In this document: positions 1 to 20,000 of the stretch, piece after piece
How positions within the stretch are numbered: position 1 is the stretch's first letter
How the letters are laid out: each line of letters opens with the position of its first letter
Virus record (IMG/VR): IMGVR_UViG_3300028115_001312
Span: 55,430-75,429 of that record
Strand: one strand, 5' to 3'
DNA length: 20,000 nt
Source of the DNA: an uncultured virus (IMG/VR IMGVR_UViG_3300028115_001312)
Taxonomy: Duplodnaviria; Heunggongvirae; Uroviricota; Caudoviricetes
Notes under the pieces: model-generated
Seen by the model: only the letters and a program-made list of their open reading frames with translations
What the model was told of the DNA's origin: nothing
Database searches by the model: none
Translations under genes and position numbers: made by a program

Positions 1-83
1 CAACTATCAATACTACGAAAATACATATTTTGATTAATTATATTTTGTCCAAGATATACTATAAGTAGAAATGCATGTGTCAT
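1..83 (-). CDS. Small hypothetical protein, runs off the window edge (MTHAFLLIVYLGQNIINQNMYFRSIDS...)
   Basis: Read manually. ATG at 83 overlaps the TAA of the upstream ORF (TAATG coupling), the frame is open to the edge and the N-terminus is hydrophobic. Confidence 0.65.
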   Translation of the reverse strand, partial: MTHAFLLIVYLGQNIINQNMYFRSIDS

Positions 84-556
84 TACGTGTAAAATATAAT
101 GCCAACAACTGCAGCACCTATTGCCAATATAACACCAAGTACTATTAACACCATCTTAAGATCTGCCCAAAGTTCAGCATCTGCTTTTGCTTTTGCTATT
201 CTTGCTTGACGTTGTGCTTCTTTATGTTCAGCGATACGTTTAGCACGTTCTTCTAGAATACTTGCCCAAGTTCCAGGACCAAAACGTAAATTAATTAATG
301 TTGATATTTCTTGTAGTGCTTCTGCAGCAAGTTTAGCATCAATAGCTTCTTGTGCAATATGAGCAGTGTCAAATTGTTCTTTGACACCCATAGTTCTACT
401 ATTGACTTTTTTATCTAGGTCTTGTTTACCTCGTAATAGGTTGTCAATTTGACCTCCTAATTCGCTGATATCTTGACATGTTTGTATATTTGATTTTATG
501 AATTCTACACTAGATTTGACTAGTGCAATACCCGCTAGTATCTCTGCTACTGGCAT
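83..556 (-). CDS. Hypothetical phage membrane protein (helical/coiled-coil, C-terminal TM helix)
   Basis: 157-aa ORF with GAGGA RBS upstream, C-terminal hydrophobic stretch MVLIVLGVILAIGAAVVGIIFY and a TAAATA motif at 588-593. Confidence 0.8.
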   Translation of the reverse strand: MPVAEILAGIALVKSSVEFIKSNIQTCQDISELGGQIDNLLRGKQDLDKKVNSRTMGVKEQFDTAHIAQEAIDAKLAAEALQEISTLINLRFGPGTWASILEERAKRIAEHKEAQRQARIAKAKADAELWADLKMVLIVLGVILAIGAAVVGIIFYT

Positions 557-594
557 AGACTATCCTCTCAACTTGACTCTCTATACGTATTTAG

Positions 595-741
595 CTACTT
601 AGAGTTATTGAGGCGTTGCCACAGTTTTCGTACACCATAGTTTTGGTGTTTTACATACATTATTTGAGGTTTTTGTGCTTCTAATAGCAAAGGACTATCT
701 TTTGCTAGTTGGTCAACTATACTAGAAATATCCTTTGCCAT
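595..741 (-). CDS. Small hypothetical protein, 48 aa (MAKDISSIVDQLAKDSPLLLEAQKPQIMYVKHQNYGVRKLWQRLNNSK)
   Basis: Read manually, below the ORF-track cutoff. Fills the gap between genes on the same strand and lies downstream of the TAAATA at 852-857. Confidence 0.5.
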   Translation of the reverse strand: MAKDISSIVDQLAKDSPLLLEAQKPQIMYVKHQNYGVRKLWQRLNNSK

Positions 742-773
742 TATAATATCTTCTAATCTACTTGTACAATCTC

Positions 774-838
774 ATCCTGCATATCTTATGGGATAACCGA
801 TGGACCTTATTGCACAAACGTTGTGCCCTTTACAGGAT
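774..838 (-). ncRNA. Candidate structured RNA / 5' leader (multi-stem junction), family unknown
   Basis: Minus-strand AUCCUGUA (838-831) pairs with UGCAGGAU (781-774), enclosing the hairpins GCACAA/UUGUGC (826-812) and UAUC/GAUA. Starts just after the TAAATA at 852-857. Confidence 0.35.
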
Positions 839-858
839 TACTTGTTAAAAGTATTTAG

Positions 859-1533
859 TTATATACCTATCTTTCCACTACATGTATAATAATAAAAATC
901 ATCATCTGCACAACAAAAGAAGTCTCCTACGAGATAGAAAAACTTACTTTGTGTTAGGTAATGGTCAAATAAGTCTATTAATGGATTCCTATATTCTAGT
1001 GTAAACTGTACTGCTTTATCATCTTCAGTTTTAAACCAATGATTGTATTTTATTTCAGGACCGTATCTTGTAGTAGTGCTTCTTAGGTATTCTACTTTAA
1101 GTTTTTTACCATAAATGGTCATGTTAAAAGGAGTACTAGTATCACAAAGATCTTGTATTTCTTTTTTTACTATATCCTGTATATAAAATTCTGGTAATTT
1201 TGTAAGCATGCCTACTTCAGTAAAATGCACTAAATGTTTGCTTTCTCTTTCTAGTGCCTGTTGTAAATGTTTCCTAAAAGTTGAGAAATGATATTCTTTT
1301 TTAAAAGTTCCTAAGAATAGGTTTTGCTTATAAAATTTACGAATATCTTCTGCACGTTCTAAATAATCACCTTGTGCAATTATTTCTTTTGTACGTGTAG
1401 CATTATCTATGTCTTTTAAGTCAACATGGTAATCTGTGCCTTCATTTCTTATTATGGCTATTGCTATAGGATCATGATTAAATTCTATAAAACCGTCTTG
1501 TCCTGGTTGTAAAAACTCTAGTTGTTCCTGCAT
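859..1533 (-). CDS. Hypothetical phage protein
   Basis: 224-aa ORF coupled to guaC by a TAATG overlap; no recognisable motif. Confidence 0.75.
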   Translation of the reverse strand: MQEQLEFLQPGQDGFIEFNHDPIAIAIIRNEGTDYHVDLKDIDNATRTKEIIAQGDYLERAEDIRKFYKQNLFLGTFKKEYHFSTFRKHLQQALERESKHLVHFTEVGMLTKLPEFYIQDIVKKEIQDLCDTSTPFNMTIYGKKLKVEYLRSTTTRYGPEIKYNHWFKTEDDKAVQFTLEYRNPLIDLFDHYLTQSKFFYLVGDFFCCADDDFYYYTCSGKIGI

Positions 1534-2654
1534 TACTCATATACTCTATTGTGTGTATCCTGACAACGAATAAATGTTGTACATTTAGGTAAGTGTTTTA
1601 ATTTTTCTGCACCCACATATGTACATGCACTACGTAAACCACCTAGCATGTCCTGCACTGTGTTTGTAATAGCACCTTTGTATGGCACCAATACTTCTCT
1701 ACCTTCGCTTGCACGGTAGTCTTTAAGCCCTCCAAAGTGCTTTGTATTGGCAGCATCACTGCTCATGCCATAAAACTGTACAAAATGTTTTTCTTCATAA
1801 ACTGGCTCAAGCCATCCTTTATCATCTTTAAGGACTTCGTTAGTTTCATAAACTTTAGTAATTACTTCACCGCCACCTTCATCGTGTCCAGCAAGCATAC
1901 CACCTAGCATAACAAAATCTGCACCACCAGCGAATGCTTTTGCTACATCACCAGGGCAAGTACAACCTCCATCAGCAATAATGTGTCCACCTAATCCATG
2001 AGCTGCATCAGCACATTCCATTACTGCACTTAGCTGTGGATAACCTACTCCTGTTTGTATACGAGTTGTACACACACTACCAGGTCCTATACCAACTTTT
2101 ACTACATCTGCACCACGAAGTATCAACTCCTGTGTTTGATCTGCGGTTACTACGTTTCCTGCAATAATGACTAAACCAGGATATTCTTCTCTGATACTTG
2201 CAACATAGTTTAGGAAACGTTCACTATATCCATTTGCAACATCAATACATACATACTTAATACCTTTACTACCTGCATATACTGCCCTAAACTTACTAGC
2301 ATCATCTTCTGTGATGCCCATGCTATATGCTACATGTTCTCTTGCAATTGTACTTGTGTTAAAGAAATCAACTAATTCTTTTATACTGTATGTTTTTACA
2401 AGGCAAGTAAACAAACCAAGTTTGCCCAGTGCTTCTGCCATATCAAATGTACCCACACCATCCATGTTAGCAGCCATAATTGGAACTGCATTAAAATCAT
2501 AATCTCTTTGTGTGTTTATAGGGTAACTTGGATTGTAATTTCTAAAACTGTGTCTACGTGTAAGTTGTACTTCTTTACGTGAACCTAGTGTGCTACGTTT
2601 AGGACGCAACAGAACACTATTGTAATCTAACTTGACTTCATTCTCGATATTCAT
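1533..2654 (-). CDS. guaC: GMP reductase
   Basis: Hallmark motifs [45 protein letters not shown] (catalytic Cys), [39 protein letters not shown]. Confidence 0.96.
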
Positions 2655-2669
2655 ATATGCCTCTTTTGG

Positions 2670-2975
2670 CTAGTTTGATTCTAATTTAATCTCTAATGGG
2701 TAACCTTGATTTCTTGCACTAAGCAATACTTCTACACCTTTTTGTTCTGCTACTTCAAAAGGAAGTAGGGCAACAACACCAGAACCTTTTTCATTTATTT
2801 CCATTGCTTTTTTGTCTGCATCTGTAGGTTTGTATGAAAATTTATCTACTAAACTTCCTGTAACAAAATCAAATGTAGTTACATTGTCATTTAAATAAAT
2901 GATTTTGTAATCTTTAGGTGGTTCAATATCGTCTAATATTGGTCTGAACTTTTGTTTGATTTCTGTTCCACTCAT
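2670..2975 (-). CDS. clpS: ATP-dependent Clp protease adaptor ClpS
   Basis: PPKDYKIIYLNDNVTTFDFV ... EVAEQK ... ARNQGYPL is collinear with ClpS; AGGAG RBS upstream. Confidence 0.9.
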   Translation of the reverse strand: MSGTEIKQKFRPILDDIEPPKDYKIIYLNDNVTTFDFVTGSLVDKFSYKPTDADKKAMEINEKGSGVVALLPFEVAEQKGVEVLLSARNQGYPLEIKLESN

Positions 2976-2994
2976 GTAAACTCCTGTTATGTTT

Positions 2995-3014
2995 GGGGAG
3001 TATCACTACTCCCC
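2995..3014. other. Perfect 8-bp GC-rich hairpin in the hsp20-clpS spacer
   Basis: GGGGAGTA-TCAC-TACTCCCC with no U-tract on the coding strand. It lies between the TAAATA at 3022-3027 and the clpS RBS. Confidence 0.6.
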
Positions 3015-3033
3015 TCACTAGTATTTACTCGTA

Positions 3034-3471
3034 TTACTTGTTAATTGTAATTTTACGAGGCTTCTTCTCTTCTGGAACTATTCTTTCAAGTTCAATGAAA
3101 AGCATACCATTTTCAAGTTTAGCATCTTGAACAACGATATCATCATTTAGTGTAAACTTACGAGTAAACTTTCTACGTGAAATACCTCTGTGTAATATTT
3201 CACCAGCAAAGTTATTTTCATCAAGTTCTACTGGATTATGGCTAATTGTCATAACATTTTCTGCTACTTCAATGTCCAAGTCTTCCATTTTTACACCTGC
3301 TAGAGCCATTTCAATTTGAAATTTATCTCCGTCTCTTACAATGTTGTAAGGTGGATAGCCAGTACTCTGAGTCTGATGTTCAACATAGTTAAACATATTA
3401 TCAAAGATTCTGTCGAATCCGACGGCATATGGTGTAAGTTTATTGATATCGAGTGAGGTTAATCTTGTCAT
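3034..3471 (-). CDS. Small heat shock protein Hsp20 (IbpA-like)
   Basis: VGFDRIFD, YPPYNIV, IEMALAG, LHRGISRRKFTRKFTL, AKLENGML, IVPEEKKPRKITI; AAGGAG RBS. Confidence 0.95.
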   Translation of the reverse strand: MTRLTSLDINKLTPYAVGFDRIFDNMFNYVEHQTQSTGYPPYNIVRDGDKFQIEMALAGVKMEDLDIEVAENVMTISHNPVELDENNFAGEILHRGISRRKFTRKFTLNDDIVVQDAKLENGMLFIELERIVPEEKKPRKITINK

Positions 3472-3477
3472 TTTGTA

Positions 3478-3556
3478 TCTCCTTTATTAAGCAAGATTTA
3501 ATTTATGAGACCCATAATAGGCATCTCTGTTGTTTTGAGGACTAACCATGATCCTC
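3478..3556 (-). promoter_or_regulatory. ROSE-like RNA thermometer in the hsp20 5' UTR (three hairpins)
   Basis: UCUU(G)CUU-AAUA-AAGGAGA hairpin at 3496-3478 contains the ROSE U(U/C)GCU motif opposite the SD. Upstream hairpins at 3527-3507 and 3556-3537; TAAATA at 3563-3568. Confidence 0.65.
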
Positions 3557-3610
3557 ACGAGTTATTTAAGGTTACTATCCATTCTTGGCCCACGAAATAT
3601 ATTGACTATA

Positions 3611-3660
3611 TTTGACCCTAAGATTGTTTTAGGATGTTTTGTCAAAGTTCCTAACAATCT
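3611..3660 (-). ncRNA. Candidate pseudoknotted RNA between rpsU and hsp20
   Basis: Stem AGAUUGU/ACAAUCU plus UAGGA/UCCUA. Loop UUUGAC (3646-3641) is complementary to downstream GUCAAA (3616-3611). Starts just after the tandem TAAATA at 3666-3675. Confidence 0.4.
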
Positions 3661-3686
3661 ATTCATATTTATTTATTAAAGAAGTT

Positions 3687-3920
3687 CTAATAATTTTCTA
3701 TTTCACGTTGTTTTTTTAACCATCTGGCTCTACCCGCCGCTTTTGCTTTAGCACGTTTTTCGCTAGGCTTAACATAATACTTACGTTTCCTCATTTCTAA
3801 AATAATGCCTTCATCCTGCATTAATCTTTTTAGTTTGCGAATTGCACGAGAAACATCATTGTTTCTTACTTGGACATATAGTCCTTGTTTTTCTCTAGTT
3901 GGTCTTTGTGGTCTTGCCAT
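3687..3920 (-). CDS. rpsU: Ribosomal protein bS21, phage-encoded
   Basis: VQVRNNDVSRAIRKLKR...EGIILEMRKRKYYVKPSEKR matches the bS21 signature; small and basic. Confidence 0.9.
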   Translation of the reverse strand: MARPQRPTREKQGLYVQVRNNDVSRAIRKLKRLMQDEGIILEMRKRKYYVKPSEKRAKAKAAGRARWLKKQREIENY

Positions 3921-4273
3921 TTAGTCATCCATTTTATTAGCGGATCTATAGGATCCTTAACTTCATTTAAATTAAATCGTTTGTACGATTGTTTATTATT
4001 ATAGTAGTAAACTTGTGATTTGTCAATAAAGAAACCTAAAAAAGTTTCATTATATGCACAGTTTAATATACTTATGTCTGCTTGATGGTAAGCAGTAGAA
4101 ATCCATTCTAAATCTTCTTGTTTGTTAGTAGTATATAAAGTAACTTCTATGGGTAATCTTCTAATGTTATCTACTATATTTTCTATATAATCATCACATC
4201 CTATGCAAAGAATACTTGGTGCTTTTGCATAGTATATATCAGGAGGAGTTACTACTGTAACATTATGGTGCAT
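3866..4273 (-). CDS. Hypothetical phage protein
   Basis: 135-aa ORF overlapping both neighbours in the operon (begins VTVVTPPDIYY). Confidence 0.7.
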   Translation of the reverse strand: MHHNVTVVTPPDIYYAKAPSILCIGCDDYIENIVDNIRRLPIEVTLYTTNKQEDLEWISTAYHQADISILNCAYNETFLGFFIDKSQVYYYNNKQSYKRFNLNEVKDPIDPLIKWMTKWQDHKDQLEKNKDYMSK

Positions 4274-5132
4274 TTAATTTTATCCATTGTTTCTTTGTAA
4301 TTACATTTGCTTTGTGATCTAAAATACTATCTTTATCTTTTTTTGTAGGACACATAGTGCAAATTTTATGTGGTTTACCAAAATTTTTTATAAACATAAC
4401 AATCTCATGCAAAGGACTTTCAATTGATATACCCTGGTAATCTGTATATGGTTTCCATTCTTGATTAATAGGTTGTTTCCAGTCATTAAGAACTTTATTT
4501 AATAAGGCAATACTACTGCATTTGTATATCTTACCTTCATAAAGTAAAGGGCAGGTCTGTTGAATACACATATCAAATGCATCCTTAGGATTATTATTGT
4601 GTGGCCACATATTTCCAAAAGTACCTTTATAGGTTTTAAAAAATTGTGTTGGACTGTTAATTTGGAATCTAGTATTATTAGGGCCTATCCAGCGATTTAT
4701 ACCATATTCAGTAACAGGTTTCCATTCATACTTTTTAAAAATATATTCTATTATCGACTTAGCATATGGTTTATCTTCATGTATTGTAAACTTAAACACG
4801 GTATTTCCAACATCAATACACCAATCTAAAACTTCAGGACATTTATGAAAGTTAACTCCGTTTGTTGTAAACCTTATTTGACTATTAGGTAGTAACTGTC
4901 TTACACCATATATCCATTTCTCACAATCTGGGTTAAGAGTTGGTTCTCCTCCCATTATACCAAAATCAGAAATATCTAACCTGTCTATCCATTTTTCTAT
5001 CCAAGACTTACCGTTTTGCCAACTTATACTGCCTTTCATATTATAATCACTATAATTTGAACACCCTGCACAACTTAAATTGCAAGCATATGTAATCATA
5101 GTTTCAACAAAAGGAAGTATAGGCTTACTCAT
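4263..5132 (-). CDS. Radical SAM protein with a C-terminal Cys-containing (SPASM/twitch-like) region
   Basis: CNLSCAGC (CxxxCxxC), GGEPTL, TTNG, and later cysteines CIQQTC, KC, CTMCP. Confidence 0.9.
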   Translation of the reverse strand: MSKPILPFVETMITYACNLSCAGCSNYSDYNMKGSISWQNGKSWIEKWIDRLDISDFGIMGGEPTLNPDCEKWIYGVRQLLPNSQIRFTTNGVNFHKCPEVLDWCIDVGNTVFKFTIHEDKPYAKSIIEYIFKKYEWKPVTEYGINRWIGPNNTRFQINSPTQFFKTYKGTFGNMWPHNNNPKDAFDMCIQQTCPLLYEGKIYKCSSIALLNKVLNDWKQPINQEWKPYTDYQGISIESPLHEIVMFIKNFGKPHKICTMCPTKKDKDSILDHKANVITKKQWIKLNAP

Positions 5133-5440
5133 AACTTAAATTTAACTTCTTCTTGTTCTTGCTCTGTAAGATCATCTATTTCAATATGACCCTGTTTTAC
5201 CAACCAAGTAAGATGTGTTATGTAATCTTCATTTAAGTAAGTATCGGTTGTTTCTTTATCTAATTGCATCCAGTTTGAACCTGTCCAGCGAAATAATTTA
5301 TTAGGTAGTGCATCTACTCTTACAAACAAATCACCTTTATCAGGATACTTGGGAAAAGCAGTACCAAAGTCTGCTTGAGCCGCCTTTTCTAAATCCAGAT
5401 CCGCTACAACGGCTAAATTCGGGGTAGGGATCGTTATGCT
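5129..5440 (-). CDS. -1 frame C-terminal extension of the 5434..7197 protein (103 aa, SITIPTPNL...FGTAFPKYPDKGDLFVRVDALPNKLFRWTGSNW...)
   Basis: The frame of the 5129..5329 track ORF is open back through the A7 run at 5440-5446, with no ATG or strong RBS ahead of the track's TTG start. Confidence 0.7.
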   Translation of the reverse strand, partial: SITIPTPNLAVVADLDLEKAAQADFGTAFPKYPDKGDLFVRVDALPNKLFRWTGSNWMQLDKETTDTYLNEDYITHLTWLVKQGHIEIDDLTEQEQEEVKFKL

Positions 5441-5446
5441 TTTTTT
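5378..5446 (-). promoter_or_regulatory. Putative programmed -1 ribosomal frameshift signal (slippery heptamer plus H-type pseudoknot)
   Basis: A_AAA_AAA in the correct phase, 7-nt spacer, stem1 GAUCC-CUAC / GUAG-C-GGAUC, stem2 AGCCGUU / GGCGGCU. Confidence 0.75.
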
Positions 5447-7197
5447 GGCTCTTCAGGGGTTTCGGTGTTAGCTTCTGCTTCTAAACCTTGTGCAAATTCG
5501 TCTTTTTCAACTAATTGATACTTCTCTGCCATTTTAATAACAACTGCATCACGTCTTTCTATCTCTGCTTCCTGTTCAGCTATCTTCTTTAATAGTTCTT
5601 CTTCACGAGTTTTAAGACCTTCTGCACCTTGTGCTATTTCATCCAGTGTCTTTTTGTAGTTGTCACGTTCTGCTTCTGTTGCAACTACTTTATCAACTAG
5701 TGCATCACTTTCTGCTTTTGCTTCTGCGAGTTGTGCTTCTAAACCAGCAATTTTTTCTACTAGTTCATCACGTTCTTTTTGTAGTTCTGCAAACTTCGCA
5801 GGATCTACATTAGCAAGATTACCATCTAATAGTTTTTCTATTTCTGCTAAGACTTCATTATGTTTTTTAAGTTCCATTTCTAGTTCCTCTACTCTTGGAT
5901 CAGTAACTCTTACGATTTGTTCTTTTACTTTTGGTTTATTTTTTTGGCGGTCTTCTCTCCACCATCCTATTGTCATAGTACCTGCTAGTACTAAACAAAC
6001 TGCAAGTGGATCAAATACTGCAACAATAATTATAATAACCCAACGTACTGCATCTTCTAATAAGTTACGATCTGCTTCACCATATATAAGTTCTGCAATA
6101 TATTTTACAGGACCAACTTCAGCTTCAAACTGTCTATATTCTTTTTCAAATACAAACTTTTCTTCTCTTAATTTGTCTAACTCTGGTTGTACACTTTCTA
6201 TATTTTTTTCTAACTGTACAATCTTTTCATCTACACTATCATTAGTAGTACCTGCTTCTGTAGTATATTTTGCAATATTTGAATTTGCACTATCAATAGT
6301 GCCTTTTATACTGTCACGTATTTTTTGTATACGAACTTCTACTTGGTTAATTTGTTCAGCAAGTTTTTTGTTAATCTCTGTAATTTGTCTTTGTACTCTA
6401 CTTGCGACACCAATCTCATTTTGTTTTGCTTTTGCAATATCAGCATTAAGTTTATCACGTTCAGGCTTTTGTTCTTTACGTAATTGATTACCTTTTGCAA
6501 CATTATCTACATCAGCAGTAAACACACCACCCTTAGTTGTGCCTTGTTTTAAATATGCTTCAACATCTTTGTCCAGTACTGCTAAACGTTTTTCTGCTTG
6601 TGCTATGTCTGCCTTTGTACGATTCTGTGCATCACTTAATCGTTTGTTTTGTTGTGCAATTTCTTTATCTGCTTGTGCTTGTAGGCCAGGTATCTTCGCA
6701 TTTTCTGCATCTATTTGTGGTTGTATTCTATTGTTTGCTTCTTTAATACGATCACGTTCACGTTTTATTAATACATCTAATCTAGTGCTTGTTTCACCCT
6801 GGTTAAGTCTTTTAATATCTTCTGTCCAGCGATTGACTTTGGCTTGTATACGTGCCATCTTTTTGTCAATTACTTCAACTTGTGCAATTTGTTCTGTACC
6901 CATTGCACTTTGTTCAATATGGGACTTAGATAGGAAACCAAATACACCCATGCTTGTGATAAACATAAGAACAACTACTGCAATTACTAGATAACTTTTT
7001 ATTACCATAGGTGCACGATGCCAGTTTTGATGTAACCATACTGTTGCTAGTAGTTTACCTACTTCTAATACACTACCCATTAGGACAATTGGTAAGAAAG
7101 CCGCTGCAAATATTGCAGTAAGTCCAATAATACTATAATACGCAGCAATTATACTGATTGATATAGCAACAAATAATGTGAGGATACCTAAAAACAT
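5434..7197 (-). CDS. Membrane-anchored long coiled-coil protein
   Basis: N-terminal TM helices, a long heptad region, AEVGPVKYIAELIYG...AVRWVIIIIVAVFDPLAV TM segment and an acidic C-terminal coiled coil. Confidence 0.85.
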   Translation of the reverse strand: MFLGILTLFVAISISIIAAYYSIIGLTAIFAAAFLPIVLMGSVLEVGKLLATVWLHQNWHRAPMVIKSYLVIAVVVLMFITSMGVFGFLSKSHIEQSAMGTEQIAQVEVIDKKMARIQAKVNRWTEDIKRLNQGETSTRLDVLIKRERDRIKEANNRIQPQIDAENAKIPGLQAQADKEIAQQNKRLSDAQNRTKADIAQAEKRLAVLDKDVEAYLKQGTTKGGVFTADVDNVAKGNQLRKEQKPERDKLNADIAKAKQNEIGVASRVQRQITEINKKLAEQINQVEVRIQKIRDSIKGTIDSANSNIAKYTTEAGTTNDSVDEKIVQLEKNIESVQPELDKLREEKFVFEKEYRQFEAEVGPVKYIAELIYGEADRNLLEDAVRWVIIIIVAVFDPLAVCLVLAGTMTIGWWREDRQKNKPKVKEQIVRVTDPRVEELEMELKKHNEVLAEIEKLLDGNLANVDPAKFAELQKERDELVEKIAGLEAQLAEAKAESDALVDKVVATEAERDNYKKTLDEIAQGAEGLKTREEELLKKIAEQEAEIERRDAVVIKMAEKYQLVEKDEFAQGLEAEANTETPEEPKKA

Positions 7198-7203
7198 CTT
7201 TGT

Positions 7204-7233
7204 ATTATACTACCTTTAGCTTCTAATTGTCAA
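7204..7233 (-). promoter_or_regulatory. sigma70-type promoter
   Basis: TTGACA (7233-7228)-N18-TATAAT (7209-7204), with the ATG of the next gene only 6 nt downstream. Confidence 0.7.
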
Positions 7234-8077
7234 CTAACAAAATATCAAATGTACAGGTATATCTACCATTATTACTAAATGTTATCATCCTTGCATCTAA
7301 GTCAGATTTTTCAGTCAGTGCTTGTGGTATAGGGTACTCAAGTTGATAAGGTCCACCTACACCATTTACTTCTGCAATGTGCTTGGTTTGAAAACTACCT
7401 GTACCACTTGGACGAACCATAAGTTTAAAGCTACCTGTCGCCGTACCTTGTGCAGTTACATCTAATCTCATTAGATAACCTGTTTTTCCTGCAGGAATAG
7501 TATATATACTCATTAAGGTTTGACCTATATTCTCTAGTATTTTTGCTACAGTTGTACCGCTTGACTTAATTAAAATACGTTTTGTGTTAGGTTCAAAACT
7601 TCCACCGTCAGTAAATTTTGCTCTAAAAACTCTTTTGAAATTATTTGAAGTTGTGCCACTAGATCCTGATATAGTTACTGTTTCTGTTTGTAAAGCATAG
7701 TCGCCATCTAATCCTTGTATTTCAACAGTATCGCCATTATGTGCAGTACTAGTGGATGCTTCATTATTTGGTTCTACAACTGTAACTGTGAGGACACCAT
7801 TGCTATCTATAGTACTCCAAGGATATATAGTATCATCTTCATCCCATATTGTACCTTCTGTATTTTGGCTCATTGAAGGGACTGCACCAAACTTGTGAAT
7901 TTCACCAAACCCTGAAGGCAGTTGGATATTTGTTATTACACTACTACCCGTGGTCCTTAATACAGGTTCACCACCTAAATTATACTCCATTGCTTTATGT
8001 ACATTAAGTAGATTAGTTTCTTGTGGATGCACATAACTTGTAGAGTTTTGTCTACTAGTATCTGAATAGTCAGCCAT
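7223..8077 (-). CDS. Putative virion structural protein (beta-rich)
   Basis: 284 aa, T/S/G/N-rich, in the late (TAAATA) operon. Confidence 0.65.
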   Translation of the reverse strand: MADYSDTSRQNSTSYVHPQETNLLNVHKAMEYNLGGEPVLRTTGSSVITNIQLPSGFGEIHKFGAVPSMSQNTEGTIWDEDDTIYPWSTIDSNGVLTVTVVEPNNEASTSTAHNGDTVEIQGLDGDYALQTETVTISGSSGTTSNNFKRVFRAKFTDGGSFEPNTKRILIKSSGTTVAKILENIGQTLMSIYTIPAGKTGYLMRLDVTAQGTATGSFKLMVRPSGTGSFQTKHIAEVNGVGGPYQLEYPIPQALTEKSDLDARMITFSNNGRYTCTFDILLVDN

Positions 8078-8080
8078 TTA

Positions 8081-8542
8081 TTATGTCCAAGGACGACTTG
8101 CAGTTAGGTTGCCACTATCGCCTGTGTTATCAGTTACAGTATCGTTCACATAACGTGTAGGTAACAGTGTTCTGTCATGTGTATTCCCACTACGATAATA
8201 TGGTTTTGTTGTATCGCCACCAGCAGTACGTTTTAATGCAGCAATGTCAAGCATCATAAGTTGACTGCGTTCTCTTGTAGTCTGGTTTCTGTCTGTTGCT
8301 ACAGTTATAATATCACCTGCTATTATACCAGCATTTACTAATGTAGTACTTGCACTATCTGTACTATCTACAACTGTTCCATTTTTATGAATACTAACTG
8401 GACCATAGTAATAACTTTGTAATCCTTCATCAGCAATAATAGCAGTACGAAGTTGCGCCATTGTTTGCCCATTGTCAATTGTAAGGTCGTTGTGTAATCC
8501 TGTTAGGCCTTTATATTTTATATTAATGTTTGCCACGTTCAT
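8081..8542 (-). CDS. Protein with an N-terminal ubiquitin-like (beta-grasp) domain
   Basis: Residues 6-41 align ungapped with ubiquitin 1-36, and a later TLVNAGIIAGDIITV fits the UBL final helix-turn/strand. GGAG RBS; the start may be the GTG at 8536. Confidence 0.7.
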   Translation of the reverse strand: MNVANINIKYKGLTGLHNDLTIDNGQTMAQLRTAIIADEGLQSYYYGPVSIHKNGTVVDSTDSASTTLVNAGIIAGDIITVATDRNQTTRERSQLMMLDIAALKRTAGGDTTKPYYRSGNTHDRTLLPTRYVNDTVTDNTGDSGNLTASRPWT

Positions 8543-8813
8543 GCTCCAGTTGTGTTATGTAATGATATAAACTTGGGCTGTCTGTTCTAATATCAGCAGC
8601 ATGTTTTGGACCATTTATTCCACCACCTGCATGTGAAGTTACTGCTTCTATATCTGCATACTGTTCATTAGGTGCATTTGCAGGTTCGCACTCACTACGA
8701 TCATCTACAACCAAATCATCTATTTGTTTGAAATGGTTTTCATCCTGAGGAGCAGTATTTTTTATCTCCTCTAACTTATCGATAAGTTTTTTTAATTCTG
8801 CAATAATATCCAT
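8523..8813 (-). CDS. Hypothetical late protein (start revised to MDIIAEL)
   Basis: The track start at 8828 spans the TAAATA motif (8819-8824); the ATG at 8813 follows it by 5 nt. Confidence 0.7.
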   Translation of the reverse strand: MDIIAELKKLIDKLEEIKNTAPQDENHFKQIDDLVVDDRSECEPANAPNEQYADIEAVTSHAGGGINGPKHAADIRTDSPSLYHYITQLEHERGKH

Positions 8814-8818
8814 AAACA

Positions 8819-8834
8819 TATTTATCACTAAATA
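8819..8834. promoter_or_regulatory. Back-to-back TAAATA late-type promoters
   Basis: TAAATA on minus (8824-8819) and on plus (8829-8834) between two divergent genes. Confidence 0.7.
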
Positions 8835-8839
8835 TACAC

Positions 8840-9517
8840 ATGCTGTTAAATGAACTAACGAAACCTACTGACTTACAAGAACTACAGATGCGTCTACAGT
8901 CCTGGAAAGATTGGTTAGTACAGGGTAGTCATACTCCTAAAGAAATAACCGATGAACTTCGTGACAACATTGGTGACATATCTCAGGTAAGCATGAAACA
9001 GATTGATATACCCAAAGGCGATATGAATGCCAGTGCTTATTATGAACAGGATTTAGATCAGCAAGACAAAATACCATTTGAGATAGAGTTATACTTTAGT
9101 AAAAAAGACGATCAACCCTTGACTATTACAAATCCTGATCCTTTAGTAAACAGAGTAATAGGTATGTTAAAGCATGAAATGTTACATCAAAAACAAGCAA
9201 GAGCTAGAAACTTTGAACCTTACACTCCAGGCAAAGATAAAAAAGATATCAGTTATGAATACATGAGCAGACCTGATGAGATAGAAGCATATGCTATGAA
9301 TATTGCTGATGAACTTGTTAAAAAAGCAGATAAAGACGGTGCTCTTGAATTGTTACGTATGGCAAATAAAACTGCCCAATTTAAAGATAAAATGGGCAAT
9401 TTACTAAGTCCTGATCTTTTTGCTTATATGGCTATGTGGGATTTTAATAGCAAACATCCTGTTATAAAACGTTTGCTAAAGAAAATTTACCAGTATATTA
9501 CTGAGCAGTCATCCTAA
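8840..9517 (+). CDS. Putative zincin-like metallopeptidase
   Basis: HEMLH (HExxH) followed by YMSRPDEIEAYA, which supplies a candidate third-ligand Glu. Confidence 0.7.
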   Translation: MLLNELTKPTDLQELQMRLQSWKDWLVQGSHTPKEITDELRDNIGDISQVSMKQIDIPKGDMNASAYYEQDLDQQDKIPFEIELYFSKKDDQPLTITNPDPLVNRVIGMLKHEMLHQKQARARNFEPYTPGKDKKDISYEYMSRPDEIEAYAMNIADELVKKADKDGALELLRMANKTAQFKDKMGNLLSPDLFAYMAMWDFNSKHPVIKRLLKKIYQYITEQSS

Positions 9518-9998
9518 TAACTACACTAATATTACCACCTACACCTGGATTACGTGTTCTAGTTGTAGTACCTGTAAAACCTGCAGCTTGATATGTAATT
9601 TTATATCCTGCTAGGTATTGTTCTGAACTAGTATCATATGATGTACTGCATTTCTTTACAGTTCTATAACCAGTTATCTGTTGACTATTGTTTCCTAGTT
9701 TATTACCAAACAGTCCACCAATTATTGCACCAGCAGTCCCTCCATCAGGTAAATCCTTTGTAACATTGTTTCCAATTATGCCACCAATTATAGCACCTGG
9801 TACACTGAATCCATCATTTTGGGATTGTCCATAAATAGGCACATCTTCGTTCCAACATTTTTGTGTTGGATTACTTATTGTCCTAGTTTTGTATATAGGT
9901 TGACTATCAGTAATAGTACCTGTAACTGTAAAGGTTTCAGCAACTGCAGTGCCTGCCATAGATAAAGCAATTGCACTTGATATTAATAATTTTTTCAT
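9498..9998 (-). CDS. Secreted glycine-zipper 2TM protein (YcfJ-like)
   Basis: Signal peptide MKKLLISSAIALSMAGTAVA, GAIIGGIIGNN / GAIIGGLFGNK glycine zipper, flanking Cys pair, GYKITY. Confidence 0.8.
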   Translation of the reverse strand: MKKLLISSAIALSMAGTAVAETFTVTGTITDSQPIYKTRTISNPTQKCWNEDVPIYGQSQNDGFSVPGAIIGGIIGNNVTKDLPDGGTAGAIIGGLFGNKLGNNSQQITGYRTVKKCSTSYDTSSEQYLAGYKITYQAAGFTGTTTRTRNPGVGGNISVVIRMTAQ

Positions 9999-10008
9999 AT
10001 AGAGCTCC

Positions 10009-10239
10009 TTATCCTATTAATCCATATGTTGGAATGTTGTTTTGTCTTGCTAATTTTCTAACCATTAACAATTTATCTGTAAGACCTTTTACAACCTTTG
10101 CATTATAAAAAGTATCTCTTTTTTCTTCTTGTTCAATAGTATATGGAAGTGTTCTAAGTAATAATTCTATTTTTGCTTTAGGATCATTAGACTTTAGTAT
10201 TAACTTCTTTAAACTTGCAGTACTAATTGGATTTGACAT
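10009..10239 (-). CDS. Small hypothetical protein (probably early)
   Basis: 76-aa ORF directly downstream of a sigma70-like promoter. Confidence 0.7.
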   Translation of the reverse strand: MSNPISTASLKKLILKSNDPKAKIELLLRTLPYTIEQEEKRDTFYNAKVVKGLTDKLLMVRKLARQNNIPTYGLIG

Positions 10240-10272
10240 TTTGTTCTCTTTCTCTCTATTAACTATACTATT

Positions 10273-10302
10273 AATATAACACAGTTTAGAGAAGTGTCAA
10301 CC
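10273..10302 (-). promoter_or_regulatory. sigma70-type early promoter
   Basis: GGTTGACA-N16-TATATT with a TGn extended -10; same architecture as 11895-11924. Confidence 0.65.
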
Positions 10303-10309
10303 TATTTTT

Positions 10310-11065
10310 TTAATTTTTTACAGGACTAGGCCCATCTGTATCTGTTTGATAAAACCAACCTGCTAAACTATAACGTGGATGGTCTGCAGTAATACTTACA
10401 GGGCTTATAAAATGTTTGTTAATACGTTCACCTGTTGTTTCACTTACATCCATTATTACTAATCTATTTCCAAAAGGTTCTATACTATCTTTTATTGTAC
10501 GTTCATCCTGTTCTAATATACATAGTTGTCCGCCCCATTGTGTCAACCATGTATCATTGAAATAAAATATATATGCACACCAACGTCTAGGATCATGATG
10601 TGCATTTAGCCATGCAGTATGGTCATAGTAACTGTAAGTTGGTTGTGTAGTATGCATATTTGTAAAGCCTGTTACTTCACTTACTAAATCATGAAAAGTA
10701 TAATCAGGCTTTATTAAACTGTAATCTTCTGTAACAACACGATTAAATTCAGTCACATATGGATTATTATGTACCTTATGTTTTTCTTCTAACAACCAGT
10801 ATGCATAATGAAAATAACTAAAGTTGCCTCTACCTTCTTCTATATGTGCATCAAGAACACTTTGAAACTTATCACTGTTCTCTCTAAAACCTGCAGGGTA
10901 CTTATTATGACTTTGTCCTATACAACTCCATACACCATAGGGCATTGTTTTTACTGCTTTATACAATGCATTAATGTATTTAGGTTCTAGAACATTATCA
11001 ATGTAAGTGTATCTTTTTGTTTGAAATTGTTCTTTTGCTTGTTGAATATTTTCTTGATTAAACAT
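10310..11065 (-). CDS. 2OG-Fe(II) oxygenase (prolyl-hydroxylase-like)
   Basis: HHD (HxD), AYIFYFN..W...WGGQL, P.GNRLVI, distal H in KHFISPV, RYSLAGWF. Confidence 0.88.
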   Translation of the reverse strand: MFNQENIQQAKEQFQTKRYTYIDNVLEPKYINALYKAVKTMPYGVWSCIGQSHNKYPAGFRENSDKFQSVLDAHIEEGRGNFSYFHYAYWLLEEKHKVHNNPYVTEFNRVVTEDYSLIKPDYTFHDLVSEVTGFTNMHTTQPTYSYYDHTAWLNAHHDPRRWCAYIFYFNDTWLTQWGGQLCILEQDERTIKDSIEPFGNRLVIMDVSETTGERINKHFISPVSITADHPRYSLAGWFYQTDTDGPSPVKN

Positions 11066-11863
11066 TTAACCTCTTTTATAGAATATATGATTATCTATTG
11101 TAACAATCTTCTTCATAGACTTGTTCCATTTAGGATCAACATAGTCAGCATGATAATGTGTAGCACCTTCTAAAACATCTTTCCATTTATCAAATGCTAG
11201 TATTTGAAATGCTATATTTTCTGCAGTGGCCCAAGCTCTGTTATTCTCCTTATTAATAACTTCATCTTTTTTGCCATCACAGTACCAGCTAAATTGGCAT
11301 TGATCTCTCTTAGGATAATATACACGTTGATCATCTGGTAAGTCTGGATTTTTCTTTGTCTTCCAACTTTCTCTAATAGGTCCTTCATAAATTACTGCAC
11401 ATGTATCTGCAGGATAACGTCTATCCATCACACGGTTCATTACAACTCTACCTACTGCAATTTGTCCTGCAATACTTTGATTGTTTGCTTCTCTGTAGAT
11501 ATTAAGTGCTAAACACTCAAGTTCCTCAGGTTTTACCATCTGTTTGATATCGTCTAATTCATTATTTTTTATTGGTTTGTAAATTACTCTAGTAGTGTTT
11601 ATATGTTGTATTACTGGTTTTATAATTACTTTAGGTACTTCAACTTCTTTTATAACTACCTTTTCAATAATCTGCGGAACTTTAATTTCTTTTACAACTG
11701 TTTTAGTTTCTATTATAGGTACTTTAATTTCTTTTACAACAGTTGTTTCTACAGGTACTTCAATGCGTTCTGTTTGTTTTTCAACTACGATTTTTTCTGG
11801 ACCAAAGTAATATAAGCATGTTGCTCCTAGAATAACGCCAATTAAGAATTTTGTTAAAGACAT
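11066..11863 (-). CDS. Cell wall hydrolase (SleB/Hydrolase_2) with an N-terminal membrane anchor and repeat stalk
   Basis: CLALNIYREA, GQIAVGRVVMNRV, CQFSWYCDGK, GATHYHADYVDPKW, IDNHIFY. Start taken as MSLTK after GAGGAG; the track start is 11878. Confidence 0.92.
   Translation of the reverse strand: MSLTKFLIGVILGATCLYYFGPEKIVVEKQTERIEVPVETTVVKEIKVPIIETKTVVKEIKVPQIIEKVVIKEVEVPKVIIKPVIQHINTTRVIYKPIKNNELDDIKQMVKPEELECLALNIYREANNQSIAGQIAVGRVVMNRVMDRRYPADTCAVIYEGPIRESWKTKKNPDLPDDQRVYYPKRDQCQFSWYCDGKKDEVINKENNRAWATAENIAFQILAFDKWKDVLEGATHYHADYVDPKWNKSMKKIVTIDNHIFYKRG
11679..11740. repeat. 42-nt-period coding direct repeat (VVKEIKVP units)
   Basis: actttaatttcttttacaac at 11679-11698 and 11721-11740, with degenerate protein copies (ERIEVP, KEVEVP) on either side. 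Confidence 0.8.
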
Positions 11864-11894
11864 CAATACTCCTCGCATTATTATATTTCCTTTA

Positions 11895-11924
11895 ATAATA
11901 ACACGAAGATTGTTATTGTCAACC
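11895..11924 (-). promoter_or_regulatory. sigma70-type promoter
   Basis: GGTTGACA-N16-TATTAT with GTGT immediately before the -10. Confidence 0.6.
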
Positions 11925-12367
11925 TATACAGTGACAATACCTTCTGAGATTAGACGCTCTCTATTCGCTAGATGTTGTGCTTGTACATCATCTTTAGATT
12001 GTCCGTGATATGGGACTGCATGACCTTCAGCAATCATAATTTCTGTAACAGGTTTCCAACTGTCTGTACTACTATCATAAACATCAAAGTCTCCTAAGAT
12101 ACGTCCAAACTTGCCTTTCATATCTTCGCCATCTTTGTTGATTTGTGTTTTTAGTGTACAAGTTTTGCCTAGTAATGATTTAAGCCTTGCTTTTGCTGCA
12201 AGTCCGAACTTCTTTTCTACTTTATCACGAGTTCTTGACTCTGGAGTATCTATGCCCATTATACGAACACGTTCGTCACTTAATACTATTCCGAAACCTA
12301 AATCTATGTCGACATCTACTGTGTCGCCGTCTACTACTTTAATTACCGTTGCTCTGTATTCATACAT
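11924..12367 (-). CDS. Thermonuclease (SNase-like)
   Basis: VVDGDTVDV, RVRIMGIDTPESRT, GKFGRILG; GAGGAG RBS and TAAATA at 12386-12395. Confidence 0.92.
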   Translation of the reverse strand: MYEYRATVIKVVDGDTVDVDIDLGFGIVLSDERVRIMGIDTPESRTRDKVEKKFGLAAKARLKSLLGKTCTLKTQINKDGEDMKGKFGRILGDFDVYDSSTDSWKPVTEIMIAEGHAVPYHGQSKDDVQAQHLANRERLISEGIVTV

Positions 12368-12392
12368 TGATTTTTCTCCTCAATGTATTTAT

Positions 12393-12986
12393 TTACAGGA
12401 GTAACATAGTTTCCTTATGCCATAGGTCATAAATTTGTTTCACATATTTTGGATAATATTCTACATCTAGTATACTTGCTAACTTTTCTATCTGTTCTAA
12501 AAATTGATTTTGATTAAGAATAGTTTTGAAGTCTATACTTTGTGTAGATCTAATAGTATTAAATGCTTCCAACTCTTTTGCAATTTGGCTACTATGATTT
12601 AAATCTGTACGTTTCTTTGAAGCAAGTTTTGTAATAGTTTCTATATCGTCTGTTTCTAAATTAATTTTTACAATATCTTTCCACTTTACATCACCATTCC
12701 AAAGGGTATCACAACCTGAAAAATATTGTAATGGATGACATCTATAAATTAATTTTTGTTGAGAATCTTCATGATGGTAAAACTCTCCAGCACCAGTAAC
12801 AAAATCTATCTCTATATCTACTTCACTTTTTGTCCAGTTTGTACTATCCCAATTATTATATAATGCAAATCTTTTTTGTGTAGTATCTGCATTTACATAA
12901 CCTACTGTATTTGTATCTAAAGTTAGACATCTTGCAAGTAAATTACCCGCACTTCCTTGTACATACACTATACATGCAGTCAACAT
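12393..12986 (-). CDS. Hypothetical protein, possibly sulfotransferase/P-loop-like
   Basis: N-terminal IVYVQGSAGNLLARCL resembles a strand-loop-helix phosphate-binding start; weak support. Confidence 0.5.
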   Translation of the reverse strand: MLTACIVYVQGSAGNLLARCLTLDTNTVGYVNADTTQKRFALYNNWDSTNWTKSEVDIEIDFVTGAGEFYHHEDSQQKLIYRCHPLQYFSGCDTLWNGDVKWKDIVKINLETDDIETITKLASKKRTDLNHSSQIAKELEAFNTIRSTQSIDFKTILNQNQFLEQIEKLASILDVEYYPKYVKQIYDLWHKETMLLL

Positions 12987-13105
12987 TTAGATTTTAGTTT
13001 GGCTCTGTTATATGAACCTTTACCCTTCTTAGATGCAACGACACGTGGCTTTAGTGTTCTAACCATTCGTGCTATAGGATTTCTTGTTTTAGGTTTACGT
13101 TTCAT
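12980..13105 (-). CDS. arfA: ArfA-like alternative ribosome rescue factor, 41 aa (MKRKPKTRNPIARMVRTLKPRVVASKKGKGSYNRAKLKSKC)
   Basis: Read manually. N-x-I..., RV and KKGKGSYxR match the ArfA core; it has its own promoter and overlaps the next gene's start. Confidence 0.75.
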   Translation of the reverse strand: MKRKPKTRNPIARMVRTLKPRVVASKKGKGSYNRAKLKSKC

Positions 13106-13112
13106 AACATCT

Positions 13113-13150
13113 TATTTATATACTAGTATAACTTATATGTCAACTAAATA
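13113..13150. promoter_or_regulatory. Divergent promoter region
   Basis: Minus strand: TTGACA (13143-13138)-N17-TATAAATA (13120-13113). Plus strand: TAAATA at 13145-13150. Confidence 0.65.
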
Positions 13151-13154
13151 TTAT

Positions 13155-13499
13155 ATGCTCAGTAAAATAAAAAAACGTTGGCGTGAGTGGCGTGAAAAAT
13201 GGACAGTGGATCATACTATTGACGTTATAGTAGATATAACATTATTACTAATAGACGTAATTGCTTCGCCAGTGTTAATTGTAGTAAGACTAGTAAGATA
13301 TGTTTTTGGAGAATGGATTGCAGATCGACTAAAATGGATAGTTAAAGCAATTGTACATTGGTATCAAAGACAACATCCTGTAGTCAAAAGACTAATAGTT
13401 ATACTTTTTCTTTTAGCACTTCCGTTTTTATTAATTATTCTGTGGAGTTTTAGTAGTATATGGACTATGTATTGGGAAATTACCTGGGGAGACAAATAA
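13155..13499 (+). CDS. Hypothetical membrane protein (start revised to MLSKIKKRW, 114 aa)
   Basis: ATG 4 nt after the plus-strand TAAATA and two hydrophobic segments. The upstream part of the track ORF is antisense to the ArfA-like gene. Confidence 0.7.
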   Translation: MLSKIKKRWREWREKWTVDHTIDVIVDITLLLIDVIASPVLIVVRLVRYVFGEWIADRLKWIVKAIVHWYQRQHPVVKRLIVILFLLALPFLLIILWSFSSIWTMYWEITWGDK

Positions 13500-13501
13500 G
13501 T

Positions 13502-15274
13502 TTACAAGTCTAACTCTGCTCGCCATCTTATATCAAAATCGTTAGCGACTTCTTTATTTTCCAATTCTTTTAGGTATGCTCTTAGATATTCTCCGCCTAC
13601 ATCACCGTCTTTTATTGCTTGATTAATCATACCTGTAATAATAGATTTTTTACCATCATCATTTATTGTACCACGTAACCCCATAATGAAGTTAAGTGCA
13701 TTGTCACTATAATCTGTTCTTATATCATAGTTCATATCTATCCGACTTTGGAAATCTTTTTCATCAAATATTTTTTTAAGTAATGTATCCCAACTATCAA
13801 TTGCAGTTTGTATATCTTCGTTTACATTACGTCTACTCATTAAGTTAGCACAGTCTGTTTCTATTTGTCCTATCTTAGCAGATTGATAACTAGCAAGTGT
13901 GGAACTATCTGGACCTTGTGGGATACTTATACCACTTGGATCTAATATAGTTGTTTCTGCTGGCACTGGTGGTGGCCCAGCACTAGCAGGAACAACAACT
14001 GTTGTATAAGCACCGCCCATTCCAGCTGCAAATTCTGTTAAATGTGTTTGTAATGTTGTTAGTTCACCTGCATCATACAATGCTTTCATAGCAGTCCTAT
14101 AATTACTTGCAGGTGTTTCTAATCCAACTGCACCCAGTGAACCTATCATATCAACAAGTGTAATGTTTTCATTAGGGCCTGTGCCACCTAAGAACTTTGC
14201 TACTAAACTATCAATATAGTCTCTTCTAACAAAATTTGTTATATTATCTATGGTGGGCAAATCTACTGTAGTTACACGACTTATATAGTTTGCTAATTGT
14301 GTAAGATTTTCCATTCTTCCAAGCTCTATTGCTTGAAGTTTTAAACGAAACTCTTCCATACTACTAAAGGTTATTATGTCTTTACTATTTTTAAAAATTT
14401 TATCAAAGTCTGTATAGTCACCTAGTTTTTCTAAATCAATATTAGTAACTAATAATGATTGTGCATTTGTAAGTAATGCAGGCACTGTAATCATATCTAG
14501 TAATTGTTGTACAAGTACATTGTATTGAGGATCTGCAATATTATATATAGTACTAGGATCTATGCCGACATTTGCCAAAACTTGAGATAAACCTGTCACT
14601 GCGACTGCATCTTTTGTATTAAGTGCTTGAATTACTTGTCCAGGATTTCCAAAGTTTGCTATATCTTGTAAATTAAATACAGTCCCTAAATTTGTAATAT
14701 CCTGTGCTAATAATGTAAAGTTTTCCTGTGATGCTTCTGTTACAAGTGTGCTAACTCCGTTTGTTACTACTGCTTGTAAATCTGGATATCCTTCACCTAG
14801 ATAATAGGGAAACACACCATCTTCAGGATATTCCAATGAGTCTGCATTAGGCAACTTACCAAATTCTATTCCGTTTCTAAGTTGCAATAAACTTGGTGCT
14901 ACACGTTTACTACTTGCTACTAAACTATTTGCAATAAAAAAAGTTTGTGCCATTTGTATTGGACTTGTGCCAAACATTAAATTTGCATGGGCACTTATTC
15001 TGTCCATACCTAAACCAGCACCTACTGTACTTGTGTATGTAGCAGGTACTGTTCCAGTAAATGCACCAGATCCACTTATGTCACGATTACATAATGTGTC
15101 TACTGAGCCTCCAGCCGCTTTTACATCAGCAGTCAATTGAATATGTCCGTTTGCCTCTGCTTTTGTAAGTGCTACGAGTTCTTTTGTGCCTTCTGTTAAA
15201 CCATTGCCATCTTCTAAGGCACCTGTTGCCATGCTACCCAGATAACTTATTGAACTACTTGAACCGTATGCCAT
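13502..15274 (-). CDS. Putative virion/baseplate-associated protein
   Basis: 590 aa, acidic and G/A/T-rich, coupled to the PAAR gene by a TAATG overlap. Confidence 0.65.
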   Translation of the reverse strand: MAYGSSSSISYLGSMATGALEDGNGLTEGTKELVALTKAEANGHIQLTADVKAAGGSVDTLCNRDISGSGAFTGTVPATYTSTVGAGLGMDRISAHANLMFGTSPIQMAQTFFIANSLVASSKRVAPSLLQLRNGIEFGKLPNADSLEYPEDGVFPYYLGEGYPDLQAVVTNGVSTLVTEASQENFTLLAQDITNLGTVFNLQDIANFGNPGQVIQALNTKDAVAVTGLSQVLANVGIDPSTIYNIADPQYNVLVQQLLDMITVPALLTNAQSLLVTNIDLEKLGDYTDFDKIFKNSKDIITFSSMEEFRLKLQAIELGRMENLTQLANYISRVTTVDLPTIDNITNFVRRDYIDSLVAKFLGGTGPNENITLVDMIGSLGAVGLETPASNYRTAMKALYDAGELTTLQTHLTEFAAGMGGAYTTVVVPASAGPPPVPAETTILDPSGISIPQGPDSSTLASYQSAKIGQIETDCANLMSRRNVNEDIQTAIDSWDTLLKKIFDEKDFQSRIDMNYDIRTDYSDNALNFIMGLRGTINDDGKKSIITGMINQAIKDGDVGGEYLRAYLKELENKEVANDFDIRWRAELDL

Positions 15275-15654
15275 TATGTTATGCCACCTGAGACATTTAA
15301 TGCAGGATTTGCCAAACCAGAACTAGCAGTAGAACCTACCACTGCAGGTCCTCCTCCTAAACCAGGTCCACCTACTAATACATTAAAAGCACCTGTTACT
15401 CTAGGATGAGCACAAGTATCAATATCCATAACTCTATGTACCGGCAACCCTTCAGCAAGAACCGTTAAGGCACCTCCTGTTACAAACGCAACACAATGTA
15501 TACTACAACCAGGTGCACCACAACAAGGGTGTGGAGTCACAGGACTTGCAAAAGCAGCCAAGGGTCTACCTGCTGCCCATACTGTTGGTCTAGGCACAGT
15601 TGTTAGGCCACCTGCGGCATTTGCATCACCTACGCATACTACTGGAAACGTCAT
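15274..15654 (-). CDS. PAAR-domain spike-tip protein (gp5.4-like) with a Gly-rich C-terminal tail
   Basis: PVVCVGD, TVWAAGRPLA, PHPCC...HC, TVLAEGLPVHRVMD..TCAH..TGAFNVLVG; TAAATA at 15659-15664. Confidence 0.85.
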   Translation of the reverse strand: MTFPVVCVGDANAAGGLTTVPRPTVWAAGRPLAAFASPVTPHPCCGAPGCSIHCVAFVTGGALTVLAEGLPVHRVMDIDTCAHPRVTGAFNVLVGGPGLGGGPAVVGSTASSGLANPALNVSGGIT

Positions 15655-15683
15655 ACTGTATTTACCTTAATCATTATATGCTA

Positions 15684-15974
15684 TTATAATTTATATGATA
15701 TATCAAAATCAAACTCTTCTAGTTTAAAAGATTGCATTCTATCTTCTATTTCTTGTTTGGATAAATTAAGTAATCCGTGACAACCACCTTCGACGAGTAT
15801 GCTTCCACTGTAGTATATCTGTGGGCAAGTTTTGTGCCCACTGATTTTAAGAAATTCTTTAGCTTCTGGATCATTATCAATGTTAATCTCCTCAAACTCA
15901 AGTTCATTTTTGTTTAAGTAGTCTTTTGCTGCTACACAAAATCCACATCTATTTTTTGTATATAATGTAATCAT
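15684..15974 (-). CDS. Glutaredoxin (start revised to MITLYTK)
   Basis: CGFC active site, GHKTCPQIY, EGG; GAGGA RBS before 15974. Confidence 0.9.
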   Translation of the reverse strand: MITLYTKNRCGFCVAAKDYLNKNELEFEEINIDNDPEAKEFLKISGHKTCPQIYYSGSILVEGGCHGLLNLSKQEIEDRMQSFKLEEFDFDISYKL

Positions 15975-16207
15975 CTTAAATAGTCCTCTACACATGCATA
16001 TGATATACCAGGAGGAGAAACAGCTTTACGATTAAGTCCTTCCAGCATACATTCTTCATAACTTTTAAAGTAGTCTAATCCTTTTCCTTCAACATCTCCG
16101 CTAACATCTATACTGACTACTACTAATATATATCCTAAAATTAGAATAATTAATCTCCAAAATAATCCTGTTGCACACCTTCTCGGTAAAGATCTAGTGT
16201 AATACAA
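15971..16207 (-). CDS. Small secreted/membrane protein; true start uncertain, probably near 16150
   Basis: Hydrophobic ILILGYILVVVSI followed by a Cys pair (EEC...YAC), with an ATGA overlap to the glutaredoxin gene. Confidence 0.5.
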   Translation of the reverse strand: MYYTRSLPRRCATGLFWRLIILILGYILVVVSIDVSGDVEGKGLDYFKSYEECMLEGLNRKAVSPPGISYACVEDYLR

Positions 16208-17301
16208 TGTAAACCACCGTCCCAGAAATACCTATGACGCCATGGAACATAAACTGGTTCTACATTGTGTTTTTTTAAAAAACTATTTACCTGTTCGTTA
16301 TTTGGATTTGATACACAACAATGATGTTCGTCTAGCATCAATACGTTAACATCAAATACTGTTTCTTCTACGTAACCTATCCAATCTTGTAACCATGTTT
16401 CTACAAAATGAGTAAACTCATCATTATCTTCCTCACCAGCAAGCCACCACTTTCCTGAATTCTTTTCTTTCAATTTAAGAAATTCATGTACCCTAGTCCA
16501 ACTCTGATCCGGAAGATAACAAACGTCCCATCCTGGAAACGTTTCAGAATATGTTTGTACGTCTGTTAAACTTAATATTGCACCAGGTTTAATTGGGTGA
16601 AAATTTCCGTCGGAATGTCCATCCATAGGTGCTCTTATAATTTCAAATTTATCAAATATAGGATGTAAATTTCTTAGTCCAAAGTCAGTTAAATCCTTTG
16701 GTAACTCATTATCCATATGAAGTGTTGATCCAATATATAATCTTTTTCCTATCATAAAACAATTTGCACTAGATAACATAGTGTAACTAAAATTTAACAA
16801 CTCTTGCCAAACAAAATCATTGAAAAAATTTTTGTTAGTACTATTTTTCTTATAATCTTCCCAACTTGGATAATCACTTCCTGCTATTATATTATAACTG
16901 TTCTCTGTAAATATTAAAGGATATTCTATTCGTTGTTGAAATGTATCTACTCCGCCATACTCCTGCAGTTTAATAGGAATCTGTTGGTGATCATTATTAT
17001 ATGCAAAGCAACTATTACCTAAAACCAATTGGTCGTCTCTTGGTTGGAGTGGTCCACGTGGATAGGTTTGAGGATCATCTAAAAAACGTTGTTTAGGATC
17101 CATATCTGGTTGTATAACCTTTACTCCAAAATCCTGTAATATTTCTTTATACCCGTTTAAGTCTTCTAATGTCTCTTCACATATACGTTTTAATGGATCA
17201 CCAGCCTTATCAGGTATTCCATTAAAGAATTCAGGTGCATAGTTATTGCCTAACATACACACTCGAAGTGGATCCCATTTATTCCATATATTATATTTCA
17301 T
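16150..17301 (-). CDS. Amidinotransferase-family (pentein) protein, paralog 2 (start revised to MKYNIW)
   Basis: WDPL..CMLG, QPRD, GHSDG, FDVNVL, RHRYFWDGGLHCITLDLYR with the catalytic Cys. Confidence 0.88.
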   Translation of the reverse strand: MKYNIWNKWDPLRVCMLGNNYAPEFFNGIPDKAGDPLKRICEETLEDLNGYKEILQDFGVKVIQPDMDPKQRFLDDPQTYPRGPLQPRDDQLVLGNSCFAYNNDHQQIPIKLQEYGGVDTFQQRIEYPLIFTENSYNIIAGSDYPSWEDYKKNSTNKNFFNDFVWQELLNFSYTMLSSANCFMIGKRLYIGSTLHMDNELPKDLTDFGLRNLHPIFDKFEIIRAPMDGHSDGNFHPIKPGAILSLTDVQTYSETFPGWDVCYLPDQSWTRVHEFLKLKEKNSGKWWLAGEEDNDEFTHFVETWLQDWIGYVEETVFDVNVLMLDEHHCCVSNPNNEQVNSFLKKHNVEPVYVPWRHRYFWDGGLHCITLDLYREGVQQDYFGD

Positions 17302-18466
17302 TGAAGTAACTCTGTTGTACACCTTCTCTATATAAGTCTAGAGTAATACAATGTAAACCGCCATCCCAGAAATACCTATGACGCCACGGAACATACACCG
17401 GCTCTACTTTATGTTTTTTTAAAAATGCGTTTACTTGTTCGTTATGTGGATTTGCTACGCAGCAATGATGTTCGTCTAACATTAACACATTTACGTCAAA
17501 TACAGTTTCTTCTACATAGCCTACCCAGTCCTGTAACCAAGTTTCTACAAAGTTTGTAAACTCGTCATTGTCTTCTTCTCCTGCCAGCCACCATTTGCCT
17601 TGATTTTTATTTTTTATTTCTAAAAATGGTTTTACTTTTCTCCAACTTTGGTCAGGTAGATAACATACGTCCCAACCTGGGAATGTCCTAGAGTATTTTT
17701 GTACATCTCGTAAACTTAATATTGCTCCTGGTTTAATAGGATGAAAGTTACCGTCAGTGTGTCCGTCCATAGGAGAAAAATCTATATTAAATTTATCAAA
17801 TCCAGGCAACCCTGCATAATGTTGTTCAGAATACTTATTTTTATGGTATTCAACATTAGACGTATCTACTTCATCTTTTTCCAAACCTATATATAATCTT
17901 TTCCCTATCATAAAAGTTGTAGCACTGCTAAAACCGTGAAGACCATCTGAATAATGTAATAACTCTTCCCAAACAAAATCTGAAAAATAATCTTTATTGT
18001 TTATATTTTCTATATACTGTTCATAGGTAGGAAAATCTGCACCTTTTATAAAATTATAACTATCTTTATCTTTATAAAAAGGAATACTTCTTTTAATATC
18101 AGAAGAATAGGACACAGGCCCGTATTCCTTTAACTTATCTATAATTGCTGGATGATCACCTTCGTTTACAAAACATGTGTTTGCTAAAACTAATTGGAAA
18201 TCTCTTGGTTGGAGAGGCCCACGTGGATATCTACTAGGATTATCTATAAAACGTTCAGACCTATCCATATCAGGTTGTATAACTTTGACACCAAAGTCTT
18301 GAAGTATCTGTTTAAAACCTTGTAAATCTTCAAGTGTTTCTTCACAGATACGTTTTAATGGATCGCCTGCTTTGTCCGGTATTCCGTTAAAAAACTCTGG
18401 CGCATAGTTATTACCAAGCATACAAACCTTAAGTGGATCCCATTTATTCCATATGTTATACTTCAT
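17291..18466 (-). CDS. Amidinotransferase-family (pentein) protein, paralog 1
   Basis: Same motifs: WDPLK, QPRD, GHTDG, GGLHCITLD. Confidence 0.88.
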   Translation of the reverse strand: MKYNIWNKWDPLKVCMLGNNYAPEFFNGIPDKAGDPLKRICEETLEDLQGFKQILQDFGVKVIQPDMDRSERFIDNPSRYPRGPLQPRDFQLVLANTCFVNEGDHPAIIDKLKEYGPVSYSSDIKRSIPFYKDKDSYNFIKGADFPTYEQYIENINNKDYFSDFVWEELLHYSDGLHGFSSATTFMIGKRLYIGLEKDEVDTSNVEYHKNKYSEQHYAGLPGFDKFNIDFSPMDGHTDGNFHPIKPGAILSLRDVQKYSRTFPGWDVCYLPDQSWRKVKPFLEIKNKNQGKWWLAGEEDNDEFTNFVETWLQDWVGYVEETVFDVNVLMLDEHHCCVANPHNEQVNAFLKKHKVEPVYVPWRHRYFWDGGLHCITLDLYREGVQQSYFNEI

Positions 18467-18776
18467 CTGGATAATCCCTATACAAGAAATGATCTAAACT
18501 ATCTGCATCAACTAGTTTACTAAACCCAATGTGTGTATGCATAGTATCTTTCTTATGCAATACGTGATTCATTGCATCATCTAAATCCTGCATAGATTTA
18601 AACTCCATATCAATACGCCACTCGCCTAAGTCCTTACTTCTAAATCCTAGTTTCATTCTTGTAATTCTAAAACTATGTAGTGTAGGAAGTGTAGCAAAGT
18701 ATTCTGTAATACGTTCTACAAATTCGTTAGCCTTAACACCTTCTGCTAATTCTGCATATATTGTATAAATGTTCAT
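18456..18776 (-). CDS. Small dimeric alpha-beta barrel-like protein (resembles DUF6614, from recall)
   Basis: RITRMKLGFR..LGEWRIDMEF...DLDDAM...LYRDYPD pattern; overlaps both neighbours. Confidence 0.55.
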   Translation of the reverse strand: MNIYTIYAELAEGVKANEFVERITEYFATLPTLHSFRITRMKLGFRSKDLGEWRIDMEFKSMQDLDDAMNHVLHKKDTMHTHIGFSKLVDADSLDHFLYRDYPDEV

Positions 18777-19456
18777 TTATATAAAAATCCTAATCTATAA
18801 TTTTCTATTTTATCTATTGCTGTTTCAGGTCTATTTACAAATTTATAACCTGCATCCTTATGACTTGAAATAAACTCTTCTGTGCTATCTTTCCAAACAG
18901 GAATAATAGTCTGTGCTTTATCTAACCCGTACCAATCACCTGCTAAGTTCCCCAGCCTTAAATGTACTTCTATTATTTTACTATCTTTAAACTCAATATT
19001 CAAGACTTTTACATCTTTTAATTTATCTAACATACTAGGTAATTCTATATTAGGCGGTTCTATTCTATCCCATCTAGTAAAATGTGTTAAGTCATCACTA
19101 TTATTATAACCTTGTGTGGCGTGTATGGGTTTCCAACCATTTTTCCATATATAATCTACACTGTAGTGTGGCCCATCAAACCATTCAATCCAAAAACTAC
19201 CAGGATGTTGTTGATTCATTAATTCTCTATCATCAGTATCAAGCCAAACTTTACTTGCACCTAAACCCATACCATATAAATTATATATAGGTCTAATACA
19301 ATAGTAACCAGCCAGACTAGGTAAAGTAGGACAAGGACCTGCACGATAATCTAAATCTAATGCAAGTTGTAGTTTATTAAATATCCATCTATGTTGTGGA
19401 TACTTGTTCCAAAGTTCCCAGTCCTCTATTTCGTGGTCCAAATTCGTTAAATCCAT
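18773..19456 (-). CDS. ATP-grasp-like phage protein (start uncertain; track start 19486)
   Basis: NKL..A..L.Y.AGP, YCIRPIYNLYGMGLGA, FWIEWFDGPHYSVDY and LNIEF...KIIEVHLR follow the ATP-grasp motif order. Confidence 0.6.
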   Translation of the reverse strand: MDLTNLDHEIEDWELWNKYPQHRWIFNKLQLALDLDYRAGPCPTLPSLAGYYCIRPIYNLYGMGLGASKVWLDTDDRELMNQQHPGSFWIEWFDGPHYSVDYIWKNGWKPIHATQGYNNSDDLTHFTRWDRIEPPNIELPSMLDKLKDVKVLNIEFKDSKIIEVHLRLGNLAGDWYGLDKAQTIIPVWKDSTEEFISSHKDAGYKFVNRPETAIDKIENYRLGFLYK

Positions 19457-19868
19457 CGATACTTCTTTTATAATTTTGTGCTTCACCTAATATAATTATT
19501 TTATAACCCTGTTGTTTATAGATTGCACATTCTGTTTTCATACTTTCTATTCCTAATTTAAGTTTAGGATTTTTGTAGTCCCAGGCAAATTGTAATGCTT
19601 CTACTGTATGTTTATTAATCTTATACATCATACTCCAGGCTACTAATCTATTTTGATCATAGTAACCTATAATATCATTTTGTTTTGCAGTAAATTCTTC
19701 TGGATAAATTGGCCATACACTTTTAAACTTTTTATAATCTGCATACTCTTGATAAATTTCTAACATTCGTTCTACAGGAACTTTTTCATAATCTTTAAAA
19801 AGTTTATAGTCTGTAACTGATGCTTTGTAATTTGTTTCAGACAAATCTATATAACAATATTTTGTCAT
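19389..19868 (-). CDS. GNAT-fold protein resembling the C-terminal domain of aminoacyl-tRNA-protein transferases (ATE1/Bpt)
   Basis: IY.EY..., GYY...RLVAW, FAWDY....LKLG.....E......GY..IILG.....YK parallels the ATE_C pattern. Confidence 0.6.
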   Translation of the reverse strand: MTKYCYIDLSETNYKASVTDYKLFKDYEKVPVERMLEIYQEYADYKKFKSVWPIYPEEFTAKQNDIIGYYDQNRLVAWSMMYKINKHTVEALQFAWDYKNPKLKLGIESMKTECAIYKQQGYKIIILGEAQNYKRSIDGFNEFGPRNRGLGTLEQVSTT

Positions 19869-20000
19869 CTACTATGAACTTCTTTACGATATTGTTCAGT
19901 CCAATTTTTATAGTACCCTTTTTCCTCTAAATCAGTACGTGCTTGGGCTAACTTATTGCGAGCTTGAACTAACAACAAACACTGTTCACCAAAGTTCAAA
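19865..20000 (-). CDS. C-terminal part of an upstream hypothetical protein (...LLLVQARNKLAQARTDLEEKGYYKNWTEQYRKEVHSR)
   Basis: Read manually. Open from the window edge, with its TGA overlapping the next ATG (ATGA). Confidence 0.7.
   Translation of the reverse strand, partial: LNFGEQCLLLVQARNKLAQARTDLEEKGYYKNWTEQYRKEVHSR

Follow-up and report, generated by a model that had tools for sequence, protein, structure and literature searches.

Does the gene for a 587-residue membrane protein of an uncultured tailed phage end where its stop codon lies, or do some ribosomes step back by one base shortly before it and read on into the overlapping frame? This question is raised by a locus on a stretch of DNA of 20,000 nucleotides, here called the window, which comes from a viral contig of 75 kb (the record is incomplete, at an estimated completeness of 22%). 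A preliminary description had drawn an in-phase slippery heptamer and an H-type pseudoknot at the end of this gene, and had proposed that -1 frameshifting yields two forms of a coiled-coil membrane protein that is not a tail chaperone. It had suggested that the heptamer be confirmed as seven rather than eight A's, and that homologues be searched for a conserved heptamer, for covariation in the stems and for naturally fused versions. Based on the comparative analysis reported here, we estimate with a probability of about 85% that the junction is a site of programmed -1 ribosomal frameshifting.

Results

Architecture of the junction in the window

The features referred to in the text are the following.

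5434..7197, minus strand: 0-frame ORF P0001, 587 aa, last residues ...EEPKKA
6922..7197, minus strand: N-terminal membrane block of P0001 (residues 1-92), where conservation within the family is highest
5962..6054, minus strand: fourth hydrophobic segment of P0001 (residues 382-412), followed by 6 K/R in 15 residues
5440..5446, minus strand: slippery heptamer A_AAA_AAA in X_XXY_YYZ phase, CC[A AAA AAA] GCA TAA
5433..5439, minus strand: 7-nt spacer, consisting of one sense codon and the 0-frame stop TAA (5436-5434)
5424..5432, minus strand: 5' arm of stem 1, GAUCCCUAC, found by RNAalifold unaided, with 100% of cells paired
5398..5407, minus strand: 3' arm of stem 1, GUAGCGGAUC, with a bulged C at 5403; encodes V-A-D-L
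5408..5414, minus strand: 5' arm of stem 2, inside the stem 1 loop; conserved core 5413-5408
5378..5384, minus strand: 3' arm of stem 2; conserved core 5384-5379 GGCGGC; encodes K-A-A
5129..5446, minus strand: -1 frame extension P0002, 105 codons plus TGA, 103 codons beyond KK
5132..5386, minus strand: predicted folded C-domain, P0002 residues 21-105, four beta strands followed by two helices (AlphaFold2)
4263..5132, minus strand: next gene, radical SAM protein, with its ATG overlapping the extension TGA

The 3' end of P0001 reads GAG CCA AAA AAA GCA TAA. This end, the in-phase heptamer at 5446-5440, the spacer and stem 1 with its single bulge all lie at the coordinates first given for them, and the -1 frame is open for the 103 codons initially counted (105 from 5446, 103 after the KK). 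Read one base back from the P0001 frame, P0002 starts with KKSITIPTPNL..., and the predicted trans-frame product combines residues 1-586 of P0001 with 103 further residues to give 689 aa. The stop codon of the extension (TGA, 5131-5129) overlaps the ATG (5132) of the next gene in an ATGA. As the preliminary description had held, the extension has no good start of its own: along the -1 frame, a start codon is first met at 5329, a TTG within the conserved domain. Gene calling ended the protein at 587 aa and called a spurious 66-aa ORF with a TTG start, a fragment that is also contained in the ESM Atlas.

The heptamer by itself is no more frequent than chance predicts. The window has 27 copies of AAAAAAR (29 expected), and its 27 ORFs contain 38 X_XXY_YYZ heptamers in phase, as is common in such AT-rich DNA. 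The frameshift signal goes beyond chance because heptamer, phase, spacer and stems are all kept in 37 distinct related sequences. Local GC content at the junction region is 0.40-0.41 versus about 0.28-0.33 in the flanks.

Assembly error is excluded as the source of the frame change. Two separate assemblies (L035 and L036) have a junction identical to that of the window, and contigs of the DNA runs X8 and X13 and of the RNA-library runs X9 and X11 span positions 5440-5446 without an indel, so the run is of seven A's and not eight. This check was made on contigs, which drop rare variants, and minority A8 transcripts could escape it. The runs containing the stretch are labelled salt marsh and seawater metagenome.

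Conservation of the junction among relatives

Searches with the extension peptide recovered three viral contigs and 46 metagenome loci. Together with the window, the three viral loci and 43 of the metagenome loci provide 47 junctions, 37 of them distinct; L073, L078 and L079 were left out as their contigs begin past the junction. In each of the 47, the same alignment columns are occupied by a slippery heptamer that is in phase (A_AAA_AAA in 23, A_AAA_AAG in 23, C_CCA_AAG in one), and in each the -1 frame leads into the homologous domain. The 0-frame stop is located 3 nt past the heptamer (+10) in 46 junctions and immediately after it (+7) in L076. The distance between heptamer and stem 1 is 7 nt in all 37 distinct sequences, within the 5-9 nt set for a 3' stimulatory structure. 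Of the 44 junctions whose contig reaches the stop of the extension, 43 have a -1 frame of 100-114 open codons, the exception being L072 with a stop in the extension at codon 78. Three loci (L048, L055 and L059) have an additional upstream 0-frame stop; thus, some members, L072 included, are damaged or mis-assembled.

The junction of L076, GA[C CCA AAG] TAG, presents a different valid heptamer, which is still placed 7 nt before stem 1. A viral contig, L084, has the same junction with C_CCA_AAG. L076 is among the most divergent relatives found, its extension being 67% identical to that of the window (L074, 64%; L075, 63%). According to Atkins et al. 2016 (PMC5009743), both A_AAA_AAG and C_CCA_AAG are highly prone to shifting in E. 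coli. The codon preceding the heptamer is variable (Pro CCA, Glu GAA, Ser TCA, and Asp GAC in L076) and its last base always fits the heptamer, which indicates a constraint at the nucleotide level. No shared AGGAGG-like element that might act as a Shine-Dalgarno-like stimulator of the dnaX type, some 10 nt ahead of the heptamer, was found in the 47 junctions, as the 12 nt preceding it differ among relatives.

A covarying stem and a probable pseudoknot

The RNA structure was analysed in an alignment of the 37 distinct junctions, each 106 nt long. Without any hint, RNAalifold returned stem 1 as first drawn, with nine pairs and one bulge, and pairing was possible in 100% of the cells. Stem 1 covaries: at pair 22-54, 19 sequences have A-U, 15 have G-C and three have G-U, and in two other pairs the only exchanges are those of C-G with U-G or of A-U with G-U. 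According to a tree calculated from 216 columns that follow the structure (36 of 37 rows; L077 was left out because its contig ends), the change between A-U and G-C occurred at least twice, since G-U and G-C also arise inside the well-supported 11-row clade of the window. Sliding the 3' partners by 1-3 columns lowered pairing from 92% to 29-49%. A measure of pairs changed on both sides was matched by 36 of 500 shuffles, which ignore kinship. The stem 1 hairpin alone has a folding energy of -11 kcal/mol (z -4.3 versus shuffles); in L043, an alternative local fold has an energy similar to that of stem 1. A version of stem 1 lengthened by two pairs was rejected; these pairs can form in only 21 and 16 of the 37 sequences and are therefore specific to a subclade.

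For stem 2 the preliminary description had given seven pairs (5414-5408 with 5384-5378). The location stands and the length does not: the outermost pair, 5414/5378, is unpaired in 30 of the 37 distinct sequences, so that the stem comprises 5-6 bp rather than 7. Taken as six pairs, it is paired in 92.8% of cells. One pair is C-G in 34 sequences, A-U in two (L074 and L075) and U-G in one, the A-U pair going back to a synonymous change on either side (GCC to GCA, GCG to GCT); another is U-G in 20 and C-G in 17. Covariation in stem 2 thus amounts to one compensatory change from C-G to A-U, with the outer pair not kept, and we regard the support as moderate because this single event is confined to two close relatives. 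RNAalifold offers a weak rival hairpin over the 3' bases of stem 2, which can always pair too and has no double changes. Loop 1 is variable in length and sequence. Folding energies of 55-nt and 87-nt stretches gave z-scores no better than shuffles; as the program cannot score pseudoknots, they speak neither for nor against stem 2. Stem 2 would probably close stem 1 into an H-type pseudoknot. A search of positions 5200-5600 against Rfam yielded no frameshift element up to an E value of 10, the two rows returned being chance-level matches to unrelated families.

Synonymous-site constraint in the stems

Codon usage was compared in 39 distinct full-length extensions. Five stem codons are nearly fixed (CCT 39/39, GTA 39/39, GCG 39/39, GCG 37/39, GCC 33/36): GTA and GCG in the 3' arm of stem 1 are invariant, and in the 3' arm of stem 2 the rare GCG is kept in 37 of 39. 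The entropy of these codons is 0-0.49 bits, as compared with a mean of 1.46 bits for 24 other conserved codons with at least four synonyms (Mann-Whitney p 0.0004). The GC-rich patch consists of rare codons held fixed, given that GCG and GCC each account for only 4% of the Ala codons in the 27 ORFs of the window. Right after stem 1, a Leu codon varies freely (1.84 bits). Amino acids of the extension are conserved and synonymous change is free outside the stems; identities of 63-100% combined with abundant synonymous change indicate purifying selection.

The membrane protein and its genomic context

A crude Kyte-Doolittle scan of P0001 delineated hydrophobic blocks at residues 1-55, 61-92 and 382-412. 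The last of these is preceded by a coiled-coil-like loop of 286 residues and followed by a second coiled-coil-like region that extends to the end. From the K/R-rich stretch behind residues 382-412 and the positive-inside rule, the C-terminal part is probably cytoplasmic. Homologues of residues 1-130 are numerous (6472 proteins at E<=1e-5). The best 120 of these are 371-610 aa long and none is near 689 aa, which argues that no close relative is fused in frame among the 120 closest relatives listed. In tblastn searches, the N-terminal membrane part matched hypothetical proteins of several jumbo phages and of Pelagibacter phage Mosig, whose homologue (326 aa) is devoid of the later parts of P0001. 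P0001 itself has no match to DUF4407 (PF14362); its in-frame homologues match it weakly (15-24.2 bits, best E 2.4e-5, below the Pfam gathering cut-off of 31.3) over the coiled coil and the fourth membrane segment.

The neighbours of the P0001 gene are the radical SAM gene and phrog_8198. Other genes nearby encode ribosomal protein S21, Hsp20, ClpS, an IMPDH/GMP-reductase-like enzyme, a glutaredoxin, a cell-wall hydrolase and a PAAR-like protein. No tRNA genes of possible relevance to lysine decoding are present in the window. The protein lacks matches to tail-chaperone families in Pfam and PHROG, and tail genes are not adjacent, in agreement with the original view that it is not a tail chaperone.

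The C-terminal domain of the extension

An AlphaFold2 model of P0002 based on 87 sequences has a mean pLDDT of 71.5, with values of 73-84 per ten-residue block from residue 21 onwards. The frameshift cassette encodes residues 1-20, for which disorder is predicted. An earlier model from 33 sequences reached a pLDDT of 59 and had no Foldseek match, and with the 87-sequence model Foldseek likewise returned no match at E<=0.001. The best hit of the C-domain model in VIA-align had a Z of 4.1, within the stated noise range of that tool. The beta core aligned at low Z with tailspikes, in their N-terminal portions, and with Mtd; these alignments are to be taken as leads only, as is Mtd_N, the nearest named cluster in the ESM Atlas (score 0.76). 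A sequence search of the PDB with the domain profile produced nothing below E 0.48.

P0002 itself had no tblastn match at 1e-3 in 50,697 phage records, which yielded no cultured representative of the clade, and the corresponding domain of L015 had only marginal ones (E 5e-3 to 2e-2), to virion structural proteins of RaK2 and PA5oct which adjoin tail sheath genes. P0002 matches positions 413-484 of the 497 of phrog_11591 ('virion structural protein') with E 6.9e-6, and in-frame homologues match positions 409-470. With 72 of 497 positions covered, this similarity evidently reflects a shared end domain and not membership of the whole protein. The domain profile collected 1188 representatives at E<=1e-3, most of which are the C-terminal ends of proteins of 110-730 aa. 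The beta core of approximately 40 residues also occurs in 6-20 tandem copies in giant proteins, and these match DUF2793 and PHROGs annotated as tail protein, tail fiber, head-tail adaptor and virion structural protein. Our best guess is that the C-domain may be a binding module shared with virion proteins.

In-frame fusions and a second clade with a frame change

Naturally fused versions are present in distant relatives. P0003 (445 aa) joins the N-terminal membrane part to the end domain within a single frame and is 41-45% identical to P0001 in the N-terminal part (41% over residues 8-193). Single ORFs of about 450-700 aa were found at 24 of 26 more distant viral loci, with one of the remaining two cut by a contig end and the other broken near the N-terminus. 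A further set of 77 loci comprises 65 in-frame fusions and eight loci cut by contig ends; of the other four, one (L084) belongs to the clade of the window and three to a second frameshifted clade. L009, the nearest in-frame relative examined, has AT-rich ordinary codons at the stem positions and no GC-rich stems. Judged by these counts, the in-frame fused protein is the normal form of the wider family. The long form is the ancestral one, as distant homologues encode both parts in one frame, and since the wider family is mostly fused and the close relatives are not, the frameshift defines a clade. This clade is abundant.

In the second clade, at least 12 contigs share CTA AAA AAA AAG (A9G) at a different site, a short way past the fourth membrane segment (the contigs are L090/L118/L132 and L161-L171). 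No consensus downstream structure was found in these contigs. The A9G clade suggests repeated selection for rationing of the end domain. It is tempting to speculate, albeit with well under even odds, that the family evolved -1 recoding at least twice and at two places, each time making the virion-protein-like end domain sub-stoichiometric. Equally tentatively, that reading would comprise two solutions, namely a heptamer with a pseudoknot where the second coiled coil ends and an A9G run with no conserved structure. If this were true, selection would act on the proportion of subunits that bear the domain within a membrane-anchored coiled-coil assembly, comparable to G/GT in tail assembly, and this proportion might serve to dock virion parts at the membrane.

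Discussion

Proposed frameshifting and alternative explanations

According to our model, ribosomes would reach CC A AAA AAA with two lysine tRNAs in the P and A sites, when an RNA structure 7 nt downstream, a bulged 9-bp stem probably pseudoknotted by a stem of 5-6 bp, would resist unwinding. A fraction of the ribosomes would then slip back by one base. Those that do not slip would read one more codon and stop, which yields the protein of 587 aa; those that slip would add 103 codons and thus produce a protein of 689 aa with a disordered linker and a beta+alpha domain of some 85 residues. The cassette that directs the shift would be written into the linker codons. As the long form is the ancestral one, frameshifting would turn the end domain into an optional part and fix the proportion of long to short protein.

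Transcriptional slippage, by which RNA polymerase adds one A within the A-run and fusion mRNAs arise without ribosomes slipping, would have the same coding outcome, an inserted A in the A7 of the window being equivalent to a -1 shift. It would also suit the second clade of the family, with its conserved A9G and no conserved downstream structure. For bacterial RNA polymerase to slip efficiently, runs of some 8-9 or more are required, whereas 23 of the 47 junctions have only six A's (A6G) and L076 and L084 have CCCAAAG. Moreover, codon phase, the 7-nt spacer and the covarying stem suit a ribosome and not a polymerase, and the two RNA-library contigs carry A7. On the strength of the six-A members, the CCCAAAG lineage, the ribosomal type of the signal and the A7 in RNA contigs, we consider slippage very unlikely in the clade of the window.

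Even less probable is that the extension is a separate protein, translated alone by reinitiation or from an unusual start codon. The ATGA overlap of its stop with the next gene is indicative of tight translational coupling in an operon, the 66-aa TTG-start fragment is present in gene calls and in the ESM Atlas, and some short representatives of the domain (110-157 aa), seen as protein only, begin with M. Against these points, no ATG, GTG or TTG occurs before codon 40 in the window or before codons 65-72 in relatives, positions that lie inside the conserved domain, and the codons adjacent to the stop differ among relatives and provide no common start. Separate translation would also leave the conserved in-phase heptamer and the in-frame fusions unexplained. 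Decay or mis-assembly, i.e. a one-base homopolymer deletion that split an ancestral fusion with loss of the downstream part, is the least probable explanation: despite the ancestral in-frame form and the error-prone nature of homopolymers, the same frame change is seen in all 47 junctions, in many assemblies and with three heptamers, the extension is under purifying selection, and the contigs of four runs are free of indels.

Significance and comparison with known systems

The frameshifts known from phages cluster in genes for tail chaperones, capsid proteins and a small number of enzymes. The candidate described here would add to them a family of membrane proteins, one that is abundant in metagenomes of marine and salt-marsh origin. 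In the titles and abstracts covered, we found no description of this gene or of frameshifting in a membrane protein of jumbo phages. The putative stimulatory RNA is compact and not contained in Rfam. Natural swaps of the heptamer together with compensatory stem variants constitute a ready-made series of mutants, and in-frame relatives, pseudoknot clade and A9G clade offer a natural experiment on rationing of a C-terminal domain. For annotation, the consequences are a protein cut at 587 aa, a false 66-aa ORF and the label 'chromosome segregation ATPase' for the protein.

The E. coli dnaX gene (gamma/tau) is similar in its signal, in that the window uses the same class of heptamer, a lysine tRNA and a 3' stem a few bases downstream (PMC5009743). 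The dnaX shift shortens its protein, whereas that in the window would lengthen it. The signal of dnaX consists of A_AAA_AAG with an upstream Shine-Dalgarno-like element and a 3' hairpin; by contrast, no conserved upstream element is found in the window family and the 3' element is probably a pseudoknot. In PEMV, a stop codon located 3 nt after the heptamer is reported to be needed for frameshifting (PMC5009743). The stop lies at exactly this distance in the window family (46 of 47 junctions; directly after the heptamer in L076), even though PEMV, unlike the phage studied here, is a eukaryotic RNA virus.

With respect to the outcome, the G/GT proteins of lambda and many other tailed phages represent a precedent. 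There, a -1 shift near the end of the gene leads to a short and a long form with a common N-terminal part, and this tail-chaperone frameshift is reported to be conserved across diverged phages (PMC5009743). The predicted short and long forms of the window gene likewise share their N-terminal part. Unlike G/GT, the window gene has no sequence relation to these genes, is not beside a tape-measure gene and encodes a membrane-anchored product; furthermore, its family is mostly fused in frame and its signal has a covarying 3' structure. Major capsid proteins extended by frameshifting are described for T7/T3 gene 10, the Listeria phages A118 and A500 and Lactobacillus phage A2 (PMC5009743). As predicted for the window, a C-terminal domain is added to a fraction of the copies in these cases, with the difference that the window gene encodes a membrane protein and that the domain it would gain has relatives among the repeats of tail and virion proteins. 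The proposed mechanism is that of a classical bacterial -1 signal, and its predicted outcome resembles that of G/GT or of the capsid extensions.

A second clade with a frame change at another position

A −1 frame change also occurs in another clade of this gene family (homologous loci L090, L118, L132 and L161-L171; e.g. L161:1501-1525). Its position differs from that in the window's clade, lying shortly past the fourth membrane segment, at the site CTA AAA AAA AAG TTC, an A9G motif. The run consists of exactly nine A's in all 11 matches to the searched pattern, which starts with a GAA codon two codons ahead of the run. A stop closes the −1 frame 1-5 codons ahead of the A-run, after which that frame stays open for 189-226 aa and takes in the C-domain. 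In the 0 frame, a stop follows 17-19 codons past the GAA codon. RNAalifold returned no consensus structure (0 pairs) downstream of this site. Both a ribosomal shift and transcriptional slippage are possible causes of the frame change in this clade.

Within the 27 ORFs of the window, 38 in-phase X_XXY_YYZ heptamers were counted, seven of which, the frameshift site included, are A_AAA_AAA. None of the 38 is A_AAA_AAG, the heptamer most prone to shifting in E. coli and described as highly shift-prone there in an excerpt of PMC5009743.

Disrupted relatives and annotation

Additional disruptions were found in four junctions of the window's clade and in one further locus of the family (L027), all of which may represent damaged genes or assembly errors:

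L048: additional 0-frame stop 76 codons upstream of the junction
L055: additional 0-frame stop 444 codons upstream of the junction
L059: additional 0-frame stop 86 codons upstream of the junction
L072: TAG at extension codon 78
L027: frame break within the N-terminal membrane part

Two existing annotations look like artefacts. Gene callers and the ESM Atlas carry a 66-aa TTG-start ORF (window 5129-5329, minus strand) that corresponds to just the rear part of the extension, and close relatives of the 587-aa ORF are named 'chromosome segregation ATPase' by JGI.

Among the other genes encoded in the window are:

1533-2654: IMPDH/GMP-reductase-like gene
2670-3920, minus strand: host-like gene row of ClpS adaptor, Hsp20 and ribosomal protein S21
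16150-17322 and 17291-18466, minus strand: two adjoining ORFs with a small overlap (390 and 391 aa)

The C-terminal parts of the latter two both match phrog_25854 (annotated as of unknown function), and the pair looks like a tandem duplication.

The C-domain core and virion proteins

The beta core of the C-domain, about 40 residues long, is repeated 6-20 times in tandem in proteins that are 614-2895 aa long (P0125-P0132, P0134 and P0219). Seven of these (P0125-P0128, P0130, P0131 and P0219) were included in a family scan; all seven match PHROG families (annotated as tail protein, tail fiber, head-tail adaptor and virion structural protein) and three match DUF2793. Among phage proteins, the core gave marginal tblastn matches (E 5e-3 to 2e-2) in RaK2 and PA5oct, in either case to a virion structural protein whose gene lies immediately upstream of the tail sheath gene:

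L082 (RaK2 locus), 1268-2728
L083 (PA5oct locus), 1700-2791

The annotation of the PA5oct protein records detection by ESI-MS/MS.

Follow-up and report, generated by a model that had tools for sequence, protein, structure and literature searches.

Ubiquitin-type domains are a eukaryotic hallmark, and in some proteins, such as those of the Rad23, Dsk2 and parkin type, they form an integral part of the chain that is not cleaved from it. To our knowledge, the ubiquitin-type domains described so far in bacteria are mainly those of sulfur carriers, of gpI of phage lambda and of anti-phage conjugation systems. The ubiquitin-like proteins (Ubls) of the Bil and CBASS systems have a free C-terminal glycine and are encoded in operons together with E1, E2 and JAB genes. 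Lambda gpI (TAPI) is presented in PMC1779556 as ThiS/MoaD-like, with a conserved C-terminal glycine on its ubiquitin-like domain (UBL) and a gene lying between those of gpK (JAB and NlpC/P60) and gpJ. BfUbb, the eukaryote-like ubiquitin of Bacteroides fragilis (PMC3463472), is a free secreted single domain. In jumbo phages, Laminin G3 domains have been located on virion components, tail fibres among them (PMC7824862).

The protein described here is encoded in a 20,000-nucleotide stretch of DNA from an uncultured tailed virus, referred to as the window, and shares features with each of these groups. Like ubiquitin and the integral UBLs (PF00240), it displays the predicted fold, a detectable homology and a KGLTG motif corresponding to KTLTG, in an N-terminal domain with no free GG; unlike integral UBL proteins, it is encoded by a tailed phage, and its family bears a connector and lectin or adhesin heads, with no UBA, ligase or protease domains. 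We know of no ubiquitin-reading machinery in the presumed bacterial host. A ubiquitin fold in the setting of phage-bacterium conflict is also the feature of Bil and type II CBASS Cap2 modifiers (10.1101/2023.09.04.556158, PMC10097602), unlike which the window protein has neither a free glycine nor an operon of that kind and comes from the phage side. The presence of eukaryote-type ubiquitin, without conjugation, in a prokaryotic setting is shared with BfUbb, whereas the window UBL is fused to a connector within a phage structural-type family. The long forms of this family, with LamG, PA14 and GLEYA-type heads, are comparable to lectin-bearing virion proteins (phrog_8510; PMC7824862) and, in combining a constant base with a variable head, to host-recognition proteins; unlike in the known lectin-bearing virion proteins, the base consists of a UBL and a connector with an RPW motif, and the window member is headless.

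The window is the final 20 kb of a 75.4 kb IMG/VR record of 34% G+C and 22% CheckV completeness. Since its genes include those for a T4 gp9/10-like N-terminus, a clamp-loader-like AAA protein, PhoH, MazG, Hsp20, ClpS, a PstS-like protein, ribosomal protein S21, PAAR and a SleB-type hydrolase, the record is attributed to a large tailed bacteriophage. The 203 kb fragment on which a syntenic relative lies has a rated completeness of 57%, suggesting a jumbo-sized genome, and all genome records compared are fragments (22%, 57% and 14-17% complete). The gene of interest is a single ORF whose translation is the 153-aa protein quoted in an earlier, sequence-only reading of this DNA (Table 1). A GGAG stands 7 nt upstream of GTG 8536 but only 1 nt upstream of ATG 8542, and MANI is the N-terminus in most relatives; consequently, the real product is probably 151 aa long, starting at the GTG, in which case the ubiquitin-like domain begins at its first residues. 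Homologues of the window protein number 156 at E ≤ 0.01 and are mostly 148-153 aa long.

Table 1. Positions in the window of the ubiquitin-like gene, the parts of its product and the neighbouring genes
Feature	Position	Strand	Remarks
UBL-connector ORF	8081..8542	minus	153 aa if started at ATG 8542, probably 151 aa with start at GTG 8536; ends in TAATAA (double stop)
Ubiquitin-type beta-grasp (predicted), residues ~4-84	8291..8533	minus	AlphaFold2 model, Foldseek and VIA, profile matches to ubiquitin, invariant Y10-L16
Connector ('stalk'), residues 87-153	8084..8284	minus	Helix 90-109, loop, beta-hairpin 129-138, C-terminal RPW
Internal GG, residues 108-109	8216..8221	minus	Helix-capping loop of connector
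RPW motif, residues 150-152	8087..8095	minus	Invariant in A2/A3; boundary at which relatives stop or continue into lectin-type heads
Upstream 101-aa gene	8523..8828	minus	Overlaps UBL gene by 14-20 nt; constant upstream partner
Downstream 284-aa protein (phrog_8198)	7223..8077	minus	Conserved ~45-aa N-terminus, swappable body; candidate virion/fibre protein
587-aa membrane and coiled-coil protein	5434..7197	minus	Conserved last cassette gene

The sequence-only reading had aligned the N-terminus with ubiquitin without gaps and counted 10 identities in 36 positions. A recount by hand gives the same number (I, K, LTG, L, T, I, EG), and the ubiquitin letters used agree with PDB alignments; by itself, such a hand-counted identity is weak evidence. 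Its broader proposal of a ubiquitin-like stretch of ~85 residues is borne out by structural modelling and by the family profiles. An AlphaFold2 model based on a 23-sequence alignment (mean pLDDT 74.6, rising to 78-90 in blocks that cover residues 1-50 and 61-100) displays strands at residues 5-11 and 17-23, a helix at 28-39 and strands at 50-53, 56-59 and 78-80, in the beta-beta-alpha-beta-beta-beta order of a beta-grasp, and places AGDIITV, already noted as a typical UBL end, as the last strand of the domain. Comparison of this predicted beta-grasp with the PDB by Foldseek retrieved ubiquitin-superfamily structures, namely SUMO, NEDD8, ubiquitin and ISG15, from E 2.5e-5 with a probability of 1.00 and a TM to target of 0.7-0.78. 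With VIA-align (48,161 chains), Z values of 10.9-9.0 to UBL, UBX and YukD domains were obtained over model residues 1-87, the superpositions having an rmsd of 1.9-2.8 over 73-85 residues.

Profile comparisons were carried out with three alignments of increasing or restricted breadth. Profile A3, made of 22 diverse short forms from which the most ubiquitin-like subgroup was purposely left out, retrieved from the PDB single-domain ubiquitin chains (E 5e-5 to 4e-4) and nothing else in the top 60, and in its alignment the KGLTG of the family falls on the KTLTG of ubiquitin. The wider profile A2 matched mono-ubiquitin at about 2e-8 to 3e-7, and the narrow profile A1 of close relatives, among which Y10-L16 is invariant, found no ubiquitin in the PDB at E ≤ 10, noise being reached at E about 1. 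In Pfam, the window protein showed only a sub-threshold match to OTU1_UBXL (E 0.07, 14.1 bits, cut-off 22.7), and PF00240 (cut-off 25.4 bits) gave no match at E ≤ 1 for this protein, none for 23 close relatives and none at E ≤ 1 in a six-frame scan of the record. Three of the 58 long relatives, P0182, P0206 and P0210, score over the Pfam ubiquitin cut-off (30.8, 33.9 and 49.9 bits, respectively), and three more score below it. In P0182 and P0206, it is the N-terminus that passes the cut-off, and the match to the A1 profile spans positions 1-150. P0210, which shares about 37 of 73 residues with ubiquitin (hand count, about 51%), is aligned to A3 by hhalign with a probability of 99.6% over 124 columns, in register through both modules. 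As the modelled fold, the profile matches and the intermediate relatives are three independent lines which agree, the ubiquitin likeness is considered real. The N-terminal domain is, as modelled and by profile, a ubiquitin-type beta-grasp with a likeness beyond chance; among solved families, eukaryotic ubiquitin appears to be the closest to its profile, and homology of the family to ubiquitin proper is detectable at that level.

Whether such a domain could serve as a conjugatable tag depends on its C-terminus, for which LKRTAGG had been proposed as a ubiquitin-like end. The motif does occupy residues 103-109, but its GG belongs to the next module, ~25 residues beyond the last beta-grasp strand, where the connector helix ends. 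That strand, IITV (residues 78-81), leads directly into ATDRNQTTRER, which is followed by the 20-residue helix of the connector. No conserved glycine is found at the beta-grasp end in the A2 and A3 alignments. A survey of homologues showed, contrary to what a modifier terminus would imply, that the GG is variable and part of the connector. Among the 137 proteins with exact RPW, a rough regular-expression count found the K/R pair followed by GG in 83, by one G in 44 and by neither in 10; the site carries insertions of 10-15 residues in some relatives, and KR..GG is also present in relatives devoid of a UBL. That no E1 or E2 is visible in the window was correctly noted before and is true of the whole 75 kb record, where ThiF, UQ_con and Prok-JAB had 0 matches at E ≤ 1 and no E1, E2 or JAB was identified among the 111 ORFs of this incomplete record. 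In five related records, all of them fragments (203, 51, 44, 39 and 38 kb), there was no Prok-JAB and no ThiF over the cut-off, one 12-bit match being the sole ThiF signal. Since the beta-grasp ends without a glycine, the GG is variable and connector-borne and no E1, E2 or JAB was found, several tests thus speaking against a tag, the UBL domain is regarded as non-conjugatable and built into the chain. For the protein to be a true modifier precursor, a protease would have to cut after G109 and the resulting UBL-helix fragment be conjugated to targets. Such a scheme would account for the loose resemblance of LKRTAGG to the LRLRGG of ubiquitin and for the 83/137 relatives with GG after the K/R pair, but it is extremely improbable in view of the location of the GG in a different module, its occurrence in UBL-less connector proteins, its reduction to a single G or disruption by 10-15-residue insertions in many relatives, and the lack of E1, E2 and JAB genes in the 75 kb record and of Prok-JAB or above-threshold ThiF in the five related ones.

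The connector that follows the UBL comprises ~65 residues folded, as predicted, into an amphipathic helix, a loop and a beta-hairpin, and ends the window protein with RPWT. Its invariant residues are Q94 and R150-P151-W152. Folded alone, it again yields the helix and the hairpin with moderate confidence (pLDDT 68.9). VIA-align of the connector against 48,161 solved chains gave no structural match (best Z 3.1) and the ESM Atlas no usable match for residues 86-153; in BFVD, only four matches were obtained, all of them family members from uncultured Caudovirales (E 0.0055-0.019).

When 1.84 billion cluster representatives were searched with a profile, 274 proteins were obtained at E ≤ 1e-3, and 150 listed among them were classified by local HMMs of the two modules, giving an approximate census in which many metagenome proteins are partial. 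The UBL, the connector and a C-terminal domain occur together in 52 of the 150 listed, and the UBL with the connector only, as in the window protein, in 40; the others listed have the connector and a C-terminal domain without UBL (25), the connector alone (18, of 77-115 aa), the connector behind another N-terminus (9) or UBL fragments (6). Exact RPW is present in 137 of the 150 listed, where the chain ends within ≤4 residues of it in 50 cases and runs on for >40 residues in 77. Among the 58 long members, Pfam recognizes Laminin_G_3 heads in 33, PA14/GLEYA heads in 9, ILEI heads in 4 (one also with LamG) and a DUF285 head in 1, while 3 have other Pfam families only and 9 have none; Calx-beta is a further head type found behind RPW in the family. 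The LamG part of the long forms matches phrog_8510, annotated as 'virion structural protein'. The UBL itself is present in many of these relatives and absent from others. By comparison of these sequences, the connector appears as the constant element of the family, the UBL as an optional N-terminal cap and the region behind RPW as an exchangeable lectin or adhesin head. A constant base with swappable C-terminal binding domains, as in adhesins, is thus found in the family, and the window protein is classed from its sequence as a headless short form of this modular family, whose members are found in large tailed phages, uncultured, from the sea and from fresh water. The window protein has no match in PHROGs, and neither blastn of 3 kb nor tblastn of the protein found a match among 50,697 records of cultured phages; for UBL-less P0207, tblastn matches in cultured phages were confined to the LamG part.

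The gene order around the UBL gene was compared in 14 related IMG/VR loci, which include near-duplicates and represent about nine distinct ones. A homologue of the 101-aa gene, whose product belongs to no Pfam or PHROG family, is located directly upstream in 14/14 loci. The UBL slot holds forms of 148-153 aa in 11/14 loci and of 401 aa in 3/14, and one scanned 401-aa form has a sub-threshold LamG match (25.7 bits, cut-off 27.6). Between the TAATAA of the UBL gene and the next gene, 3 nt remain. In 10 loci, the likeness of the downstream protein to the 284-aa neighbour of the window is confined to the first ~45 residues, the bodies being of 284-, 466- and 247-aa types; the gene with the swappable body is missing in 2 loci, and a membrane/coiled-coil protein of 583-654 aa comes next in 11. 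The 284-aa neighbour itself shows 35-45% identity to proteins of 50 phage records, mostly of cyanomyophages, and its homologues are annotated mostly as hypothetical, with some labelled tail fiber or virion structural protein. In the 203 kb relative, there is a second paralogue of 393 aa composed of a UBL, the connector and a LamG-like tail. In a further locus (L026), P0210 is followed by proteins matching head-decoration, tail-fibre and baseplate PHROGs, and in two others (L030, on a 29-kb contig, and L033, on a 367-kb contig) UBL-less members adjoin a large terminase and a virion structural protein. The idea of a split gene, in which the downstream gene would be the detached head, was rejected because the long form P0122 and the 284-aa neighbour have no BLASTP similarity (best E 1.9) and a six-frame scan of the 75 kb record found no Laminin_G_3. 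A perfect sigma-70 consensus precedes the membrane-protein gene.

A lambda gpI-like (TAPI-type) assembly factor, which would help to build the tail or fibre complex and be absent from the finished particle, would have the same layout, with an N-terminal ubiquitin-like domain, a small C-terminal domain and a phage morphogenesis context (PMC1779556). The tight, overlapping gene order with two partners of unassigned function and the existence of a headless form without ligand-binding domain are consistent with such a role. It is nevertheless rather unlikely for the window protein, which differs from TAPI in every distinguishing feature considered: the profile matches ubiquitin proper and not ThiS/MoaD, the UBL ends without a conserved glycine, and where gpK and gpJ would flank TAPI, the actual neighbours are the 101-aa protein, the phrog_8198 protein and the membrane coiled-coil protein, no JAB/NlpC (gpK-like) or gpJ-like neighbour having been found. 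PF06805 had no match at E ≤ 1 in the window record and four related ones and none for the window protein. Moreover, most relatives carry lectin heads on the same module, as would be expected of a displayed protein more than of a chaperone.

The reading preferred here, held with moderate confidence, is that the protein is a virion surface or fibre component. Heads of the lectin type serve for binding outside the cell, so that the proteins of this family are most likely exposed on the particle. The same genomic slot occurs with and without a LamG-like form, and the adjacent gene has exchanged bodies, both of which argue for this reading, together with annotation-level hints, that is, the tail fiber and virion structural labels of the neighbours, phrog_8510 and the contexts of the three loci with virion genes named above, and with the presence of Laminin G3 domains in jumbo-phage virions (PMC7824862). 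Among the three options offered by the sequence-only reading, a structural beta-grasp or virion-associated UBL fits best, and nothing found supports the third, a decoy or inhibitor. The connector, modelled with moderate confidence, would dock the protein on the virus particle or on a partner fibre protein, and the C-terminal head, where present, may bind surface sugars. The UBL would then act as a cap for non-covalent protein-protein interaction, with the KGLTG loop as the putative counterpart of the Leu8 loop of ubiquitin. The headless protein would sit at that same docking site in the form of a bare stalk with its UBL, and its production would be joint with that of the 101-aa protein encoded upstream and of the downstream protein with the swappable body.

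Several observations argue against a virion component. The protein lacks a PHROG match and a homologue in the cultured-phage records, and it fails the Pfam ubiquitin model; given its pLDDT and the lack of any solved likeness, the docking role assigned to the connector is pure inference. The region mixes metabolic and stress genes (GMP reductase, ClpS, Hsp20, S21) and is no clean structural module, the sigma-70 consensus before the membrane-protein gene could indicate that the cassette acts in the infected cell, and the headless form has no obvious adhesin function.

A counter-defence look-alike of ubiquitin, itself unconjugated, would bind and block, or divert, host Ubl conjugation defences (Bil-type, CBASS Cap2/Cap3). 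Bil systems conjugate a Ubl to the central tail fibre of phages (10.1101/2023.09.04.556158). The KGLTG surface loop of the family is strongly conserved, as a binding interface would be, and the short form has no other obvious activity. The UBL is dispensable, however, 43 of the 150 listed proteins starting with the connector and 9 more having it behind another N-terminus, and it is mostly joined to lectin-type heads, which would be odd for a cytoplasmic inhibitor; such a function is therefore very unlikely. Distinctly improbable as well is a more elaborate proposal, in which large marine phages captured eukaryotic-type ubiquitin as a permanent surface or fibre cap countering the Ubl defences that tag tail fibres. 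The UBL would then, for example, pre-occupy or mimic the tag, or recruit Ubl-binding or deconjugating proteins of the host, and the headless form would represent a minimal free-standing counter-measure.

A widespread phage family carries a recognisable ubiquitin domain hard-wired to a new connector and to sugar-binding heads, with no conjugation machinery, and gives phage surface proteins a modular scaffold of a new kind. A capture of ubiquitin from eukaryotes by phages is possible. No published description of a phage family combining UBL, connector and lectin was found in the full-text literature outside subscription journals, and within that scope the base made of a UBL and the RPW connector is previously undescribed. 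The headless form, the stand-alone connector, the architecture census, the analysis of the GG and the conserved cassette are new here. The connector constitutes a small domain without structural precedent, and the short form, isolating the UBL and the connector in ~150 aa, is the handiest target for structure determination and for the search for a docking partner.

With regard to expression, TATAAATA, the T4-type late promoter word, occurs once in the window, at 13113-13120 and far from the UBL gene, for 4.9 occurrences expected by chance. Of the sampled words, 52-91% were present in six runs carrying a metatranscriptome label, and contigs of four such runs reach 26-27 of the 30 bins into which a 5.5 kb stretch was divided, DNA carry-over being possible. 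The cover in RNA-labelled runs is equally broad over all genes, on both sides, and denotes presence in RNA libraries only. One contig of 1,441 nt from these runs spans positions 7202-8642.

The 284-aa protein encoded downstream of the UBL-connector gene, when compared with the loci L006-L018 of related phages, displays a constant N-terminus of ~45 residues, with the kept motif MxDxSDTSR..Y.HPQETNLLN.HKAMEYN, followed by an exchanged body, for which 284-, 466- and 247-aa types occur in related phages. Cassette exchange of this kind is characteristic of host-recognition proteins. At its 3' end, the 284-aa gene carries a perfect sigma-70 consensus (TTGACA, 18 nt, TATAAT; 12/12 match) on the minus strand, immediately upstream of the membrane and coiled-coil gene for the 587-aa protein (start 7197). 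This consensus suggests a separate host-type promoter for the latter gene. The 587-aa protein, for which no Pfam or PHROG family was found, has ~3 membrane helices in its N-terminal part and a long coiled coil, besides a further hydrophobic block and a coiled-coil tail that is acidic; its gene is kept in 11 of 14 related loci.

Features in the window, elsewhere in its phage record (G000) and in other records
Feature	Location	Strand	Remark
284-aa protein	window 7223-8077	-	exchanged body
Sigma-70 consensus	window 7204-7233	-	
587-aa protein	window 5434-7197	-	N-terminal membrane helices, coiled coil
PAAR-motif protein	window 15274-15654	-	sub-threshold, 22.3 bits
590-aa protein	window 13502-15274	-	no family; PAAR-motif protein directly upstream
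390/391-aa genes	window 16150-17322, 17291-18466	-	adjacent, clearly paralogous
Host-type gene run	window 3687-3920, 2670-2975, 3034-3471, 1533-2654	-	
P0210	L026 509-1606	+	UBL-connector family member
Second paralogue, 393 aa	L025 814-1995	-	203 kb relative
TctA-family transporter subunit	L002 8998-10428		G000, outside window
Bax1-I family membrane protein	L003 1718-2401		G000, outside window
Serine hydroxymethyltransferase	L004 10831-11970		G000, outside window

Among the other members of the UBL-connector family, P0210 possesses an N-terminal domain ~51% identical to eukaryotic ubiquitin (PF00240 score of 49.9-54.6 bits), which ends in LILTLILVSK whereas ubiquitin ends in LRLRGG, and the genes following it match tail-fibre and head-decoration PHROGs. 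In the metagenome protein P0236 (452 aa) the usual order is reversed, the UBL-connector unit being C-terminal (residues 317-450, ending RPWII) behind an unrelated region of 310 residues. The 393-aa paralogue of the 203 kb relative consists of a UBL, a connector ending GRPF and a LamG-like tail, and adjoins a radical-SAM gene homologous to that at window 4263-5132.

Elsewhere in the window, the PAAR-motif protein and the 590-aa protein are candidates for a spike tip and its partner. The 390/391-aa paralogues have no Pfam family, and a homologue also occurs in locus L005. The window further contains a run of phage-borne host-type genes, whose synteny extends to most related loci; it encodes ribosomal protein S21, ClpS, Hsp20 and a GMP reductase/IMPDH-family enzyme.

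Follow-up and report, generated by a model that had tools for sequence, protein, structure and literature searches.

A self-terminated ArfA-family gene with a putative host-type promoter in a marine phage genome

Does a 41-aa reading frame on the minus strand of a marine phage genome encode a ribosome rescue factor of the ArfA type, and would such a factor lie outside the tmRNA control to which E. coli ArfA is subject? We examined a stretch of 20,000 nucleotides (hereafter the window), which forms the last 20 kb of a 75,429-base IMG/VR record (IMGVR_UViG_3300028115_001312; approximately 22% complete according to CheckV, G+C content 34.3%). The source is probably a large T4-like marine myovirus, to judge by PHROG matches in the record to PhoH, MazG, a clamp loader, a baseplate wedge connector, and virion proteins; DNA of this phage was found in salt-marsh and marine metagenomes. 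The window also encodes ribosomal protein S21 (Pfam, 57.6 bits), Hsp20, a nuclease, and a lysin-like gene. A search of the record for release factor genes returned only a 13-bit match to the RF-1 domain, which was broken by stop codons, and a search of the record for tmRNA found none.

The reading frame and its surroundings

The ArfA-like open reading frame (ORF) occupies positions 12980..13105 of the minus strand and runs from an ATG start to its own TGA stop. Its 41-aa product, MKRKPKTRNPIARMVRTLKPRVVASKKGKGSYNRAKLKSKC, includes NPIA...KKGKGSYNR. A first-pass annotation had described a basic 41-aa ORF with NPIA and KKGKGSY behind TTGACA-N17, and the sequence and the ORF list confirmed its presence at that place; the interval 12980-13143 comprises the ORF and the upstream promoter motif. 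The next gene on the minus strand (12393..12986) has its ATG (12986-12984) in overlap with this TGA (12982-12980).

Four close 41-aa relatives with 78-88% identity, together with a fragment, were retrieved from 5.8 billion proteins by a word-indexed search. When a profile of the close relatives was run with full HMMER against 1.84 billion representatives, 77 proteins were obtained at E<=1e-3. Seventy-two of these were of the same type as the window protein; almost all measure 25-102 aa, and one is a 211-aa fusion. The remaining five were unrelated repeats of the IVALRNEKGSYN type, which were left out of the family. The consensus of the 72-member family was RNPIAK..R...(L/F/Y)KPRVVKPKKGKGSY.RK. 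In IMG/VR, a relative was present on at least 187 viral contigs (187 of the 586 candidate stretches listed), and in JGI metagenomes at 47 of 389 candidate loci, as found by a pattern search. A script recovered the intact frame and motif in 44 of 47 related metagenome loci, the exceptions being L166, L170, and L171. Comparison of the window ORF with relatives gave dN/dS values of 0.12-0.49 in 16 of 16 pairs (Nei-Gojobori, 34 codons). These values and the IMG/VR contigs revealed the conservation in related phages on which the first-pass annotation had made its reading depend.

It is extremely improbable that the frame is open by chance and that the region serves only as promoter or leader of the downstream gene, which encodes 197 aa. 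Shortness, AT-richness, the lack of a Shine-Dalgarno sequence, and the failure of an NCBIfam search to find a family are traits of the ORF that a chance frame would share. However, the dN/dS of the ORF is well below 1 in every pair, its start and stop codons are conserved, its protein motif is kept across hundreds of loci with unrelated neighbors, and it persists in relatives that lack the 197-aa gene. Judged by dN/dS, frame conservation, and the many relatives, the ArfA-like ORF is a real gene. PHROGs gave weak matches only (best E 0.042), and megablast of positions 12300-13600 against GenBank phages gave no match.

RNA contigs from four of four metatranscriptome libraries (12626-13093, 12931-13081, 12799-13042, and 12793-13062) covered parts of the ORF, ran on into the downstream gene, and bridged the junction between the two; the libraries were all from salt marsh, possibly from one campaign, and may include DNA carry-over. 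Positions 13094-13127 had no contig cover in the four RNA runs, which are uninformative on the transcription start.

The 197-aa gene had no Pfam or PHROG match, and among the close relatives it was present only in the window and in the identical locus L129. It is followed by a staphylococcal-nuclease-like gene (11924..12367, minus strand; Pfam SNase, 44.3 bits). On the other side, a divergent gene for a 120-aa hydrophobic protein (13137..13499, plus strand), 72-97% conserved in relatives and with no family match, is separated from the ArfA-like ATG by a gap of 31 nt. The gene order in the close clade is a 590-aa gene, the divergent membrane-protein gene, the ArfA-like gene, the staphylococcal-nuclease-like gene, and a lysin-like gene; tblastn of the 590-aa neighbor against GenBank phages gave no match. 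In five distinct relatives, tblastn synteny and ORF ends revealed an ArfA-like frame of 52-54 aa, which overlaps the start of the nuclease gene by 25-34 nt. A sixth locus, L133, has an ORF identical to that of L132 and was not counted among the five. This comparison of frames indicates that the 197-aa insertion shortens the ArfA-like tail to 41 aa in the window and in L129. All close relatives with a downstream flank in the data had the nuclease gene in linkage with the ArfA-like gene, an association that would fit phage-made broken RNAs as the source of substrate.

Kinship with ArfA

The first-pass annotation had proposed an ArfA-like identity and a check against the Pfam ArfA model. This model (PF03889) matched residues 19-35 only of the window ORF, with an E value of 3.1e-5 and a score of 23.8 bits; the match was significant by its E value and fell below the cut-off of 25.5 by its score. 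The relative P0002, which is 88% identical to the window protein, scored 26.3 bits, and P0003 and P0004 scored 24.7 and 22.8 bits, respectively. An unannotated 50-aa ORF of Caulobacter phage Cr30 scored 27.2 bits, and a 'hypothetical protein' of Microcystis phage Mwe-JY26 scored 27.1 bits. Scores of other family members ranged from 26 to 43 bits, with the more distant ones at 29-43. When the profile of close relatives was compared with PDB sequences, the six best matches were E. coli ArfA chains, at marginal E values of 0.06-0.17. Comparison by hhalign of the 72-member family with 11 canonical ArfA sequences (from E. coli and marine Gammaproteobacteria) gave a probability of 98.1% and an E value of 9.4e-14 over 42 columns. 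Window residues 7-41 were paired with E. coli residues 12-53, and both the RF2-contact segment and the KGKGSY tail were covered. The proposed identity was upheld by the hhalign result and by the Pfam scores of the relatives that reached 26.3-27.2 bits.

In E. coli ArfA, residues Q27-E30 have been reported to add a strand to the beta-sheet of RF2, F25 to fill a hydrophobic pocket of RF2, residues 15-24 to be helical and located at the decoding centre, and the KGKGS tail to sit in the empty mRNA channel (PMC8012679, PMC6299226). Our alignment (A4) paired N9 of the window protein with N14, L18 with F25, and P20-R-V-V23 with Q27-R-V-E30. K27-G-K-G-S-Y32 was identical to E. coli K34-Y39, R34 was paired with R41, and basic residues made up 4 of the 8 directly after K27-G-K-G-S-Y32. 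The family consensus carries L, F, or Y at the position of F25, and at the sequence level the RF2-contact features (the hydrophobic residue at F25 and the strand Q27-E30) were matched in the window protein. Only 46-48 residues of ArfA are reported to be ordered on the ribosome, with the last 17-18 encoded residues dispensable (PMC8012679). The last of the 41 aa of the window protein corresponds in position to E. coli residue 48, and the size of the window protein is that of the part of E. coli ArfA that is ordered on the ribosome. Since the aligned E. coli residues have reported roles, both functional halves have counterparts in the window protein. These alignments indicate that the window ORF is an ArfA-family homologue across both functional segments.

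E. coli ArfA (YhdL, PF03889) has 72 codons compared with 41 in the window gene, and the KKGKGSY.R tail is identical in the two proteins, whereas the N-terminal parts differ. The window protein has 8 residues before the conserved Asn and is thus 5 residues shorter there than E. coli ArfA, which has 13; its linker is 2 residues shorter, a deletion specific to its own clade. The canonical activation segment N14-A15/A18-L19 was not matched: N9 is kept, P10 replaces A15, and Arg13 aligns with Ala18, which was invariant in the 11 canonical sequences. The near-invariant motif of the short family is N-P-x-A (N9, P10, and A12), compared with the canonical N-A-x-x-A-L, and a shift of the helix register by one residue could reconcile the two. 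In E. coli ArfA, the substitution A18T has been reported to block RF2 activation (PMC8012679). Because the N-terminal part is unlike that of canonical ArfA, the partner or the activation mode of the window protein may differ from that of E. coli ArfA. A complex prediction for the window peptide (alignment A2) with the RF2 ORF of SAR11 (L181) gave 0.01 against a mark of 0.32, a result that we regard as neutral.

This N-terminal motif, unlike that of canonical ArfA, would also suit a rescue factor resembling ArfT of Francisella, which would recruit RF1 as well as RF2 or make contacts unlike those of E. coli ArfA. ArfT is described as a 40-aa protein with a basic tail and its own stop, not regulated by non-stop mRNA (PMC6299226). 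As far as this published description allows a comparison, the window protein has a similar size, basic tail, own stop, and the same layout. However, the same source gives the ArfT tail as KKGGSTNKK in place of KGKGS, describes no hydrophobic residue at the position of F25, and considers ArfT to have evolved independently (PMC6299226). The window protein has sequence kinship with ArfA, an identical KGKGSY, and L18 at the F25 position, and we therefore consider ArfT-like rescue unlikely.

Phage genes of this kind have been annotated before. Citromicrobium phage RXM g10 and pelagiphage HTVC027P gp30 are both annotated as ArfA with a PF03889 domain, and gp30 is reported to be highly expressed early and late in infection (PMC12753301). 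They are phage-borne PF03889 genes like that of the window, compared here by annotation alone, and in the literature searched, as far as the sources extend, RXM g10 and HTVC027P gp30 are described without a functional assay. IMG gives the name 'stalled ribosome alternative rescue factor ArfA' to a protein of 41 aa that shares a 90%-identity cluster with P0002, and the GenBank phage relatives that we found are 'hypothetical' or unannotated. The ArfA identity of such phage genes is already known and is not new, and the novelty implied by the first-pass annotation was overstated. What the window gene appears to add to the ArfA family is a short, self-terminated, phage-borne form with a conserved host-type promoter. 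The family is large, with at least 187 viral contigs and 72 representative clusters, and is mostly unnamed in cultured phage genomes.

Promoter, stop codon, and hairpins

Upstream of the ORF, a -35 hexamer TTGACA (13138..13143, minus strand) overlaps the ATG of the divergent plus-strand gene by 2 nt. A second block, TAGTATATAAATA (13113..13125, minus strand), holds the -10 hexamer TATAAA and TATAAATA. The order on the minus strand is TTGACA (13143-13138), a 17-nt spacer, TATAAATA (13120-13113), 7 nt, and the ATG (13105). When the sequences upstream of the ORF in the window and in five distinct relatives were aligned (A3), both blocks were invariant in all six, and the 7-nt distance to the ATG was also fixed, whereas the 12 nt between the blocks varied. 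L130 and L132 kept the promoter blocks though their sequence further upstream is unrelated. A sigma-70 scan did not list the site because TATAAA lacks a T at position 6, and the motif alone was not above chance. The invariant blocks, the variable spacer, and the unrelated further flanks argue for a working promoter of this gene, and support a conserved host-type (sigma-70-type) promoter belonging to the ArfA-like gene. Five further TTGACA-N16-18-TAnAAT sites on the main coding strand of the record suggest that the phage uses host-type promoters. Since the end of the -10 hexamer lies 9 nt before the ATG and a Shine-Dalgarno sequence is absent, we infer a transcript leader of approximately 0-3 nt, that is, an almost leaderless transcript.

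The first-pass annotation had read this site as a dual promoter, sigma-70 and late. Conservation in relatives sustained the sigma-70 half. The late half was rejected as a T4-type late promoter, because TATAAATA was not enriched: the 20-kb window has one copy where 4.88 would be expected, and the 75-kb record has 6. Among the 77 other ORFs of the record, which covers about 22% of the genome, none was found to encode a late sigma factor. A 12-bp palindrome, TATACTAGTATA, was considered as an operator and rejected, as only its right half is conserved in relatives.

The gene for E. coli ArfA contains an in-frame hairpin, which is reported to lead to non-stop mRNA and tmRNA control (PMC8012679). 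As a positive control, E. coli arfA (MG1655) folded into a hairpin of approximately 20 bp within its frame. We scanned for hairpins in 44-nt windows from the KGKGSY codons onwards, and 11 further bacterial loci with a hairpin before the stop served as additional positive controls. In the window, the best local hairpin (-11.2 kcal/mol) lies after the stop, none was found in frame above chance, and the folding of the region compared with shuffles gave a z of -0.51. Among 13 gammaproteobacterial loci, 6 had a hairpin before the stop (-18.0 to -19.9 kcal/mol), 5 had the best one after the stop, and 2 had it across the stop. Five of six Rhodospirillales-type loci had a hairpin before the stop (-21.0 to -26.2 kcal/mol), while hairpins were weak in 20 of 20 SAR11 loci (-4.7 to -10.7 kcal/mol). 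The hairpins of 16 close phage loci (-7.0 to -12.4 kcal/mol) were inconsistent in position. Two distant phage copies, L006 and L029, had a strong in-frame hairpin, and both layouts thus exist in phages.

The window gene is self-terminated. It differs from E. coli arfA in having a stop codon of its own and no such in-frame hairpin, in being phage-borne, and in the almost leaderless promoter from which it would be transcribed. Because of the normal stop and the lack of an in-frame hairpin, non-stop mRNA and the tmRNA feedback are not expected for this gene, and its product should escape tmRNA tagging, unlike E. coli ArfA. The first-pass annotation had held that a self-terminated copy escapes the feedback; the stop and the missing hairpin agree with this, whereas the trait is not specific to the phage, since SAR11 copies are alike.

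SAR11 relatives and the proposed function

The SAR11 (Pelagibacteraceae) copies are chromosomal and score 26.1-29.4 bits on Pfam ArfA. They encode 37-38 aa. Like the window gene, they end at a stop codon of their own, lack a strong hairpin, and share N..A+.L...(Y/F)K.R(I/V)(I/V)K.KKGKGSY.RK; their linker is 2 residues longer than that of the window protein. In seven of seven loci examined, the copy sits between response-regulator and PfkB kinase genes, and the order of the surrounding YggS-like, YkuD, endonuclease III, and DapB genes is the same. As SAR11 chromosomes carry the self-terminated layout in a housekeeping context, this comparison indicates that the layout is not a phage invention.

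A tree was calculated from 130 distinct core sequences over 36 columns, which are too few for deep forks. The window fell in a clade of 42 rows (SH-aLRT 96), all of them viral or metagenome contigs, whereas 21 SAR11 rows formed their own clade (support 89), as did 7 gammaproteobacterial rows (support 99); the branching order of the phage and bacterial clades is not settled by a 36-column tree. These separate, supported clades suggest that the window gene is not a recent copy of the SAR11 gene. Recent capture from SAR11 was accordingly rejected, as the window clade holds viral and metagenome rows only.

Table 1 of a 2024 survey reports arfA in 0 of 2,376 Alphaproteobacteria genomes (PMC11633108). 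The SAR11 and Rhodospirillales loci found here, as identified by sequence, do not appear to fit the count given in that table, and the chromosomal copies in SAR11 are relevant to the distribution of the ArfA-type pathway among bacteria. It is possible, and we advance it tentatively, that the short N-P-x-A proteins of phages, SAR11, and other marine Alphaproteobacteria constitute an unrecognised self-terminated branch of release-factor-dependent rescue outside the tmRNA feedback, with an activation motif unlike that of E. coli ArfA. If so, Alphaproteobacteria, which are counted as lacking arfA, would have one. Phages would then supply a constitutive rescue factor of their own, made from early transcripts with almost no leader, and would do so even in hosts reported to lack ArfA, such as Caulobacter (the Cr30 ORF).

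For the window gene itself, the sequence comparisons make it fairly probable that the product acts in release-factor-dependent rescue of ribosomes on broken mRNAs, outside tmRNA control. We place it no higher because the activating N-terminal part is unlike that of E. coli ArfA and the function is deduced. We infer ribosome binding, the release-factor partner, rescue activity, expression timing, and a benefit to the phage in the following scheme. Host RNA polymerase would transcribe the gene from TTGACA-N17-TATAAA with a leader of 0-3 nt, as the head of a putative minus-strand operon in which the 197-aa gene, the nuclease gene, and the lysin-like gene follow. The product would accumulate as soon as the gene is transcribed, because it would not be tmRNA-tagged. 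If E. coli ArfA is a guide, the 30S subunit would take up the basic tail K26-K-G-K-G-S-Y-N-R34 and the lysines that follow in its mRNA entry channel only when this channel is empty, as would be the case for a ribosome at the 3' end of a broken message. L18-K-P-R-V-V23 would add a strand to the beta-sheet of host release factor 2, which would then hydrolyse the peptidyl-tRNA without a stop codon. An active protein would mean that phages carry a reserve system of their own for the release of stalled ribosomes; during infection host messages are destroyed, and the tmRNA system of the host is then likely saturated. The gene would also join other phage-borne translation parts, such as the S21 gene in the same window. 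With a size of about 40 residues, the protein lends itself to a cheap direct biochemical test.

The same biochemistry would serve if the protein frees ribosomes that have stalled because defence nucleases or toxins of the host cut mRNA or tRNA, and not those whose stalling follows from the breakdown of host mRNA by the phage itself. In E. coli, ArfA has been reported to rise in the phage-triggered DRT2 response (PMC11100668), a rise which suggests that non-stop stress accompanies defence. However, no defence or anti-defence gene adjoins the ORF in the window, and the linked gene encodes a phage nuclease. We thus regard a role in counter-defence as quite improbable, though less so than a chance frame.

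Both of these roles assume rescue. A further proposal is that the peptide binds the ribosome through its ArfA-type tail without rescuing it and modulates host translation towards phage messages, either by filling the empty mRNA channel of vacant ribosomes or, like ArfA(A18T), by recruiting a release factor that it leaves inactive. The presence of Arg13 at the activation-critical position of Ala18 and the shorter, purely basic N-terminus agree with this proposal. On the other hand, the RF2-contact strand and the hydrophobic position are conserved, and SAR11 chromosomes keep this type of gene in a conserved housekeeping context, which fits a beneficial rescue factor better. Modulation without rescue therefore appears unlikely, to about the same degree as rescue of the ArfT type.

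The proposal draws further on proteins in which the N-terminal module occurs without the tail, suggesting that the two halves are separately usable. Members of Pfam DUF7230 (PF23876), such as p003 of Acinetobacter phage Ac42, share the N-terminal RNPIAK.VRTP.FK..VVK with the window family and lack the KGKGSY tail. Ac42 p003 and gp18 of pelagiphage HTVC115P both carry N-terminal RNPIAK..(F/Y)K..VV without this tail. The window ORF gave no match to DUF7230 at E<=10, whereas Ac42 p003 scored 51.6 bits. A 68-aa relative, L034, matched both models, with 28.7 bits on ArfA and 18 bits on DUF7230.

Translation-related genes of the phage

The window encodes ribosomal protein S21 (3687-3920, minus strand; Pfam match of 57.6 bits) and an Hsp20 chaperone (3034-3471, minus strand), so the ArfA-like gene is not the sole translation-related cargo of this phage. 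The whole 75-kb record (G000) carried three minus-strand tRNA genes, at 13566-13642 (Arg-ACG), 30232-30320 (Ser-ACT, an assignment called by ARAGORN) and 32031-32106 (Thr-TGT), and no tmRNA was found in it.

ArfA-like genes in Alphaproteobacteria and Pseudoalteromonas-type frames

Genomes of Pelagibacteraceae (SAR11; loci L087-L128, e.g., L092:1965-2081) harbored ArfA-like genes of 37-38 amino acids with their own stop codon, which lay in conserved housekeeping surroundings and scored 26-29 bits on Pfam ArfA. Metagenome-assembled genomes of Rhodospirillales-type Alphaproteobacteria (L086, L096, L105, L114, and L126) contained ArfA genes with a strong in-frame hairpin of -21 to -26 kcal/mol. 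By contrast, a 2024 survey counted no arfA among Alphaproteobacteria (PMC11633108, Table 1). The Rhodospirillales-type genes have the canonical non-stop layout, although arfA is reportedly missing from this class.

Pseudoalteromonas-type ArfA frames (L101, L106, L118-L121, and L168) had the C-terminal ends ...ESYLMAA, ...ESYLIAA, or ...ESYPIAA, and in five of them a strong hairpin was located 3' of the stop codon. These ends appear to resemble the end of the tmRNA tag.

Other phage proteins with ArfA-like parts

Fusions were seen in 13 of the 80 viral loci (L008, L009, L014, L015, L017-L020, L033, L035, L041, L042, and L062), where the ArfA-like segment lies at the N-terminal end of proteins of 142-260 aa whose long basic tail ends ...GAPGQWSARKAQM.A.AYKKAGGGY.... 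An N-terminal module, RNPIAK..RTP.(F/Y)K..VV, was observed without the KGKGSY tail in p003 of Acinetobacter phage Ac42 (L184:689-808), which matched Pfam DUF7230 with 51.6 bits, and in gp18 of pelagiphage HTVC115P (L185:701-961), where the module is followed by an acidic domain. In Caulobacter phage Cr30, two annotated genes flank a 50-aa ORF that has no annotation itself (L002:2447-2599, corresponding to KF301602.1 11139-11291, minus strand). With a score of 27.2 bits, this ORF was above the Pfam ArfA cut-off.

Neighboring genes and promoter-like sites

Between the ArfA-like and nuclease genes of the window lies a 197-aa gene (12393-12986, minus strand) without a family match. It was present at this place only in this phage and in the identical locus L129, and it seems to have been inserted recently. 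In three relatives (L130, L132, and L149), a 9-bp hairpin of -9.5 to -11.6 kcal/mol was found upstream of the ArfA-like stop codon, at a distance of approximately 50 to 9 nt. The nuclease gene overlaps the ArfA-like frame here, and its GAGGAG and ATG lie within the hairpin. Through this hairpin, translation of the nuclease may be coupled to that of the ArfA-like frame.

A TTGACA-N18-TATAAT sequence was located at 7195-7233 of the window (minus strand), 6 nt upstream of the ATG of a 587-aa gene (5434..7197). With this host-type consensus promoter, the gene is the second one in the window that looks leaderless. Exactly two copies of a perfect 12-bp palindrome, TATACTAGTATA, were present in the 75-kb record, at 13119-13130 of the window and at 44093-44104 of the record, in both cases between divergent genes. 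Only the right half of the palindrome was kept in relatives.
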